From a virus, in IMG/VR virus record IMGVR_UViG_3300033183_000299, positions 119,931 through 183,930 of that record: a stretch of DNA of 64,000 bases. The stretch is one strand, 5' to 3'. This document shows, piece by piece, positions 1-64,000 of the stretch. A model generated the notes under the pieces. That model worked only from the letters and a program-made list of their open reading frames with translations. It was not told the DNA's origin and did not search any database. A program made the position numbers and the translations under genes. Position 1 is the first letter of the stretch. Each line of letters begins with the position of its first letter.

Positions 1-693
1 TTCTTTTTCAAACCATGCTTGGTCTCTATCTGGATGTACATCCCAATTTAAAGTTGTAGGATAGAAATCATTCATTTCTGTTTCAGCTTCGGTAAACGTT
101 TTGTGAAACCAATTTCCAACCCCGTTAGGAGTGCTCAGAGCGATACAGCGGCCCCCTGTAGACAAAGTAGGGTAAAGACCCGTCCAAAGCTCTTCGAGGC
201 CGTCAACGAACGCTGCCTCGTCTATAATGAGCAAGGACAATGCTTCCGAACGACCAGCATCTCCAGATGTGGTTCCGGCTTTTACCTGAGATCCATTTGT
301 AAGCTCAAATGACTGTTTGTTGTCGGTTTGGATTTTCGCGATCATCATCCACGATGGGAGATTTCTGAAGATCATTTTTACCTTTTTTACAAGGTTTGTT
401 GCTGTGGAAAGTTTCGTTGCGATAACGAGAACATTCTTTTCTCGATGAAACAGCATGAACCAAGCAACATAGGCAGCTGAGATTGTCGAGATCCCAAGCT
501 GCCTTGCTTTTAAAATAACGTTGAAACGATAATCATTAAAGGACTTAAGCATGTCTCTCTGGTAGTCGTAAGTCTTAAATGGAATTTGACCTTTGAGAGG
601 ATGAGAGATCTTACAATAATTGTCGATGAAGTATTGAGGATCTTTTCCGCACCTTACAAGTTCTTTAACGATTTCATTTTTGGTGAGTTTCAT
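1..693 (-). CDS. terL: Terminase large subunit (T4 gp17-like), N-terminal ATPase part; runs off the window edge
   Basis: Absent from the ORF track; translated by hand from ATG at 693: MKLTKNEIVKELVRCGKDPQYFIDNY...YDYQ...LKARQLGIST (Walker A)...LLIIDEAAF (Walker B)...ALSTPNG (motif C). GGAG RBS upstream; frame open to position 1. Confidence 0.93.
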   Translation of the reverse strand, partial: MKLTKNEIVKELVRCGKDPQYFIDNYCKISHPLKGQIPFKTYDYQRDMLKSFNDYRFNVILKARQLGISTISAAYVAWFMLFHREKNVLVIATKLSTATNLVKKVKMIFRNLPSWMMIAKIQTDNKQSFELTNGSQVKAGTTSGDAGRSEALSLLIIDEAAFVDGLEELWTGLYPTLSTGGRCIALSTPNGVGNWFHKTFTEAETEMNDFYPTTLNWDVHPDRDQAWFEKE

Positions 694-703
694 TTACTCT
701 CCA

Positions 704-1261
704 TTACTTCTTTTGATTATCGGAAGCCTTAATCTTTTCATTTTGAGGGCGCTTTGCTTTTGCGAACTCTAAAAACTTTTTAGTAATGTCGCGAGTTGTA
801 TCTTCCGAAGGAGATTGAATCTCATCCATTTGTAAGCCGCCAATCTTGTAATGTTGGTAAGCCTGAACAAATGTGCGAACGTTTGAGGTCGTTTGAACAA
901 TAACTTGCGGATCACCTTTCGCAGTTAAAGAAACAGAGTTTCCAGTGATTGCTTTATATTCTTTTTGTAAGAACTTTTTTACTTCATTGATTGTGCGAGT
1001 GATTTCATTCTCAAAACCATTCTCCTTAAGGTCTTTCATCATCACATCAGATTGATAATTGATGATCATGGAGTCGCCATAGAACTTAACCTTGAAGCCG
1101 TCGATACAACGCTTATCAAGAAGAGGAATGCCTTCCTCTCGCATTAGGCCAACTTTGCGTGCCTTGCCGTCGTGTGAATAGTTTTCCATGTGAGCGCCGT
1201 CATAAGCATTTGCTGCTGCTTGGGCGAGCCCTTGGACAATTTCTAAAATTTCTTTACTCAT
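704..1261 (-). CDS. Hypothetical phage protein upstream of terminase
   Basis: Long ORF; likely start ATG 1261 (GGAGG RBS, ATGA overlap with previous stop). Confidence 0.7.
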   Translation of the reverse strand: MSKEILEIVQGLAQAAANAYDGAHMENYSHDGKARKVGLMREEGIPLLDKRCIDGFKVKFYGDSMIINYQSDVMMKDLKENGFENEITRTINEVKKFLQKEYKAITGNSVSLTAKGDPQVIVQTTSNVRTFVQAYQHYKIGGLQMDEIQSPSEDTTRDITKKFLEFAKAKRPQNEKIKASDNQKK

Positions 1262-1626
1262 TTGTTTGGCCTCCAACCTGATTTCCATCTTTCTTCACGC
1301 CCTTCAACCCATTGAATATAGCACTTAAGACAGCAATCAAATTTTGTCATGTAAAGGTCATCAACGGATTTGAAAGAATAAGTATTGCAAATTGGGCATG
1401 AACGCTTTGATTCTCTATTAAGTAGTTCTTTTGAGATTAAAACACCGTTCAAGTCTCTCATTGGAGACTCTTGTTTTTCTTGTCTGTAATTTGACTTAAG
1501 TTGTTCGAGATATTCTTTTTCCTTTTCATTATCCCATTGAGACTTTGGATTGACTATGGCTTCTTCGCCATATTTTTCAGCGATTGCTTTTTCAACTTTT
1601 GCAGCATAATTTGGATCTTTGCTCAT
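1258..1626 (-). CDS. Hypothetical protein with Cys motifs (CPIC...CCLKC), possible Zn finger
   Basis: 122 aa ORF translationally coupled on both sides. Confidence 0.7.
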   Translation of the reverse strand: MSKDPNYAAKVEKAIAEKYGEEAIVNPKSQWDNEKEKEYLEQLKSNYRQEKQESPMRDLNGVLISKELLNRESKRSCPICNTYSFKSVDDLYMTKFDCCLKCYIQWVEGREERWKSGWRPNK

Positions 1627-2030
1627 TAATTCTCCACGATTTGATTAACAGAATAGTAAGTCAATAGAGATGCTGCCGTACCAGTTAGAAATCCTCCAAA
1701 AAAGATCCATGATGCTCTTTTTGGGTTCACATGCTTTCTCAACATCTCGATTTCATTATCTTTGATCTCCATGAGAAGCTCATGTCTCTTTGTCAAAGTT
1801 TCCTTTTCAGCCTCTAAATAGTCAATGTGGAGGTCTTTTTCTGCTAACTTGAGAGAATAGTCGAGGGTCTTTTGGATGTCGCACTGTTCCTCGGTGAACT
1901 CCCTCATGGTCAAAATTGAGGCAACTGCTTCATCGTTGAACAATCTACCATTAAAAGGAGCCGTCTCGCCCTCGGAGAGTGGGGTCATCAACGGCTCTGC
2001 AAATGACAATGAAACTAATAGCCAAATCAT
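1626..2030 (-). CDS. Exported/membrane protein, possible spanin component
   Basis: Short signal peptide MIWLLVSLSFA, central coiled coil, C-terminal TM (WIFFGGFLTGTAASLLTYY). Confidence 0.5.
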   Translation of the reverse strand: MIWLLVSLSFAEPLMTPLSEGETAPFNGRLFNDEAVASILTMREFTEEQCDIQKTLDYSLKLAEKDLHIDYLEAEKETLTKRHELLMEIKDNEIEMLRKHVNPKRASWIFFGGFLTGTAASLLTYYSVNQIVEN

Positions 2031-2398
2031 TTTAATTTCGCAATATTAAATTCTTCCAACAACAATCGATCGATTGCTTCAGGGTCCTCTTTGGCAAGCT
2101 CAAGCAACTCAAGCTTTCTATTTAGAGTTTCTTTCTCGAGTTCCGTCTTCGCAACTCTTGCTTCTTTTCTAAGTTTGATCCGTGTATTCACATACTTCTG
2201 ATGTGCTTTTGCTATGGACAACTTTTCTTCAGCAGATAGTTCTTTCTCTATTTCAATTTCTTTTTCTTTGCTCTCGGTAACTTCGAGAACTAGTTTATCG
2301 GATGCTCGCTTTCCACTGCGTCCAATAGCAAAGGCCAATAGTGCAACACCAGCAGCAGCGAACCATTCCCACTTTTCTTTAATGTATTCCCAAATCAT
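2027..2398 (-). CDS. N-terminal TM + coiled-coil protein, i-spanin-like
   Basis: WFAAAGVALLAFAIG TM followed by E/K-rich helix; ATGA overlap with the holin-like gene's stop. Confidence 0.5.
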   Translation of the reverse strand: MIWEYIKEKWEWFAAAGVALLAFAIGRSGKRASDKLVLEVTESKEKEIEIEKELSAEEKLSIAKAHQKYVNTRIKLRKEARVAKTELEKETLNRKLELLELAKEDPEAIDRLLLEEFNIAKLK

Positions 2399-2610
2399 CC
2401 GTGTCTCCAAGTTCTTGCGAAGTCAATCGCAGTTTGGCCACCGATGTAGGTCATGGCGATCATCCCCCATGTGTCGGCATCTAATCCAACGCCCAAATAC
2501 AAAAGGGCAGTAGCGACAGCGAATACAAGGAGCTTTCTTGAGATTGCTCTTTCCATTACGCTATCGATAATGCCCTTCTTTTCTTCTTTTGATTGTTTAG
2601 AGTCTTCCAT
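2395..2610 (-). CDS. Holin-like small two-TM protein
   Basis: 71 aa; SRKLLVFAVATALLYLG and WGMIAMTYIGGQ hydrophobic segments; AGGAG RBS; candidate late motif at 2635-2642. Confidence 0.55.
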   Translation of the reverse strand: MEDSKQSKEEKKGIIDSVMERAISRKLLVFAVATALLYLGVGLDADTWGMIAMTYIGGQTAIDFARTWRHG

Positions 2611-2650
2611 AATAAGTTCTCCTATGGTTGACCCTAAGTAGTTTCAGAGT

Positions 2651-5260
2651 TTACAATTTGACTTGTGCATACCCGTCAGTCTTATCGATCTCAATTGTTG
2701 TATCAACAATGTCCTTGAGACTTTCTAAATGAGTGATCAGCAATACTGTTTTGAATTGAGTTTTGATCATCTGAAGTAATTGAACAAAACCTTCCATATG
2801 CTCAGCATCTAATGCCGTTGCCGGTTCATCAAGAATGAATAGTTGGCTCTTTGGTAGAGACGATACTGAGATTAGGGCAAGTCGAACAGCCATAGAAGCA
2901 ATTGTCTTTTCAGCACCAGACCCCATGGACAATGGTCGAGCATCATATTTCGGATGCTTTAGGTAGACCTCCAACTTATCTCCATCCTCAGCAAAGAACA
3001 CTTGAAAATCAACGATGGAAGAAAGAACTTTTTGGATCTCATCGTTGATGATTGGAAGCATTGATTTGATAACTTCGTATGAAATTCCATTCGCATGAGT
3101 TGCTTTTACAAAGATGTCATAAGCAATGTAATCACGCTCAGCTTCTTTGATTTGTTCAATTCTCTCATTGGCTTCCTGAATCATACGTTCAGCAGAACCT
3201 TTTTCAGACATGTACCCAAGAACCTTTTCATCGCATCGTTTGATATCGGCAATCTTCAAATCAACAGTCTTATTGATTGCTAATAAGTCTCTCTTAAGGG
3301 AGGAAAGGTTTTCATACGCTTCAATGTTTTCGTTGTAGTATGCGATATCTGAATTGAGCTTCTCGATACGATGCTCAGCTAAAGATGCTTTACCTTCAAA
3401 GTTTTCCCACTGAATACTCATGTTTCTGATTTCATCAGTTAGTTTCTTATGAGATGTTTTGCTATCTGAATATCGATTGATAATGTTGTTCAGCGCTTCT
3501 TCATCAAACAAAGAACCTTTCATTTTAAGATCCAAAAGCTTTGACTTGATGTCTTCAATCTCAATATTCATTGGAGGTACTTTGCTTTTTGCTGCTTCCG
3601 CTTCCTTTACAAACTCATTATCGCAACAATATTTACAATCCGGATCGTACTCATGACCTTTGAGCATATCTATCTTTGATTGTAAGTTATCTCTCTTACG
3701 AGTTTTGCTTTGGAGGTCTTTGGTCAACTCTTTTAATTCTGACTTGATGGTCTCTAGGTCTTTGAGTTCAAGTTCAGCCTTATTGGAAGCTTCAAGCATG
3801 CTTGGAAGAGAAGAGGTCAAATCTTCAATCTGAGAGCGTTTTGACTTAATCTTGGTAGACAATGCCTCCATTTGATTGCGAGAACTTGAGAGTGTCTTTT
3901 CGGCCTCTTTAAGAAGTGATTTGACTGAATCAATATCTATCTCTTTTTGGGATGCTGCCTCTACTTGTTCTTTGATCATCGTTTGTTCTTGTTTAAGGGT
4001 ATCTAAACGGATATTGTGTCGATCGCATAAGTCTTTTTGAACCTCGATATCTTCAAGGATCTCGGACAACTCCTCTTTCGCTCGAGACAATTTCTTATCC
4101 CAATCAGCAGATTGAAGATGTTTGATTACGCCACGCATTTCGGCAGAGTCTTGCTTTGCTAGTTTGTGCATTTGATCAAATATTTGAAGATCCAAAAACT
4201 TAGCCAGAATTTCTTTGCGTTTCGTTGATCCTTCGCTGATAAATCCAAAAGAATCGTTCTGTGCTGCTAGAGAGGTCATCATAAAGTCCTCTAATGACCC
4301 AAAAGTATCCTTGATGTTATCATCAGTTTTGTTTCGGGTATCTCCATTTTTGGACTCCGGAGTTGTTCCAAAGTTATACTTTGTAAAGTCTAGCTCTGTT
4401 TTAGCCGAGATGACTTCTCGACCTTTAGACTTTCCGGTTGTTTTTTCGAGGCTTCGAGCAATTTTATAAACATCATCGCCGACAGCGATCTCGAGCTTAC
4501 AAGAAGCTCTTTCTTGGTTTTGATTGATGATATGGACATTCTTTCTTTCTCCCTTAGATGTAGTATTAAATAGGCCAAACAAAGCAGCGTCAATAATTGA
4601 AGACTTGCCTGAATAGTTTTTACCGAAGATGCCCACAAGCCCATTTAACTTGCTGAAATCTAGAGTATTGCCTTTTCCGTAATTAAATAGGTAGTCCCAC
4701 TTCATTTTCTTAATATCCCAAACAACATTTCGAGATACGCCGTTCGATGAATCAACTTTCTTTAAATACTCTTGCGAAAGCTCAACTACGCGATCTTTGA
4801 CTGAGTCTTCAACTTCATTTGTCTCCATAAATTCACGAAGAAACTTTTCTTGATTCTTTGGGTCTCGCATGTTGATTGCCTTACCGCCATTGGCTGAAGA
4901 CACCGAAGCTGATGACTGAGAATTGTTTACAAAAGAAACCGAATGAGTCGACCACTTAACTTGGGCGTAATCGCAGGCTCTCTTTAATTTTGCTGTGGGT
5001 AAGTTATAATTACAAACCAATCGTAAACGAGCATTCTTGGGTACATCTACATTGGGTAGTGTACCATCTTGATTTAGATGCACTGTAATAAATGGTCGAG
5101 GAGATTGGAATAATCTTTTCTCGATTGAATGCTTGTCTTTGGAGTGAATATTCCAAATCAAATAACCTTTTAGGCGAGACTCTCCAAAGTTCTGTTGCAC
5201 AGTGCTGCCTGCATAAATGCAGATGCACTTCTTTTTTCTTAATTTAATTTTTTTAGCCAT
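2651..5260 (-). CDS. sbcC: Mre11/SbcD C-terminal part fused to Rad50/SbcC ATPase (gp46-like)
   Basis: IYAGSTVQQNFGE (late Mre11 motif), Walker A GKNYSGKSS, coiled coils, Zn hook CKYC, signature LSMGSGAE, Walker B LFILDEP, LITH. Own GGAGG RBS. Confidence 0.92.
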   Translation of the reverse strand: MAKKIKLRKKKCICIYAGSTVQQNFGESRLKGYLIWNIHSKDKHSIEKRLFQSPRPFITVHLNQDGTLPNVDVPKNARLRLVCNYNLPTAKLKRACDYAQVKWSTHSVSFVNNSQSSASVSSANGGKAINMRDPKNQEKFLREFMETNEVEDSVKDRVVELSQEYLKKVDSSNGVSRNVVWDIKKMKWDYLFNYGKGNTLDFSKLNGLVGIFGKNYSGKSSIIDAALFGLFNTTSKGERKNVHIINQNQERASCKLEIAVGDDVYKIARSLEKTTGKSKGREVISAKTELDFTKYNFGTTPESKNGDTRNKTDDNIKDTFGSLEDFMMTSLAAQNDSFGFISEGSTKRKEILAKFLDLQIFDQMHKLAKQDSAEMRGVIKHLQSADWDKKLSRAKEELSEILEDIEVQKDLCDRHNIRLDTLKQEQTMIKEQVEAASQKEIDIDSVKSLLKEAEKTLSSSRNQMEALSTKIKSKRSQIEDLTSSLPSMLEASNKAELELKDLETIKSELKELTKDLQSKTRKRDNLQSKIDMLKGHEYDPDCKYCCDNEFVKEAEAAKSKVPPMNIEIEDIKSKLLDLKMKGSLFDEEALNNIINRYSDSKTSHKKLTDEIRNMSIQWENFEGKASLAEHRIEKLNSDIAYYNENIEAYENLSSLKRDLLAINKTVDLKIADIKRCDEKVLGYMSEKGSAERMIQEANERIEQIKEAERDYIAYDIFVKATHANGISYEVIKSMLPIINDEIQKVLSSIVDFQVFFAEDGDKLEVYLKHPKYDARPLSMGSGAEKTIASMAVRLALISVSSLPKSQLFILDEPATALDAEHMEGFVQLLQMIKTQFKTVLLITHLESLKDIVDTTIEIDKTDGYAQVKL

Positions 5261-6048
5261 TTGTCCTCCATTTTATTTGACTTTTTTAAATTTTCTTTCC
5301 ATGGAATGAATTGCAAGTTTGATATATCACCTATGATATCTGGGGATATATCGTTTAACCATCCATAGGAAATTGGTATGATATGGTCCAAATGATAACA
5401 ATCTTCATTCAAATCAGATCTCCCCCTTTTATCATAATGAGGCAAGGTAGATAAATCTTGAGATTCTGTTATTCTCTTTACTTGTTTATAATATCTTTCT
5501 TTATTGCTCAATTTGGCCTCATATTCTTCAAATGGAATTCCAACCATCGTCTCTATTAATGTTTTGCGTCGGCGCTCTATGACATCTGCATCAATCATAG
5601 AGGCTGCGAGTTCAAGCGAGCCGGAGCCATACATCTCTATGCATGTTTGTTCACATTTTTCTCGGCATTCTTTATTGGACCAATTGTGTCGAGAGCCATA
5701 TTTTTCTAAATAAGTCTGTTTTCTCCTTTGAATAGATTCTGGTGACCATCCAAAATTATAGCCTGTTTCTTCAAAAAATTTTTCTCTTGCTTCTTCTCGA
5801 GAAGACAAAACTTTGTCGACATAGTCTTCGTCTTTCCAAAATTCAATCATTGCTTTAGATTTCAAGAGTTTTGATTTCTCAGACTGCTCTTTCCCATACA
5901 TATGGTTTCCTTCACCTTTCATTATTTTCTTTTTATGTTCATCGACGCAGTTTCTAGAGCAATAGTGTCTTTTCGATCTCTTGAGTCTAGATGTTGCTTT
6001 TTCAAATTCAACACAGCAATTATCGCACTTTATTTTAGTCATTTTCAT
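5239..6048 (-). CDS. Free-standing HNH homing endonuclease
   Basis: N-terminal CDNC...YCSRNC, NUMOD3-like GEGNHMYGK, RKQTYLEKYG repeat-like segments, C-terminal YHLDHIIP...NLQFIPWKENLKKSN; GGAGGAG RBS. Confidence 0.88.
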   Translation of the reverse strand: MKMTKIKCDNCCVEFEKATSRLKRSKRHYCSRNCVDEHKKKIMKGEGNHMYGKEQSEKSKLLKSKAMIEFWKDEDYVDKVLSSREEAREKFFEETGYNFGWSPESIQRRKQTYLEKYGSRHNWSNKECREKCEQTCIEMYGSGSLELAASMIDADVIERRRKTLIETMVGIPFEEYEAKLSNKERYYKQVKRITESQDLSTLPHYDKRGRSDLNEDCYHLDHIIPISYGWLNDISPDIIGDISNLQFIPWKENLKKSNKMEDKWLKKLN

Positions 6049-6100
6049 TTTTTACTCCTCCCTTATGTTTTGTTGGATAGTAGTAAATAGTTTTGCTGAA

Positions 6101-6787
6101 CTATTCTTCTACAATTTCCCAACCATTCTTGAGAAATTTATCTAATTCAGATTCATCAATCTCTATTTCTTCATATTCATTTTTATTGAAATCTGAAGTT
6201 CCGAGTCTTTGAGTCTTGTGAATATCTCCAAGCATGGCGTAATCAAAGTCTTCGAAAATTGAAACATCGTCTTCTCCATGGTCCAATGAGAACCCACTTC
6301 CAACCATTGAGCCACGAACAGCTCCATGATACAAGGCTATGTTGATAGCGTTTTCATTAGATGGGGCTTGCCAATTATCTCTATCGAACACAGAGAGAAC
6401 ATTGAAAGTCAGACCTGGCTCTGGAGAGTATTCGCCTGAGTTTTTCAGCAAAGTGAAATTTGGATGATTCATTGCCTCAACAATTGGAGTCACCGCATCT
6501 TGACGATCTCCATTTTTAAGATTTCCATCATGATTTCCAAGAATCATAATTGTTGGTGCGATATCTGCGAGAGACTTCAAAAAGTTAGAAGCCATCTCAA
6601 AATATTCTGGTGATAATTGTGTTTTTGTGTGAGCAAGGTCACCAGTATGTACAATGTAGTCTGGTTGCTCTTGCTTTAATGAGTCATATATTTGATTAAA
6701 CACGTGACGATATTCGTCATGATATTTAAGGTTTCGGATGTGTGTGTCACTAATGTGGCTAATTCTAAACATTTTTTTCTTAGTCAT
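6101..6787 (-). CDS. sbcD: Mre11/SbcD nuclease, N-terminal metallophosphoesterase part (gp47-like)
   Basis: SDTH, GDLAH, GNHD, YHG, GDIH motifs in order, then an acidic tail and stop before the YAGS motif. Confidence 0.92.
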   Translation of the reverse strand: MTKKKMFRISHISDTHIRNLKYHDEYRHVFNQIYDSLKQEQPDYIVHTGDLAHTKTQLSPEYFEMASNFLKSLADIAPTIMILGNHDGNLKNGDRQDAVTPIVEAMNHPNFTLLKNSGEYSPEPGLTFNVLSVFDRDNWQAPSNENAINIALYHGAVRGSMVGSGFSLDHGEDDVSIFEDFDYAMLGDIHKTQRLGTSDFNKNEYEEIEIDESELDKFLKNGWEIVEE

Positions 6788-7104
6788 TTGTCCTCCATGA
6801 TCTTGTTGCGTATTTCTAATGTAACACGATTTGATTGATGTGTCAAGTAAAAATCTTCACTTTCTTCAAAAAAAAGTGGACCACCCTTCATATGCGTTAG
6901 GTCCAAGGTGTTATATTCAAAAAATGTTATGGCCGTTCCATATTCCCAATGATTATACTTCCTCATACAATCCATGAGCATTTCTGTGTGATACACAAGT
7001 CTACCCCTATCAAAAGCTACAATTGCCTCATTGTAATGCTCTTGTGGCTCAATAATAATGAACTCGTGCCCTAACTCTAATCCTTCTTGGATAAATTTAT
7101 TCAT
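6784..7104 (-). CDS. Hypothetical phage protein
   Basis: Start ATG 7104 with AGGAGG RBS; the track's longer start overlaps a promoter. Confidence 0.7.
   Translation of the reverse strand: MNKFIQEGLELGHEFIIIEPQEHYNEAIVAFDRGRLVYHTEMLMDCMRKYNHWEYGTAITFFEYNTLDLTHMKGGPLFFEESEDFYLTHQSNRVTLEIRNKIMEDK
6818..6846 (-). promoter_or_regulatory. sigma70-type promoter for sbcD, inside the upstream gene
   Basis: TTGACA-N17-TACATT with CGTGT before the -10. Confidence 0.8.
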
Positions 7105-7127
7105 GATAACCTCCTGTGGTGTTAGAT

Positions 7128-7156
7128 AATGTAACACGTTCAAAAGAAGTTGTCAA
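7128..7156 (-). promoter_or_regulatory. sigma70-type promoter
   Basis: TTGACA-ACTTCTTTTGAACGTGT-TACATT. Confidence 0.85.
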
Positions 7157-7157
7157 G

Positions 7158-7364
7158 TTAATTAAGTAAAATAATCATCTCTGATGAGACCACCATATCT
7201 ACATCTCCAAATAAAACCGAATACCATGTGATGCCTCGTCCAAATTCTTCGCCAAGAAGCTCATCAAAAGAGATGACTTCCAAGACAACCCCTACGTTTG
7301 GTATAGTCTGACTTTGATATTCTTCTAGAAACTCTACTAAGCTGCCTATTTCGATTTGTCCCAC
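7158..7364 (-). CDS. Small SH3/KOW-like hypothetical protein
   Basis: GTG start with GGAGGG RBS; IGSLVE...VGVVLE...WYSVLF pattern. Confidence 0.6.
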   Translation of the reverse strand: MGQIEIGSLVEFLEEYQSQTIPNVGVVLEVISFDELLGEEFGRGITWYSVLFGDVDMVVSSEMIILLN

Positions 7365-7407
7365 ATAAGACCCTCCACTATTAAATAGTGTCGGAACTGC
7401 GGGAGTC

Positions 7408-8316
7408 CTACTCGATGTGACCTGTTCCTACTACCGACCATTCAAGTTGGGCATCCACATAGCCATTGAGGCCTTCATACGGAACTCTTTGGCGAGAAAA
7501 TCTTGTCATGTGGATTGCGGTCAACGCCCACGTTGGATAGCTTTGAAAATAAGATCCGTCAAAAAAATAAAATCCATCATCCGTAGTTGAACATGATACT
7601 ACGCCAAGCAACTGACTCCCGTCTGGTGAGTATGTGGCGATTGTAATGTTAAATAAATCTGGTCCTCCGGATGGTCCCCAGGAGAACTGCGTTCCAAACT
7701 TGGATACTACAGCTGCGAAAGCATATGAGATGTCTACATAACGCATCTCATAAGGTTCAACAAAGTCAAATCCGTGGATAGAGCGAAACTGAAATGAAGT
7801 TCCATCTTGTGCCTGAACATTAAGCATGGTGTCTCGATCATATTGGCTCTCGGAGATAAAGCCGCTGTATACGTTTGTTCCATTGTTATAGGCCGTGAAT
7901 GAGTTGGGATTACCGTAGATGTTAAGTGACTGTCCGATATTGATCGGAGAAACTCCAATGGCCACAGGATTGACCGAGTTGACGCATTGACCAGCAGGAG
8001 GGAACCATGTTGGATGTGTCTCATTGATCTTGTTGTGGAACTTTGCTGAGAAGTTAATTGTGATTTCTTGATAAACTCCCATGCAGGCTTGGCAAGCCAC
8101 TTGTTCGAGAGTGTAGTTTACAAGCCCTACGGTGCCCTCTAATGGCTCCGATGAAGGCTCTCCACTTGGCTCACTAGTGGGAGACGAAGATGGCTCAGAA
8201 GAAGGCTGAGAGACTGCTGTGTCGACAATTGAGATTGATGTATCTTGTGATTTAATTTCTGTGTATCCATAAATTCCAACGTCCATACCGCAAGCTAGCA
8301 AAAAACCTAATAACAT
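7408..8316 (-). CDS. Lipoprotein with Ser/Pro/Glu linker
   Basis: Lipobox LLAC at residue 9, (S/T)SEP repeat linker, beta-rich body, AGGAG RBS. Confidence 0.75.
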   Translation of the reverse strand: MLLGFLLACGMDVGIYGYTEIKSQDTSISIVDTAVSQPSSEPSSSPTSEPSGEPSSEPLEGTVGLVNYTLEQVACQACMGVYQEITINFSAKFHNKINETHPTWFPPAGQCVNSVNPVAIGVSPINIGQSLNIYGNPNSFTAYNNGTNVYSGFISESQYDRDTMLNVQAQDGTSFQFRSIHGFDFVEPYEMRYVDISYAFAAVVSKFGTQFSWGPSGGPDLFNITIATYSPDGSQLLGVVSCSTTDDGFYFFDGSYFQSYPTWALTAIHMTRFSRQRVPYEGLNGYVDAQLEWSVVGTGHIE

Positions 8317-8325
8317 ATCAATCTC

Positions 8326-8535
8326 CTAATGTTCTTTAATGATTATGTAACCCCACAAATCACTTCTAATATAATCCAGATTGTATTCTCGAATTACTTC
8401 GCAAGCAATATTTTTCATGGCCTCTGAGTTGCCTGTTATAATTTTTATACAGTCGCCCCAGTTATCATTAATAAATAGTTCGACTTGACCTTTGGCTTCC
8501 TCATGCCTAAATCCATGAAGATCGATGACTTTCAT
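8326..8535 (-). CDS. Stand-alone Smr-domain protein
   Basis: IDLHG...IKIITG motifs in 69 aa. Confidence 0.75.
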   Translation of the reverse strand: MKVIDLHGFRHEEAKGQVELFINDNWGDCIKIITGNSEAMKNIACEVIREYNLDYIRSDLWGYIIIKEH

Positions 8536-8536
8536 T

Positions 8537-10066
8537 TTATTGTTGTTCGAACCAATTTATTGAGACGGTTCCATCCATCGCGGCCGTTGATTTTATTCCT
8601 ATTACTACTTGCGTCCCAGGTCCAAAAACAAAATCCATTAACGTTAAATCGATTGTTTTTGAAGAAGCCGATCCTACCACCAGCTCATAAAATGGCTGTC
8701 TGAGTGGTACTTTGAATGTTTGCGTTGACGGCGCCAAATTAGCATATGATACAATGCTGCTTTGCTCGTTTACATATTGGAAATTAACATCACCAGTAAC
8801 TTCACTATTCAAGAATAGTCCAATAGTCAAAGTCTTATTATTCACCTCATTTGAGGCTCCCAATTGTAATAAATCAAACTCCCCAAAAGATGATTGCCCA
8901 TTATACACCCTGTTTGCCTTAAGTATAGCTAGTGGCTTATATGTTGATGAGTTAAAACTAGAGAATGAAAAAGATAGGGCAAACTTTGGATCAAGCTTAG
9001 TCACCTTGCCTTCTGTGAACGCTGCCATTGAAACTGTTCTCAAGTCAACATTTGTTGTTCCTCCAATGTTTGCCGATGTTGCTAAAATTGATGCATTAGG
9101 ATTCTTCAAAACGGGAGTTGTTCTATTGTTGGCATTTTTAATTTGATGAAACTCGGTCATCAATCCCGTCTCCGGATTCTCAACGGCAAACTTCGCATTC
9201 CCAAAGCCCAAATATTGAAACCCAATTTGGTAGATGTTTCCAAGTTGTGGATTTAAAACCATCTCAGATGGTCCTGATCCGTCCAATCTATCCACATTAA
9301 AAGAAGCAGAAGGAATAAAAGTATTAAATTGTGCAACACCCTCTCTTGTTCTACTAAATGTTCCTGAGATTCCAGATCCAGCTACTGAATATGAACCAGT
9401 TAGTGGCCCTGATCTTGCCGACAAGAAGTATACAGAATCACCCACAGCATCAGCCAGCCATCCTCCATCAGAAAGGTTTGAATAGTCCCCTAGGGATAAT
9501 TGATAGGCCGTCTGTGTTACATCTGTTGCGCCGGTTACCGGTATTAAGATTGAATTTCCATTTAGAGTAACAGTAACGTTTCCGGTACCAGCACCGGTTA
9601 TAACTTGAAGCTTTCTTATTTCTCTCGAACCATCTTCAGAATGTAACACGCCAAAGAAGCCGCCAAAATATCCAACAAAGTAGCCACATTCAGAATTACC
9701 AAGTCCAATAAATTGTGCATTTCCAACATCAGGGGTTCCGAATAGCGCAGTTGCTCTCATCATTGATCCTTGACCAGACTTGTACTTAAGCCCTCTTCTG
9801 AGTTGGATAACAGCAGATCCAGTTGGTGATGTACCAGAAGATAAAACAGCCATTCCATCTTCTGCGGTGACAGTAGCGCCAGCATATTCACCTAAATTGA
9901 ATATTTGATCATTAACAATGTTATAAACAAAATCACCTTGAGCAACAGGTGTTAGTTGAGATACGGAAACTTCCCCAAATGTCGTTAAAGGCCCATCAAA
10001 GGATCCTGGGTTACCAGTTCCAGATGAAGGAAAGGACTTCTTTTTTCTTAAATCATTAAATCCCAT
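8537..10066 (-). CDS. Putative virion structural protein (G/S/T-rich, beta)
   Basis: ~509 aa from ATG 10066 (TAATG coupling); composition typical of virion proteins. Confidence 0.55.
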   Translation of the reverse strand: MGFNDLRKKKSFPSSGTGNPGSFDGPLTTFGEVSVSQLTPVAQGDFVYNIVNDQIFNLGEYAGATVTAEDGMAVLSSGTSPTGSAVIQLRRGLKYKSGQGSMMRATALFGTPDVGNAQFIGLGNSECGYFVGYFGGFFGVLHSEDGSREIRKLQVITGAGTGNVTVTLNGNSILIPVTGATDVTQTAYQLSLGDYSNLSDGGWLADAVGDSVYFLSARSGPLTGSYSVAGSGISGTFSRTREGVAQFNTFIPSASFNVDRLDGSGPSEMVLNPQLGNIYQIGFQYLGFGNAKFAVENPETGLMTEFHQIKNANNRTTPVLKNPNASILATSANIGGTTNVDLRTVSMAAFTEGKVTKLDPKFALSFSFSSFNSSTYKPLAILKANRVYNGQSSFGEFDLLQLGASNEVNNKTLTIGLFLNSEVTGDVNFQYVNEQSSIVSYANLAPSTQTFKVPLRQPFYELVVGSASSKTIDLTLMDFVFGPGTQVVIGIKSTAAMDGTVSINWFEQQ

Positions 10067-10479
10067 TAGCCAACTCCTGCCGATCCTGACCAATTATTAA
10101 CAAGATGCCCAGAGCTAATCCCTGTAAGTCCAGCAACAACAGATCCTGATGTTTCATATTCCGTGTCTGAGATTAAAAACACTTTAGATACTTTAAATTC
10201 TGCTTCGAACGTTTCTCCATTTTCTAAAACAACATAATTGTTGTCTTGAACCCCTTGGACCCCATTTGCAGAAAACCCAAAACGCAATGGCCTATCTGGA
10301 TCTGATGGTAACATTGAATTTGTTACGATAATAAATCTAGTAACCGTATCGAATGAAATCTCCAAAGGCTCAGAAGAATTATCTGGGATGTTCAGAGAAG
10401 AAGACAAAAAAGGTTTTGCCGAGGTTTGGAAAGATGGAACGTGTCCCAATCCATAATGATATTTAAAATCTTGACTCAT
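10066..10479 (-). CDS. Putative small virion structural protein
   Basis: 137 aa; candidate late motif 7 nt upstream of ATG. Confidence 0.55.
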   Translation of the reverse strand: MSQDFKYHYGLGHVPSFQTSAKPFLSSSLNIPDNSSEPLEISFDTVTRFIIVTNSMLPSDPDRPLRFGFSANGVQGVQDNNYVVLENGETFEAEFKVSKVFLISDTEYETSGSVVAGLTGISSGHLVNNWSGSAGVG

Positions 10480-10514
10480 AGTATCTTAAATAGTCTAGGT
10501 TTAAGTAAAGAAAT

Positions 10515-10540
10515 AAAAAAGCCTCTCCGAAGAAAGGCTT
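10515..10540 (-). terminator. Rho-independent terminator with cUUCGg loop
   Basis: AAGCCTTTC-TTCG-GAGAGGCTT followed by a T run on the minus strand. Confidence 0.85.
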
Positions 10541-10579
10541 GAGGAAACGTGAGAGCTCCAAAAGAACCAAGGTTCAAAG

Positions 10580-11113
10580 TTAAGTAGTTTCTCCCCATTT
10601 CTTCTTTAGGTATTCCTCTATCTTTTCTTCAACCAAATATTTGTAAGAGCTATGGACGTACAAATGATGAGTCGGACACAATGGTACAAGATTCTTAGGA
10701 TCATCATTATCGTGATTTTCATCATAATGATGGACGGCGACAATCTTATCTTCTCCGCACACTACGCACACTTTTTCGTGATGAGCCCAGCAGATGCTTC
10801 TGTAAGAATTGCCGGTGCCATAATGGTTTGGCATTATCTCTTTTATTCCCCCAATTTTTTGAGCAGCGTCTTTGCATGATCTAGAACAGAAAAACAAGCC
10901 AGATTTCGATTGTTTCTTTTTGCTGTTGTTTTTGTAAAATTCCTTCCCGCATTTTGCGCACTCAACATTTGGTTTCTTAGGCTTTATTTTTGATACCCTA
11001 TGTGCTGCTGAACATTTTCTTGTACAAAATTTTCCATTTCCCCTCTTCACTTCTCTCAATAATGCTTCAAACTCTTTGCCGCATTGTAGACATGGTTTTT
11101 TAATTGTAGTCAT
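10580..11113 (-). CDS. HNH homing endonuclease with two N-terminal Zn fingers
   Basis: CLQCGKEF..FCTRKC, CAKCGKEF..FCSRSC, CVVCG...VHHYDENHDNDDPKNLVPLCPTHH; AGGAGG RBS. Confidence 0.88.
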   Translation of the reverse strand: MTTIKKPCLQCGKEFEALLREVKRGNGKFCTRKCSAAHRVSKIKPKKPNVECAKCGKEFYKNNSKKKQSKSGLFFCSRSCKDAAQKIGGIKEIMPNHYGTGNSYRSICWAHHEKVCVVCGEDKIVAVHHYDENHDNDDPKNLVPLCPTHHLYVHSSYKYLVEEKIEEYLKKKWGETT

Positions 11114-11194
11114 TTCTACCTCCTATTTTATTAATAAGTAGTGTTGTGTAGTAAAAAAGCTTTGCGCAAAAAGATAGTTCTCCACGATTGATGC

Positions 11195-11226
11195 AAAAAA
11201 AACCTTCCATCAATTATAACGGAAGG
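11195..11226 (-). terminator. Rho-independent terminator after the tRNA
   Basis: CCTTCCGTTA-TAAT-TGATGGAAGG + T8 on the minus strand. Confidence 0.8.
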
Positions 11227-11229
11227 ATA

Positions 11230-11301
11230 TGGAGGTGGGGAGGCTCGAACTCCCAAGAAGGCCTTGCAAGGGCCCCAGTTTCCCAGTTAGCTTACACCCC
11301 C
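11230..11301 (-). tRNA. tRNA-Ala(UGC), CCA not encoded
   Basis: Cloverleaf GGGGGTG/CACCTCC-A with the G3:U70 alanine identity pair, anticodon arm GGGCC-CTTGCAA-GGCCT, T arm GGGAG-TTCGAGC-CTCCC; one mismatch in the D stem. Confidence 0.92.
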
Positions 11302-11311
11302 ACATGTAACC

Positions 11312-12145
11312 TTAAATAGTGTGCGTCAATACATTTGGTATTTCTTGCTTTTGATTTCTCAAGATTTCTCGATAACGCGAGATGACCTTAAAATAAAGCC
11401 CTGAATTCGTCTGAAGAAGCCAAGAATGGAGCTGGGCGAACGTTTGAGTTTGGCTATATGTTACCATTCCGTAGTGCTCAGAAAGCAGCTGTAGGGCATC
11501 CTCGGGGCTCGTTATTGTCCATTCTGATGTATTTTTCTCTTTGATACCCGAGAAATGATTAAATGTGTAGCCAATCTCCGAGAATAAAGCCACAAGAAAC
11601 TGTGTTCTGTGGAGTCCTTTTAGGCCATGTTCGCCATGAGAATAGTAGGACCAAGTAAGCCAATCGATGTCTCCAACCATCCAATCGATCTGTACATGAT
11701 CCCCTGTTGGGCCATTCTCGTCATGTTGCGGAAAGCATGTAAAGATGTTTCCAGCAGTTACTTGACCTCCGACATCAATGTTATTCTCTGCAATTTTTTC
11801 TGAGATTAGAGTTAGTAAAGCACGCATCTTGCTCATTTGGTAAGTTGCTGTTCGTGCTCTCTTGTGGATTTTTGTGTAAAGATTATTCCAATCGTCATAG
11901 TCAACACCCCACTTCTCCAATTCATCCCCAGTAAATGAGCGAACGATGTGAGTCCAGTCGATTGCTAGATCCAAGTCTCCCGATGTTTCTTTCTTGCCCG
12001 CTGATCCAACTGGCTTGAAGAAAGTTAAAGAGTGAGCCTTCATCGGGAAGATTTCTCCGAGAGCTTTTTTGTAAGCCTCGATTGTTGGTCTCACTCTGTC
12101 TTTTGAAATTGTTGTTGCTTTGTCTTTAAAGATGTTACCACCCAT
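11312..12145 (-). CDS. Pol-beta superfamily nucleotidyltransferase
   Basis: VGSAGKKETSGDLDL (GS..DxD) and VQIDWM third acidic residue; start ATG 12145 (MGGNIF) with GGAGG RBS. Confidence 0.75.
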   Translation of the reverse strand: MGGNIFKDKATTISKDRVRPTIEAYKKALGEIFPMKAHSLTFFKPVGSAGKKETSGDLDLAIDWTHIVRSFTGDELEKWGVDYDDWNNLYTKIHKRARTATYQMSKMRALLTLISEKIAENNIDVGGQVTAGNIFTCFPQHDENGPTGDHVQIDWMVGDIDWLTWSYYSHGEHGLKGLHRTQFLVALFSEIGYTFNHFSGIKEKNTSEWTITSPEDALQLLSEHYGMVTYSQTQTFAQLHSWLLQTNSGLYFKVISRYREILRNQKQEIPNVLTHTI

Positions 12146-12167
12146 AGTGTCCTCCATTGTTTTAAAC

Positions 12168-12196
12168 AATATAACACGTTTGGATTGACTTGTCAA
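12168..12196 (-). promoter_or_regulatory. sigma70-type promoter overlapping the primase stop
   Basis: TTGACA-N17(..CGTGT)-TATATT. Confidence 0.8.
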
Positions 12197-13128
12197 ATAT
12201 TTTCTAAAAGTTTTTCAAAGAAATACATTTCATTCTTAATTGGTCTGGCTTCTTCAAGTCTTTCCTTAAACTCTTCGCTACCCATTTCTCCAACATCTGC
12301 GTCATCAATTGGGATCTTGAAAACTTCGAGATCGTATTTTAAAAGCGACTTGATGATCCATTCGGCTTTCTTCTCGGCATCTTTGTCGAGAGCCATGTAG
12401 ACCGGTGTGTCGTGGATCGCGATTGCTTGGAACAAACGTGACTTTTCTCGAAGCGTTGAGCCAAGGATTGGGATTGCGTTCTCTCCAGCTGCGATTGCGT
12501 CAAAGACACCTTCGACAAGAATGATTGGTTCGTCCCAATCAATGTTTAGTTCGTTAAAAACGATATCACGATCTGTTGGAGGGTTGAGGTACCTACGCTG
12601 ATGCCCAACATAGCTGCGAGCAATGAAATAGTTACAGTCTCCATCAGAGTCAATGGACGGGATAATGATTCGTCCTCCATAGCGGCCCTCCTTGCAATAG
12701 CCAATTTTCCATTTTAAAATCTCTCGACGACCAATACCACGAGACGATAGATAACGGAAAGCGTCCGTTGAGTCCATCGGCAGGTCTTTGTTGCATAAAG
12801 AGATAAATTCGTCGGGAAGATCGATCTTTTGTTTCTCTTCCACATTGTTTAGTTCTTTAAAAAGATCCTCGAACTCATTAAGGTCAAGGCGACCTTGTAG
12901 TTCAAGATACTTTTGTCGTTGCTGGTATGTTCCGAACTTTCTTACAATTCGGTAAATGTTTTTATGTCGTGAATCGCAGTGCCAGCAATGTGCGCCTTTC
13001 TTAAAGTTTACTGCGAATTTTTTATTTCTGTGATTGCAATAAGGGCAAGTGAAATAATATTCATCTTGCCCTTGTCTTTTTGGATAACCCAAAATTTGAG
13101 TTAGAATTTTTAATTTATCTGCTTCCAT
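12193..13128 (-). CDS. DNA primase (DnaG/gp61-like)
   Basis: Zn ribbon CPYCNH...HCWHC, YLSSRGI, RIIIP, TOPRIM LVEGVFDAI and ALDKDA. Confidence 0.92.
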   Translation of the reverse strand: MEADKLKILTQILGYPKRQGQDEYYFTCPYCNHRNKKFAVNFKKGAHCWHCDSRHKNIYRIVRKFGTYQQRQKYLELQGRLDLNEFEDLFKELNNVEEKQKIDLPDEFISLCNKDLPMDSTDAFRYLSSRGIGRREILKWKIGYCKEGRYGGRIIIPSIDSDGDCNYFIARSYVGHQRRYLNPPTDRDIVFNELNIDWDEPIILVEGVFDAIAAGENAIPILGSTLREKSRLFQAIAIHDTPVYMALDKDAEKKAEWIIKSLLKYDLEVFKIPIDDADVGEMGSEEFKERLEEARPIKNEMYFFEKLLENI

Positions 13129-13146
13129 AGTTGTCCTCCTTTAAAT

Positions 13147-13175
13147 AACTTAACACGAAAAGAAAGACTTGTCAA
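13147..13175 (-). promoter_or_regulatory. sigma70-type promoter for the intact primase
   Basis: TTGACA-N17(..CGTGT)-TAAGTT followed by AGGAGG RBS. Confidence 0.75.
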
Positions 13176-13182
13176 GAAGAAA

Positions 13183-13746
13183 TTAATAATTAAATCTTTC
13201 CGCTCTTTCAATCGCCCTTGTAATCGTTGTTGTGTGAACTCCAATTTCTTTCGCAATTGATCCTTTTGTTTCTCCGGAAAGCCATCTTTCTCTGAACGAT
13301 GCTTCTTGTTCGTCCGTAAATCTTTTATTTGATTTACTTATCTTTCTTCGCCACTCTTCACTCACAGGCTTTCCGTAATGTGGGTGGTTTTCATCGGATA
13401 GTTTTTCAGATAGAAGTTGCTTTACTTCTTCTGTGTGGTTCAGTCCAGCCATAGGAGAGCCGGCTACCCTGCTAATGTTGTAGATTTCTTGACCGCCGCC
13501 AAAGGCTTCGTCAAGATATTCTTGCTCTTTCGCAAGCAAATTTGCTCTTCTTACTTCTTCAATCAATACGAACTCAAATTGATCTTCGCCGTGCTTGTCG
13601 TAAGAATTTTGAAGGTGGAAGTTGGTGTGAGTTCCGCTTCTCAAGTTTGACTTGTGATGTCTCCACCTTCTCTTGATATTGTTTGAAGATCCAATGTAAA
13701 ATTTTCCATTGACCTTATTTGTTATTTTGTAAATTCCCGAGTTCAT
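13183..13746 (-). CDS. GIY-YIG homing endonuclease with NUMOD3 and HTH
   Basis: SGIYKIT...FYIGSS...RW..H...E...N; HTEEVKQLLS, HPHYGKPVSEEWRRKIS; C-terminal IAKEIGVHTTTI. Confidence 0.92.
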   Translation of the reverse strand: MNSGIYKITNKVNGKFYIGSSNNIKRRWRHHKSNLRSGTHTNFHLQNSYDKHGEDQFEFVLIEEVRRANLLAKEQEYLDEAFGGGQEIYNISRVAGSPMAGLNHTEEVKQLLSEKLSDENHPHYGKPVSEEWRRKISKSNKRFTDEQEASFRERWLSGETKGSIAKEIGVHTTTITRAIERAERFNY

Positions 13747-13882
13747 TTTGACTATCCTCCGCTAACTTGGAGTTAATCAAATTCTCAACAAACTTTCCAA
13801 CCTTCAAACCCTTTTCTTTACAATAGTTCTTTAACTTCTCGTGGGTCTCTTCGTTGATTTTGAGATTTTTTAAATTAGACAT
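13715..13882 (-). CDS. Small ribbon-helix-helix DNA-binding protein (55 aa, below the track cut-off)
   Basis: Hand translation MSNLKNLKINEETHEKLKNYCKKKGLKVGKFVENLINSKLAEDSQNELGNLQNNK; AAGGAG RBS; beta-alpha-G-alpha pattern. Confidence 0.75.
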   Translation of the reverse strand: MSNLKNLKINEETHEKLKNYCKEKGLKVGKFVENLINSKLAEDSQNELGNLQNNK

Positions 13883-13898
13883 GATAACTCCTTTTACT

Positions 13899-14060
13899 CT
13901 AAATAGTCTCTAAAAGATAAAAAAGGATAAAAAAAGATAAGTTCACCGACATCTTCTTTTTGTGGTGATTGCAATAAGGGCAATGATACAAATGCTCATC
14001 GCCCTTTTGATAATAAGACCCAAGTATTTGGGTTACAATTTTTCTTTTGTCCTCGATCAT
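13899..14060 (-). pseudogene. Truncated duplicate of the primase N-terminus
   Basis: MIEDKRKIVTQILG...DEHLYHCPYCNHHKKKMSVN aligns with primase residues 1-41, then unrelated low-complexity sequence and stop; own AGGAGG RBS and promoter. Confidence 0.85.
13912..13940. repeat. Three AAA(A/G)GATAA direct repeats with exact 10-bp period
   Basis: GATAA at 13916, 13926 and 13936 on the + strand. Confidence 0.75.
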
Positions 14061-14077
14061 AATGTCCTCCTGTTTAT

Positions 14078-14106
14078 AAGATAACACGTCACAGAAGGTT
14101 TGTCAA
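14078..14106 (-). promoter_or_regulatory. sigma70-type promoter (probable original primase promoter)
   Basis: TTGACA-N17(..CGTGT)-TATCTT. Confidence 0.8.
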
Positions 14107-14116
14107 GTAAAAAGTT

Positions 14117-14500
14117 TTATTTGTTTATCTCCATCATAATCTTCTCGGCTATATCTGAGACCTGAGCAGCTGGGATTCCGAGTGTGTTAGTTAAATAACC
14201 TGTAAGATCGAATCCTTCATCTTGTAGATTTTTAGCGATCTCCTTTGCTGCGAATCCGGCCCGTGAAATGGACGATATCCCAGCGTCATCTCTTAAAATT
14301 TTGGCAATTTCCATTTTCATTTGCATGTCTGGAGTGGAAAAATCTGGTGTTTCTCGTCTATCGGATGGGTGAAGATTCGGAGAGGTGTAGTCCCTTGGGT
14401 TTATATCATATTTACTTCTAAAGCGACGGTCGCCTTCGTTTATTACAGCTTCAAGCTCTTCTTTGATAATTCTTTTTAGGGCTTCTTTTGTGAGCTTCAT
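14117..14500 (-). CDS. Hypothetical protein with MKLTK..LKRIIKEELEAV leader
   Basis: 127 aa ORF with GGAG RBS; leader shared with 15107..15364. Confidence 0.7.
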   Translation of the reverse strand: MKLTKEALKRIIKEELEAVINEGDRRFRSKYDINPRDYTSPNLHPSDRRETPDFSTPDMQMKMEIAKILRDDAGISSISRAGFAAKEIAKNLQDEGFDLTGYLTNTLGIPAAQVSDIAEKIMMEINK

Positions 14501-14525
14501 TTTGATGTCTCCGCTAAATGAATGA

Positions 14526-15044
14526 TTATGCTTTAAATAGTTGCATAAATTGTTCTTCGCTTACACCATCTGGGAGAAACTTAGCGATCGACTCTCCGTT
14601 TCGTAATGCTTCTCGGAACTGCGTGGCGGATAGTTCATCCTTCATTTCAAACATCGGAACTTCGATTGTGTTGAAGCGAGTTGTCTTAAAGTATTTCATG
14701 AAACGCTCTTGATAGACGGCATCCTTTGAAGAGCACCCAAGACCCATCGGCTCATTCACTCTTGTCTCGGCATAGTCATAGCAATCGCTCAAAGGATTGG
14801 TGTAAGGGCCTTTCTTGCCTTCTCTAAGGGTTGCCCTGCGGTATGTTAGTTTTGGGTGCTCAAGCAAGCCGTAGAGGTCAAGGATCGCCTCCGTTGTCTC
14901 GAGACAGAATTCGTCTCGCTCTTTTGATCCAATGTAAAGACGAACTTCTTTAACGTCGGGATTGTCGAGATAAAACTTAATGTAGTCATAGTGACCTTTG
15001 TGAGGTGGCTTAAAGCCGCCTGGGATTAAAACTGTGTATTGCAT
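14526..15044 (-). CDS. HIGH-motif nucleotidyltransferase (cytidylyltransferase/NMNAT/PPAT-like)
   Basis: PGGFKPPHKGH and LSATQFREAL motifs. Confidence 0.8.
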   Translation of the reverse strand: MQYTVLIPGGFKPPHKGHYDYIKFYLDNPDVKEVRLYIGSKERDEFCLETTEAILDLYGLLEHPKLTYRRATLREGKKGPYTNPLSDCYDYAETRVNEPMGLGCSSKDAVYQERFMKYFKTTRFNTIEVPMFEMKDELSATQFREALRNGESIAKFLPDGVSEEQFMQLFKA

Positions 15045-15063
15045 ATGTCCTCCGTGTTTTAGT

Positions 15064-15092
15064 AATGTAACACGTTTGGATCATCTTGTCAA
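15064..15092 (-). promoter_or_regulatory. sigma70-type promoter
   Basis: TTGACA-N17(..CGTGT)-TACATT. Confidence 0.85.
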
Positions 15093-15106
15093 GTAAAAAG
15101 TTTAAA

Positions 15107-15364
15107 TTAATAATCACCTAAGGCATCAGCCAGGGCTTCTGCTTGGTTATAATCTCTGACTTCTTGTTCGCGAGTCTTCGGTGTTCCATCGGGTTTAGTT
15201 CTAGATGCAAGTTCTCTAATTTTAGGATGTGGATGATCGAGTAGTCGCTTTCTCTTTTCTAATGCCGCTTGTATGTCTGGGCTGATATAAGTTTTAGAGC
15301 CTTCTAAGACAGCTTCAAGCTCTTCTTTAATGATTCTTTTCAAAGATTGTTTTGTAAGTTTCAT
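15107..15364 (-). CDS. Hypothetical protein with MKLTK..LKRIIKEELEAV leader
   Basis: 85 aa ORF with AGGAG RBS. Confidence 0.7.
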   Translation of the reverse strand: MKLTKQSLKRIIKEELEAVLEGSKTYISPDIQAALEKRKRLLDHPHPKIRELASRTKPDGTPKTREQEVRDYNQAEALADALGDY

Positions 15365-15389
15365 GATTTAATCTCCTGTGTATTCTTAA

Positions 15390-15905
15390 CTAGTCTCGAA
15401 CATCAAAATGAGACATCGCAACAACAATAGCATCAGCTTCGTCATCGAGTCCTGGTTTTGGATTTCCATGATTGGTATATTCCATAATGAAGCCGTCAAT
15501 GTTTTCATTTACCCATTCCAATACGACAACCTTTGCCTTTGTTCCTCTTGGGACTTTAATGCCGCATCTGGATCGTGCTGTGGTGGCTCCAACGAGCGTT
15601 GGTGGTTTACCTAGGTGTTGATAGGCTAAGAGGCTTACCATGCCGTTAAACCGCTGTAGAGAGCTCATAGTCTTTGCTGTGGTCTTACCTCCGGAGAACA
15701 TTGAGAATGGCTCTTCAATTCTAACCTCGGAGATCTGATACTTGGCGAACAGAGGTTCGAGAACCTTTTGCTCTAGAGCCTCTGCTCTTTCTTCTAAAGG
15801 TGTCTTTGGTTTGGTCTTGAAGAAGTCTGAGTCAACATACTTTCCATCTTCGTCAATAATAGCCCAACCAATCCTTGAGGTTGAGACGTCAAGTCCCATA
15901 ATCAT
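15390..15905 (-). CDS. ruvC: RuvC-like Holliday junction resolvase
   Basis: MGLDVSTSRIGWAII, IEEPF, DDEADAIVVA; start ATG 15905 with GGAG RBS. Confidence 0.85.
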   Translation of the reverse strand: MIMGLDVSTSRIGWAIIDEDGKYVDSDFFKTKPKTPLEERAEALEQKVLEPLFAKYQISEVRIEEPFSMFSGGKTTAKTMSSLQRFNGMVSLLAYQHLGKPPTLVGATTARSRCGIKVPRGTKAKVVVLEWVNENIDGFIMEYTNHGNPKPGLDDEADAIVVAMSHFDVRD

Positions 15906-15960
15906 TTTAGCTCCAAATGCTTTGTTTCTAAACTTTTTAGTCAAAAAGTAATAGTTTTTG

Positions 15961-15989
15961 TTGACATATTTAAAATAATATGTTATAAT
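15961..15989 (+). promoter_or_regulatory. Consensus sigma70 promoter pointing antisense into the structural operon
   Basis: TTGACA-tatttaaaataataTGt-TATAAT. Confidence 0.7.
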
Positions 15990-16015
15990 ACATTAATAAT
16001 AAGAAGTATAATAAT

Positions 16016-16044
16016 AGTATAACATATAGAAGGGAGTATGTCAA
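16016..16044 (-). promoter_or_regulatory. sigma70-type promoter for ruvC
   Basis: TTGACA-tactcccttctataTGt-TATACT. Confidence 0.8.
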
Positions 16045-16049
16045 GTAAA

Positions 16050-17312
16050 TTATAAATCTATTTTCATTTTAAATGTAAACTCATCATTAATAGTTTTCTT
16101 AACTGGTTTCGCCATTGATGTTATAGCGATCAAATTACCATCTTCATCATAGATGTTTACTTTAGATATATATGTTGTCTTCTCAAATGAAGCAGATGCG
16201 TAAGATGCAGAAACTACATTTGCTATATTTGTTGAGCCTTCTACAAATCTATAACCAGAACCTGTTACATTAACCTTATCTTCTTCTAAGTTTCTATAGG
16301 TTGGATTGTTTGAATGATTAAGGTGTCCCTTTTTAGCATGGGCAAACATAGTCATTGTGTTAACATAGTTTGTCCCCTCGAAGTTAAGATCAAACGAGGC
16401 AGACGCTAGAGAGTTTGACGACCCAGTTGTATCATTTAAGGTTGTAGCAAAGTTGGTCCATCTTAAACTGTCTTGACCAAACGGAGGAAAGAATATTAAT
16501 TCCTCTGTTGGATTTAAAGCTGCCGAACTAGTAAGCATGACTATGCCTTCATCATACATCACAAGCCCAACTACAGATCCAGAGGTTGAACCATATGTGC
16601 CTATCAACTCTCCATTGTGATTAACATCCGCACAGGTAGCAGCTTTAGAACCAGTGAGATAATATGAAAGCTCAACCGAGCCTTTTTTGATGGATGATCC
16701 ATAATACATGCTAGGGATATTTATCAAATTTACAGTTGACTCTAGCAAGTTTCTTTGAAGAATAGATGAAGAAAATTCAAAGTGATTAGAAAGTGTTGTA
16801 TACTTCTTCGCAACGTTTTGTAGAGCCGATGCTGTTAAATTTATTGGGTTGTCAAAATTAACTACTTGAGAGTAGGTTCTTTGTCTGGATGCATCCCAAT
16901 AGTCAACCGTAGTTGATGAAACTGCGTAAGTCAAGTTCCTGGTTATTGGAGACTCAAAAGAGTACTCACTCTCCAATTCTTGAAATGGGGGATAGACGCG
17001 CATCTTATCTGTTGCTGCATACTTCCTCTTATAGAAGTGAGCACCTGGTCCTGCATCTACTGTCTTGACTAATGGTTGAAAAACTTTTGATTTAAAAACT
17101 GGCTTCTCGGAACTAGTTTCAACAAATGGAGTTGCTGCATTTGAACCAGTCAAGTTTCTGTTTATGTCGTAGACTGGTAAACCACCGGAGCCACTTATTC
17201 TAGACTCCGAGTTGATATAGACTTGCCCCTGATAGATTAAGACATTGTATTTCGGATAAGTCTTTAGTCTGTTGATAAAGAGGTCGTCTGGTTCGAATTT
17301 AAATCTATGCAT
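16050..17312 (-). CDS. Virion structural protein (baseplate/fibre-attachment-like)
   Basis: C-terminal YISKVNIYDEDGNLIAITSMAKPVKK...FKMKIDL; paralogous to the next gene. Confidence 0.6.
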   Translation of the reverse strand: MHRFKFEPDDLFINRLKTYPKYNVLIYQGQVYINSESRISGSGGLPVYDINRNLTGSNAATPFVETSSEKPVFKSKVFQPLVKTVDAGPGAHFYKRKYAATDKMRVYPPFQELESEYSFESPITRNLTYAVSSTTVDYWDASRQRTYSQVVNFDNPINLTASALQNVAKKYTTLSNHFEFSSSILQRNLLESTVNLINIPSMYYGSSIKKGSVELSYYLTGSKAATCADVNHNGELIGTYGSTSGSVVGLVMYDEGIVMLTSSAALNPTEELIFFPPFGQDSLRWTNFATTLNDTTGSSNSLASASFDLNFEGTNYVNTMTMFAHAKKGHLNHSNNPTYRNLEEDKVNVTGSGYRFVEGSTNIANVVSASYASASFEKTTYISKVNIYDEDGNLIAITSMAKPVKKTINDEFTFKMKIDL

Positions 17313-17318
17313 AGCATC

Positions 17319-18452
17319 CTAGTAGTCCAAACGTGCTCTAAATGTTAATTCAATATTTGAATCTTTACGGATTGGCTCAGAAAATTTACCAACAGCTAAC
17401 AACTGATTATCTGCCGAGTATAATCCGATCGACGTGATATAAGAAACTGGTGTGTCGGTTCCTTGATTCTTAACTCTAATTTGAGATCCACTAAGGTATG
17501 TTGGGTTTGCACTGTAATTAAATTCGTTATGTTTCGCACGACAGAAATAAACAGTTGAATTCAGCTCGATTGTGTTGTTGAACTGGACATTGTACATTCT
17601 AGTTCTAAATCCATTTGCTGAGCCTGAGATTTCTTCATTTACAACAGATCCTGTAAATGAGTTAGATCCTGCATCCCAAATTGCGTTACCGTTGAGCAAG
17701 AAGCCACCATCGGCATCGCCCATAAATACAGATGAAGTTAAGACTGCTACACCTGCTTGATAGTAAATCAATCCAGCTTTCCAGTAGGTGTTTCCATCTG
17801 AAAGTGTTGCTGTGTGAGTGCTGGATGTATCAAGGATACCAGTTCCTGCGGAAGCTGTGGCGTAAAGTATTCCATATTCTCCAGCTGGAGAGTTGACTTT
17901 AAATGAGTTTTCTGCTCCAAAATCTAAGATCTTAATTCTTTCACTGAAGACACTACCGTCTGTAGCGTAGGAAGCATTGGTCCCCACTTCTAATTCAAAT
18001 GACCCCTTTTTGATTTCATCTTTCGTAAGTAAGCGAGAAAATGAGACAAATGCTGCTTCATTGATCTTATCTGCTGTTGTGGAGAGGTTTCCATCTTCAT
18101 CAAACTTTTGAATATTACCATCTTGATCATAGCCCATTAAAACTTGAGCCATTTGATTATAGATGTTGTTCTTCTTTGCTGCTTGCACATCTGCAGATAC
18201 AATATCTGGGTATAATGCGGAGTCTTCACTAGCTCCAAAAGTTAGATCAAAAATATGGTTAGCTGAGGAGCTCAAATACGGATAGTCATAGACTGACTGA
18301 AACATTCCGTGAGTAAAGTCCTGAACATTTGAGGGTTCACCGGCATCAACATATGTTCCACTAACAATCGTACCAGTGATGGGGATCGCTTCGTGTAATA
18401 AAGTTTTAGTTGAAATTCTGTCGTCTGCTGCTAATGGTTTGAAGATAGTCAT
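17319..18452 (-). CDS. Virion structural protein (baseplate/fibre-attachment-like)
   Basis: Shares IKKGS, G.I.Y..G, N.S.NPTY and YITSIGLY...LLAV.K...PIRK...F..RLD blocks with 16050..17312. Confidence 0.6.
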   Translation of the reverse strand: MTIFKPLAADDRISTKTLLHEAIPITGTIVSGTYVDAGEPSNVQDFTHGMFQSVYDYPYLSSSANHIFDLTFGASEDSALYPDIVSADVQAAKKNNIYNQMAQVLMGYDQDGNIQKFDEDGNLSTTADKINEAAFVSFSRLLTKDEIKKGSFELEVGTNASYATDGSVFSERIKILDFGAENSFKVNSPAGEYGILYATASAGTGILDTSSTHTATLSDGNTYWKAGLIYYQAGVAVLTSSVFMGDADGGFLLNGNAIWDAGSNSFTGSVVNEEISGSANGFRTRMYNVQFNNTIELNSTVYFCRAKHNEFNYSANPTYLSGSQIRVKNQGTDTPVSYITSIGLYSADNQLLAVGKFSEPIRKDSNIELTFRARLDY

Positions 18453-18462
18453 TTTTTATTCC

Positions 18463-19398
18463 TTATACTTTTGCGAATCTTACTGGGATATCTAAAGAGT
18501 AGCCAGTTGTCATTCCCGTAACTCTTACGATTGAGTCAATATAGCTTACTTCCTGAGGGTCTCCACCGATATCAGTAAAAGTTGTGGAGTCAGTTGATCC
18601 AATTCTATTAAACAAAAAGTCTGATACTCGTAAGTCTTGCGAAGATCTGATTTTAAATTCTAAAGTAGATGCAATTGGTCCGTCGATAGGAGTTGATGAG
18701 TCATTTGGATTTTCTTGGCTTGGAGTTCGAACAAACGCATCACCTGGCTGCTTTGTAAAGATATAGGTAGCAATGTAGTCATCATCTCTTGAAGCAAAGC
18801 CTGGGAAACTCTTTCCGTCTTTAGAGACAATTTGACCAAGACGATCATCAATCTCTACCATGAATTGTGTTTCAATTAAAGATTCGTCAATCTCAGTAAC
18901 ATCTGTTGAGTCAATACCTGCGTCGACACGAATGTATCCACCAAGAGTATCAGTATCTCTACCATACAAAAATCCGTCTCTAACTCCATTAGAGTCATAT
19001 CCAATTGCTGTGGTGGTTCCAAGTTCTCTATCGTCGAACGTTCTCTTATCAACACACACAACGTAATTGTTGTCTGTGGTTTGACGAGCTTGTGGAGGAA
19101 CGGTGTTTAGCCTCAATACTGGTAAGTAAAGGAGGTTTTGATTCGCTAGAGAAAGCAGCTTAGATTTCATCATGGAACCATTGTTTGTGAATGCTTCTAA
19201 AATTGGTGTTTGAAGAATTGATAGATCCTGCAAAGCGGTCGTTTGATTTAAATCAAATAAGCCGTAGTTAATCTCATCGTCTCCAAGAGCGAATTTTACA
19301 ATTGAAAAGCTATTGTTGCCTTGGGCCAATCTTCGTCGCCCTTCATCGGTTAAGACGACATCTAAAATGATATCGCCACTATTATTTTGAAAAGCCAT
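18463..19398 (-). CDS. Virion structural protein
   Basis: N-terminal VLTDEGRRRLAQG..IVKFALGDDEINY resembles tail-fibre N-terminal (DUF3751-like) domains; AGGAG RBS. Confidence 0.6.
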   Translation of the reverse strand: MAFQNNSGDIILDVVLTDEGRRRLAQGNNSFSIVKFALGDDEINYGLFDLNQTTALQDLSILQTPILEAFTNNGSMMKSKLLSLANQNLLYLPVLRLNTVPPQARQTTDNNYVVCVDKRTFDDRELGTTTAIGYDSNGVRDGFLYGRDTDTLGGYIRVDAGIDSTDVTEIDESLIETQFMVEIDDRLGQIVSKDGKSFPGFASRDDDYIATYIFTKQPGDAFVRTPSQENPNDSSTPIDGPIASTLEFKIRSSQDLRVSDFLFNRIGSTDSTTFTDIGGDPQEVSYIDSIVRVTGMTTGYSLDIPVRFAKV

Positions 19399-19453
19399 GT
19401 GTTCTTTCTCCTATTCTCCAATAAATAGCTTATTTTAAAGTTTATTTCTTTTT

Positions 19454-21706
19454 CTACTCAAAACTATCGTCTTTTGATAGCTTGAAACGGATGTTCAAGT
19501 CTACCTTCTTCCCTGTGTGTTTCGAGGTCACTCTTATTTTAAACAGTCTCTCTGATTCTAAAGAGAGAAGACTGCCTTCATCAAGGGTGAAACTATTTTT
19601 GTCTTCTTCGCTAAATATGAGCCTGTTGAAATTAGGAGTGATTTTCATTATCCTCTTCATCATTTTTTGATAATTATAGTTCTTATCTTTGGGGTACCTA
19701 TATTGCTTAACGTTTATTTTATACTCATCCGAGTCTCTCAAGAGTTCAACTTCATAGGGAATAGTCAAGTTTGATGGCGTACCGTGATAGGTTAAGGCTC
19801 GAAAAGCATAATAGTACTTTTCATTCACCATAATGTTGTCTGAAAAGAAACCATTCATATTATCTAATTCTGAGATTGGGAAACTTGTATTGTTGCCTAG
19901 GAAAACGAGAGAGGATTTATCATCAACTGTTGTCAAAAAAGCATCTTCAAAATCAACCTCCGAAGCTGGCGGTTGTCGGGTCCTATAAACTTCATAAATA
20001 CCTGTGAAGTAATCTGGGCTCACCTTGTTACCTTTTGATATAGACAGTAGGTCGACAAGTCTCCTATCCCTTTCAGTTAGAGGCAAAAGGTCTCTCATGA
20101 CTTCTTCATTGCCCATTGAAGATACGCTTTCTACAGTAAAGAAGTTTGGACTAAATGTAAAATTTATAGACGGCTCTGTTTTTGAGTTATAAAAATTAAC
20201 TTGAGGAGGTAACGTTGGAGAGTCTACAAAAGCAACCTCATCGTAGTCCACTTCGTACTCTAAAACTTGAAAAGATGGCGAGATGTCAACGTCAACATAG
20301 GCTCTATATTCCTCATCTATAATTGAAGAGTATTCCGATGGAGAAAACGATGGGCTTTCACCTTCTGGAGATTGAAGTGTTATATCGTCAATATTGTAGA
20401 AGAGGTTTGAATAGCTATACGAACTACCCAGTATTCCAAGTAAAACCTTTGTCTTGTAGATATATCTTCGTCCATACTTTAGTTGAGTATCGATGAAGTC
20501 CTTGTCGTTTGTATAGTATGTTTGGATTGGTCCAGTTGCATCATTGTCTAGGTACTTCTCTATCTTATATCCCAAAAAGAATGTTTTCGATGAACTAGAG
20601 TTAAGTATGTTTCTTAGGTCTCTAGATTCCGAGTTTATAAATTGTCTCATCTCGGATAGAAATCTAACAGCAGATACTTGGTTAGCAAAACGCATTGAAT
20701 CGTGAGAGTGGCGAATTTGATCCTCAGGCAAAAGAAAGACTTCGTCCGACATTTCTGTCATATTAATTATTCTTGTAGAGGTCATCATTTGTATTAAATC
20801 ATAAAGCCTGACTGTTTGGGACTCTCCCATTATTCTAAAGCTAAGCTGTTGAAAGGTCAAATTTTGCTTAATTGATTGAAACAAGTTCTTGGTCTTTCCG
20901 TGCTTGTCTAAAATATCTTTAAATTGCGAGTACCTCACATTTGATCCCAACAAGGGCAATGTCTTCTTATAATGAAATGGGAAAGCCGTTGGGCCCATTA
21001 GCGGTTGGGTCCCTAAAACAACTGTCGATACGGCGAGAGGGTGATCTGCTCGCTGAGTTGTTTGAAGGTCAAAAATGTTTCTCTGCTTTGTAGATATTTC
21101 ATTAACAATTCCATCATATGAGGATACTCTATTCGGAAATTGATTCATGGCGGTCATAAGTGTTGACTTGTTCGTAATCATGAAACCAGATGCGTCATCA
21201 AATGTAGTCTTGATGTCTGCTAGTTTCCGAACTGCTTCTGACTTTTCTTTATAAGGATAAGATACAAGATTCCAATTAAGAAGGGAATTGGAGTTATATC
21301 TTTTCGTAGAATCCTCATATGATGCGTTGTGATAGTTCTTGTGAAAAGAGTTTTCGATGTCTGGTGTGTAGAAGTCGAATTGATGATCAACAAAAGATGA
21401 TCCATTCGATACAATAGAATTAACATACTCTTCCCATTGAAGATAGTCTCTGAAGGTTCGAGGCTCTCCGGTGAAATAAATTCTAGCCTTCTTTGTTGGA
21501 ATAAGAGTTTGAGTATTCGTCTCTAGTGTCTCAATGTGATGCTTCTTTATTCGTGTCTTAAAATTTACAAATTGAGTTGGCATGCTAGTTGTGGAGGGTC
21601 TCTCCTGCTCCGGAGAGAAGTATGATCCTATCTCGGCTCTAAGCTTGTCTGGGGCATCTTCTAGAGATGTGACTACATTCTGCGTGTCTACTATAATAGG
21701 CATCAA
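19454..21706 (-). CDS. Large hypothetical protein in the tail/baseplate module
   Basis: 750 aa ORF, coupled to neighbours. Confidence 0.6.
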   Translation of the reverse strand: MMPIIVDTQNVVTSLEDAPDKLRAEIGSYFSPEQERPSTTSMPTQFVNFKTRIKKHHIETLETNTQTLIPTKKARIYFTGEPRTFRDYLQWEEYVNSIVSNGSSFVDHQFDFYTPDIENSFHKNYHNASYEDSTKRYNSNSLLNWNLVSYPYKEKSEAVRKLADIKTTFDDASGFMITNKSTLMTAMNQFPNRVSSYDGIVNEISTKQRNIFDLQTTQRADHPLAVSTVVLGTQPLMGPTAFPFHYKKTLPLLGSNVRYSQFKDILDKHGKTKNLFQSIKQNLTFQQLSFRIMGESQTVRLYDLIQMMTSTRIINMTEMSDEVFLLPEDQIRHSHDSMRFANQVSAVRFLSEMRQFINSESRDLRNILNSSSSKTFFLGYKIEKYLDNDATGPIQTYYTNDKDFIDTQLKYGRRYIYKTKVLLGILGSSYSYSNLFYNIDDITLQSPEGESPSFSPSEYSSIIDEEYRAYVDVDISPSFQVLEYEVDYDEVAFVDSPTLPPQVNFYNSKTEPSINFTFSPNFFTVESVSSMGNEEVMRDLLPLTERDRRLVDLLSISKGNKVSPDYFTGIYEVYRTRQPPASEVDFEDAFLTTVDDKSSLVFLGNNTSFPISELDNMNGFFSDNIMVNEKYYYAFRALTYHGTPSNLTIPYEVELLRDSDEYKINVKQYRYPKDKNYNYQKMMKRIMKITPNFNRLIFSEEDKNSFTLDEGSLLSLESERLFKIRVTSKHTGKKVDLNIRFKLSKDDSFE

Positions 21707-21918
21707 TATCCACCTTGTCTTCTTGGTCTCATGGTTTTAGGAGCCTTCCTAACTGGAGGTTGTGGCTCTCCTTCTTCAACTTTTTCCAAGAGAGATAGTA
21801 TCCCGGATTTGTTTGGGTCTTGTTTCACTATGATTGAAGTTTGAAATTTTCTAGTTGAAGCTGAAACATCGAGTTGCTCATCAAAGCCCTCGGTTTCAAA
21901 AAAGTCTTGCGCTGCCAT
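21703..21918 (-). CDS. Small hypothetical protein
   Basis: Fills the gap between two large ORFs; GAGG RBS. Confidence 0.55.
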   Translation of the reverse strand: MAAQDFFETEGFDEQLDVSASTRKFQTSIIVKQDPNKSGILSLLEKVEEGEPQPPVRKAPKTMRPRRQGGY

Positions 21919-21920
21919 AT

Positions 21921-24020
21921 CTAACCTCGTATATAAATAAGATTACTATAAATAGTAGCAGCGAATTTATCTTTTACAATTCCCAATTCTGGTATCTCAT
22001 AGTCATAAGCCTTCGCCAAGATTGGCCTTCCTGAGTTTAGCACATCTCCCCTTAAGTCTTTATAGATAGGCTTATAAACGTCTAGGAAACCTTCTGCGTC
22101 CTTTTCAAAGCCAACAAGGGCTCTTATAAGGAAGATGTTTTTCTGTGTCTCCTCAATGATCTCACGAGACTCTGCGTTCTTGAGAGGATCGGATTGCGGG
22201 TTTGGACTAAACTCCGGAGTCATCATATATTTAATTTGTGGAGGAATATCTTCTAGTTGTATTTCCTTTTTCATTATCATAGCTCTAGAGTTTGATTTTG
22301 GATTCGTTAATTGTATCTCTCTTATGGATCCGATGGCCTTTTCTTTTCTTAAGAACCTTCTTGGTACAATATCCGATACAATAGATAGGATCCTCTTATC
22401 TTCACGCTTCATAACTCTTCTAAGGCTTGAAATCAAACTGGTCGTACTAATTGTTGAAAATTGTGACGCATCTCCAAGCAATTCTTTTGCATCAACGTAG
22501 GGGTCGATCTCTTGTTCTGTCGCTCTACCCAAGAGAGTCTTCTTTGGTGGCCCAACCTGTATGTTAAAGCTAGACATGATATCTCCAGACATCCTACCTT
22601 TAGACAGACTATTTGGAAACACTTGAGAGTTCATTTGTTGCGCTCTTGCTGATTTTGCTAGCCTAAACTGCCTAACTTCATTAATGGGCATATTAAACAT
22701 CCCACGATTTGTCGAGATGCTTTTATCTCCGAGAACCAGTTTGGATGGCGTAAGACACGATGGCGCGTTGTCTAATCTAGAGAAAGAGCTTTTCTCTTGA
22801 CCGGTCAAAAACTTATTATCTATACTTAGGGAAGGGTAATACTTAGCTTTCTCTTCCATGTATCTACCTGTGTAGTCTCCGACTGTAAATTTGTTTAATC
22901 CCTTTTGGTCATTTGAGAAGACGGAATATCCAAGCTTCTCTTTCTCTATGTCTAGCGACTCTAGAGCATAGACTTCTAACTTATTAGATTGTGTTTGTGA
23001 AGAGTTGATTCTTGAATATTTATTATCTGTTTTAGAGTTCTTATCTTCCGATAGGTACTCTTGTCTTATCCTGTTTGATAAAAGTGCTATCTTGTTCAAG
23101 CTAGATAATATTGATGATGGGCTGCTTTTTGGAGTTGGAAGAAGAGACTTTAGTATTTCGCCATAGACACCTTTATCTACATTTTGACTGATTAGCAAAG
23201 AGGCGTTGTAGTAATTAAGAGCAGCTTTTCCAAAATCGGAATCTTTAATTCTCTGAGATCCTAGGTTTGTCGAGACACTTTCTGAATCAATACCTAATTG
23301 ACCGAGCACCGACTTTGAGTATTCTTCTTTGAATTTTAAATTTTCGTTATCGTAGTACATTCCTGTTTCGATATTGTTAAGGTATTTAGTTATAAATTTG
23401 GATGACTCGTCCAGTCTTTCGAGTATCAGATTTATATATTCCATAAAATTTGTATCTACTTGCAACTCAATTCGATAGGAAACTTTGATTAGAGACTTTC
23501 TTTCTTTCAAATCATCCGTGATCATGAGCGTCTTAACTCCCATATCTTGAAATAGGGATATCTCTTCAATCGAACAGATGATCTTCATATCGTTCAAGTC
23601 ATCTACGGTTATATTGTTGGCATCAAAAAATGAGTTTTGAGATGAGTCCTTGAGCATTTCCGGATCAAAATCTACTTTTACTCCGTTTTTTGTCTCGCCT
23701 CTTTGTTGCTTCTTTAGAATATTGTTTTCGAAAAACAATTGCGATATTTCCTTTTCGTTTGTTTCAAACTTATCATCAACCCTAACCATTAAGCTATTCA
23801 TGTTTGCTTTTTGCTTTATGATCTCTTGGCGATATAGAGATCCGCCAAGCATTTTTGTTGAGCCGTTTATTCTATCAAATAAAGGCCTATTGAGCTTGAA
23901 CATTCTTCTGGCTACTTCCGATGTTTCTAGGGCTAATGTGTTCTCGTTGATGTGACATAAGGAGATTATTTGGCCATCTTCTGTCTGTGTTTCTATGTTG
24001 AACAAAATTGATTTAGGCAT
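21921..24020 (-). CDS. Large hypothetical protein in the tail/baseplate module
   Basis: 699 aa ORF. Confidence 0.6.
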   Translation of the reverse strand: MPKSILFNIETQTEDGQIISLCHINENTLALETSEVARRMFKLNRPLFDRINGSTKMLGGSLYRQEIIKQKANMNSLMVRVDDKFETNEKEISQLFFENNILKKQQRGETKNGVKVDFDPEMLKDSSQNSFFDANNITVDDLNDMKIICSIEEISLFQDMGVKTLMITDDLKERKSLIKVSYRIELQVDTNFMEYINLILERLDESSKFITKYLNNIETGMYYDNENLKFKEEYSKSVLGQLGIDSESVSTNLGSQRIKDSDFGKAALNYYNASLLISQNVDKGVYGEILKSLLPTPKSSPSSILSSLNKIALLSNRIRQEYLSEDKNSKTDNKYSRINSSQTQSNKLEVYALESLDIEKEKLGYSVFSNDQKGLNKFTVGDYTGRYMEEKAKYYPSLSIDNKFLTGQEKSSFSRLDNAPSCLTPSKLVLGDKSISTNRGMFNMPINEVRQFRLAKSARAQQMNSQVFPNSLSKGRMSGDIMSSFNIQVGPPKKTLLGRATEQEIDPYVDAKELLGDASQFSTISTTSLISSLRRVMKREDKRILSIVSDIVPRRFLRKEKAIGSIREIQLTNPKSNSRAMIMKKEIQLEDIPPQIKYMMTPEFSPNPQSDPLKNAESREIIEETQKNIFLIRALVGFEKDAEGFLDVYKPIYKDLRGDVLNSGRPILAKAYDYEIPELGIVKDKFAATIYSNLIYIRG

Positions 24021-24021
24021 A

Positions 24022-24867
24022 TTAGTAAATCTCCGTTAGTGGGTCGTTTGGAATATTTGGATCCTCAATGGTTACCACTGGCTCTCCTTCTCTGCGTGGA
24101 CCACCGGGAGTCATTTCCCTGTTTCCAAGTAAGTCTTGCTCTATTATTGGCCCTTCATATGTTGCATAAACATCATCAGATAAGCCAACCGAGAGACCTA
24201 CATCTGAAGCTTGAACTATTTTAAAATTTTCTTCCGCCACATACCTAAGGTCCTTGTGGGGGTCGTCAGAGTGTTCCGAACCCTCCATGTAAGTGCCGTT
24301 TTGCACATGGACTGGTCCACCATATTCCTCATTTGTATCTGGATAATAAAAATACCCAGACTCCGTATTCAACTGTCCTCCGACAAATATCTTTTCTGCA
24401 GACATAGGTCCATAGAATTTGTTAAAGACATCTGATGAAAAGTTTAAATCATCAATAAAACAGGCAACATAAACATTTAAATTTCCTGGAGGTTGCAAAG
24501 TATTTAGATTAAAGACTGTTGTATATGACTTGTATTCTCCCTCAGATTTGTACATATTGAATGTATCGCAAGATTTAGCAGTAGCTCGATGTATTGCCCC
24601 CATCGGTATATCGTAAAGACTGATTAATCCATTGTCCAGCTGTGTGGCTCTATCATCCGATATAAATGCGCATTTAACTTTTAGACCAGGTATTACATTT
24701 CTCCACGAATGCATGTCTTTGTGTTCGTACATCTTTACCAATACTTTAATTTGATATTGGATTTTCAAAGGTGTTCGAGATATAACTTTCGGATCTACCG
24801 TTATTCTCTCAATATAGACATTTGGGAGATTCTCCATTCCTACAAGTTCTTTAGTCATTAGTCGCAA
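24022..24867 (-). CDS. Hypothetical protein with His-rich motif
   Basis: 281 aa ORF containing GPVHVQNGTYMEGSEHSDDPH. Confidence 0.6.
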   Translation of the reverse strand: MRLMTKELVGMENLPNVYIERITVDPKVISRTPLKIQYQIKVLVKMYEHKDMHSWRNVIPGLKVKCAFISDDRATQLDNGLISLYDIPMGAIHRATAKSCDTFNMYKSEGEYKSYTTVFNLNTLQPPGNLNVYVACFIDDLNFSSDVFNKFYGPMSAEKIFVGGQLNTESGYFYYPDTNEEYGGPVHVQNGTYMEGSEHSDDPHKDLRYVAEENFKIVQASDVGLSVGLSDDVYATYEGPIIEQDLLGNREMTPGGPRREGEPVVTIEDPNIPNDPLTEIY

Positions 24868-25811
24868 TCCTCTAAGTCTTCTGGTCCTACCCTTGTAGCA
24901 TAAATATCAAACCTATCAGTTCTTACATCTGGACATATCAATTCTTCATCCAAAAACTGACTGTTTATTTCTAGTTTCTCGACAGCTTCACACAAGACTT
25001 CTGGTTCTATTTCATTATCCACTTCAATTGAAAAGTAGTATTCAACAAAATCAGGTCGCTCTCTTTCTTCTTCGAATAAGTCACCAACAGTTGGTTGAGC
25101 GTTTATATAATCTTCTTCATCCATCAATAACCCGTTCACGATAGCAGAAAACTTCTTGGAGAACTTCAAGGGCTTCATTTGTCCACTATCAGTCATCTCG
25201 AACACTTCTAATTCAAAATTTTCTTTTTCATAGAATGAGTTGAACTCTTTCATATGGACGATGGGATCGGTCTTATTGATTTGTACAAACGTTCCATCCT
25301 CAAATGTCTCTGTTCTTATGTCTTCGGGATCACTTAAGAATGTTGTAAGTTCATTTTTCAAAGATGCTATGAAATTGAAATCAATATCAACTTGTGGTAT
25401 ATTGACTTGATCATCAAACATTTGCGATCCACTTATTTCTCCTTGAAGCATGGTTGCTTGAAAAGATGGGGTTCTATCGCTTGAATACGATGACTTACCT
25501 AAGACATAAATGTCTGACTGACGAAGATCATTTTTCTTCGTCATAATTCTTTTCTTATCCATTACCGGTGGAGACTCTACTTGTGGAGCTTCATCTTGGA
25601 AAGCACGATTGATTTTTAATTTTGGAGTTTCGGAAATGATTCTGGTGTGGGAATCTTCTTGCGCTTCATCCGTGTTTGGCAAGCGGTATATAATATCATC
25701 GTCAACAAACTCGTATGAGTGTGGTTTAAATTTACCAATAGAATAAAGGTAGCGACCGTAAGGAGTCATTTCGATTTGCATTACTTCTGTTTTTTTGTTA
25801 AAGAAAGTCAT
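24858..25811 (-). CDS. Virion structural protein
   Basis: N-terminal IEMTPYGRYLYSIG...FVDDDIIY echoes the N-terminus of 18463..19398. Confidence 0.55.
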   Translation of the reverse strand: MTFFNKKTEVMQIEMTPYGRYLYSIGKFKPHSYEFVDDDIIYRLPNTDEAQEDSHTRIISETPKLKINRAFQDEAPQVESPPVMDKKRIMTKKNDLRQSDIYVLGKSSYSSDRTPSFQATMLQGEISGSQMFDDQVNIPQVDIDFNFIASLKNELTTFLSDPEDIRTETFEDGTFVQINKTDPIVHMKEFNSFYEKENFELEVFEMTDSGQMKPLKFSKKFSAIVNGLLMDEEDYINAQPTVGDLFEEERERPDFVEYYFSIEVDNEIEPEVLCEAVEKLEINSQFLDEELICPDVRTDRFDIYATRVGPEDLEDCD

Positions 25812-28800
25812 AATAGCTGAACTCCTCCAGTTAAGTCCGCAGCGTCTGAATTATCAAAAGATTGAATATAAGGAAATAGTGAATCATAATCCGGATTTGA
25901 GAAGTATCCTAGTGAGTCAAAGTATCTTATAGTTCTTCTGTTAGCTCTACGCTTTATTCTTTTTTGGCGACCACTGCTTAAGTCCTTAAGTTTTTTCCCA
26001 TTAGGCAACTGATCTTGCACCCTATTTCTCCAATAATCTCTTGCTCTCTTTCTAACCTCTTCTTCACTGTCTGGTTCATTTATTTGAGCCGCGATTGTTG
26101 AGGCCATACCTAGACCAGAGGGGGCATTAGTTGATTGATTTAAGGTTAAGGTTGGTTCATCAATATCTTGTCCTGCGAATACGGAGGTAGACACCTCTAT
26201 TCCTTCTCGGACATTTCTTGTTGTGGTATCTTCCGGAACTTGAACCTCAGGGATCGGTTCGTCTTCAAGTCCACCAACAATATGCTCGATCTTATCTCTA
26301 TCTGCTGAGACCCCAGCCCAAGATGGGAGATTGTCCGTGTAGTTATTAATAGCATCGTCATCAAAATTACCCATCTCAACCTCGGCATCAATCTTTACAA
26401 GTTCAACGAGTGAAAAGAAGTCGTAGGGCCAGTTATATTGAATAGCGCTAGTCTCTCCAAATTCGTCTTTGGTGACGTTTGAACTTGCTACCGCGGTATT
26501 GACCTCGGGGTTTCTTAAAACGGTCTTCTTGAAGTAATTAGAGGCCGCTCTTTGCTTAACCTTGAATACCATCCACTTCAATTTTTCAGGCATATCAATT
26601 CTTTGATTTCCTTCCTCTCCGCCTTGACCAAGAAGTTCTTTCTGAAGAAGAGGGTGAGTAATCGCAACTTCTGAGACTTCCATTTCTGTTCCGATGTCCG
26701 GTGGTAAGTTTTGCCAAATGTCCGAAAGGTCTTGTTGACTCAACGTGTGCGAGAACTCGAAAACATACATCGCAACTCTTTTAGCATTTTCAAAATTCAA
26801 GAAGTCAAATGATGGAGGGAAAATAAATTTGCTCATTTTATCCATTTGAAGCAAAACTGAGCGTCCAATCTGCGATTGTGCTGGTCCTGTTACTAGAGCT
26901 TCGCGATCTCCGTCTTTATAAGATTGTAGTTGAGCATCGGTGAGTGGAAGCCTAAAGAACTTCTGTCTTCCTTCGGTCTCAATGAATGGAACCGCGACAA
27001 CTGCTTCTGATATTATTTTGCTTTCAGCAATTCTCCCAATCTTTGTTGGTGCACCATTAAAGCCCAATACTTCAGATAGATCTTCCAACTCAACTGTTTC
27101 ACCTCTTGCTTGAGTCCAATAGTTTCTTTCGATTGGTCCAACTTCCAAGAATACTCCTTCGTTTTCTTCAGGAATTCTTCCGTGTTGATGCCACATTCCT
27201 CGAGGAACAGATCCGGATCCATAAGCAGGAAGAGTTAGGTGATCGCTTCCCGAGACATGCGAGAAGTTCAACATTGGAGTTTCAAATTTTGTTTGAATAA
27301 TCCAACGATTATCTTCATCAAGTCCGCTGTCAACAACGAGACGTTGGTCTTGAGATCTTCGAATTGCATCTTTTGCTCGGCCGATTCCTTTAATGTTTAA
27401 AGAAGCAGATAGTTGAACGGCATTTTTATTGATACGATCTTCAAATAAAGACTGAGCACCCGGAGCCAATACAGCATCTGATATCGTGTAATCAATGGAG
27501 CCACTTTGAACTCTATAGAAGGAACTATCGAATCTCGTATAATTATATATAGCAGATTCTTGAATCTCCTCGATAGTCATTTTGTTTGAAGATGCAGTTA
27601 AAATAATGTCGCACCAAGCCTCACCATGGTAATAGGGCGGCGTGAATGGAAAATTAAACCCATTATTTGAATCCTTATAGATCCATGCCGATGTTGAATC
27701 TGCCCCTGTTGTCTCATGCTCTAGATCAAACGAGAAAACTGTTGATGAGATTCCTTCTTGATTTATATCCCCCCAACCTTGAACTCCTATGGTTGGCGGT
27801 CCAAATGCTGACGGTCTAGAGTACATCGTAAAGCTTTCTCTATTGTCTCCAACATCTTGTGGCGGATAATAGGGCAAACTACTCGACCCAGAATGATAAA
27901 CAGAGCCTCTGGTTTCTCGCATGCTTCTTTTCATTTTAATTCGCATACCGTATATGCTACCAGATTTTAAAGTTATGTCCGCTTGTCTTTTTGATGTTAC
28001 AGATGTAAATTCTCCATTCGGCAAGAAGAACTCCGGTACTTCTGCTAAAAAGTTATTAGTCATTAAGCCATAAAGTTCGTCTCCGTTACCATCCCAGTTT
28101 GCAGAAGCACTTAGATTCCCGCTTGGGTGAGGCTCGTTTGATGTTAAGTTGTATCCAGCCAAATATCTATGAGGCTCAACTAATGATTCAAATGGGATTC
28201 GTTTATCAAAATAATTATTATAAATAAAATATTGCCCGCCATCGCCAAGTGGTTGAGAATCCAAAATAGAAGTTATAATCGGATAATCAACGGCAACTCC
28301 GGATTTAATTGTGTTAAATAGAACCCCCGGAGCAAACAAAGGGGACATCACCGTTTGTCTTCCGTAGTTGAAGTTGTTTAATTCAACATTGTTTCCGTCA
28401 TAAAGCTTAATATTATCTTTAAACGAATCGTAAAATCTTTTAGCTAGATCAACCGTTCTTTGTGCCGGATAGAATCCTTCGTAAGGCAAGAACTTCTTAA
28501 CAGCTTTGCATCGAAGAGACAAAACCTTTCCATTTGTAAAATCCTTGTGGTCTTCATCTAAAACCTCGAAACTTTTCATGAAATCAGAGTTTGAGTAGAT
28601 GGTATAAAAGTTTTCTTTTGAAGAGTTTTCGGAACCAAAAATTCCACCGGTTACCTCGAACATATCTAACTCAATTCCGCCATCCGTTCTTTTGTAATCT
28701 TCGAGCTGCTCGCTCATTCTGAATTCAGGAACAATAGCATAGTTTTTGCCATGTTTTTTCGCCTCTTCGATGTAATGCTCGTATGTATCATAGAATGGAG

Positions 28801-30052
28801 TTTTCGGAGCATGAACATAATTTCCGCTTTCATCTTTTGCATAGCGATTTGCTCCGGCTTCCCAAAGAGCCCCTCCTTGAAATAGTGACTCGGTGCTTGA
28901 TGTTCCATAGATCTCCATTCCAAATGGATTGGAAACAGAGGTGGAACTTGAAAGAGAAATCCTTCTAGAGTAAAGCGGCCCAGGAGACATAGACCATTCC
29001 ATTTGAGCCCTATTGCTGATGGATGTGCCGGCATTCTCCATCCTGTCGGAAAATTGACTCGTTGTTTGCATTAATGCGCCTTCTCCGTATCTTAAAATAT
29101 TTGACGAACTAAAGAGTGGAACAGATTCATTAGGGTGATACCATTTAACACTAACTGCTTCGGCAGTATTAGATGTATCAGCATAGTATGCTCTTGTTAA
29201 GAAATTCTGATGTTCATCAAGAGGCCAGCTACTTTGAGAAAGAAGGTCAAACTCTTCATTGGTGTTATCGTATGGACTGAATCCAAATGAACTTGTCGCT
29301 AAAAGCTTTGTTCTGTCCTCTCGATTATGCCTAAAGAATGATTCAAATTGTGGACGACCTCTTGTTTCTCCCCTGAATTGATTTGATGGGATTGGAAAAA
29401 CTGTTTCTCTGTATTGCAAGAATTCCCAATAAGTTAAAGGCGAGTCTTGTTTATTCAAGCCGTTCTCAAGATACATTGATGAAATCGCACCATATTCTGT
29501 TTCGTCATCATCAATTCTGAATTGCAATAGTTTGTTGACTTCTTCGTTTGCGAATCCAAGAAGTTGGTTTCCATAAGAAGATATGATTGAAAACTTTTGA
29601 GGTTCGGGTGCTAAGTTACCGTCCTCGTCTTTAAAGTGCCTCCCAACATTCCAAACTAAAGGATAAGTCTTTTGAGTGATGGCAGGCTCTTTATAGCTGT
29701 AAATGGAAGAATATCTGCTTCTGACTCTCAATTCTCCATTCTGTCCGAGATTTAAGATTGGGCCCGGCTGAGTCACGAATGTAAGCGTGCTGTTTTTGTT
29801 GTGATATCTCGTAAGAGGATTTTCCGACACTCGGAGTTGCTTCCATGATGAATATCCATAAGGTCCATTAGAATGAGTGTTTAAAGCGGCCAAAAACTCT
29901 CTAGCCACAAGAGGTCTAAAATTCGGGTCGGTGTTGGCGCTAGGTAATAGCGCTATCTCTCTGTTTTCTCCATAGGTTATAGTACTGCTTGTTAAGTCTA
30001 AAGAGCTTGAAACAATTGTGTTTAAGCCTACTGAGTCTACAAAAATTGACAT
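25808..30052 (-). CDS. Very large putative virion/baseplate protein
   Basis: 1414 aa ORF in the structural module. Confidence 0.6.
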   Translation of the reverse strand: MSIFVDSVGLNTIVSSSLDLTSSTITYGENREIALLPSANTDPNFRPLVAREFLAALNTHSNGPYGYSSWKQLRVSENPLTRYHNKNSTLTFVTQPGPILNLGQNGELRVRSRYSSIYSYKEPAITQKTYPLVWNVGRHFKDEDGNLAPEPQKFSIISSYGNQLLGFANEEVNKLLQFRIDDDETEYGAISSMYLENGLNKQDSPLTYWEFLQYRETVFPIPSNQFRGETRGRPQFESFFRHNREDRTKLLATSSFGFSPYDNTNEEFDLLSQSSWPLDEHQNFLTRAYYADTSNTAEAVSVKWYHPNESVPLFSSSNILRYGEGALMQTTSQFSDRMENAGTSISNRAQMEWSMSPGPLYSRRISLSSSTSVSNPFGMEIYGTSSTESLFQGGALWEAGANRYAKDESGNYVHAPKTPFYDTYEHYIEEAKKHGKNYAIVPEFRMSEQLEDYKRTDGGIELDMFEVTGGIFGSENSSKENFYTIYSNSDFMKSFEVLDEDHKDFTNGKVLSLRCKAVKKFLPYEGFYPAQRTVDLAKRFYDSFKDNIKLYDGNNVELNNFNYGRQTVMSPLFAPGVLFNTIKSGVAVDYPIITSILDSQPLGDGGQYFIYNNYFDKRIPFESLVEPHRYLAGYNLTSNEPHPSGNLSASANWDGNGDELYGLMTNNFLAEVPEFFLPNGEFTSVTSKRQADITLKSGSIYGMRIKMKRSMRETRGSVYHSGSSSLPYYPPQDVGDNRESFTMYSRPSAFGPPTIGVQGWGDINQEGISSTVFSFDLEHETTGADSTSAWIYKDSNNGFNFPFTPPYYHGEAWCDIILTASSNKMTIEEIQESAIYNYTRFDSSFYRVQSGSIDYTISDAVLAPGAQSLFEDRINKNAVQLSASLNIKGIGRAKDAIRRSQDQRLVVDSGLDEDNRWIIQTKFETPMLNFSHVSGSDHLTLPAYGSGSVPRGMWHQHGRIPEENEGVFLEVGPIERNYWTQARGETVELEDLSEVLGFNGAPTKIGRIAESKIISEAVVAVPFIETEGRQKFFRLPLTDAQLQSYKDGDREALVTGPAQSQIGRSVLLQMDKMSKFIFPPSFDFLNFENAKRVAMYVFEFSHTLSQQDLSDIWQNLPPDIGTEMEVSEVAITHPLLQKELLGQGGEEGNQRIDMPEKLKWMVFKVKQRAASNYFKKTVLRNPEVNTAVASSNVTKDEFGETSAIQYNWPYDFFSLVELVKIDAEVEMGNFDDDAINNYTDNLPSWAGVSADRDKIEHIVGGLEDEPIPEVQVPEDTTTRNVREGIEVSTSVFAGQDIDEPTLTLNQSTNAPSGLGMASTIAAQINEPDSEEEVRKRARDYWRNRVQDQLPNGKKLKDLSSGRQKRIKRRANRRTIRYFDSLGYFSNPDYDSLFPYIQSFDNSDAADLTGGVQLL

Positions 30053-30066
30053 TAAGAACCTCTATA

Positions 30067-33000
30067 TTACGGTGGTGGGACATAGACGTCCGCTGTTATA
30101 CTTGATGCGCTTGGAAAGACAATTGCATCAACAAATCCAACCGAAGAAGATACGATCCCATCTCTTGGGGCATACCCAAGAATGTTTTGCTCTGGAGCGT
30201 CCGAACCTGATATTGCAGAGTTGATCCATGAGTATTGCAATTCACTTCTTGGGATTGTGGTATTGATAAATGCATTGTCATAAGCACTACCAGTAATTAG
30301 TTCTATTCCTGATAATCCTACATCAGGTGAGCCGTTCCATTCCATTCTATGACTTGTATTGCGATGTTGCTTGTTAAAGGAGCCGCTTGATGGATAATTA
30401 TTTGAAGTGATCTCGCCATAATCAGAGTCGATTCCAAACTTGCCCATATGAAGGCCTCTAAGGGTCTTTAAACCCCTTCTAAGTCCAAGGTGGTCTTCTA
30501 CCCTTATTGTTCCTTCTTCGCCGCTTCCAGACCCCAATACGGAGCTGTTACGCCACGGCAAAGCATTGTGAACAGAGTATGTTTGAGAATATGCGTCAAG
30601 ATAGCTTGTTGTTTGAACCTCAATACCGCCGGGTGCCGAGAACCTTGTGTTGATATTTCTTTGAGAAACATATTGTGAGCTGGTCGATGGTGTCTCGATG
30701 ACATTATTTAAATCGGGATTTAATATTATTGGATCTTTCTTTCGAGTCTCAGTATCTGTACCGGCAGAGAAAACTAGGGAGGATTTAGCACTTAGGTGAT
30801 TAGAGGCTGAACCGTACTCTGAGTTAAATTGTAAACCATCTGGAGTGACGTTATCTCCAATAGAAAATCCAGTTTTATCATTCCCCAACTTCCAATAATC
30901 GATTAAGCTCGTTGTATAGCCAGGAGCATTGTCAAACGCGACGCCACCATTATATAATATTCCTACTTGTGATGAATTTAAGGCGACTGACCATATACCA
31001 AAGTTCATCAAAGACCCTTGCAGTTCATATGCGTTGCTATTTTGTTTACTATCGAACAAATACAGTTCTGCGAGAGTAGAAACAGAAGTTCCGCTAGCTG
31101 TCCCTGCTGCATATGACATGAGGCTACCACTGCCCCCATTGATATGGATTTTAGGCTGCTTCGTGAAATCTATCGGCCATATAATTGTAAAGTTAGTCCA
31201 GGTGTTCACGTAATCAGATAAAGTTAAAATATAACTCCAATACTTAATAGCACTTCCGGAACCTGCTTGAAAATATATATCTCCTCCGGTGAAATATATT
31301 TTATATGTGGTATTGTTACTGGAATCTACTGAGTCGAGTACGTATCTCGTAGTAGTAGAATCATTGTCTAAGTTTACCCAGAAATTAAAGGATACCTCTC
31401 CTGTTGTATTATATCCGGAAGCAGAAGAATCACTAGCATACATGTATGCCTCAGATGATTCAGTGGCTCTAAGTGCAAGAGATTGAATTTCGCTTTCTGA
31501 GGAATCAAATTGTCTATTATTGTTAAATTGTCCAAAAACATTTCCAATATCTAGAGCAGCTCTACTAATCAAGGTTTGATAATGTGTAGAGTCAGGTAAA
31601 GCATCGGCTACATACGGAGGTAGGATATCAATAGTTTCATCGCTATAGGCTTCAATTGCCCATGTTTTTTGATGCTCTGGGGCGACAGAAAATATCTCAA
31701 TCTCTGATTTGTAGTTCCCAACCTTCTGAGTGTCCGAGTCTGTCTTGATATTTTTTACATTGATAGGTCTTTTTGCATACTCTTCACGATACCTTGTTGC
31801 CTTTGCATAATAAGGATAGGGGTAGGGAGTACCATAATCGGCACCAACGAAACCAAAGGCTCCATCTTCATCATCAATTCTAGGGTGAGTTTTAAATAGG
31901 AGACCCCAACCTTCTGGTCTCAAGCCTCGATGGTCTAAGTTTCTTTCTACCGGTATTAGCGTCCTTGCTACACCACCAGAGAACCCAGAAGCTGTTATGA
32001 AGTTGTTAGAGTCTGTTATTATTGTGTTGTTATAGAAAGAACCTGATGAGCTCTGCGTAAGTTCAAGGATTGATTCGCTTTGCTTGTTAGCATAGACATC
32101 TAACTTATGATTAAGCAAATAAGATAACTCATCAATCGATGACCATTGATTATCAACAAAGTCAAAATATGGAGCATAGTAAGCCGTAATCCTTGTACCA
32201 TCAGCATCTCTAACTCTGACCCAAGAGCCCGTGCCTTCGTTGTACTTCTCTTCTAATACAGATACATCAAACTCCAAAAGCCCTGTAGGTAGCTGACTTA
32301 TTGCTTCTACATTTACTGTGAAGGATTTGCTTTCATCGAACTTATTGATGTCTACATGTCTATATTGTAGACCTCCGATATGAGCGTTAGTAAATGGACC
32401 TTGCATAGAGATGTCGTTTGTTAGGCCAACTGAATCATGGTGAAGGTTTGAGAAGATAACATCAGATTGAAACATCTCTTTGATCTTCTTGTTATATCCT
32501 GTATGTACAGTGCCGGACATTAAATTCATTGGGAGGACAAAGTTTGACTTTAGGTTCTCCGCATATTCACTTCCCATGAACTTTTGAACATTTGCGATTG
32601 CTTCAAACTTCTTCTTTCTTGGCGGATTGTCTTCATTTCTAGTTTCTGAGATGATTCCGACACCGTCTTCCAAGCCAACCGTGATGATGTTCATCGGCTC
32701 TCCAAACGGCTGATTTTCTGCACCTGCTGGTGAAACAGCTTCGTGGAATAAGTGGAGATTCTTGTTCCTGGAGAAGTTGACTCCTCCATGAATTGTTTGT
32801 TGCGTTTGCATACCCAATTCGTGAGTTTTGGAAAATCTTCTAACAGAGTAAGCGTCACTAATGTAGGTTGAACCACCGATATCAACTCTAGATAGTCCCG
32901 AAGACTGCAAAGAGTGATTGTTCCGGCTTTGTCTCAAGATTTCTCTCAAGCCATCCTTCTCCTTTCTTTCTCTTTGCCACAAAACATTGTTCTGTTCTTC

Positions 33001-36000
33001 CTCTGGATTTTCAGGTGCATGACCGTGCTTCCAGTCATATCTCATCTCCGAAATGCCCTTAATGGACCCCTCTGTTGATTCAAAGGTTGTTAAGATTGGT
33101 AGCTGGTGTACATATTTGCTTCTCTCGAGAACGTGAGATTCAACTATGTTATTGATTTTGCTTGAGAACCTAGCAGAAGCTGGTACTAATTGCTGCAAGG
33201 CTATCGAGATGGAATCATCAATCCATTTATAGAATGATGTAAACTTCTCAAGATCAGGTTCATTCTCGACATCATCAAAAAACCTATCTCTTAAAAAATC
33301 AGCCATATTGTATCTGTGGTGATACTTTTGGTTTGGTTGGCCGATTAGGTTATTCATATCCAAAGCTGTTGCGAACATGTTTAACATTTCATCCGATACA
33401 GCGCCCCACATTGATTTCTCAAAAGAGTAGAAGTTATCGGAAACATCGTCATCAACAAAAAATTGCTCAGTTTCTTCAGTCTTTATGATGGTTAAATCTG
33501 AGGACATCAAGTCATCAGGTCTTCTCTTTCTAGCCACGTGAAGAAAGTCTTTATCTAAGGCTTTGGAGTCGCTTGCATTAAATCCAATACCTTTAGCTTC
33601 ATTCGTCTGTCCTATTGTACTTGCTAAAGATCCGTAGGAAGTTGGAGCTACCGATCCAGACGATAAATCGGGAATAATCATTTCTCCAGAAGAATCAGAG
33701 CCAGTTAAGGAGCTAAATCCCCAGTGTAGGGCGAGCGTCTTTTCTCTTGGTATCTCGACTGGATATGTGTCCACTAGGTCGCTTTGGAATGGCTTATCGG
33801 CTCCAAATGTCTCAGGATCAAACGCATGCTGCTTAATGGCTTCATTTGATAAGTAACTGTGCCAATAGCGAATTGAGCCCAAGCGTACATCTGTGTTGTT
33901 GAGGATTGATCCTGAATAGTTTGTTCTTTCGGCACCACCGAAGAATATCTTGTCGGACCTAAAGTAATCTGATGTTATGGAGGTTGATGTAATGAATGAG
34001 TTTCTCTCGGTATTACCGTCAGCCTCTACTCCGTAAAATTCTAAAACATAGTCATCTGCGACATTTCCGGTAACATTAGCATACGGATAATTCGCATGTC
34101 TCATTCGAACTGCGAGGTTCCACTTATTATTATCGTATTGATAAGATATGTTTGATGAAGTGAGCTCGCCGAAGGCACCAGTCAACATAAACTTGATTGT
34201 TTGCGTATCTTCGGTTATGTTTCTTTCATAATCATCTTTGATGACTTGAATTTGCATACCAAAGTCAGTTGTCGGATAGTCAAAGGCAGAGCCTGTGGAG
34301 TGGAATCCTCCAACTGAAGATATTAGATAAGGGAACTCGAGATATCCAACATCTCCCCTTTTAGGTTTTCTTGGGAGAACCAATTCTGATTCGAAAGTAA
34401 ATGAGCCAAGATAGTCTTTGTCGCCTGGGATATAGTAATCTCCATTTGATGATGACTGGTAAATTGTAGCTCCAAAGTGACCTTCCCTATTGAAGTTCAA
34501 AAAATTCTTTTCCAAAGATTTGAATTCGTAATTGTCTCTCAAGACAAATGTAGAATCATCAGCATAAAGATTTAACTTTACAAGGTCTTGTCCGATACCA
34601 ACGGATCTGAAGAAGTTGCGGAACGACTTCTCAGTACCCTTTGACTTATATATTGTCTCAAGGTTGTTATAAATGTTATGGTAGATTGTATTGCGTACTT
34701 CGCTAACTTGTTTTTCATAAACTTCGTTGTCGTCTTTGGCTAGCAAGTTTTCGGTTATCGTAGCATCAACGAACAAATCAGGTATCACAAATCCTCGATC
34801 ATACAGGAGCTTCTTGGAGAATGGGAGCGCCTTTCTTGAGTCATCAATGTAGTGACTATCATGAATTTTATCAACAAAGTTGATCTGATGCCATAGTGTA
34901 TCAAAGTAAGATCCAAGAACTTGAGATAGGTACTTTAATTGCTGACCTTGTTGTTCGTCCTCTTCTTGCATCCAGCCTGGGAAGTAACTAATAAATTGAG
35001 ATGTGCTACTAAGGTCAGCCAAAGACCCAGTTTGCTTATATTCTGCTTTGGTGGAGATTACATCTGGGTGGGATGAATATATGATTGGATCTAAAAATTC
35101 TGGTTCTCCAAGTGCTTCCGTGATAGCAGAACCAGTGCTTCTAAAGGCCGTATTATAGCCTGTGACGCGTCCATTTGTTATGCGGCCGGAATAGTCCAAG
35201 ATGATTGAATCAAGAGCAGCATTCCCTGTTATACCCTCGTTAAACTTATAATATAGTCCGAGGTCAAGATTCGCGTCGTGCTTATTTGTACCTCCACCGA
35301 CTTGAGTAAACCAAGAGTTAAAAATTTGCTCCGGAGATCTTTCGGTCTTCCAAAAACGAAACTCATCTATGGAGCCTACAAATGGAAAATCGTGCTTAGA
35401 AGCGAAAAAGGACGGAGCCATTTGACCACCGATGGTTGCATTTAAACCAAATCCGTTATCAGAGATTTCTTCTACGTATTCTGGGATTTCTCTTTGCTCT
35501 ACCAATTGCGCGTTCTTATAGCATTTTAAGGTTGATCCATTTGCTTGAGAGCTTCTTATGCTTAAGGCATAGTGGTTCCAACCATCTCCAACGCTAGTTC
35601 CTACCGCTCCAGTAAACTCTATGTAGTCCCCTGTTGCACCTGCGAAATCCAATGATATTTCTTGAGCATCATTGAGGTATAAATAAATAATTCCGTAAGA
35701 CGCGGTTGGGATCACGTCTCTTTGTCTATTGCTGACTTCAAATAAGACCTCTTGCTCTGTTGCTGGTACAGGGTCATCCTTCTTCATCCAAAATTCAATA
35801 GTGAATCCTTCTTCTGAGTCAAAGCTGAAAGCAGACTCTCTTACATTCTCTTCATAAACCATCGAGTCATCAAAGGTTGAATCCAAAGGTTTTCCATCCA
35901 TCCCTAGCGAGGCTGTGTGTGGACCTCCGTCGATGTCTATAAATGTTGTTCCATCGAAATTTACATAGCCATTAGTTCGAGGGTATAAGTTATCGAATAC

Positions 36001-36297
36001 ATACTTGTCAAGATAAGAGGAGGAGTTTTCAAATTCTACTTTCTCAGCCAACGTACCATCGTATGGATACTCGTTGTGAATTCTCTCAAATGCCTTTTCG
36101 TAGTAAAGCTCGGCAGATCCAAACTTTGCAAAGTTCGCAGGATCAGAAAAATCAATGGGAGGTATAAATTGATCAAACTCTTTTCGTTTAGCCTCGACAA
36201 ACTCAGAAGACTCTACTGTCTCAACCAATTCATCTGATGTGACCGTCTTCTGTATTTTTGGTGTTCCAGGATTGTTAAATAAATCTTTGATGCTCAT
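30067..36297 (-). CDS. Baseplate wedge protein (gp7-like) with several LamG/concanavalin A-like domains
   Basis: FTIEFWMK...WNHYAL...FVGSIDEFRFW LamG pattern plus two similar blocks; IYKSKGTEKSFRNFF wedge motif; lies downstream of the gp6-like gene. Confidence 0.7.
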   Translation of the reverse strand: MSIKDLFNNPGTPKIQKTVTSDELVETVESSEFVEAKRKEFDQFIPPIDFSDPANFAKFGSAELYYEKAFERIHNEYPYDGTLAEKVEFENSSSYLDKYVFDNLYPRTNGYVNFDGTTFIDIDGGPHTASLGMDGKPLDSTFDDSMVYEENVRESAFSFDSEEGFTIEFWMKKDDPVPATEQEVLFEVSNRQRDVIPTASYGIIYLYLNDAQEISLDFAGATGDYIEFTGAVGTSVGDGWNHYALSIRSSQANGSTLKCYKNAQLVEQREIPEYVEEISDNGFGLNATIGGQMAPSFFASKHDFPFVGSIDEFRFWKTERSPEQIFNSWFTQVGGGTNKHDANLDLGLYYKFNEGITGNAALDSIILDYSGRITNGRVTGYNTAFRSTGSAITEALGEPEFLDPIIYSSHPDVISTKAEYKQTGSLADLSSTSQFISYFPGWMQEEDEQQGQQLKYLSQVLGSYFDTLWHQINFVDKIHDSHYIDDSRKALPFSKKLLYDRGFVIPDLFVDATITENLLAKDDNEVYEKQVSEVRNTIYHNIYNNLETIYKSKGTEKSFRNFFRSVGIGQDLVKLNLYADDSTFVLRDNYEFKSLEKNFLNFNREGHFGATIYQSSSNGDYYIPGDKDYLGSFTFESELVLPRKPKRGDVGYLEFPYLISSVGGFHSTGSAFDYPTTDFGMQIQVIKDDYERNITEDTQTIKFMLTGAFGELTSSNISYQYDNNKWNLAVRMRHANYPYANVTGNVADDYVLEFYGVEADGNTERNSFITSTSITSDYFRSDKIFFGGAERTNYSGSILNNTDVRLGSIRYWHSYLSNEAIKQHAFDPETFGADKPFQSDLVDTYPVEIPREKTLALHWGFSSLTGSDSSGEMIIPDLSSGSVAPTSYGSLASTIGQTNEAKGIGFNASDSKALDKDFLHVARKRRPDDLMSSDLTIIKTEETEQFFVDDDVSDNFYSFEKSMWGAVSDEMLNMFATALDMNNLIGQPNQKYHHRYNMADFLRDRFFDDVENEPDLEKFTSFYKWIDDSISIALQQLVPASARFSSKINNIVESHVLERSKYVHQLPILTTFESTEGSIKGISEMRYDWKHGHAPENPEEEQNNVLWQRERKEKDGLREILRQSRNNHSLQSSGLSRVDIGGSTYISDAYSVRRFSKTHELGMQTQQTIHGGVNFSRNKNLHLFHEAVSPAGAENQPFGEPMNIITVGLEDGVGIISETRNEDNPPRKKKFEAIANVQKFMGSEYAENLKSNFVLPMNLMSGTVHTGYNKKIKEMFQSDVIFSNLHHDSVGLTNDISMQGPFTNAHIGGLQYRHVDINKFDESKSFTVNVEAISQLPTGLLEFDVSVLEEKYNEGTGSWVRVRDADGTRITAYYAPYFDFVDNQWSSIDELSYLLNHKLDVYANKQSESILELTQSSSGSFYNNTIITDSNNFITASGFSGGVARTLIPVERNLDHRGLRPEGWGLLFKTHPRIDDEDGAFGFVGADYGTPYPYPYYAKATRYREEYAKRPINVKNIKTDSDTQKVGNYKSEIEIFSVAPEHQKTWAIEAYSDETIDILPPYVADALPDSTHYQTLISRAALDIGNVFGQFNNNRQFDSSESEIQSLALRATESSEAYMYASDSSASGYNTTGEVSFNFWVNLDNDSTTTRYVLDSVDSSNNTTYKIYFTGGDIYFQAGSGSAIKYWSYILTLSDYVNTWTNFTIIWPIDFTKQPKIHINGGSGSLMSYAAGTASGTSVSTLAELYLFDSKQNSNAYELQGSLMNFGIWSVALNSSQVGILYNGGVAFDNAPGYTTSLIDYWKLGNDKTGFSIGDNVTPDGLQFNSEYGSASNHLSAKSSLVFSAGTDTETRKKDPIILNPDLNNVIETPSTSSQYVSQRNINTRFSAPGGIEVQTTSYLDAYSQTYSVHNALPWRNSSVLGSGSGEEGTIRVEDHLGLRRGLKTLRGLHMGKFGIDSDYGEITSNNYPSSGSFNKQHRNTSHRMEWNGSPDVGLSGIELITGSAYDNAFINTTIPRSELQYSWINSAISGSDAPEQNILGYAPRDGIVSSSVGFVDAIVFPSASSITADVYVPPP

Positions 36298-37694
36298 TAA
36301 TCTACCACTCTAAACTTAAATCTATAAGGTTGCTCTTCCCATCCATTTTCTTCATCGTAAAAGCAATATTGTACGTCATATAAATATCCTGATTCTAGAT
36401 AACTTGTATCTAAGTTAAAGTAGTTCCCAGAAACATCATAAGACAACCCAGTGTGCATTGTAGAGCCTGTTCCGTAAGGAACAACGATATGGTCATCTAT
36501 TGATCTTCTGATCTGATAAGATGAGCTTTCGAAGACTAACGATGGAATATTCTTTTGAGTAGCAACCGTGTAAATGTTTGGAGACCAGTTTTTTTCTCGT
36601 ACATATAGATTAAGTCTGTGTGTTTGATTTTTCTTATATTCTTTTTTGAGTCTCGGCATAGAGAGGACGTATGATCCTTCATTACTATATCCTTGCGAGG
36701 AAAAGCTTTTCACTTCAATTGTACCTGTGTGAAACTGCGTTGAGCCTGAGAACCACACATCGTAAACTGTCGAACCTGTTGTGTCTACTTCAACATCACA
36801 TTTGTAGATTCCTGTACCGACAGCTGAGCCAGTAAACGAGCCAGTCAATTTTGTTCCACCGATTGAATCATATATATCAACATATATATCGTTTGAACCA
36901 AGCGCAGGGATGTCCCTCAGGCGGCCTCTGATGCTGTTGTAGAGGTATAAAGTGTTTAGGTTATCCGATGGTGGTGCAAGGGGTGAAGATGCGTAGAAAT
37001 TGCCCCTATCGTCCTTTCTGGAGCTATCCCAACGAGCTTCCAATACTGGTCTCGCAAAAAAGAACTCAGAGTCTCTGCCGAAGAATTTCTTTCTGAAGAA
37101 AGATCGTGCTTCACTCTCGAGGGCATCAGGAAGCTTAATTCCGAATCCATAATTATCCTTTGATGAATTAAGCCACTCTTCAACAAGCAAAGACACATCA
37201 ACTTCCAAGTCTTCAAGACCAGTTTCAAATTCAGCCACGAAAGATGGAGAAACATGATAGTCCCCACCGGGGGTTGTCCATGCTGAAGCTGAAGCATTGT
37301 TGATCCAGTTTGAACCAATACCATCTCTCGTTTCATCTTCATAAAAATCCATGTCTAAACCATAGCCCTCCTCCCAAGATGAAGATACGGCAAGAACATC
37401 TAAGTTAAAATTAGAAGGTGTTGTTTGTGAATGTGGTGCATTGTACATCTTGAGGTACCAAGAAACGCCTGATGATGGGATGGTGTTTCCAATTTCGCTA
37501 GATATCTCATTCATATCAAATTGGATTAAGATCCTCGCAGACTCGGTTGATGCCGATGAAGCTTGTCCGTAAATGGTAAAGACCTCCAATATATCTGAGG
37601 CTCCCATGTTGGAGCCGGTACCTCGAGTAACCAAGTTTTCTTCAAATGCATTTGTGATTGTATTATCTTTTGTCGCATAAAATCTTTTGATCAT
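36297..37694 (-). CDS. Structural protein with DNRLRE/CBM96-like domain
   Basis: ATKDNTI...N.G....LEV...RILIQFD...LKMY...WEEG...W...AWTTPGGD pattern. Confidence 0.6.
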   Translation of the reverse strand: MIKRFYATKDNTITNAFEENLVTRGTGSNMGASDILEVFTIYGQASSASTESARILIQFDMNEISSEIGNTIPSSGVSWYLKMYNAPHSQTTPSNFNLDVLAVSSSWEEGYGLDMDFYEDETRDGIGSNWINNASASAWTTPGGDYHVSPSFVAEFETGLEDLEVDVSLLVEEWLNSSKDNYGFGIKLPDALESEARSFFRKKFFGRDSEFFFARPVLEARWDSSRKDDRGNFYASSPLAPPSDNLNTLYLYNSIRGRLRDIPALGSNDIYVDIYDSIGGTKLTGSFTGSAVGTGIYKCDVEVDTTGSTVYDVWFSGSTQFHTGTIEVKSFSSQGYSNEGSYVLSMPRLKKEYKKNQTHRLNLYVREKNWSPNIYTVATQKNIPSLVFESSSYQIRRSIDDHIVVPYGTGSTMHTGLSYDVSGNYFNLDTSYLESGYLYDVQYCFYDEENGWEEQPYRFKFRVVD

Positions 37695-39487
37695 ACCGCA
37701 GCTCCTCTGATGTCTGTTCTAAAGTTTTTGATTTCAAAAATAACATTCCTAGGGGTCATCAGGTATGTTCCATCTTTTGACTTCATCTCATCGATTGATA
37801 CTGGTGCTGAACTATACCCCAAACCAGTTTTTAATACTGGTGTGACCTTTGAAGTGTCCACTACGCCATCAACCTTATTGATGATGTTATATATGTTGGT
37901 TAAATAGAAAGGTTCGCCAATGTACATCTTGTTGGACATCTCTTCTCTAAGCCTTCTATTAACTGAATTCAACACTTCTGCCTTGTCTCTTGTTGGGTGA
38001 ACAATAATTTCATAATCAAATCCGATATTTAAAACTTTAGCATCGTAGATGTCGATGTTGTCGTTCAGCATCTTGTTTTTGTTTAACCATGTCTTGACAT
38101 TCTCTTTTAATGTAGAGTTGGCTGCGGTTAAGTTGCCAGAAGAATTTTCTGATATCACATAAACGGACAACCTTCTGTTTGAAGAAGAAGGATCGTTTAT
38201 AACAGATGCTCTCTTAATTGATCCAAAAGCAGGCGGCATCATATAGATATAGGCCTCATAGTCATTGCGGGTCACAGAGCGTTGCTGAGCAGCTTTTGCT
38301 GCGTATGAGCGGTAACGTATCTCTTCTGATGTTGGAAGGCTTGTATTGCCCACTATGGCTTCGTCATTGGACACTTCCAGAGAACTTCTGACCGATGATT
38401 GCAAAGCGTCTCTGGTGCCATCTGCGTTTGGAAAGGTCATCGATGAGATTGAAATTTGATTTAAGTTTCCTTGTGCAACATTGACTGAGTCTGAGTCGTT
38501 CTGATAGAACAATACAGTCAATGTCGTATTTGATGGAGATACTCCAAGTGTATTTGAATCCAAAAGTCTCGTTGGATCAAACGCAGTATCCGTGATGTAA
38601 GGTTTGCCGGTCATCTTCAAGGCAATTTGTGAAGGGTCTGCGATATCTGTTGTACTATTTTCTTCATCTGTGCCATATCCAAATTGTAAATATGTCCCAG
38701 TACTATCTTGTTCGACAACAAATCTTCTTGGTACAACTTTCGGCTTTATTATCTGCGGGACCCCATCAGCTGCAGCATTAGGATTTGTAGTGTTGATATA
38801 AACTACATCTTGAGACAAGTGTTCTACTTGGTAATACTCGTGCCCTTCGCTATCGACAACAGATTTAATTTCTGCTATTGACTGCGATCCTACTCTAACC
38901 CTTTGGAATCTTTGAAACTCTCCAATTTCAACAGATGTTCTGAATAGGACAGTTGATTTAACTTGGCCATGTGCTCTAATTGCATAGGATGTTGGCTTCC
39001 CAGTTGCATCGCTAAATCTCGCAGCAACCACTTCGTTTTTTGGATTATTGAAGTCTACATCTTCAGTCAAAACAAAGGTTGTCCCAGTTGTCGCTCTAAC
39101 TTCTGATCCCGTTTTCAAGATTGGAATTAACGTTCTATCCGGCCCGAGACCACTCATAGCAGCTGGGACAACAATGTAGAATGTGGCCATTCCGAAGGCT
39201 GCCGGTCTCCCGGTGAATCTATAGCCAGTGTTTTTCGCTAACCTTCTCACATTGTCGTATTCAATAGCTGTTTCTAAAAACGATTCATTGACTTGATAGT
39301 CGAGATAGAAAGACAGCATGTCCCCAACATAAGCAACTGTATCAAGAACATAGGATCCAAAAGAGTTCTCCGAGAAGTCCTTATATGTATCCGGATAATA
39401 TCTCTTTGCGTGTTCCTCCAGGTCCCTCTTGATTGATTCGAAGTCGCGGTTAGTGTAATTCACTAATATTTTTTTATTATTAGACAT
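37691..39487 (-). CDS. Baseplate wedge subunit (T4 gp6/P2 gpJ-like)
   Basis: NYTNRDFESIKRDL, AYVGDMLSFYLD...ESFLETA, LQFGYG, QQRSVTRNDY. Confidence 0.88.
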   Translation of the reverse strand: MSNNKKILVNYTNRDFESIKRDLEEHAKRYYPDTYKDFSENSFGSYVLDTVAYVGDMLSFYLDYQVNESFLETAIEYDNVRRLAKNTGYRFTGRPAAFGMATFYIVVPAAMSGLGPDRTLIPILKTGSEVRATTGTTFVLTEDVDFNNPKNEVVAARFSDATGKPTSYAIRAHGQVKSTVLFRTSVEIGEFQRFQRVRVGSQSIAEIKSVVDSEGHEYYQVEHLSQDVVYINTTNPNAAADGVPQIIKPKVVPRRFVVEQDSTGTYLQFGYGTDEENSTTDIADPSQIALKMTGKPYITDTAFDPTRLLDSNTLGVSPSNTTLTVLFYQNDSDSVNVAQGNLNQISISSMTFPNADGTRDALQSSVRSSLEVSNDEAIVGNTSLPTSEEIRYRSYAAKAAQQRSVTRNDYEAYIYMMPPAFGSIKRASVINDPSSSNRRLSVYVISENSSGNLTAANSTLKENVKTWLNKNKMLNDNIDIYDAKVLNIGFDYEIIVHPTRDKAEVLNSVNRRLREEMSNKMYIGEPFYLTNIYNIINKVDGVVDTSKVTPVLKTGLGYSSAPVSIDEMKSKDGTYLMTPRNVIFEIKNFRTDIRGAAV

Positions 39488-39888
39488 TAATAGAACCCTA
39501 TGTTGTTTTCTGGTTTGGCATCCAGCTCAAATAATTGTTGAGTTGCATCCCCAGGTATCGTATATGTAATTTGCACTCTCATAAGTCCCATGTCCACATC
39601 GTCTGGGTCTGCGTTAATTTGAATATCTTGCACAGTTAAGTATGGAAGATATATTGAAATTTGAGAGGAGATTCTGCTTGCAATAGAGGATCTAACCGAT
39701 GGGACGTTTTGCTCAAAAATAAACCTTCTGATTCCAACACCATAATCCATATCGCTCAAGTTTTCACCCGGAGATGTTAGCAATAGGTTCTTTAGGTAGA
39801 ATGATATCTGTTGATTGATATCATCGTAAAGTTCAAACGTATCGTGATTACCCGACTTAAGTGGGAATTTAGGTCCATAGAGAGGCAT
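39487..39888 (-). CDS. Baseplate wedge protein (gp25/gpW-like)
   Basis: LKNLLLTSPGE....YGVGIRRFIFE...YLPY. Confidence 0.88.
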   Translation of the reverse strand: MPLYGPKFPLKSGNHDTFELYDDINQQISFYLKNLLLTSPGENLSDMDYGVGIRRFIFEQNVPSVRSSIASRISSQISIYLPYLTVQDIQINADPDDVDMGLMRVQITYTIPGDATQQLFELDAKPENNIGFY

Positions 39889-39920
39889 AGTCAGTTTCCT
39901 TTTTATACCTTAATTAGTTA

Positions 39921-42900
39921 TTATTGCAAATCTTTCTCAGGGTCTGCGCACTCTTGTCCATTAGCATCATATATCTTTGTTTGCATCCTTCGCTTCATCC
40001 ACCAAGGCAACTTAACTGCCGGTAGAGCAAAAGAATCAAATGGATTATTTAGCTTTATAAGGCTCATGAAATCAGAATCATCATCATCCTCATCTGGGCT
40101 TAGGCCATCAGCGGTATTAGAAAGATATAGGGATTTAAATTCTCGCCTTAAAAAGTTCTTTCCAAACTTGTTAATTGTTCCGTCAAACTCTGGGATATCT
40201 GGGTCCTCTTCGACTCTTTCACCTTCACCTCTACCGAATGAAGCAGGCAGTGTTTCCATGCAATATATGGCCAACATTGATGATGCCTGTCTGAAGTTTA
40301 AGATCTTATCAAACATCACGGTGAATCCTGGTTGGTCCACGATTTTATTTATCAAGCACTCTAAATCATATCTCTCAATTCCACTATATGGATCAAATTG
40401 CTCAAATGTGCTATCAACCACATCTATCTCTGCTGAGGATAGTGGTATCATGATTCCGCCGTCATCAAATAAAAACGATTTTTCTCTTTTAGAAAGTTGC
40501 ATAAAAGCACTATCGGATCTAAGCTGCTCCATCTCCTCTTCGCTAAAGTAATCTTCCGGCACAACAATGGACAGCCTTAAGCCGTATTTAACCCCAGTAG
40601 ATCCAATCACTCCAGTAGGTTGCGGGGTCTCCCCATCAAGAAGAAAAGACTCATCATATGAAACTTGAAAATCTTCAAAATCACGAGAGGCCAAATAGGA
40701 GCTCAGCCCTCCAGCAAAAACACCATATTCGATTTCTGAGTTTAATTCAGATAGCCTCAATATACTATTGTTAGTTGCAAAACCTTTGTCCATTAGTTTC
40801 TTGAAAGATCCAGTGTATGTAAATGATAAATCACCGAAGCAATCAGAAAGCATTACGTCGTCTAAATCATTTAAGTTCAGACTTACAAACTCAGACATGT
40901 TCTTGAGGGATATGGCTCCTCTATATTTGTTATCTCGAAATGATATAGCATCGGGAACATCTCCAGACTCCTTATCCTCAAGTCTAACATAGCTTTGGAG
41001 TATAAATTGAATCTCATCAGATTTCTCTATTGGGAGATTGATGTTGTTATCACTAAGTTCTGGGATCTTACCAACTTTTACATTTCCAGTTTGCTTACCA
41101 AGATAGTAAGAATTCAATCCAACCTTGGAGGTTGAATCTGGGAAGAACGACTTCATTCCAAAAAATGATTTATACAAATCAAAATAGTAAGGCTTGTCTG
41201 TCGGACCATCGATAACATTTTGGGATAACCTATCTAGTTCGCTTCGTATCAACTCTTTCATTACATTTATCGCTTCTCTCTCGAACAATTTAATGAAATA
41301 GATTTTTTGAAAGAACTGCAGCTTCTTTACATTTGCATACCTTATTGTACTTGCTTTCACTTTGACATTAGCTGAGGATCCGTCGAAAAATGTTTCTCTC
41401 TCATCTTCCTTGGCTAGTCTAAAATCCACAGCCATTGCAACATGATATAGCATACCCTTATTGATTTCCTCAATCGGATCGTAAGATGATGGAGGTCTAG
41501 CAAGATTTATATTCTCTATTTCTTTTCTCAACCTCTTCTTCATTTCTTTATCTACGACCCTGTACTTATCGAGACCAAGTTGTATTCTATTAAGGGAATT
41601 CATTACGCTCTCTGGTGCTTCAATCCCGTCAACATCAATCATTCTCTGGTATGCCTCGACGCATTGCTCCAAAAATGTATACCAGTATCTTTCTCGAACA
41701 ATTCTCACTTTCTTATTTGAAGTGCGAACTCCCAAATCACTCATCTCAGTTTGCATCTTTTTTACAATATAGAACATCATTGAGTCATCAAAATTTTCTC
41801 CCCTTATTTGCAAATTTGAGAATAGACCATAGCCCTTCATAAAGAACTCTGCTAAGTAAGTTCTTATGGTTGTTCGTATAACCCCATCTAACTTAGCTTT
41901 ATTTTTTGCATCCAAAAGTAGGTGGAATGGCTTAACGGATACGCAATCTGGTGATTTTGATAACCTGGGATCATTTCTTAGAGATGCATCAAGATTTTTA
42001 ACCCTGTCTTTGATGTCTTTGAAAGATAGCATTGGAGGAGTCTTTGGCTCACAACCTTCTTGAGAATCAAAGGCGTTTGTGGCTAACTCAAGCCAACCAA
42101 AAAACTTTCTTGGCTCAACGTAATATGGAGGATTGTTATAGTTCCCTCCGTAAATTGCTGGGTCTAGAGGAATTATTCTCTCGCTTGCGAAGGTTCCAAG
42201 TTCACCTTCGTTTTCCGATGGAGTATATTCAAATGAATCTCTCGTTAGATCATCGGTAACATATCCAAACTTGTATCCTGTTGGTAGTCCATCCTCAGAC
42301 TCATAGTTGGTCAGTAGGGCTTCAATCATTTTTTTATTTGAGGTCTCGAACAAGTCTTCATAAATCTCTGAGAAGTCTTTGTTCAGAGGGATTTTGTTTT
42401 TCATAATCCTATTGAAGGCTGCTTTTCGTATATCTTGCTTTTGATTACCCCTATACATGAAGCCATTATCTTGGAGATACTTTTCTTCCCCCTCAAGTAT
42501 GTCAACTGGGGTGTTTATATTTACTTCTAGTACATCCTCAGTGTCGTTGATGTTTTCTAATACTTGCAAGTTATAGCCAAATGTTTTCTTCGGCGCTCTG
42601 AGATTTGAAACAGAGACGATCTGCTTATACGAGAAGCCGTCTTGTTCATCAACGTATCGATAAACTATATTCTTTGAAGTTTTTCTCCCTCTCTTTACTC
42701 TAGAGAAATTATACACTGTACCAGAGTCGCTCAGAATCTCTTCTCTCTGCTTTAATCCAACAGTTTCTGGATATAAGCCTGGTGCACCATCGGCATCGTC
42801 ATAGCCAATATTCATCAATATCTGTTTGAACTTACCTGAGGTATTGAATTTCAAATCTCGCTCTTCTTGAGTGTTTGAATAATTTATTCTAAATATTTTT

Positions 42901-45900
42901 TGAAAAGATCTTGCGAACTCTCGTCTACCAGTGGTGTCCCTCATGGCCTCAGCTAAAAGACCCCCTCGGGTAAAAAACCCAATAGTTAAAGATCTAGATA
43001 TGTTGTCAAAAAATCCTTCAACCAACTCATCACTTTGATCCCTGTCGACTTGCGAGGTTGAGACATCATTGAATAAATTATTTGGATTACAAACATCTTT
43101 CAACACCTCATTGGTGGCCGATCCATAAAAAGGGCCATCAGTTTGCAAGTTTCCAACATCATCCATCAGTGTCTCTAGAGCATCCAAGGTGGCATCGTTT
43201 AGTTTCTTAACGTAATCTTCAGCTGGTCTGAATCCCATATCACCTAACAGACCTTCTCTTAAGTTATTCCACTCGTTTAACTGATCACTCGTTAAGCAGA
43301 TGGCTTGGGATATGGGCAGGTTTGGAACACCCGCATCCAACATATCCCTAATTCTATTTCTTTCTTCTGAGGGCAGAAATGACCCAAGACTCTTGAAAAA
43401 GAAAGCTACTTGATTTGGGTCTCCGAGTAATACGTTCATTTCTGGGGCTAGAGCGTTGACGGCATTAGAAATCCTCTTATTAAATTGAGAATTTTCCTCG
43501 CCATCTCTTGCGACCATAGCTTCCAAAAACTCCTCAGTCGAAGCAACAGATGAGATAATATTTGCAACTTTCGAACCAGCATTTTCATAATCAGCTCCCT
43601 CATCAAAAGAAAGCGGTGCAAAGAGTGCCTCAGCTAACTGTTCAGCCTTAGACCTACTGGTGGCTAGGTCTTCACCATCGTTGCAGAACGCCTCATTCAA
43701 TGCCCTATAAAAGCTGCCTTTCAAATTTCCACGAAGTCCGTCAGCAACGATACCCCCCGCTGCCTCTACTAAATTACAAAGAGAGCTTTCCAAAGTAAAC
43801 ATTAGCCTCTTCAATAAAGATATCGCTAATTCCGATACCAGCTTTATTATTGCTTCTCTGAATATTTCGTTGAATTGGTATTCAATTTTAAATCTAAAAT
43901 TTATGTTTGGAACAATTAGTTTTGGAAACGCCAAAGACACTGTCGGGTCACACACATCAACAGATAGGGACTTCATAAAATCACCTGCTGGTGGGTAAAT
44001 GACTGGTGCGATAGGACAAGGACTTAGGAGTAGCTGCTCAACCTTATCTAAGGCGAAGTCTACTGCTGGATATGACCTAAGTCTCTCAAAAAGATCATCT
44101 ATTGAAAAGTAATCCAAGATTGACTCAATTGCAAAATCAAAAATAACATCAAATACTGCATCAACCTTTACGCCCAATGCCGTTTCCTTAAATGATTCAG
44201 CTACTCTCTCAAAGTCATTAAGTTCTTCTCCTGTTATTACAGAAGAGTCCAGAGCTTGGGAGAAATTTTCAGTAGTTGTTTCGGCTAAGTCCCTAGAGAA
44301 CTCTCCGATGGGCTCCAAGGCTTGCACTACTGATTGTAGGGAAGTCTCTAGGGACTTTTGATATAATTCATCTATTGATCTCAAAATCTCAGATGCTGAT
44401 TGTGTGACTTCTTGTTTTCCTTGCTCTATCAATGACTTGAATCTTTCTTCTAGTTCGGCAATTTCCCTATCTACACCTTTTTCGATGTATCCGTCTAATT
44501 GAGATTCCAAATCTTCCTTCAGCCTTTTGTAATCTACAATTCTTTCAGCTGACTTTCTTGTTAGTTCAAGCTTCTCTCTCTTGTTTAATGCAAAATCAGA
44601 TATTGTACCATCTTCATTGAACGTTGTATCTCTAAAGACATCATCTAGCAGCTTCCGCTCAGCTTCAATCAATGCATTGAGGTTATCTACTTGGTCTTGT
44701 ATCTCTCTCTTCTCTTCAAATACACCTCTAACTCCCGATATGGTCTCCGTTATTATCGAACTCGTAACTCTATCTAAGGCTTGGCGAAATGAACTTTGAG
44801 ACTTTTTGTACTCTCTAGCATAATATTTTATACTTTGCAACATGTATTTTTTAGGCTTAATCTTTTTAAGCTCAGCATCTTTGGAGCCTATTTTTTTACG
44901 ATAAACATTTCCCTCTCCATCATCGTCAAGCAAGAAGGTCGCTGTTTGCTTATCCCAACCTAAAGAAGTCATTAGTTTATATATCTTTGCCCAAGCACTT
45001 TCAGTCAAGGCTCCCGAAGAGTGAGGTCCAATCACTCCTGCTACATATTGCTCCTCCTCTTCCGTTAGTGAATCGATGAAACTCTCCAAACCAAAGTCAG
45101 TCCATTTTTGAGTAAAGATGTCCAGTACTCTATAGGCTTTGCTTTTTGATTTGACGAAATCTTTCATCGTTTGGCCGCTACCTTCAGCCAACTTAATCCC
45201 TATCAGGGATGTTATATCGACACCATTCCCAAACTGCTCTTCGATTGTCTTGTTTAGTTCCTCTCTAAATGATGCTGGTAGACCATTTAAAAATAGTCCG
45301 AAAGTATTAACCTCCATAAAATCAAAAGTCTTCTCAATTAAAATGTCTAAAAAATCATCAAACGATACTCCGTTCGCAATGCAATTCAGGGCCTTTCCTG
45401 CGATCTTAGACATACCGCAAATTCCAATTGCTGGTATAACATCAATTATATCAAGCTCTGATCTGTTTTCGATAGCATCTTTGACCACTTTGACGTATGT
45501 ATCTTCAAAGTTTTCAATGACCTCATTCGCAGCGTCCATTGCTTCTTGAAAGTGCGGAGAGTTTTGAATTTGATTAGAGAAAGACCCGCCCTCCAATAAG
45601 CCAAATTTGTCTACGGCAAATTGTGTTTTATTTCTCTCTATGTCTTCATTTGACTCTAAAGGGTCGGATTTTATATATGTCTTCTTTTCACCTTCAATAT
45701 TGGTATAATCAAACTTTATAAGAAAGACATTATCGACATAAACTTCTTCCAAGTACTTGAAAACATTATCTCTATTGACTTTTTTTATGCCTTCATTGGG
45801 GGCGTATTCTTCATAATATCTGGTTACACTATCTATCAAATAATTGTAAGCCTTGTTCTCATATTCTTTTTTGTATCTCGAGATCATCGCCTCTCGCCTT

Positions 45901-47129
45901 TCTTCTGCAGGAGACTTCTCTCGAGACTTCTGATCAGCTAGGGCAGTTGCGCCAAAAGTAGACTGTTGAGCCAAGGACCTACAGGCCTGTTCTGAGATTT
46001 GCTTCTCGATTGAATCAAAGGCAGACATTATCTCGCTTGCTAGAGAATCAATAACTTGACTGTTCCCTGACCCTAATTGCGACTCCAATAGGCACTCAAG
46101 ACCAGCTTTCGTCTCATCAAAGTCACCAAGATCTCCATAATCTACAATATATTTTGGATAAAACCTCTCTAGTGTAAAGTCTAGCCAAGGCTTGGTTTCT
46201 TTGGCTGTAATGTCATTGATGACTAAATCTAGATTTTTCATGAAGTTGTACACAACTCTCATGGATGGCTTGCGTAAAATACTTCCCCTAGGGACAGGTA
46301 GCTTTACATACTTATCGCAACCATCATCGGAAAGTACCATGATTTTTTTTAAATCAAAATCTCTTCCACTTGACTTAAAAATGAACTTTAGCTTCACAGC
46401 GCGCTTAGCCTTGAATACGCCTGTGTTTCCAATTTTCTGATATCCTTTATTTTTCAACAAGTCAGATAGTTCGTCCTGAAATTGCTTGATCTTCTTCTTT
46501 GCTGACTTGTAGTTGATTCTAAGTGTCTCATTATTTTGCTGTCGTATCACAAAACCAGCGCCCGTCTTGACTGCGGATGAGTAGTATAAGCCATAAGTCC
46601 CCAAGGCCACTCTTAATTGCCTTAGCTTTCTTTTCAGACCTTGGACTTCTAATAATATTTCTCCACCAGAATCAAATGTTTCTGAATCGTCATTGGATGC
46701 ATCTTCACTATCGTTTCCTGGGATTTGATCAAAATTGAACGCTGGTACTCCCACAAGGTATGCTGGTCCCAATACCCTAGACTCAAGATTAACGTATTTA
46801 TCGACAACAAAAGCAGCATTTAAAAGTTGTTGACGAGTTCCATTATTCAAAGGCTTATCTAAGTCGACCAAGATTCTCTCGACAGCCAAATTTAGAATAT
46901 CAACTTCCTCACCTGTGTCAACTTCACTTTCATAAACTCTAACGTGATATTCGCAAACACTCTTGTTTAAGTAGGCCTCTTCGATGTCCGACCAATGTGG
47001 AGCAGGTAGTTTCCAATTTGGATCAACCTGGCATGTCGGGCATAACCTCTCGTCTATCGGCTTGATGACCTCTTGAGTATCACACTCGCTATTTTGAAAG
47101 TCTGAATATTTCTTTTCTATCTCAGCCAT
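39921..47129 (-). CDS. Giant (2402 aa) mostly helical protein, probable tail hub/structural
   Basis: Located between the spike and gp25 genes; coiled-coil stretch and scattered Cys. Confidence 0.55.
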   Translation of the reverse strand: MAEIEKKYSDFQNSECDTQEVIKPIDERLCPTCQVDPNWKLPAPHWSDIEEAYLNKSVCEYHVRVYESEVDTGEEVDILNLAVERILVDLDKPLNNGTRQQLLNAAFVVDKYVNLESRVLGPAYLVGVPAFNFDQIPGNDSEDASNDDSETFDSGGEILLEVQGLKRKLRQLRVALGTYGLYYSSAVKTGAGFVIRQQNNETLRINYKSAKKKIKQFQDELSDLLKNKGYQKIGNTGVFKAKRAVKLKFIFKSSGRDFDLKKIMVLSDDGCDKYVKLPVPRGSILRKPSMRVVYNFMKNLDLVINDITAKETKPWLDFTLERFYPKYIVDYGDLGDFDETKAGLECLLESQLGSGNSQVIDSLASEIMSAFDSIEKQISEQACRSLAQQSTFGATALADQKSREKSPAEERREAMISRYKKEYENKAYNYLIDSVTRYYEEYAPNEGIKKVNRDNVFKYLEEVYVDNVFLIKFDYTNIEGEKKTYIKSDPLESNEDIERNKTQFAVDKFGLLEGGSFSNQIQNSPHFQEAMDAANEVIENFEDTYVKVVKDAIENRSELDIIDVIPAIGICGMSKIAGKALNCIANGVSFDDFLDILIEKTFDFMEVNTFGLFLNGLPASFREELNKTIEEQFGNGVDITSLIGIKLAEGSGQTMKDFVKSKSKAYRVLDIFTQKWTDFGLESFIDSLTEEEEQYVAGVIGPHSSGALTESAWAKIYKLMTSLGWDKQTATFLLDDDGEGNVYRKKIGSKDAELKKIKPKKYMLQSIKYYAREYKKSQSSFRQALDRVTSSIITETISGVRGVFEEKREIQDQVDNLNALIEAERKLLDDVFRDTTFNEDGTISDFALNKREKLELTRKSAERIVDYKRLKEDLESQLDGYIEKGVDREIAELEERFKSLIEQGKQEVTQSASEILRSIDELYQKSLETSLQSVVQALEPIGEFSRDLAETTTENFSQALDSSVITGEELNDFERVAESFKETALGVKVDAVFDVIFDFAIESILDYFSIDDLFERLRSYPAVDFALDKVEQLLLSPCPIAPVIYPPAGDFMKSLSVDVCDPTVSLAFPKLIVPNINFRFKIEYQFNEIFREAIIKLVSELAISLLKRLMFTLESSLCNLVEAAGGIVADGLRGNLKGSFYRALNEAFCNDGEDLATSRSKAEQLAEALFAPLSFDEGADYENAGSKVANIISSVASTEEFLEAMVARDGEENSQFNKRISNAVNALAPEMNVLLGDPNQVAFFFKSLGSFLPSEERNRIRDMLDAGVPNLPISQAICLTSDQLNEWNNLREGLLGDMGFRPAEDYVKKLNDATLDALETLMDDVGNLQTDGPFYGSATNEVLKDVCNPNNLFNDVSTSQVDRDQSDELVEGFFDNISRSLTIGFFTRGGLLAEAMRDTTGRREFARSFQKIFRINYSNTQEERDLKFNTSGKFKQILMNIGYDDADGAPGLYPETVGLKQREEILSDSGTVYNFSRVKRGRKTSKNIVYRYVDEQDGFSYKQIVSVSNLRAPKKTFGYNLQVLENINDTEDVLEVNINTPVDILEGEEKYLQDNGFMYRGNQKQDIRKAAFNRIMKNKIPLNKDFSEIYEDLFETSNKKMIEALLTNYESEDGLPTGYKFGYVTDDLTRDSFEYTPSENEGELGTFASERIIPLDPAIYGGNYNNPPYYVEPRKFFGWLELATNAFDSQEGCEPKTPPMLSFKDIKDRVKNLDASLRNDPRLSKSPDCVSVKPFHLLLDAKNKAKLDGVIRTTIRTYLAEFFMKGYGLFSNLQIRGENFDDSMMFYIVKKMQTEMSDLGVRTSNKKVRIVRERYWYTFLEQCVEAYQRMIDVDGIEAPESVMNSLNRIQLGLDKYRVVDKEMKKRLRKEIENINLARPPSSYDPIEEINKGMLYHVAMAVDFRLAKEDERETFFDGSSANVKVKASTIRYANVKKLQFFQKIYFIKLFEREAINVMKELIRSELDRLSQNVIDGPTDKPYYFDLYKSFFGMKSFFPDSTSKVGLNSYYLGKQTGNVKVGKIPELSDNNINLPIEKSDEIQFILQSYVRLEDKESGDVPDAISFRDNKYRGAISLKNMSEFVSLNLNDLDDVMLSDCFGDLSFTYTGSFKKLMDKGFATNNSILRLSELNSEIEYGVFAGGLSSYLASRDFEDFQVSYDESFLLDGETPQPTGVIGSTGVKYGLRLSIVVPEDYFSEEEMEQLRSDSAFMQLSKREKSFLFDDGGIMIPLSSAEIDVVDSTFEQFDPYSGIERYDLECLINKIVDQPGFTVMFDKILNFRQASSMLAIYCMETLPASFGRGEGERVEEDPDIPEFDGTINKFGKNFLRREFKSLYLSNTADGLSPDEDDDDSDFMSLIKLNNPFDSFALPAVKLPWWMKRRMQTKIYDANGQECADPEKDLQ

Positions 47130-47138
47130 TGCGTACCT

Positions 47139-48170
47139 CTATGTTGTGAAAACGTATTTACTGTTTATGTAGTCTGATCCAAAGTTCTCGTTTAGATAGT
47201 TTATCTTGATTGATTCAAGATTCTTATTGAAAAGTTGTCGTGAAGCTATTGATAGCCCAGTTTTTGTCTGAATGAAGCCAGTGGTTGGAGTATATGTGGA
47301 AGGTGCCGCAGCGACTGGAATATGTGGAGGCACTGGTAGTGGAGCTACCAGGTGAGTGTGAGCAGCCAAAGCTAAATCCATCTTTTGTATCATGGAGGTA
47401 TTATCTCCAACTAGTGCTGAGAGCTCCTGTATGGCTCTTACAATGTCTCCAAGACATTCCGATAGGTTATCCCCCTTTGGAATTGGTTGAAGCTTTCTAC
47501 GGGTATTTTTGGCCTTATTAAAGGGGTTTAAAATATTGAATGAAAGCCTCTGTTCTTCTTCCGTATAATTTCCTGCGATTAAAGAGATTGTTCCGACCGT
47601 CTCATTACGACCTCCGTTGGAAAGCTTTTCCCCATCTTTCCCAACACCTTCAAATCTTGCGCGACCTGTAACAATCTTGATGTCGTTTCTTGAGTGTATA
47701 CGGATAGTATCAGCCTTTAAGCCAATGGCTGATCTTCCGGGTGATGCTTGATTTGGAACCTCTGCTAGTCCCATATATTTATCAATATCTGCTTTTTGAG
47801 AAATGTACACTCTTGCAGCATCCATAGCAAAATTTGGGTTAACAATCGTTTCTTCATTGGGCGGGCCGTAAGAGCCATCCTTGTGTCTGTAGGATGATCC
47901 GGCACCGACTATTAAATCGATACGACCAGCTTGAGTCGCTCCTCTCCCGCCATATCCAGAATATAGGTTTCCAGGGCGGTCACGACCTAAAATAATAAAG
48001 GAATTGTTATCTCCAGATATTGTCTTTTCAGTTGACCCTCTTTCCAATGTTGGAATTGCTTCATCAATTGGCTTTTGAGCTATACCTTGGCGTTTACCAG
48101 CTTTTTTATTTTTGGCTACCTGTGCTTTATTTAAAACCTTTGTCTGGTCTTGTATTGGTTTTGAGGTCAT
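47139..48170 (-). CDS. Baseplate central spike-like protein
   Basis: Beta-repeat region (DAARVYISQKAD, IGLKADTIRIHSRNDIKIVT), helix, then AAHTH (HxH apex motif). Confidence 0.6.
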   Translation of the reverse strand: MTSKPIQDQTKVLNKAQVAKNKKAGKRQGIAQKPIDEAIPTLERGSTEKTISGDNNSFIILGRDRPGNLYSGYGGRGATQAGRIDLIVGAGSSYRHKDGSYGPPNEETIVNPNFAMDAARVYISQKADIDKYMGLAEVPNQASPGRSAIGLKADTIRIHSRNDIKIVTGRARFEGVGKDGEKLSNGGRNETVGTISLIAGNYTEEEQRLSFNILNPFNKAKNTRRKLQPIPKGDNLSECLGDIVRAIQELSALVGDNTSMIQKMDLALAAHTHLVAPLPVPPHIPVAAAPSTYTPTTGFIQTKTGLSIASRQLFNKNLESIKINYLNENFGSDYINSKYVFTT

Positions 48171-48179
48171 GGCTATCTC

Positions 48180-49301
48180 TTAAAGTTTTTTTGCTACTCT
48201 TTCTCTAAAGGCTTTCATATCAAAAGCAGGTCCAGGATCACTTTTATCGGACTGGATGTCGCTATGTCCTACGATTGCATTTTGATCTAGACTATATTTT
48301 TTTAATAATTCAGCGCATATGTCGGCACATTTAGACAATGAAGTTTCCTCGTAAGGTTCCCACTTCTTGGTGCTAGATCCATTAGGTGTTTTTCCAGATA
48401 TCCAATTTGACTTTGCTGTGACTCCATCTCGCTCAAAGCCCGCGTTCATAATACATATCCCAATGCTATTTGAATTATTCACTTTTGAATTTCCTTTAGC
48501 ATGCCACACTATTTTTTCAGGATCTGCACTATTGAAGAAGGTCCCATTTCTACCTATCATATAGTGGTATCCATAATCTGTATTTCTATTTTCATATTTC
48601 AATACAGATTCTTTGCCTCCAAATGCTGCGCTGTAGTGTATAACTATGTACTTCACATCTTTTGATCGATCACCCTTTATGTTTGAAGATTTTCCATTAG
48701 CTGTTGCAGCATCTGCAGCGGTGTTGTCCCCTAGCAATGTTGCATTTGCCCAATCAGCAGACAATATGGTTTCAACTCCGTCTATTGTGGCTAAATCAAG
48801 AAAGCTAATCTCTATCTGTGTTCCTTGAGGTTTCATGAATCTGAGGCCTTTGAAGTCTGAATTCTGTATAGATCCCTGTTCAAAGTAGCAGTCCAAAATT
48901 TGACCAAATTGAATGGGGTCCGTATCTTTGAATTCAAAATCTGATCTCGCCATAAACGTTGAGGCATGAAGAGATATTATTTTATTTATTGTGTCTGGGT
49001 CATTGGATGCTCTAGGGTCTGGTAGAATATTTCCAAAATCAGCGAGGGGCCTAACGACAACGCTCAAGAATTGATTTGAATTAATAGCATCCTCAGAATC
49101 TGTACCGGCTCCGGAGCCATCTTCTGTTCTAATTCCGGATAGACAAACAGCTTTGAAAATACCGTCAGTTGCGGTACTCATAGCGTTATCATAAAAGCTA
49201 TCCATTATATTCGACATTGTATAGTCGAACATTTCGGACGAATTATTAACCATTTGCTTGTATAGATATGGGTTGTTGAATGACTTCTTAAACTTAGCCA
49301 C
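48180..49301 (-). CDS. Tail-associated N-acetylmuramoyl-L-alanine amidase (Amidase_2) with unknown N-terminal domain
   Basis: IVIHYSA, YHYMIGRNG, WHA, NSIGI, VGHSDI, KSDPGPAFD. Confidence 0.85.
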   Translation of the reverse strand: MAKFKKSFNNPYLYKQMVNNSSEMFDYTMSNIMDSFYDNAMSTATDGIFKAVCLSGIRTEDGSGAGTDSEDAINSNQFLSVVVRPLADFGNILPDPRASNDPDTINKIISLHASTFMARSDFEFKDTDPIQFGQILDCYFEQGSIQNSDFKGLRFMKPQGTQIEISFLDLATIDGVETILSADWANATLLGDNTAADAATANGKSSNIKGDRSKDVKYIVIHYSAAFGGKESVLKYENRNTDYGYHYMIGRNGTFFNSADPEKIVWHAKGNSKVNNSNSIGICIMNAGFERDGVTAKSNWISGKTPNGSSTKKWEPYEETSLSKCADICAELLKKYSLDQNAIVGHSDIQSDKSDPGPAFDMKAFRERVAKKL

Positions 49302-49585
49302 TATTTGTCCTCCGAATCTTGGATTTGATCAAAGATTTGAGCAAAGTCCGCGTCGGTCAACTCCTCTGTCTTTTCATTCTTGGATAACAATCCGCAAAGC
49401 TTGACAAGCTGTTCATTTGATCGCTGCAAGGTTTCAACGTACTTCGCAAGTGTTTGACCTATGTCTCTATGTCGAGATTGATCGACAGCCAAATAGCGCA
49501 TAGCATCATCGAGAAGTTCACGAGTTGTTTCGCGATCTTCTCGAATGTTCTCTATTGCTTCATCTATAATTTTCTTACTGCTCAT
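49301..49585 (-). CDS. Small helical hypothetical protein
   Basis: 94 aa; candidate late motif 5 nt upstream of ATG. Confidence 0.65.
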   Translation of the reverse strand: MSSKKIIDEAIENIREDRETTRELLDDAMRYLAVDQSRHRDIGQTLAKYVETLQRSNEQLVKLCGLLSKNEKTEELTDADFAQIFDQIQDSEDK

Positions 49586-49602
49586 GCTAATAATTAGTTA
49601 AA

Positions 49603-50295
49603 TTAAATATTTCCATTGTCCCAATCTTTTCTAAAGTCTCTATATCGGGATCTCATTTTATTAAGCTGAACGACGATTTGTTTTGTATTCATTCCTGTTA
49701 ATTCTCGAAGATAGAGGTAGATGGCTTTCTTGTTAAATATTTCAATTTGATCTGCTGATTCGAACAGGACCATGACTGCATCGTATACTTTCTTTTCAGA
49801 CTCTTTTGAAAAGTCGGGCTCCCAAGATTCCATTTCCTTTTTTAGGTTGGCCATCAGTTCTTTCCGAACAGTTTGATCTTGAAAGCTTTCCGCTTTGTCG
49901 AGAAGGTCTCTTTCAAGATCATAATCGACGGCCTCAAAAGATACTTCTCTCTCAAGACGCTTTTTGTTCTTCTTGACTTTGTGAATAAACCAGTTCTTTG
50001 TGACGACTGAGAAGTAAGAAAAAGCCTTGTGTCCCTTGTTGGGGTCAAACTTCGCCAAAATAGTAACGAGCCAACCTTTACACTCTTCTCTCAGATCATC
50101 AATATCAGGTAAGGTTGTAAAGCGATAAGTGAACACAATTTTGTCCACCATTTGTGAAAATGCTGGTTGAATGAGTGTTTCATAAAGCTCTTCCTTTTTC
50201 CTGAAATTATCTGTGTTGCAATATTCAATTATTGCGTTTTCGTGTACCTGCGTAAAGTACATGTTTTTCTTTTTCGCTTTCCTCTTCCTCGGCAT
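49603..50295 (-). CDS. Phage sigma factor (gp55-like, probably late)
   Basis: YFT...AIIEY, region-2-like DDLREEC...KFDPNKGHKAFSYFSVVTKNWFI. Confidence 0.8.
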   Translation of the reverse strand: MPRKRKAKKKNMYFTQVHENAIIEYCNTDNFRKKEELYETLIQPAFSQMVDKIVFTYRFTTLPDIDDLREECKGWLVTILAKFDPNKGHKAFSYFSVVTKNWFIHKVKKNKKRLEREVSFEAVDYDLERDLLDKAESFQDQTVRKELMANLKKEMESWEPDFSKESEKKVYDAVMVLFESADQIEIFNKKAIYLYLRELTGMNTKQIVVQLNKMRSRYRDFRKDWDNGNI

Positions 50296-50608
50296 CTTCT
50301 TCCTCTGCTATTTCATATTCGATAGGTTCTGTTATTGAAGAGACGCTTCCGTATTGCTCTTCAAGCATTACACTTAATGCATTCGTATGATCCATTAAGA
50401 ACTTTAAAGTCTCGTCTCCATAGAATGTATCAAGCTCATAAACCTTCTTTAAGTGCTTTTTATAGTTATCGATAATCTCGACCAAGTCACCAATGTTGTC
50501 TGAGACAACCGCCAAGTCTTTCGACTGCCATGAGGCAAGTCTAAATAAGACGACGTTTGCTACAACAGAAGTCGCAAGTCCGAGACCCAATAAAATATTA
50601 ATCTCCAT
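50225..50608 (-). CDS. Membrane-anchored hypothetical protein
   Basis: N-terminal TM, acidic C-terminus. Confidence 0.6.
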   Translation of the reverse strand: MEINILLGLGLATSVVANVVLFRLASWQSKDLAVVSDNIGDLVEIIDNYKKHLKKVYELDTFYGDETLKFLMDHTNALSVMLEEQYGSVSSITEPIEYEIAEEEDAEEEESEKEKHVLYAGTRKRNN

Positions 50609-50855
50609 CGGGCAACTCCACTCTCTTTTTTCGTTCTTCCTTTAGGAGGGCTCTATTTTCCTCTATGGCGCGTTTTACTTCGTCACCTACCTTACCACCC
50701 TTTGAAGTTCTTTCACGGTGTATGTGAGGCATTTGAGGCACTCTATGGATAGAAGTGGAACAACAGAAGTTACACATTCCATACTCTTCCGTCATTCCAT
50801 GAACTACCTCAAAATACTCGAGACACTCTTTGCACTTGTATGCATATTTAGGCAT
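50598..50855 (-). CDS. FmdB-family zinc ribbon protein
   Basis: MPKYAYKCKEC...FE...CNFC. Confidence 0.8.
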   Translation of the reverse strand: MPKYAYKCKECLEYFEVVHGMTEEYGMCNFCCSTSIHRVPQMPHIHRERTSKGGKVGDEVKRAIEENRALLKEERKKRVELPDGD

Positions 50856-51042
50856 CTTTATCAACCTTTACGCTTTCAGGTACTTCGAATGTTGGTGGGT
50901 TCATGACGACTAGTTGACCCGAGTCATCAACTTGAATTTTAAAGTCCTTAAGAACAGGGACAATATCTGTTTGTTCCAAGAGGGACTTTTGAAGCGCCAT
51001 CATAACAGCGCCAATTGCTTGATCTGATAAATTGTGATCCAT
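50848..51042 (-). CDS. Small hypothetical protein
   Basis: 64 aa, AGGAG RBS, first gene after a promoter. Confidence 0.7.
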   Translation of the reverse strand: MDHNLSDQAIGAVMMALQKSLLEQTDIVPVLKDFKIQVDDSGQLVVMNPPTFEVPESVKVDKDA

Positions 51043-51075
51043 AATAAACTCCTATTAAAAAATATCAATAACTTT

Positions 51076-51104
51076 ATTATAGCACCCAGTTTTACTGTTG
51101 TCAA
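51076..51104 (-). promoter_or_regulatory. sigma70-type promoter driving the operon that contains the sigma factor
   Basis: TTGACA-N17(..TGc)-TATAAT. Confidence 0.85.
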
Positions 51105-51943
51105 GTATTTTTTAAATTATTTTTCGAAAAACATCTCTCGAGACCTTCCTCAATTGAAACTTGAGGTTGAAAGCCTAAATCTTTTTCGATCTCACTGATG
51201 TCTGCGAGAGTATGTTTCACATCACCTTTTCGTTCTGGGGCGTTGTTCCATTCGACCTCATGACGTTCATTGATAAAGTTTCTAACATGGTTCATCGAGA
51301 CTGATGTTCCAGAACCTACGTTGTAAGCTTTTCCTCCAAACCATTTGTTTGACTGCATTGCTAGAATATTTGCAAGAACAATGTCATCAACATGAACGAG
51401 GTCTCGAGTTTGTTCTCCATCTCCATCCATTCTCAATGGTTTTCCTTGTCGAATCATTTCCATCCATGCACAGATTGCGGTTGAGTACGAGCCCCCGAAG
51501 GCTTGGTCCTCGGAGTAAGCATTGAAGTATCTAAGGCACACCGTATCAAGCCCATAGAGCTCCGAGAATAGCCTACACTCCATTTCGGACATTAACTTAT
51601 GCAATCCATAGGGCGACTTCGGAACACCATCTCCATCGCCATTTACGGCGCTTGAGGAGCTAAAGATTACACGCTTGACGTTGTGATTCTTTGCCCACTC
51701 TAAAAGTGTCGAGGTTACAAGAACATTTTGCTTCATGGTGTATGATGGGTGATGCACGGAAAACTCAACTCTTGGTTGTGCTGCGAGGTGGAAGACATAG
51801 TCAAAGTCTTCGTTTGGAAGACAGTGGAGAATGTCTTCCCCATCTTTAATGTCAATTCCTAGGACGTTATGTCCGAGACGTTGCAATTCAGAGAACAAAT
51901 GACTTCCAATGTAGCCTTTATGGCCGGTTACTAAAATTTTCAT
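51101..51943 (-). CDS. NAD-dependent nucleotide-sugar epimerase/dehydratase
   Basis: [31 protein letters not shown]. Confidence 0.9.
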
Positions 51944-52902
51944 TTTAATTTCTCCAAGTCTGCTTCATACATCATTTTAACAAGTTGCTTGAATGAAGTT
52001 TTAGGCTGCCATCCAAGTTTCTCTTTTGCCTTAGAGTAGTCCCCAAGCAATAGTGGGACTTCATGTGGACGAAAAAGCCTGTCATCAATCTCGACATGTT
52101 CTTCTATTTTTAAGCCGGCTATTCTAAATGTTTCTTCTAAAAATTCTCTAACAGAATATGTTTCACCTGTGGCGATAACATAGTCGTCTCCTTTGTCTTG
52201 CTGCAGCATAAGCCACATTAATTCAACATAATCTCCAGCAAAACCCCAATCTCTCTTTGCATCTAAATTCCCTAAATATAACTTTTCTTGAAGGCCCATT
52301 TTTATCTTAGCTGCAGCCATTGTAATCTTTCTTGTTACAAACGTTTCTCCTCGCCTAGGAGATTCGTGATTAAATAAAATGCCGCTTGAAATATGCATGT
52401 CATAAGACTCTCTGTAGTTTCTGCAAATGTTGTGGGCAAAAACTTTTGCACATGCATAAGGGGATGCTGGCATAAAAGTGGTTAGTTCAGATTGTGGAGC
52501 TTCTGGATTATCTCCGAACATTTCAGAAGAAGATGCTTGATAGAATCTTGCAAGAGGACAAACATTCCTTATTGCTTCCAGAATTCTAAGTGTACCCATT
52601 GCGACAAAATCAGCTGTCTCATGAGGAGTTTCAAACGATACTTTAACATGGGACTGGGCAGCAAGATTGTATATTTCATTTGGTTTATGAGACATGAGAA
52701 GTCTGTGTAAGCACCCTGAGTCGTTCATGTTTCCATATTCTAGTGTGAAATTCTTGTTAGCAAATAAGTGGTCTATCCTACTAGTAGAAATAATGGAAGT
52801 TCTTCTTTTCACTCCGACTACTTCATATCCTTTATCCAATAAGAGTTCAGCCAAATAAGATCCATCTTGGCCAGTTATGCCAGTTATTAGTGCTTTTTTC
52901 AT
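51940..52902 (-). CDS. gmd: GDP-mannose 4,6-dehydratase
   Basis: [51 protein letters not shown]. Confidence 0.96.
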
Positions 52903-53813
52903 TTTATTCCTCGTATATTTGGGTAATTATTTTTAAACCAGTTGATCGTTCTTTCCAAACCAATGTCCATCTCAGTATAGCAAAAATTTGGAAATAAGTC
53001 AATAAATTTTTTATTAGAGCTTGGCTTTTTGAATTGCCCTTCAGGCTTTGAAGTGTCCCATATTATATTTTCTACATTATTAAAATGTTGACTTATTGAT
53101 TCTGCTACTTCTTTTATAGAATATTGATTTGTGTTACCTATGTTGATAGGGAGCTCTTCATCATAGTTTTCCACCAAAAGCAATAGTGCCCTAGCAACAT
53201 CTTCGGAATAAGTAAATTCACGCAATGGGGCTCCGGTGCCCCATAGAATTGGATACTTATTTTCATGCATCTTTCTAATTATTGCCGGAACAACGTGTCC
53301 ATTTTCTAGATCGAAATTATCGTTGGGTCCATATATATTATTTGGAATGGCGGTGATATACTTTAGTCCATACTGTTGCCTTATTGCCCTAGAGTGGACC
53401 TCCAACATTCTCTTTGCATACGCATAGCCAAAGTTGCTAAAGTGCGGCTCTCCACAATGAACCTGCTCTTCTGAGAGGGGATATGTGGGATTGTTGGGAT
53501 ATATACAGGTAGATAACAAAGATAGTACTTTGGGTACCCGCTGCTTTCTAGATTCTTCCAGGATGTTTGTATTGATGACTATGTTGTCATAGAAAAAGTC
53601 AGCTATGTAATCAGAGTTACCCTTTACTCCGCCAACTTTTGCCGCCAAATGAATGACGGCATCTGGCTTATGTTTCACTATTATGTCTCTAGTGGCTTTG
53701 GGGTCTCGTAGATCACAATCTGACGACCCTAGCAAGATCAGACTGTGGTTAGTTTCAACTCTTGAGAAGGACTGACCCACCAAACCAGTTCCTCCGGAAA
53801 TTAGAATTTTCAT
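52899..53813 (-). CDS. fcl: GDP-L-fucose synthase
   Basis: [45 protein letters not shown]. Confidence 0.93.
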
Positions 53814-54472
53814 ATTACTTTACCTTTGTTTCTAAAGATTTCGTCCGTCTTTATATTCGCAACCTTTTCATACCCAACAGTAGAGAGAAATCTTTCTATT
53901 GTATTTTTTTTATAATTGTTCTCAACCATTATGAATCCAAATGAAAATTTATTATAATCAATCGATTTTATAATTTTCTCTTCCATTCCTTCGATGTCCA
54001 AAGACATTATGTCAAAATGATTTGATCCATTTAGTAGACTATAGTTCTCCAAGAGGTCATAAATCTTTACCACTTCACAAGAAACCTCTTTGGGACTAGT
54101 AGAAATTAGGCCTTTGGATATTTCACGCTCAATCCTACTCAAATGATCTTCCTCATATTCCCCTACAATTCCAGATAGGCCGTCTCCGTATCCAGGTTCA
54201 AAAGAAAGAAACTTGATTGTGTCTTCTAGATAATCGTTTGGGACAACAGCTTTTAAAGTTATCTCCTTGCTGTTGGGTCTATTTTCAACAATGGATTCAT
54301 AATTATTTGGATTTGCTTCACACAGGAACGTACTCCATCCAGAATTTTCGAAAAACAAAGAGTTGCTAAATTTGACTCCGTCCAAAGCTCCTATTTCAAT
54401 AAATGAGCCATCACTCTTACCTTCAAAAAAACTACTCAGGTATCTATCTTGTCCAAATTGACTATAATACAT
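53810..54472 (-). CDS. FkbM-family methyltransferase
   Basis: YSQFGQD, FIEIGALDG...SNS, SLDIEG.E. Confidence 0.88.
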   Translation of the reverse strand: MYYSQFGQDRYLSSFFEGKSDGSFIEIGALDGVKFSNSLFFENSGWSTFLCEANPNNYESIVENRPNSKEITLKAVVPNDYLEDTIKFLSFEPGYGDGLSGIVGEYEEDHLSRIEREISKGLISTSPKEVSCEVVKIYDLLENYSLLNGSNHFDIMSLDIEGMEEKIIKSIDYNKFSFGFIMVENNYKKNTIERFLSTVGYEKVANIKTDEIFRNKGKVI

Positions 54473-54475
54473 TTT

Positions 54476-55336
54476 TTATTCTCCATTAATATATTTTTCT
54501 ATGGTAGCCCAAACACTAAACCTATCTAACACTAGCATCTTCGATTCTTCCAAGGCGCTAGATTCTCTTTCTGATATTGGGCGAAAAATCACTTCTAGAA
54601 GGTATTGATCATCCTCAATATGTTGTGGTTCTATAATTCTCATTGAATCTTCTGGAAAGAAATTTTTTATATTTGGACAACCATAATAAATCGGCATAGT
54701 ATCCATCAAGAAACAATCTGTTAGCTTTTCGGAAAAATAATTATTCTCTCTTGAGTTTTCTATGGCCATGGAAAAAAGAAAGTCCTCAAGGGCAGATGCT
54801 CTACAGATCCAATTATCTCTCAAAGCTCCCTTATATGCCGCGCCAAACTTGCTGGTCAGATTATCTTTTCCAAAGATTTCTGCTTCTGTTTTTTGCAAGA
54901 AGCCAGTCTTTAAATTGATTTTTGATATCAAGTCTATCCTGTGTCTCCACTTATTGCTTGTTACTATGCTCATTTTCTTCGTTTTTGTTTTTCTTACAAA
55001 CAATTGCTCTCTAGTTTTTAGCACCCAAGGTGTTGAGACATGATAATACCTATCGTATGAAAACACCTCGCTTATAAAGTTCATTTCGCTGGGGAGTGCA
55101 AAATCTTTAACAAACTTTGGTTCCCTCTGTATTAGAAAAACTGGCTTGTTGAAACTATTTGGATATTTACATAAAGATTGTGTGCCTAATACAATTGCGA
55201 AATCGGCTGATTTTTCATCTAGGGTGGAGGAGACGTTTTTATATGATCCACCAGCATTCGTTGTATACAGGTCTAGCCATTTTTTTAACCTATCTTTAGG
55301 TACGTGGCAAGAGTAGAAAAAGACCTTATATATCAT
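54476..55336 (-). CDS. GT10-like (alpha-1,3-fucosyltransferase-type) glycosyltransferase
   Basis: FSMAIENS...NYFSEKL.DCF...PIYYGCPNI motif. Confidence 0.8.
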   Translation of the reverse strand: MIYKVFFYSCHVPKDRLKKWLDLYTTNAGGSYKNVSSTLDEKSADFAIVLGTQSLCKYPNSFNKPVFLIQREPKFVKDFALPSEMNFISEVFSYDRYYHVSTPWVLKTREQLFVRKTKTKKMSIVTSNKWRHRIDLISKINLKTGFLQKTEAEIFGKDNLTSKFGAAYKGALRDNWICRASALEDFLFSMAIENSRENNYFSEKLTDCFLMDTMPIYYGCPNIKNFFPEDSMRIIEPQHIEDDQYLLEVIFRPISERESSALEESKMLVLDRFSVWATIEKYINGE

Positions 55337-55842
55337 ACAACTCCAAGGCTGCTGAGTGCTTCTGACACTGTCATATTATCCAGGTCCAAACTTTCATCAT
55401 AAGGCTCTTCCGTGTTATGCCCTAAAGCATGCTTTATATGTTCCATCTTCAGCAAGCTCCAGTTTGGCTCGACTGTCCCCAAAACCTTTCTCATCAAAAA
55501 TCTTACCACATAAAATCTTAAGATTTCGGCGGCAGACCTTCTAGATACGACTCTAGCTGGATTTCCAGCTATCACCGAATATGCTGGGAAGTTTCCTCTG
55601 ACGATTGCTCCCGTTCCAACTAGGGAGCACCTCCCTATTGTAGTACCCATCAGAATAGTTGATCGGAATCCAACCCACACCATGTCCTTGAAAACAATCT
55701 TGTTGTCTTTCTTGTATGGAAGAATGGGTCCATGAAGTACTATTTTAGATTCGGTCCCAAGTAAACAATTGTCTCCAATTTCTAGCAAGTGAGGATTCCA
55801 CCTTTCTATTTGCCCTAAATTTTCAAAGTTTTTTCCTATCAT
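55333..55842 (-). CDS. Hexapeptide-repeat O-acyltransferase
   Basis: IGDNCLLG, VWVG, IGRCSLVGTGAIV, IAGNPARVV. Confidence 0.85.
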   Translation of the reverse strand: MIGKNFENLGQIERWNPHLLEIGDNCLLGTESKIVLHGPILPYKKDNKIVFKDMVWVGFRSTILMGTTIGRCSLVGTGAIVRGNFPAYSVIAGNPARVVSRRSAAEILRFYVVRFLMRKVLGTVEPNWSLLKMEHIKHALGHNTEEPYDESLDLDNMTVSEALSSLGVV

Positions 55843-56414
55843 TTGTTTTTCACCATATTCCAAATATTAAAATCAATTTCATAAATTTTTTTTACTTTAT
55901 CAACCGATTCATCAGATAGTCTCAAATCTTCTTTTGGGCTGCTGTTAAAGTGTTGAAGCGTATCTTCTCCGTAAATCTCTTCGAAGAAGTTCTTTACGTT
56001 AGAAAAATTTACGAACTCAACTCCATCGATGCCGTTTATCCAACTAAATTGAGTTTTCCAACCTAGATGCTTAAGAGCTGTTGAGTTGTTGAACAAAATA
56101 TCAACAATTTCATCGATAGAATTGTTTAAACAAACATTGTAGTCCGGATGTTTTCCATCTAGTGATTTTCCATCAATAGAATGCCAGAATGACTTTTTCA
56201 TTCTGGCATATCTATAGCAGGATTCAAGCCTATCGACTGGATCTCTAAATATGCAGATTTTTCTGTATGATTTCCATTCATTGCCGACCATTCTCTTATA
56301 ATAAGACCAATTGTGGTGTCCAGTGTGAGACATGTTATAGCATTTCTCAACAGAAGTTCCAGCATTCTTTGGGATGTGAATGAATATTATTTTATTTTCA
56401 AAATCTATTGGCAC
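55839..56414 (-). CDS. Sulfotransferase family 2 protein
   Basis: FIHIPKNAGTS and RDPVDRLESCY PAPS-binding motifs. Confidence 0.85.
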   Translation of the reverse strand: MPIDFENKIIFIHIPKNAGTSVEKCYNMSHTGHHNWSYYKRMVGNEWKSYRKICIFRDPVDRLESCYRYARMKKSFWHSIDGKSLDGKHPDYNVCLNNSIDEIVDILFNNSTALKHLGWKTQFSWINGIDGVEFVNFSNVKNFFEEIYGEDTLQHFNSSPKEDLRLSDESVDKVKKIYEIDFNIWNMVKNK

Positions 56415-57145
56415 TATTCCTCCAGCCTATCATACTTCTTCTTTTTTCTTATTTCCATATCTAGCCTTATTTGTTTTGCACGATCTTTTTTGTGATCATT
56501 TATTGGATTCGTCAAGTTATAATAGTATAAAACTTCCTCGATACACTTCCATCTGTTGTCCGCCATTTCCAACATTGGAAACATGATCGCCAGATCCCAA
56601 GCCATTTCATAAAAATTACCATCAACATCTTTTAAATCTTCTTTGTTAATATTTTTCCACAACTTATACTTGAAAGTCCTAAGTGCAGAGGCTCTCCATC
56701 TTGCTTCCCTATATGACTTATTCTCTATAACCTGCTTAGAGTATGGCACTACATTTCCTGGAATTATACCATCTGGGTAGTGAATATAGGTTCCATAAGT
56801 CATCAGAGTATCGTCTTGATAATTTTTGTCTAAAATTTCGAAAACCTCTTTTTTTGCAAGCCAATCATCACCGTCTAGTGTAACGATTATGTCTTCGTCA
56901 TTTGGGTTTGCGAATTCTATCGCTTCCACTATATTTCTTAATGCAAACTTTTTTTCTTTATTTTTTATGAGCTTTATTTTTTCACATTCAAACTCTTGAA
57001 TTATTTTTGCACTATTATCCGTTGACATGTCGTCAATATAATAGCACTCATAATTCTTATAAGTCTGTGACAAAACGCTTCTTATATTTGTTTTTATCCA
57101 TTTCTCAACATTGTACAGAGGTACGATAACTATGAACTTATTCAT
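56414..57145 (-). CDS. GT2 glycosyltransferase
   Basis: IVPLYN, IDDMSTD, LDGDDW. Confidence 0.88.
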   Translation of the reverse strand: MNKFIVIVPLYNVEKWIKTNIRSVLSQTYKNYECYYIDDMSTDNSAKIIQEFECEKIKLIKNKEKKFALRNIVEAIEFANPNDEDIIVTLDGDDWLAKKEVFEILDKNYQDDTLMTYGTYIHYPDGIIPGNVVPYSKQVIENKSYREARWRASALRTFKYKLWKNINKEDLKDVDGNFYEMAWDLAIMFPMLEMADNRWKCIEEVLYYYNLTNPINDHKKDRAKQIRLDMEIRKKKKYDRLEE

Positions 57146-59069
57146 TTAATAGCTCCTCAAATTCTTTTGAGTTTTCTGGGAAGAAATTTAGTCCAAACTT
57201 CTCTTCGATCAAACTCTTTAACAGTGTTTGTCCACCAAATTGAGTATATGAATCGTCGTTATGCCAAACCTTAGAGGTTTCGTTGAATCCCAGACTGTAC
57301 CCTGCTTTGGACAAATCTAAGCTAAATTTTACATCTTCGGACACTCCACCTACTTGATCTTCGCGAATAAAACAATTGTCATCCCAACGAATAAAGTTGA
57401 ATATTTCACGTCGCACCATTATAAATCCTGAGGTTTGATAAAGGCTTTTGTCATACTGTGGATGGTCATAATCTACTATTTTGTGCGGGTTCAATGTTGC
57501 CCTGTCCCAATGACGCGTCCCATCCGGATTTAACAATTTATTGCCTAAAACATTCCAACCGGCTTGCCTAGAAAATGATAGTGTGTTGGTTAACCAATCT
57601 TTTCCTAACAAAATGTCATCATCCAGCCAAGCAATTGTATCGTATTTAGAAGCATCTCCTCCGGCATTACGAAGAGTTGCAACTTTACGAGAATGTGCTT
57701 CTTCAGCTTTGTCTACCAAAGTTACACCATCAATGTCTCTAAAGTTCTCAACGTCTCCAGCAATGATAATTTCATGAGGAAAATCGCCAAGCTCTCTCTT
57801 AATCGATTTAATGGTTAACCTTGTTTTCTCAGGCTTAGCTCCATTTGTGGGGATACAAAATGAAATCGCATCAATTTCAACTGGTTTTAAATTTGATTTT
57901 CCCAAGATAGAATTACAAAATCTTTCATAAAGCCTCTCTGTTCTAAATTGACTCTGAACTAACTCTTGCAATTCAAGCGCTTGGCTTTTATAATCATCCC
58001 ACCGCTCATAAACCATTTGAAGAGCCATCTTATATGAGCCCTCTTCGGCGTATGCCCATTGAGCATTTTCTTCAATCACCCCTTTCCAGACAGCATTTTG
58101 ACCAACGGTATCTAAAACATAGCTAACAGCAGCAAAATAATTTTTGTTGTTGTGTCTCAAGAAGTCCATTTGACCAGACCATGGAATTGTAACGATCGGC
58201 AATGCAGCTCGAGCAGCTTCGAACAATGGAAGGCCAAAACCTTCTCCATGAGCAATGTTAACCAAAGCCTTCACCTTATCATGTTCATAAAGGGCTCTCA
58301 TTTGCCCCTCAGAGAGATCTCCATGAAGAAGTGATACAGAACACTTGCGATTAGGATACTTGCTTAGAATGTTCCCTAAGCGGCTCTCAGTGGCCTCTAA
58401 ATCAATGCGAGAACTACCCTTGATGCAAGTCTTAACGATCATCCCAACTTCTTTGTCTTCAAACTTCTCAACAAACCAACGAACGGTGTTCTCGAAGTTC
58501 TTTCGTGGGCCGAATTGTGACACAACCAAAAAGTTGAAATCATGTCGAGGATTGAATCCTGGTATTTCTTCAACTTCGGAAGCTAGTGGGGTTGTTTCAT
58601 GAACGACTTCAATTGGAGTCTGCAATCGATATTGCTCTCCACTTTGTAGGGTAACGTGAGTTTTCTCGTAGGTTGACTTTGCATGATCTGATACGACAAG
58701 AATCTTGTCCATCTCGTTGCCTTTCTCAAGCCAGATGGGAGATACTCGATCTGTTTCAATCCCTGCTGTAAATGCAACATTAATTGGGCACATCTTTTTG
58801 AATTCATTTGGAATCGTAATTTGCAAAGAGATATCTGGTTGCAATTTCTTCTGCTGCAATAAAACTTGTGTTTCTCCGATACGAGCATCTAGCCAATCTC
58901 GTTCCTCATCAGTTTTCCAGATCCATCCAGATTTCCCCCAAGGAATTGGTTGAACATAGATGTCGAACAGATCTTCGCGAGACCTCAATGCTCGGAGAGC
59001 AAAGCGAGACTGTTCTCCATAGCCAGTAGCACTCAACACAGGTGCTCTTACAAAAATTTTCTTTTTCAT
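57138..59069 (-). CDS. Fused GT4-like + GT2-like glycosyltransferase
   Basis: RKN and GEGFGLPLFEA (GT-B), then ISFCIPT...RN.G...WLDDD...SED (GT-A). Confidence 0.85.
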   Translation of the reverse strand: MKKKIFVRAPVLSATGYGEQSRFALRALRSREDLFDIYVQPIPWGKSGWIWKTDEERDWLDARIGETQVLLQQKKLQPDISLQITIPNEFKKMCPINVAFTAGIETDRVSPIWLEKGNEMDKILVVSDHAKSTYEKTHVTLQSGEQYRLQTPIEVVHETTPLASEVEEIPGFNPRHDFNFLVVSQFGPRKNFENTVRWFVEKFEDKEVGMIVKTCIKGSSRIDLEATESRLGNILSKYPNRKCSVSLLHGDLSEGQMRALYEHDKVKALVNIAHGEGFGLPLFEAARAALPIVTIPWSGQMDFLRHNNKNYFAAVSYVLDTVGQNAVWKGVIEENAQWAYAEEGSYKMALQMVYERWDDYKSQALELQELVQSQFRTERLYERFCNSILGKSNLKPVEIDAISFCIPTNGAKPEKTRLTIKSIKRELGDFPHEIIIAGDVENFRDIDGVTLVDKAEEAHSRKVATLRNAGGDASKYDTIAWLDDDILLGKDWLTNTLSFSRQAGWNVLGNKLLNPDGTRHWDRATLNPHKIVDYDHPQYDKSLYQTSGFIMVRREIFNFIRWDDNCFIREDQVGGVSEDVKFSLDLSKAGYSLGFNETSKVWHNDDSYTQFGGQTLLKSLIEEKFGLNFFPENSKEFEELLNE

Positions 59070-59369
59070 TTATTCTCCGATTAGTGCTAATTCTAATGAT
59101 GAGAAGATTTGCTCCTCTCCTTTAATCAAGACCTTATACATCGTAAAGCCTTGGAGGTCCCTATCGACCTCCTCAACAATCAAGCCAATATCTCTTTGAG
59201 ATGTTTCAGCTAAATCCCCAACTCGTACTTGCTCTATCATTTGTAAGTGCCTAGGATGTACGTTATATGTTATTGGAGATTTAAGCTCGTCTTTAACAAT
59301 CATATTGAGATAGCCTGAGTCTGCATAAACAGACATCTTTCCATTAGGAAGGTAGAGATCTTGACTCAT
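59070..59369 (-). CDS. Hypothetical protein with SH3/KOW-like C-terminal half
   Basis: Start by ATGA overlap at 59369; VGDLAE...IGLIVE...YKVL. Confidence 0.6.
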   Translation of the reverse strand: MSQDLYLPNGKMSVYADSGYLNMIVKDELKSPITYNVHPRHLQMIEQVRVGDLAETSQRDIGLIVEEVDRDLQGFTMYKVLIKGEEQIFSSLELALIGE

Positions 59370-60631
59370 GCGACTTCCTTGAAAGTGATGCTGCTGTAAC
59401 CTTTCCTTGTCTCCCAAGAACCATGCTCTTCATGAACCTTAAGCATAAGATTGACCCATCTTTTGGAAAAACTTTCAAAGTTGTAGTTTTGCTTGACATG
59501 TTGTGCTCCTTTTAATCCTAAGTCATGGCGATCCTCTCGAGACAATGCATACATTTTGTCGAGAGCGTTAAATAATTGTTCTTTTGAAATTCTATCTTCG
59601 TAGATATATGGGACCTGTTGTGATCCAATAATTGCTTTTGATGTGGGGTAAATGGGGATACCAAACGGGCCATCAATTCCCATGATTTGCTCTTGCAAAC
59701 CACCAGTCATATTGACGATGATTGGTGTTGCACAAGACAAAGATTCCAATGTCGCCAAGCCAAAACCCTCAGCGTCAGCAATATTAATTGTACAGTCTGC
59801 AGATGTATAAAGCAATGGTAGTGTATTCAGGGACAGTTTCTTTGTCGAGAACACAATTTCACGATTCGTCATGTCTAAGTGAGATGCAATCTTATTAAGG
59901 TCTTGACCATGTGGGTCAAATGGGTTAGTGTGCATAATCAACTGTGCTTTGTCGTTTAGACCTCTTTTGTCCAACCATTCTTTCCACCACCACAATAAAG
60001 ATCCAGATTGCTTTCGTCGTGCATTTCTATTGTTCCAAAATACAATGAACTTATCTTGATCGATCTCTGGGATGATACGGCTTCTAATTTCTAACTTTTC
60101 TTCTAGGGTCACTGGTTTGAACATTGTTGCATCTACAGCATGGGGAAGATATGTTGCCGGGACATCCGGTGCAACACCTTTTACACATTCGTGGGTAATT
60201 TTTGAAATTGTAGCAATATGATCATTTGATTCATAAAACTTCTTATTGAACATTGGAAGTGGCTTGTTATCCCAAACATGATAATAGACCATTGGAAGAA
60301 GTGGTCGAATTTCATTCTCCATTTCCCACAACCATTCATAGAAACGAGGATCAGTCATGAACCATAAAATATCTGGTTTCTCATTTCTGATTACTGAACG
60401 GATCATCTCTTGAGTACCATAGCCATCAACTGGGATTACTTTCCAGTCTTCGCCATATGGGTCAATGAGGCGAGGAGTGTAATCTTGGTGTTTCACAGCT
60501 CCACCTAAAGATAAGACTTGGAATTTTCCACTTTTTAATAGAGCTTCCATAACATACTTTGTTTGAGTACCAACTCCAGATGGAGACAAGGGATGGTCGC
60601 TCAAAGTTAAAACTTTAATTTTCTTAGACAT
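59366..60631 (-). CDS. GT4-like glycosyltransferase
   Basis: SDHPLSPSGVG, NNRNARRK, AEGFGLATLES, TGGLQEQ; start MSKKIK at 60631. Confidence 0.88.
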   Translation of the reverse strand: MSKKIKVLTLSDHPLSPSGVGTQTKYVMEALLKSGKFQVLSLGGAVKHQDYTPRLIDPYGEDWKVIPVDGYGTQEMIRSVIRNEKPDILWFMTDPRFYEWLWEMENEIRPLLPMVYYHVWDNKPLPMFNKKFYESNDHIATISKITHECVKGVAPDVPATYLPHAVDATMFKPVTLEEKLEIRSRIIPEIDQDKFIVFWNNRNARRKQSGSLLWWWKEWLDKRGLNDKAQLIMHTNPFDPHGQDLNKIASHLDMTNREIVFSTKKLSLNTLPLLYTSADCTINIADAEGFGLATLESLSCATPIIVNMTGGLQEQIMGIDGPFGIPIYPTSKAIIGSQQVPYIYEDRISKEQLFNALDKMYALSREDRHDLGLKGAQHVKQNYNFESFSKRWVNLMLKVHEEHGSWETRKGYSSITFKEVA

Positions 60632-60658
60632 TGCGTATCCTTTTGAATTTTTCGAGGC

Positions 60659-60712
60659 AAAAAAAAACAACCTCATCATTAAACCTATTATATCACAGGT
60701 TGATGAGGTTGT
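60659..60712 (-). terminator. Terminator hairpin superimposed on a promoter
   Basis: 12-bp perfect inverted repeat ACAACCTCATCA/TGATGAGGTTGT followed by T8. Confidence 0.7.
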
Positions 60713-60715
60713 CAA
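60687..60715 (-). promoter_or_regulatory. sigma70-type promoter for the glycosylation operon
   Basis: TTGACA-N17(..TGa)-TATAAT. Confidence 0.85.
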
Positions 60716-60733
60716 GTAATTTTTATAAAAAAA

Positions 60734-61333
60734 TTAATTTTTTTGATTTCTTATTTCTTCGCGAAGATTTTGAAGCAAAACTCCGAGAGCATTTTTGCCC
60801 TTTCCGCTTCTACCAGATCCCCAATAGTTGCAGTACTTAATCTGTACGAGAGGCAAATCTCCGGTTGATAGAAGCATCTTTTTAAGCGTTGGATCTTTAA
60901 ACTTCTCTCTAAGTCCAGTCATCATAATTTCATCTTTTACTTCTTCCCAGTCAGGTCTTAGCTTACATCTTTGACCCACGCTCCAAGAATCAATTGGCGA
61001 ACATTCTTTGATTTCCTTCTTCACTCTTTCCCAGTCATCAGTCCCGTAGGCTTTCATCGCTTGGAAGTAACCTTCTGTGTGAGGCCACCATTCACCGTCA
61101 ATTTCAAAACCTTTTTCATCATATTGGAATGTTGCATGGACATTTGCAAACTCAGGAGCCCAAGCAAAGACCCCATAGTTCCTTTCGCTAGCCTCAATCA
61201 TCTCCAAAGAGTACCCCAGCTTTCTTGAGATGTCTTTGTAAGAGTGCCATCCCTTCTCTATTTTCATAATTTTATCTTGCCACAAGAACTCATGGTCTTT
61301 TCGTAAGTATAATTTTGTTTCATTGATTTTCAT
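60734..61333 (-). CDS. NADAR (YbiA-like) family protein
   Basis: IDGEWWPHTEGYFQAMK, LRPDWEEVK..IM...KF, LLSTG, YWG..G.GKNALGVLL..LR. Confidence 0.9.
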   Translation of the reverse strand: MKINETKLYLRKDHEFLWQDKIMKIEKGWHSYKDISRKLGYSLEMIEASERNYGVFAWAPEFANVHATFQYDEKGFEIDGEWWPHTEGYFQAMKAYGTDDWERVKKEIKECSPIDSWSVGQRCKLRPDWEEVKDEIMMTGLREKFKDPTLKKMLLSTGDLPLVQIKYCNYWGSGRSGKGKNALGVLLQNLREEIRNQKN

Positions 61334-61341
61334 AATTTCTC

Positions 61342-62118
61342 CTATCGTTTACAATGTTCTGTGTTATTAAATGGGCAATTCGCACACGAATTGCGATTCT
61401 TAACTGTTATGCCCTTGTTTATTAAGTTACATGCGTCAGTTAAGACTTTGGTCGCATTAGCAACTTTACGAGCGCCCGATGTGACTCGAAAGATTTCAAC
61501 GTTATCTTTCTTTGCTGTTCTCTTTAGTAATCCAAAATATGTCTCAACCATTTTAGGATCAATGTTGTGTTTCTCACAGAAAAACTTTTTATAAAGAGTT
61601 AGTTGGTAAGTCGTCATCTTATCTGATTTTCGTTGAACGTCCCAGCCCCAAGAACAGGACTTCCAGTCAATGATGTGATACTTACCATCAGGTGTCTTCA
61701 CAACAAGGTCAATGAAGCCTTTGAGATTCCAATCAAAGTCAAGCTCCGTAATAAGCTCGTAGAGGTCTTCTTCCGAAGAGTATACCTCATACCCTGGGAA
61801 TAGCTCTTGGAGGGCAGGAAAGACCTTGTGGATGATCTCTCGGCTTTGTTTGCGCATCTCCACGATCAATTTGTTCTCAGGCTTCTCGTCAAGTTGCTTA
61901 AGCTCTTCAAGAAATACCAAGTCAAAGTGCTCAGCAAAATCTTCGTCTGGAAGATTGCCGAGAGCAGATTGTTCACATACGCTGTGAATAGCTGTTCCGA
62001 ATGCTGTGTAAATGTTTCCGGTAAAACCTTTGAGACCGTCAAGGTATTGGAGCTTCCACTTGTATGGGCACTCAGTAAAGATTTTTAATTCCGAATAAGA
62101 AATGTGTTGTTTTGTCAT
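61342..62118 (-). CDS. PD-(D/E)XK exonuclease, Cas4/AddB-like with four Cys
   Basis: ISYS....CP, GTAIH, GFIDL, IIDWKS, QL..Y, CANCP.....C. Confidence 0.85.
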   Translation of the reverse strand: MTKQHISYSELKIFTECPYKWKLQYLDGLKGFTGNIYTAFGTAIHSVCEQSALGNLPDEDFAEHFDLVFLEELKQLDEKPENKLIVEMRKQSREIIHKVFPALQELFPGYEVYSSEEDLYELITELDFDWNLKGFIDLVVKTPDGKYHIIDWKSCSWGWDVQRKSDKMTTYQLTLYKKFFCEKHNIDPKMVETYFGLLKRTAKKDNVEIFRVTSGARKVANATKVLTDACNLINKGITVKNRNSCANCPFNNTEHCKR

Positions 62119-62136
62119 ATGTCCTCCGTTTTACTT

Positions 62137-62165
62137 AATGTAACACGTTGAGAACAGTTTGTCAA
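62137..62165 (-). promoter_or_regulatory. sigma70-type promoter
   Basis: TTGACA-N17(..CGTGT)-TACATT. Confidence 0.85.
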
Positions 62166-62836
62166 GTATTTTCTTTAAGTTCTTTCACTAGCATCGCCAT
62201 AGTCTTGTAAAGTACGGGACACATTTGCTTTAAGTCATCTCGATTTCCAATAAACAACTCTTCAAATCCCTTTGCCCAATACTCACTTATCGAAGTAGCA
62301 GCATACCCAGAAGGAAAGATGTTAACGCAAATCTGATTAAGTGCGTCATATCCGACGTCACGGAAAAGGAAGTCATCAATGGCCCGATCATACTCGAAGT
62401 CAATATTAAAAGTATCAGGTACTTTATATTTCTGCGAAAGCAAATCGGACAGACGCTTTCGCTTTGCGATGAACTCTCTTTGCAATGCTCCCGATCCATA
62501 GATAAACTCCTGATTGTAGTGTTCAACCGCATGTGATATTTCATGGACAATGTCTTCAATCATATCCATCTCATCATCTTGTTCGTTTGTAATGTAGATG
62601 GCATCATTTTCATAATAGGCATTGATGTCTCTTTCCTTCATCTCGGGAAATTGACCGACATATATCATCTCAACATTTCTTGTTAAGTGAAATGGTATCC
62701 TTGCATTGATGTAGTTAAAGACAAACTCAACATCGACGTTTTCAGGTAAAGCATCCTTGATTACGACGGACACATTATTTAACCTAAATTCATCTTTCAT
62801 TTTTTTAGATCTTCGTATAGATTCGTGGATCCACAT
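62162..62836 (-). CDS. Putative Zn metallopeptidase (HExxH)
   Basis: VHEISH and downstream YA....EYWA.GFE. Confidence 0.7.
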   Translation of the reverse strand: MWIHESIRRSKKMKDEFRLNNVSVVIKDALPENVDVEFVFNYINARIPFHLTRNVEMIYVGQFPEMKERDINAYYENDAIYITNEQDDEMDMIEDIVHEISHAVEHYNQEFIYGSGALQREFIAKRKRLSDLLSQKYKVPDTFNIDFEYDRAIDDFLFRDVGYDALNQICVNIFPSGYAATSISEYWAKGFEELFIGNRDDLKQMCPVLYKTMAMLVKELKENT

Positions 62837-62842
62837 ATTACC

Positions 62843-64000
62843 TCACAATAACTTTGATGCTTCAGTTGCTAATTTTGATCTCTCACCTTTTTTGAAGGTG
62901 ATGTGACCAGAGAGGGCTGACTCTTTAAATTTCTCAACCGCATACGTCAAACCATTTGATGTCTCGTTTGTGTATACATTATCGATCTGTTCAATGTCTC
63001 CTGTAAGAACGATCTTTGTGTTCTCACCAACGCGAGTAAGGATTGTCTTCACCTCATGTGCTGTAAGGTTTTGAGCTTCGTCAATGATAACATAAGCATT
63101 TGAAATTGAGCGGCCACGGATGTAAGTGATTGCGTCGATCTCAATAACGCCTTTCTCGAGATAAACATCAAGCATTGTGCGATCAGATCCCATAATGAAC
63201 TGCATGTTGTCGAAGATAGGCTTCATCCAAGGAGCCATCTTTTCTTCCATTGTTCCGGGAAGGAAGCCGATGTCCTTACCCAATGGTTGTACGGGTCTCG
63301 AAACAATGATGCGATTGTAACGTCCATTCTCAAGCCCTAGAACTTGTTCTAAGCCAGCCGCCATGGCCATAAGGGTCTTACCACTCCCAGCACGTCCAAT
63401 AAGGCTTACAAAGGGGATGTCGTCGTCCATGAGCAAGTCAAAGCCGCACTTCTGCTCCTTGTTTCTCGGAGAAACTCCCCATGAGAATGTATCGTCACGA
63501 TACACAAGAGGTTTGACTGGGGCATTCCAATTTACAAAGCGTCCGATTGCCGTCTTCTTTTCATTCTCAACTGAGACAAGCATCACGTATTGGTTTGGAT
63601 ACAAGATGATGTCTTGCTCTGCTGCATCTTCTTCATAAAGCCATACAGGTTGCTTGTCGTAGAACTCGTCAATCATTGCGTCATCGATCAAGAACTTCGA
63701 GAACCCTTCAAAGATAACATCTCGAGAAGATACAACTTGAGAAGAGACATAGTCTTCCGTGAGTAGTCCGAGAGCGTCAGCAATAACTCTCATGTTAACA
63801 TCTTGAGACACAACGATGGTCTTGCGTTTTGGATGCTCTTCGGCAATCGCGAGAGCAGCGGCAAGAATGAGGTTATCCGATGACTTATGAGAAAGACCTT
63901 GAGGAAGGGCCTCAACGGCTCCCTCGGCGGCTTTTACAAATCGAAGCACTCCTAACCCTTTGCCTAAGCGAACGCCCTTTGAGAGGCTTCCAGAGGCTCG
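62843..64000 (-). CDS. phoH: PIN-PhoH family ATPase (5' end outside the window)
   Basis: SDNLIL...VSQDVNMR (PIN), GRAGSGKT, IGFLPG, RGRS, IIDEAQN, TGDIEQID; frame open to 64000. Confidence 0.92.
   Translation of the reverse strand, partial: RASGSLSKGVRLGKGLGVLRFVKAAEGAVEALPQGLSHKSSDNLILAAALAIAEEHPKRKTIVVSQDVNMRVIADALGLLTEDYVSSQVVSSRDVIFEGFSKFLIDDAMIDEFYDKQPVWLYEEDAAEQDIILYPNQYVMLVSVENEKKTAIGRFVNWNAPVKPLVYRDDTFSWGVSPRNKEQKCGFDLLMDDDIPFVSLIGRAGSGKTLMAMAAGLEQVLGLENGRYNRIIVSRPVQPLGKDIGFLPGTMEEKMAPWMKPIFDNMQFIMGSDRTMLDVYLEKGVIEIDAITYIRGRSISNAYVIIDEAQNLTAHEVKTILTRVGENTKIVLTGDIEQIDNVYTNETSNGLTYAVEKFKESALSGHITFKKGERSKLATEASKLL

Follow-up and report, generated by a model that had tools for sequence, protein, structure and literature searches.

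Conserved, oppositely charged end peptides at a fixed break in split phage Mre11-Rad50 genes

How can an endonuclease gene reside in the middle of an Mre11-Rad50 gene that bears no sign of splicing, and what might the extra peptides at the two new ends be doing there? The locus that raises this question lies in a circular, 184-kb phage genome, of which a stretch of 64,000 nucleotides (hereafter the window) was analyzed. A single-chain Mre11-Rad50 gene is broken there by an HNH gene directly after phosphoesterase motif V, so that a conserved enzyme gene is split into two ORFs between the consecutive motifs GDIH and YxGS, and all three ORFs (Mre11-N, the endonuclease and Mre11-C+Rad50) lie on the minus strand. 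The N-terminal half (6101-6787, minus strand, 228 aa) carries the Mre11/SbcD motifs I-V and ends, just after GDIH, in an acidic tail; it matches Metallophos in Pfam (E=8e-15) and an SbcD-like family in PHROG (E=4e-20), and its residues 1-190 are 91-93% identical to intact alleles. The C-terminal half (2651-5260, minus strand, 869 aa; SMC_N/AAA_23 in Pfam) continues behind a basic head with the last Mre11 core strands from the YxGS motif, the capping domain and then Rad50 with its Walker A, a coiled coil with a CxxC hook, and Walker B. Over its first and last 200 aa it is 83-93% identical to intact alleles, except for the second 100-aa block (75-77%). Every metal-binding motif belongs to the N chain, leaving the C chain with the core strands, capping domain and Rad50 just named. 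The peptide sequences at the break match those in a preliminary description of this DNA, and an assembly artefact is ruled out by dozens of independent contigs that share both the split and the peptides.

The gene between the halves (5239-6048, minus strand, 269 aa) encodes a free-standing HNH-type putative homing endonuclease, with Pfam matches and with PHROG matches to a homing endonuclease (E=2e-8) and to an HNH endonuclease (E=6e-5, residues 174-261). It comprises an N-terminal Cys cluster, a NUMOD3-like region, DUF7487 and a C-terminal HNH domain, and 8 other loci have HNHs at this site that are 42-77% identical to it. As the preliminary description had proposed, the gene has a ribosome-binding site of its own (GGGAGGAG, 6055-6062, minus strand) and a candidate promoter, the motif ACTATTTA (6084-6091, minus strand). 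Genome-wide this motif has 29 copies on the minus strand against one on the plus strand, and the 64-kb window contains 9 where 3.2 are expected; the strand bias and the excess make it a credible promoter-like motif; it sits in a weak 8-bp hairpin (z=-2.0 only). The HNH ORF and the start of the C half overlap by 22 nt, and the GGAGG ribosome-binding site of the C half (5265-5269, minus strand), 4 nt from its ATG, lies within the HNH coding region.

In intact homologues GDIH and YxGS are 10-13 residues apart, with a mode of 12 (141 of 146 contiguous cases), close to the roughly 10 residues assumed before. Neither the tail nor the head peptide was found in any of 43 relatives, all unsplit; in two alleles counted as intact, L184 and L214, the loop at the break site is longer and lacks the tail motif. 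The cassette-derived tail (aa 196-228 of the N half, 33 aa, net charge -9; 6104-6202, minus strand) has a predicted strand-helix-GW-strand layout and is absent from intact alleles, and its consensus retains E-x-x-L-x-x-Y-L-x-x-G-W. The cassette-derived head (aa 1-11 of the C half, net charge +7; 5228-5260, minus strand) shows alternating hydrophobic and basic residues in the pattern K-[IYF]-K-[ILV]-x-K/R, conserved over 36 aligned loci. Across 39 loci the mean net charge is -5.6 for tails and +4.7 for heads, and tail and head are opposite in charge in 39/39 pairs. Among 8 close pairs pN is 0.13 and pS 0.50, indicating that both peptides are under purifying selection, and both are retained after loss or exchange of the nuclease. 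The description of the end peptides as oppositely charged thus stands, and they are selectively kept, whereas their description as new at this break does not, since they are an old, conserved pair found in 51 distinct split loci. An apparent covariation of tail and head charge (rho -0.62) turned out to be a clade effect (rho -0.18, p=0.33 without one clade).

The arrangement is common among related phages, the 51 split loci having the same tail at the same site, and what lies between their halves varies: HNH genes in 9, Vsr/DUF559-like genes in 8, TnsA-like genes in 5, an unrelated 300-aa gene in 11 and no intervening nuclease gene in 12, the other 6 being incomplete. Spacers are as short as -22 nt and as long as 1016 nt and are unrelated in content, and every C half begins at a start codon of its own. 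This bears on whether an unrecognised intein, an intron or translational bypass could reunite the halves, covalently or at the RNA level. A similar cassette in T4 gene 60 is coupled with a bypass element (bioRxiv 10.1101/2022.08.31.505936), and a Cys happens to follow the head in the window; across loci the residue there is usually Pro. Besides the variable spacers and separate starts, the ORFs of the locus gave no Hint or intein Pfam match, the tails lack a conserved N-terminal C/S/T and the heads a conserved His-Asn, and an Rfam scan of 4800-6800 matched no group I/II intron model, so rejoining seems highly improbable. At the level of sequence, Pfam, the peptide alignments and the Rfam scan thus agree with the earlier view of a split by a homing-type endonuclease that involves neither intein nor intron.

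The allele in the window is about 91% identical to intact alleles and about 60% identical to most split alleles. On the tree the split alleles are interspersed with intact ones and do not form one clade (AU p=2.7e-5, a value weakened by the choice of the 44-row subset after the first tree had been seen, with long-branch rows such as L452 omitted). The interleaving is compatible with homing, but because HNH divergence and Mre11 divergence track each other, horizontal homing is inseparable from repeated loss to intact alleles.

One series of alleles records the loss of the nuclease and the re-fusion of the halves. It runs from L455, which has the HNH gene, through L313 and L453, in which the HNH gene is deleted except for a 133-nt remnant of its 3' end, to the in-frame fusion L106 and the fused L188, in which most of the tail is gone. 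L106 is a 1078-aa, HNH-free ORF with both peptides contiguous, an arrangement that the preliminary description had named as refuting its docking pair, and that could suggest that tail and head are a host-derived insertion domain of intact Mre11, into whose loop endonucleases landed later. However, L106 shares 95% DNA identity with the split L313 and differs by one deletion between GAAGAAA repeats (7-nt microhomology), which took out the stop, what remained of the HNH gene, the start codon and some of the head, and it clusters with split alleles on the tree. The contiguous peptides in L106 are, on this evidence, derived by secondary re-fusion of a split allele. Although L106 formally has the named arrangement, it does not refute the docking pair, because its DNA junction shows re-fusion. 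Among 146 contiguous cases only 1 full-length and 1 degenerate fusion occur, and the search returned no long proteins with the L106 insert; the origin from a host insertion domain is thus largely refuted as regards L106 and very unlikely overall.

Do the two peptides meet? In the AlphaFold2 model of L106 residues 1-314 the tail helix has a pLDDT of about 80, and the head and C part stay below 50 because the alignment was thin and MAFFT misplaced the rows of the C half. The L106 insert alone gave a mean pLDDT of 62.5, and a complex prediction of the tail (33 aa) with the head region (30 aa) from 36-row alignments scored 0.22 against a mark of 0.32, a value that weighs neither for nor against contact. 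The Mre11 fold is established, and from it a native interface between the halves is expected, which should be sizeable since the break falls between neighbouring core elements. The halves might pair via this interface, by strand complementation and the capping domain, while tail and head serve higher-order (Mre11-Rad50)2 assembly, active-site shape, solubility or end protection, and purifying selection on the peptides would fit such roles equally. In phage Aeh1, deletion of the NrdA tail left the heterodimer intact and cut activity about 2000-fold, the tails being essential and needed for higher-order assembly rather than for the a/b heterodimer (PMC3045599), so that a simple clip model failed in the sole tested case. 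On the other hand, the attachment points are about 7 residues apart in the intact chain, the charges are opposite in every pair and the peptides survived joined in L106, which is why direct tail-head contact is favoured, whatever role it serves further on, and pairing by the native interface with such other roles for the peptides appears unlikely, although the two are not mutually exclusive. The tail and head most plausibly meet at the break, and their conservation and charge suggest that they probably help to hold the two halves together.

From the architecture of the locus, its conservation and purifying selection, the exchange and loss of the nuclease, and the re-fusion observed here, we arrive at the following reading, to which we assign a probability of roughly 0.7: the locus is a fractured-gene cassette whose tail and head clasp, or steer the assembly of, a two-chain Mre11-Rad50. 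The mobile unit would consist of the tail, promoter, endonuclease gene, ribosome-binding site and head, and would occupy a single fixed position, with motif V on one side and the YxGS strand on the other, where it takes the place of about 7 codons. Each half would be made as its own protein, and the two would come together non-covalently as a functional Mre11-Rad50. At the break the acidic tail would most likely pair with the basic head in a small clasp of beta-sheet plus helix, or the two would at least steer and stabilise assembly, and this would make the insertion tolerable. The endonuclease presumably cuts intact alleles near the insertion site and so spreads the cassette by homing; the tail and head may outlast it if it is later swapped, replaced or deleted.

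As for the origin of the tail, it resembles, in its profile, the beta-alpha-beta half of an unnamed 30-aa repeat in phage GIY-YIG/HNH endonucleases and small phage proteins (phrog_1175, 21831, 29625 and 1378), with which it shares I-x-x-x-E-L-x-x-Y-L-x-x-G-W. HHalign gives 96.7%, a measure that, like a tail-versus-repeat PSSM score, is partly circular, the repeats having been found with the tail profile; the median single-repeat score is 18 bits. In independent searches at most 16 of the 36 tails matched PHROG families, and weakly, with best E values of 0.0008-0.014. Unlike the acidic tail, the repeat is basic and tandem and has a first strand of its own, which the head matches only by eye (HHalign 0.1%; PSSM barely above shuffles). 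It is conceivable, but in our view doubtful, that the clasp is a split beta-beta-alpha-beta endonuclease module, in which the head supplies strand 1 and the tail strand 2, helix and strand 3, with the Mre11 halves attached at the former hairpin turn; the 11-aa and 25-aa peptides would in that case form an autonomous heterodimer of high affinity and a minimal split tag on foreign proteins, with natural variants such as the low-charge L074 clade as orthogonal pairs. Identity of the tail with Pfam DUF4177 (E 0.024-0.036, 3/29 only) was rejected as too weak, the tail profile had no match in the PDB, and an ESM Atlas feature search led at best (0.81, below the reliability mark) to small unnamed viral proteins. 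The suggestion that the pair is portable to breaks in other genes found no support: with a 29-column profile of limited sensitivity, the same tail was seen at no other host gene among the best 150 matches from 1.84 billion representatives, nor at other genes in INPHARED phages. All listed single-copy matches follow the Mre11 GDIH motif or are fragments of such tails, and 120/120 matches in 4.7 Mb of loci (a biased sample) follow GDIH.

These loci form a large, well-sampled natural series of a selfish endonuclease living in an essential gene without splicing, with stages of insertion, nuclease exchange, capture of an unrelated gene, nuclease loss, re-fusion and tail decay. The peptides are the shortest of the CTE/NTE pairs compared here and convenient for asking whether such tails bind directly, which the Aeh1 work did not settle; should they do so, their use as a small heterodimer tag would be worth trying.

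The novelty of the arrangement had been overstated, as two reports precede it (PMC2677866, PMC3045599). Dassa 2009 (PMC2677866) described, in Lake Gatun GOS data, an intein-less, SbcD-like locus of two ORFs whose new ends, lying between successive conserved motifs, are extended by 25 aa (C-terminal) and 9 aa (N-terminal). Like the window it has a free-standing endonuclease between the halves, an overlapping downstream ORF and no intein, but its nuclease is Vsr-like, whereas ours is HNH in an Mre11-Rad50 fusion gene. In our set 8 loci combine a Vsr-like nuclease with the window's tail and head. Judged by its published description, the 2009 locus likely has the same break point and peptides. The split inteins gp41-1, NrdJ-1 and IMPDH-1 of Dassa 2009 share the three-gene layout, the promoter or hairpin before the nuclease and the charge-complementary halves, but have a Hint domain and splicing residues; the locus here has neither, and its chains would stay separate. 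For Aeh1 nrdA-a/mobE/nrdA-b, a system of Gibb and Edgell, Crona 2010 (PMC3045599) proposed charge-complementary tails. There, too, an HNH gene splits an essential enzyme into two chains with oppositely charged tails and no splicing, but in another host gene and with reversed charges (tail +6, head -6); the Aeh1 extensions score about 0 bits against our tail profile, with no sequence match, and the Aeh1 tail scores 3.2 bits against the repeat profile, a value reached by 12 of 300 shuffles. MobA in the T4-like topoisomerase genes 39/60 occupies a fixed site with conserved CTE and NTE, its nuclease being swapped (HNH, GIY-YIG, VSR) or lost, with secondary fusion that retains CTE and NTE (bioRxiv 10.1101/2022.08.31.505936). 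The window's cassette shares the fixed site, conserved extensions, nuclease exchange and loss, and re-fusion, and the MobA CTE is likewise acidic (-7) and its NTE basic (+6); it differs from MobA in host gene, in the longer, unrelated extensions of about 44 aa and in the translational bypass there, and the T4 gene 39/60 extensions give no match to the tail profile and, at most, a marginal one to the repeat profile. With a nuclease that has its own expression signals and non-host extensions on both new ends, the locus is, judged by these features, an intein-less fractured gene of the CTE/NTE type, a kind published since 2009-2010.

The Mre11/Rad50 locus of the window comprises three ORFs on the minus strand: a 228-aa metallophosphoesterase representing the N half of Mre11 (6101-6787), an endonuclease of 269 aa (5239-6048), and a protein of 869 aa consisting of the remainder of the Mre11 fold followed by Rad50 (2651-5260). 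ORF calling and domain assignment thus bore out the layout proposed in the preliminary description, and so did the GGAGG-type RBS found ahead of each internal start, those of the HNH gene and of the C half. The proposed lack of an intein also held, as the domain search of the locus found no intein domain; intron models gave no match there either. All 43 related viral loci of our initial search were unsplit, and their complete ORFs encode a single Mre11/Rad50 chain of about 1040-1080 aa. By comparison of window 2651-6787 with these loci (L001-L043), Mre11 and Rad50 are naturally one chain of about 1055 aa in this phage group. The GDIH (phosphoesterase motif V) and YxGS motifs lie 12-13 residues apart in the intact relatives, and neither the 33-aa acidic tail that ends the N half nor the 11-aa basic head that begins the C half was found in any of the 43. 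Over residues 1-190, the window N half shares 91-93% identity with the closest intact alleles, and about 7 codons of the intact gene are replaced by the cassette of tail, promoter-like motif, nuclease gene, RBS and head.

The 183,930-bp phage genome has a terminal repeat at both ends and is therefore probably circular and complete. The nearest cultured match to the window nuclease, from Microcystis phage Mel-JY01, is only 40% identical. One copy of ACTATTTA precedes the HNH gene; across the whole genome this likely phage promoter motif has 29 copies on the coding strand against one on the opposite strand, including those at window 1815, 6084, 7382, 8472, 10487, 11313, 13900, 14534 and 21949. 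The window carries two further free-standing endonuclease genes (13183-13746 and 10580-11113), one of the GIY-YIG/NUMOD3 type upstream of a primase-like gene (E=3e-13) and one weak HNH gene beside tRNA-Ala (E=0.02). At 51101-60715, a nucleotide-sugar and glycosyltransferase-like cluster (epimerases, GDP-mannose dehydratase-like, FkbM-like methyltransferase) was recognized by eye only.

A protein search recovered 30 N halves of 217-249 aa with the window's tail at the C-terminus, and pattern searches of viral, metagenomic and genomic DNA collections recovered 51 distinct split loci. The motif E-x-x-L-x-x-Y-L-x-x-G-W is conserved in the tail, and hydrophobic residues alternate with basic ones in the head. 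The two peptides had been described as new and oppositely charged: the charges are opposite in 39/39 complete pairs (mean net charge -5.6 for the tail, +4.7 for the head), but the pair is old, being conserved in the 51 loci. Both are, judging from pN 0.13 versus pS 0.50 in eight close pairs, under purifying selection. The content between tail and head varies among the 51 loci: an HNH nuclease in nine, a Vsr/DUF559-like nuclease in eight and a TnsA-like nuclease in five (Vsr and TnsA labels being based on motifs and sub-threshold Pfam matches), a 300-aa gene without Pfam match in 11 loci of one clade, and no nuclease gene in 12, with spacers of -22 to 666 nt. In that clade (L074:124-900, L093:6528-7472, L108:3603-4484 and eight related loci) the gene encodes 294-315 aa, glycosyltransferase-like by eye only, the tails are of lower charge and the heads longer. 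Another split N half with the window's tail (P0251) has a LAGLIDADG intein in its GNHD motif, making two mobile elements within one gene.

One lineage displays the life cycle of the cassette. The HNH gene is still present in L455 and is reduced to 133 nt of its 3' end in L313 and L453. In L106, whose DNA is 95% identical to that of L313, an extra deletion between two GAAGAAA repeats fuses tail to head in frame within one ORF of 1078 aa; this microhomology junction (L106:4726-4896, minus strand, versus L313:441-783) keeps the tail and most of the head, although L106 is known from one contig only and could reflect an assembly error. In L188 the halves are fused and tail and head are present as remnants only. 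Thus the two peptides do occur contiguously in an HNH-free homologue, an arrangement that the preliminary description had listed as speaking against its reading, but the L106 form is, by this comparison, derived from the split form.

Split and intact alleles are intermixed in the phylogeny of the N-terminal Mre11 core (114 rows and 21 changes, of which strong branches force at least 8), and the nearest row to the window allele is intact. A single split clade was rejected (AU p=2.7e-5, in a 44-row subset picked by the author). The branching pattern therefore shows that the two states were repeatedly exchanged. The HNH gene has diverged to a similar degree as Mre11, so the exchange is as compatible with homing as with reversion, by recombination, on repeated occasions.

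The two halves are most likely separate translation products that assemble non-covalently. All five phosphoesterase motifs lie on the N chain, whereas the last core strands lie on the C chain together with the capping domain and Rad50. We put at roughly 70% the probability that tail and head contact one another at the break; AlphaFold2 on the re-fused protein supported the tail helix alone. The main rival comes from analogy with Aeh1, where comparable tails are essential for activity yet the halves pair without them: the tails here may likewise serve activity rather than joining. The suggested use as a portable split-protein tag found no natural support, since the tail was detected at no host gene other than Mre11, as far as so short a profile can tell, and an autonomous, transferable heterodimer seems unlikely.

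Searching 1.84 billion representatives with a profile of 29 tails yielded 185 proteins. Among the best 150, 149 were new, and 135 of these contain a 30-aa repeat in tandem, in many cases behind a GIY-YIG-like or HNH-like domain; the rest were 12 Mre11 N halves, one 33-aa tail fragment and one spurious repeat. The repeat is ordered strand-turn-strand-helix-GW-strand, and in a partly circular comparison the tail corresponds to the final three of these elements; independently, though weakly, tails and repeats match the same small PHROG families. The tail may possibly originate from this endonuclease repeat. It is tempting to assign the absent first strand to the head, in which case the two Mre11 ends would sit at the former hairpin turn; we only infer this, because the head did not match that strand significantly. 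The repeat (P0122-P0270; 3-7 copies in phage GIY-YIG/HNH endonucleases) has no Pfam model and is apparently unnamed; further occurrences are an SLH-domain protein (P0211) and a large protein with apparent inteins (P0255).

The split locus is real and well supported, and its kind is already known. An intein-free SbcD-like gene, interrupted by a Vsr-like ORF and with 25 + 9 extra residues at the break, was reported previously (Dassa et al. 2009, PMC2677866), and eight of our loci share its layout while carrying the window's peptides. Oppositely charged tails are known from Aeh1 nrdA/mobE (Crona et al. 2010, PMC3045599). For topoisomerase genes, the MobA study (10.1101/2022.08.31.505936) described CTE/NTE tails that are conserved, nucleases that are swapped or lost, and secondary fusion. 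The Aeh1 and T4 extensions resemble the window's pair in opposite charge but are unrelated in sequence. A short stretch of the Aeh1 NrdA-a tail (L578:8208-8330) looks like the strand-helix start of the window tail with charges reversed, at a marginal score reached by 12/300 shuffles. To this known kind of locus our analysis adds the breadth of the family, the junction at which a split allele was re-fused, and an endonuclease repeat from which the tail may have come.

Follow-up and report, generated by a model that had tools for sequence, protein, structure and literature searches.

The primase locus in the 64,000-nucleotide stretch of viral DNA analysed here (the window) raises the question of how a free-standing homing endonuclease gene may come to lie within the coding region of a replication gene, while that gene remains complete. 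To our knowledge, free-standing homing endonucleases are thought to be intergenic, unless the host gene is shielded by an intron, by an intein or by a split that it tolerates. The locus appears to be a GIY-YIG homing-endonuclease cassette within the 5' region of the primase gene of a marine phage, and it is highly probable that this free-standing cassette lives inside the primase coding region and restores the gene through duplication, not splicing.

All the elements are on the minus strand (Table 1). Read 5' to 3' on that strand, the resident promoter and RBS, with primase codons 1-41 (14117..13939), come first, followed by the RHH and GIY-YIG genes, and then by the second promoter and the primase gene. 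This is the arrangement set out in a preliminary description of the locus, and every element of it was recovered in place. The full-length primase ORF (13128..12193) has 311 aa. The remnant ORF, which begins with the ATG at 14060, has 53 aa and runs past the junction into unrelated residues, up to a stop at 13899. Residues 1 to 41-42 of the remnant and the N-terminal residues of the full-length primase are alignable (23/42 identical, E 8e-13), as had been claimed for the two N-termini, and the reported identical 19-mer, TTGCCCTTATTGCAATCAC, is present at both 13030-13048 and 13965-13983. The truncation of the upstream copy is also real, but its end, originally placed after codon 40, has to be moved, given that the homology with the intact alleles stops at 13939, within codon 41. 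Similarly, there is an insertion, but the inserted tract, originally put at ~0.9 kb, is about 980 nt in length (13938 to about 12960).

Table 1. Features of the primase locus, with their positions in the window.
Feature	Position	Strand	Basis
Resident primase promoter, TTGACA-17-TATCTT with TG, now 5' of the remnant	14078..14117	-	Promoter scan and class motif
Resident primase remnant, from the start codon through codon 41, with the first of the Zn-ribbon CxxC pairs	13939..14060	-	Homology to intact alleles
Putative left end of the cassette: three TTATC boxes with 10-bp spacing, then the ACTATTTA motif (13907..13900), before the RHH start	13899..13940	-	
RHH (Arc/CopG-like) gene, 55 aa, 32-nt overlap with the GIY-YIG start	13715..13882	-	PHROG, Pfam
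Predicted GIY-YIG homing endonuclease, 187 aa: catalytic domain, NUMOD3 and C-terminal helix-turn-helix-like segment	13183..13746	-	Pfam, PHROG, 1MK0
Replacement promoter on the cassette (TTGACA 13175..13170, -10 TAAGTT) and RBS	13129..13182	-	Class motif
Replacement primase 5' end on the cassette, codons 1 to about 56-58, all four Zn-ribbon cysteines	12960..13128	-	Nucleotide identity, tree
Resident primase body, codon ~58 to the stop	12193..12959	-	Identity to L002

The RHH ORF matches an Arc-like repressor in PHROGs (E 7.6e-6), with weak matches to RepB-RCR_reg/ParG in Pfam, and its product is 100% identical in contigs L004, L082 and L123 (dN/dS 0-0.10). The GIY-YIG ORF gives matches above the Pfam cut-offs to both GIY-YIG (PF01541, 2.9e-13) and NUMOD3 (PF07460, 3.7e-10, residues 103-137), and also matches the catalytic domain of I-TevI (1MK0/1LN0, E 5.8e-14) and the homing endonuclease family phrog_314 (2.3e-34). 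In an alignment of five sequences, with homologues down to 48% identity, residues G4-I5-Y6, Y17, G19, R26-R27, E74 and N90 of the nuclease are invariant, and the C-terminal IAKEIGVHTTTITRAI segment, which is helix-turn-helix-like in appearance and putatively of this type, is conserved. The GIY-YIG gene has a dN/dS of 0.04-0.26, and both cassette genes are under purifying selection. With its invariant catalytic residues, the I-TevI match and this dN/dS, the nuclease looks active, and its catalytic domain, separate DNA-binding modules after a linker, and presence/absence polymorphism would place it among the GIY-YIG homing endonucleases.

The whole primase protein matches the DNA primases of phrog_47 (2.8e-41), and is aligned by tblastn with annotated Flavobacterium phage primases at 33% amino acid identity over 97% of its length (E 1e-44), with no closer relative being found among the GenBank phages searched. 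The Pfam matches to DNAG_N and Zn_ribbon_DnaG are below the cut-offs, and the CPYC and CWHC pairs are present. The protein is predicted to be a phage primase of the DnaG type (Zn ribbon and Toprim).

The two promoters (14082-14106 and 13151-13175) both fit a promoter class of the window, TTGACA-N14-TGTTA, which has 11 matches there against 1.7 expected, a number reached by 0 shuffles, whereas the version with an N13 spacer, scanned in the window, gives matches at the chance level only. The second promoter had been assigned to the same class as the first, which is correct, although its -10 box (TAAGTT) is weaker. The replacement promoter is only 70% identical to that of the remnant, and the same stretch is 92-100% identical, per 60 nt, to that of L004. 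A second recurrent element is the 8-mer ACTATTTA, which occurs nine times in the window, against 3.2 expected, and on the coding strand every time; it is a more useful motif than the 9-mer GACTATTTA, which is weakly enriched (3 occurrences, 0.8 expected). The TTATC boxes and the ACTATTTA motif of the left end are kept in L004, L018, L082 and L123, and also in L124, where the RHH protein is 44% identical. In a search of the viral_contigs, the left-end 31-mer of the cassette matches four carrier contigs only, and only at this same locus. The cassette operon is probably repressed by the RHH protein, acting at the TTATC boxes.

The origin of each of the two 5' ends can be read from 17 related contigs that are free of the cassette. 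The preliminary description predicted that relatives lacking the GIY-YIG gene would be closer to the remnant than to the replacement, and this is the case, with the primase N-termini of all 17 being 86-93% identical in amino acids to the remnant, and 49-53% to the replacement. Over the 179 nt from 14117 to 13939, identity to the intact primase promoter and 5' end of the cassette-free L005 is 96.1%. The complete primase gene is 48-66% identical in nucleotides to the cassette-free alleles over nt 1-180, and 88-97% just beyond. Both flanks of the insertion are collinear with the cassette-free relatives, the 5' flank comprising the gene upstream, the promoter and codons 1-41, and the 3' flank the primase from codon ~58 onward. 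The first ~58 codons of the primase are foreign, with a sharp right boundary. The collinear flanks and the jump in identity at nt ~180 bear out the claim that the replacement 5' end was supplied by the element.

The trees point in the same direction. In the N-terminus tree, the remnant of the window falls inside the clade of the cassette-free relatives (support 95/88), where the other remnants are also placed, with that of L082 beside the clade, while the replacement groups with the N-termini of L018, L004, L082 and L001 (support 86/94). In the body tree, the window stands beside the cassette-free L002, to which it is 92% identical in amino acids (dN 0.046, dS 1.32), a placement that excludes the N-terminus at 13128 as the ancestral one. 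The carriers are found in at least four separate places in the body tree, and the N-termini of the window, L018, L004, L082 and L001 form one clade.

The two copies of the promoter, RBS and about 41 codons lie in direct orientation, 931 nt apart, as would be left if the primase 5' end had been duplicated locally in tandem, one copy had diverged and the RHH and GIY-YIG genes had been inserted separately, with nothing being imported. This account is very improbable, and was rejected on the identity profile, the trees and the contrast in dS. It is the functional copy that departs from its close relatives, and only over nt 1-180. In addition, L082 shares 84-86% identity with L001 and L004 in the N-terminus, but only 57-62% in the primase body, and the dS between L001 and L004 is 0.11 in the N-terminus and 1.63 in the body.

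The same layout of remnant, cassette and primase is found in four further lineages (L004, L018, L082/L083 and L124/L125). With the window itself, this makes five lineages in which the locus is occupied, against 17 empty sites and one footprint allele. Per 60 nt, the window is 92-100% identical to L004 in the cassette and 58-87% in the primase body, and the dS is 0.16 in the GIY-YIG gene, 0.12 in the RHH gene and 1.39 in the body. In comparison with L082, the GIY-YIG and RHH proteins are 95% and 100% identical, respectively, and the primase only 62%. These values show that the cassette was transferred recently and horizontally. The cassette tract that is 97% identical between the window and L004 ends at codon ~10 of the primase, with a dS of 1.14 beyond this point, and the replacement N-termini are mosaic. 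Those of L123 and L124 are of other types, the former being nearer the cassette-free type (79% identical to the remnant); the L123 contig itself starts 10 nt before the MKLT gene, and is too short upstream for the comparison of remnants. Given the existence of these several types, no single "resistant" sequence can be defined.

One contig, L001, has an upstream region and -35 box of the cassette-free type, matches the L004 replacement at 100% between the RBS and codon 49, and is then identical to L007/L008. This contig, which has no remnant, represents a cassette-free footprint allele. In L085, a distant homologue of the nuclease (47%) lies directly upstream of the primase.

The site of insertion can be narrowed by these alleles. 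The remnants with an intact junction (L004, L018, L082 and L124) all end at the same codon (46), in primases that are 55-80% identical, and these ends, together with codon 49-50, where the L001 patch has its right edge, delimit an interval of 12-15 nt. Within this interval, at codons 46-50, replacement alleles of the MEADK type lack 3 nt. The position of the breakpoints suggests that the break occurs at codons 46-50, and the 3-nt deletion and dense substitutions found there suggest that the replacement allele may be cleavage-resistant. An I-TevI-style CNNNG motif located 23-25 nt upstream of the junction was dropped as a candidate, given that it is present in susceptible-type and replacement alleles alike. 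The junction common to the carriers may reflect either one founding event or the repeated use of the same microhomology.

The mobile unit would consist of the TTATC boxes and the ACTATTTA motif, the RHH and GIY-YIG genes, a sigma-70-type promoter with its RBS, and the diverged primase codons 1 to about 50-58. During a mixed infection, the nuclease would cut a cassette-free primase gene at codons 46-50, in the stretch separating the two CxxC pairs of its Zn ribbon, and the carrier would act as the template for repair, with the remnant serving as the homology arm on the left and the primase body past the diverged tract as that on the right. All the sequence between the arms would be copied, the recipient promoter and the first ~46 codons would stay behind as a dead stub, and the full primase would be read from the imported promoter and 5' end. 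With the 3-nt deletion and many substitutions at the presumed break site, and a stub that lacks the downstream half-site, the carrier would probably be immune.

The cassette may have originated from an intergenic nuclease upstream of the primase, as in L085, that was captured through one-sided break repair, with the founding join being formed by microhomology between primase codons 45-46 (TAC TAT) and the ACTATTTA promoter motif of the donor. The junction of the window, where the remnant ends at codon 41, would be a later, trimmed form, produced by a deletion between two AACTT repeats. In phage T4, one-sided homing with microhomology junctions has been shown by Parker et al. 1999, as reviewed in PMC2988022. 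The T4 process, as summarised in this review, resembles the proposed founding event in the homology on one side of the break, the resection, and the junction at a short microhomology, but it was an experiment with the td intron, whereas the process in the primase cassette would be deduced from the ACTAT microhomology at the junction.

Part of this pattern, however, could be explained by general recombination without a site-specific cut, given that the left junctions of L004, L082 and L124 fall on the repeated ACTATTTA motif, in the leader of an MKLT-family gene, and that the left crossover of L001 is within the promoter. Unrelated MKLT-leader genes have also been exchanged in the slot between the remnant and the RHH gene, and the promoter class occurs 11 times in the window. 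Ordinary recombination among repeated promoter and leader sequences (a moron-style shuffling), in which the GIY-YIG gene would be a passenger and the primase would not be cut site-specifically, is nevertheless an unlikely explanation of the whole. The right boundary falls at codon 49-50 in L001 and at about codon 58 in the window, within coding sequence and with no promoter-like repeat there, and the remnants with an intact junction share their end codon, with the codon 41 end in the window being attributable to a secondary deletion. The nuclease, moreover, is always present in the cassette, under purifying selection and with its catalytic residues intact, and its 47% homologue in L085 is also directly upstream of the primase.

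The upstream piece may also be seen as a maintained small gene, encoding, for example, a half-Zn-ribbon peptide that acts as a regulator or decoy, which would be compatible with duplication by a cassette as the main explanation. In the window, the remnant still has a strong promoter and an RBS, and its frame stays open for 53 codons, of which the first 41 are nearly unchanged, although this high identity would be expected in any case of a recent stub. The tails past the junction, in turn, are unrelated in both sequence and length in the window, L004, L018, L082 and L124, the remnant of L082 is frameshifted by a 1-nt indel, that of L018 runs into two stop codons, and L001 has no remnant at all, all of which makes a maintained gene distinctly improbable.

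Genes of the GIY-YIG type are often borne by introns, and the remnant breaks off partway through a domain. The preliminary description had itself raised the possibilities of splicing and of an assembly chimera, and neither withstands scrutiny. A search of Rfam over positions 11000-15500, with E up to 1, returned only tRNA, and no intron family, and the ORF downstream encodes the entire primase, has a promoter, RBS and start codon to itself, and repeats the residues encoded by the remnant. A chimera was rejected, given that the same layout is found in at least four other independent assemblies, in contigs from different samples. A group I intron, any other spliced or bypassed element, or a chimera is scarcely credible as an explanation of this locus.

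If the cassette homes as proposed here, the primase locus would represent another route open to phages, in which the element makes a presumed cut within the gene and brings a replacement end together with a promoter. This route would explain the short foreign patches found at the ends of essential phage genes, and the presence in annotations of short orphan ORFs that resemble the starts of genes. It also provides a warning that gene ends located beside nuclease genes can mislead phylogenies. The data set contains empty sites, sites occupied in multiple lineages and a footprint allele, and offers a candidate target of ~15 bp for a new I-TevI-like nuclease.

A broader, joint reading is more tentative, and must be considered possible rather than probable. 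Here, the replacement of gene ends would be a general third route beside introns and inteins, with the stub as the obligatory upstream homology arm in each homing event, the imported promoter and 5' end as the immunity allele, and the RHH protein and the phased TTATC boxes as a dedicated regulator that allows the cassette to reside in an early replication operon. If this were true, a whole life cycle would be represented in a single data set, from the intergenic ancestor (L085), through illegitimate capture, homology-driven spread (among primases 55-80% identical) and interior trimming, to loss with a resistant footprint (L001).

The preliminary description considered the arrangement to be a solution different from introns, inteins and split genes. 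This distinction holds, but mirror-image precedents do exist, in the mORFs of fungal mitochondria (PMC3630166) and in T4 MobA (bioRxiv 10.1101/2022.08.31.505936). In the mainly open-access literature searched, no description was found of an endonuclease cassette that replaces the 5' end of a gene in a phage.

The nrdA/mobE of Aeh1, the gp43 of T4-like phages and other "fractured genes" (PMC2677866) resemble the primase locus in having an endonuclease gene within a replication or repair gene, with no intron or contiguous intein. In the fractured genes, however, both pieces are needed and do not overlap, whereas the downstream primase gene is complete, and the upstream piece duplicates 41 of its codons. 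Assignment to the class of endonuclease-split genes was rejected, since these 41 codons are all present again in a full-length primase with four Zn-ribbon cysteines. The Seg/Mob nucleases of T4 (SegF, SegG, SegB and MobE) are, like that of the cassette, I-TevI-like GIY-YIG enzymes with NUMOD and helix-turn-helix modules (PMC2988022, PMC2330249, PMC2790892), and share with it the presence/absence polymorphism, the co-conversion of flanking markers and a target in a neighbouring conserved gene. The Seg/Mob genes are intergenic, however, spread through homology in both neighbouring genes, and have no duplicated gene fragment, in contrast with the primase cassette, which lies inside its target gene and duplicates the end of this gene.

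The T4 MobA/gene 60 cassette is one of the two closest parallels, and carries its own diverged copy of the target (HomR, 67-81% identity; bioRxiv 10.1101/2022.08.31.505936, building on Bonocora et al. 2011). In both cases, a free-standing phage endonuclease lies within an essential replication gene, with a diverged stretch of the target that includes the cut site (putative in the primase), and both have repeated insertions at one position across phage clades and "hit and run" footprint alleles without the nuclease. In the MobA system, however, the gene is split into two polypeptides, both needed, with extensions and a translational bypass, and the resident target stretch is deleted, while the primase gene is whole, the upstream piece is redundant but kept, and there is no recoding.

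The other of these two parallels is provided by the mORFs of fungal mitochondria, which replace the 3' ends of genes to form hybrid genes, as in atp6, atp9, cox2 and nad3 of Glomus sp. (PMC3630166), and in the atp6 of Allomyces macrogynus (Paquin et al. 1994, as cited in PMC3630166), while free GIY-YIG genes have also been duplicated together with the atp9 N-terminus (PMC7487136). As in the primase locus, an endonuclease ORF lies in the coding region, a diverged foreign gene end is continuous with the gene core, and the native end is kept alongside as an unused duplicate, which is closer to the element-free relatives than the inserted end. The mORFs belong to mitochondria, and their nuclease is an in-frame extension, whereas the primase cassette belongs to a dsDNA phage, with a separate nuclease gene and a second gene, RHH. 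The mORFs also replace the 3' end, and the cassette the 5' end, so that the latter must also bring a promoter, an RBS and a start codon. Both of the features that characterise the mORF loci, a diverged end with a native duplicate, and a native end that groups with the element-free relatives, are present here, with the arrangement mirrored, and the cassette may be regarded as a phage counterpart, acting at the 5' end, of a strategy already seen in fungal mitochondria.

The features of the primase locus all lie on the minus strand of a source virus record of 183,930 bp, rated complete by CheckV, of which the window represents bases 119,931-183,930. The layout set out in the preliminary description, in which a promoter and a stranded primase start (the remnant) are followed by an RHH gene, a GIY-YIG gene, a second promoter, and a full primase, was confirmed in every element, as was the identical 19-mer at 13030-13048 and 13965-13983. 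The 311-aa ORF encodes a DNA primase (phrog_47, 2.8e-41; annotated primases, E 1e-44), the 187-aa ORF an I-TevI-like GIY-YIG nuclease (Pfam 2.9e-13; NUMOD3 3.7e-10; 1MK0 5.8e-14), present as a single copy in the window, and the 55-aa ORF an Arc-like RHH protein. Over its first 41-42 residues, the 53-codon ORF aligns with the N-terminus of the 311-aa ORF (23/42 identical, E 8e-13), and both promoters fit the class TTGACA-N14-TGTTA, with 11 matches in the window versus 1.7 expected. A 177-aa ORF at 10580-11113 (-), with several CxxC pairs, an HNH-like HH..N..H stretch, and weak Pfam matches alone, could encode a further endonuclease; just upstream of it, at 11230-11301 (-), is a tRNA gene (Rfam 47 bits).

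Coordinates of the features of the primase locus, its motifs, and the MKLT-family genes
Feature	Position	Strand	Remark
First promoter, TTGACA-17-TATCTT	14106..14078	-	upstream of remnant ORF
Remnant ORF, RBS + ATG	14060 (ATG)	-	53 codons
Three TTATC boxes, 10-bp spacing	13907-13940	-	just upstream of ACTATTTA and RHH start
RHH ORF	13882..13715	-	
GIY-YIG ORF	13746..13183	-	
Second TTGACA promoter + RBS	13175	-	
Primase ORF	13128..12193	-	311 aa
ACTATTTA sites	1815, 6084, 7382, 8472, 10487, 11313, 13900, 14534, 21949	-	
MKLT-family small genes, window	14117-14500, 15107-15364	-	common leader
MKLT-family small genes, relatives	L004:1755-2030, 2929-3171; L082:2521-2796; L123:11-349; L124:1420-1953		

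The primase, used as the query against viral contigs, recovered 37 close relatives; the informative ones, designated by L-numbers, are uncultured contigs throughout, chiefly from marine samples, and among cultured phages, Flavobacterium myophages come closest by primase (33% aa identity). The proposal that the remnant is the original N-terminus was borne out in 17 nuclease-free relatives: there, identity at the N-terminus of the primase amounts to 86-93% with the remnant and to 49-53% with the replacement carried by the cassette. The stretch 14117..13939 shares 96.1% DNA identity with the intact gene of L005 across promoter and 5' end, and the functional primase of the window matches cassette-free alleles at 48-66% over nt 1-180 and at 88-97% just beyond. 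The 127-aa gene upstream of the locus has a homologue immediately before the primase in the cassette-free L016. Both flanks thus match empty sites in order, and the insert spans about 980 nt, from 13938 to approximately 12960. In the primase-body tree, the window adjoins the cassette-free L002 (92% aa), while its N-terminus clusters with those of L018, L004, L082, and L001 (support 86/94). The cassette-free clade (95/88) takes in the remnants of the window, L004, and L018, and that of L082 branches just outside it. By topology, then, the trees agree with the identity comparisons on which primase 5' end is resident.

The order of remnant, cassette, and full primase is also found in L004, L018, L082/L083, and L124/L125, the last with GIY-YIG and RHH proteins 69% and 44% identical to those of the window. 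These independent assemblies with the same layout rule out an assembly chimera, and no intron model matches the locus. In comparison with L004, the cassette has 92-100% nt identity per 60-nt window (13940 to 13102), versus 58-87% for the primase body, with dS values of 0.16 (GIY-YIG) and 0.12 (RHH) versus 1.39. In L082, the two proteins are 95% and 100% identical, and the primase body 62%. Judged by divergence, the cassette is far younger than its hosts. Purifying selection acts on both of its genes (dN/dS 0.04-0.26 for GIY-YIG, 0-0.10 for RHH), the catalytic residues of the nuclease are invariant, and matches to the left-end 31-mer in the viral collection are limited to the four carrier contigs.

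The remnants of L004, L082, and L124 stop after codon 46, and that of L018 about one codon further. The shorter remnant of the window lacks 26 nt relative to L018, between two AACTT repeats, which suggests a subsequent deletion through microhomology, one that would also have removed any gene between the remnant and RHH. The contig L001 has neither nuclease nor remnant, and its sequence ahead of the gene, -35 box included, is cassette-free in type; its primase (3900-4160) carries a patch of approximately 170 nt, from the RBS to codon 49, that matches the L004 replacement at 100% (patch dS 0.11, body 1.63), and beyond codon 49 it is identical to the cassette-free L007/L008. This structure would reflect either a footprint of homing, in which a break was repaired with the putatively resistant patch and the nuclease was not copied, or the loss of a cassette, in which recombination between the duplicated promoters removed the remnant and the nuclease. 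Under both readings, the break should lie between codons 46 and 50 (TAC-TGG-AAA-TGY-TGG), between two CxxC pairs, and replacement alleles of the MEADK type are 3 nt short at precisely this interval.

In L004, L082, and L124, the remnant passes into the leader upstream of an MKLT-family gene, and the join falls precisely on the motif ACTATTTA, which is also found ahead of the RHH gene and the L085 nuclease. Primase codons 45-46 (TAC TAT) share ACTAT with this motif, which fits a founding capture by one-sided break repair with a microhomology junction, a process demonstrated experimentally in T4, according to a review (PMC2988022). L085 (441-1941) has a GIY-YIG gene of 47% identity, flanked by a RuvC-like resolvase gene and by a primase with a replacement-like N-terminus; RHH gene and remnant are absent, and this simple intergenic layout may represent the ancestral condition. 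Once the composite had formed, the remnant could provide ordinary homing with its left homology arm, which would account for the cassette reaching primases that are only 55-80% identical. In the cassette-free L009 (7843-8238), a 29%-identical GIY-YIG homologue lies approximately 3 kb downstream of the primase, so that further nuclease insertions are present in this replication module.

The replacement N-termini are mosaic. In L123 (RHH 100%, GIY-YIG 73%) and L124 they are of other types, altered chiefly around codons 42-56. Any resistance is not assignable to a single sequence. The cassette is itself a mosaic around 13715-13746: across the window, L082, and L123, the RHH gene and its likely operator differ very little (dS 0.075), versus a dS of 0.58-0.92 for the adjoining GIY-YIG gene, and the RHH module appears to be exchanged among variants of the nuclease. 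The TTATC boxes, likely the RHH operator, occupy the same place in L004, L018, L082, L123, and L124, and are kept in L124 despite the 44% RHH identity. The nine copies of ACTATTTA in the window, all on the coding strand (3.2 expected), mark it as a candidate element of middle or late promoters; one, near 6084, lies inside the window's other endonuclease cassette. The MKLT genes have in common only an N-terminal leader of approximately 22 aa (MKLTK..LKRIIKEEL) and a conserved upstream stretch beginning with ACTATTTAAAGCATAA, and their bodies are unrelated. Different members fill the slot between the remnant and RHH in L004, L082, L124, and L123, as if exchanged by recombination in the common leader. 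The location of junctions on promoter motifs leaves some room for nuclease-independent shuffling.

The reading of the locus as a homing cassette that replaces the primase 5' end is supported, and the finding is real. In the literature searched, no published case of 5'-end replacement with a promoter was found in a phage. For Seg and Mob nucleases, homing is intronless and starts from intergenic positions (PMC2988022). The T4 MobA element brings along a diverged version of the stretch that it targets, and “hit and run” footprints remain after it (bioRxiv 10.1101/2022.08.31.505936). Split genes (PMC2677866) require both pieces, unlike the primase locus of the window. In the mORFs of fungal mitochondria, the endonuclease is inserted together with a foreign 3' gene end, the native end is stranded downstream, and this native end is closer than the inserted one to element-free relatives (PMC3630166; also PMC7487136).
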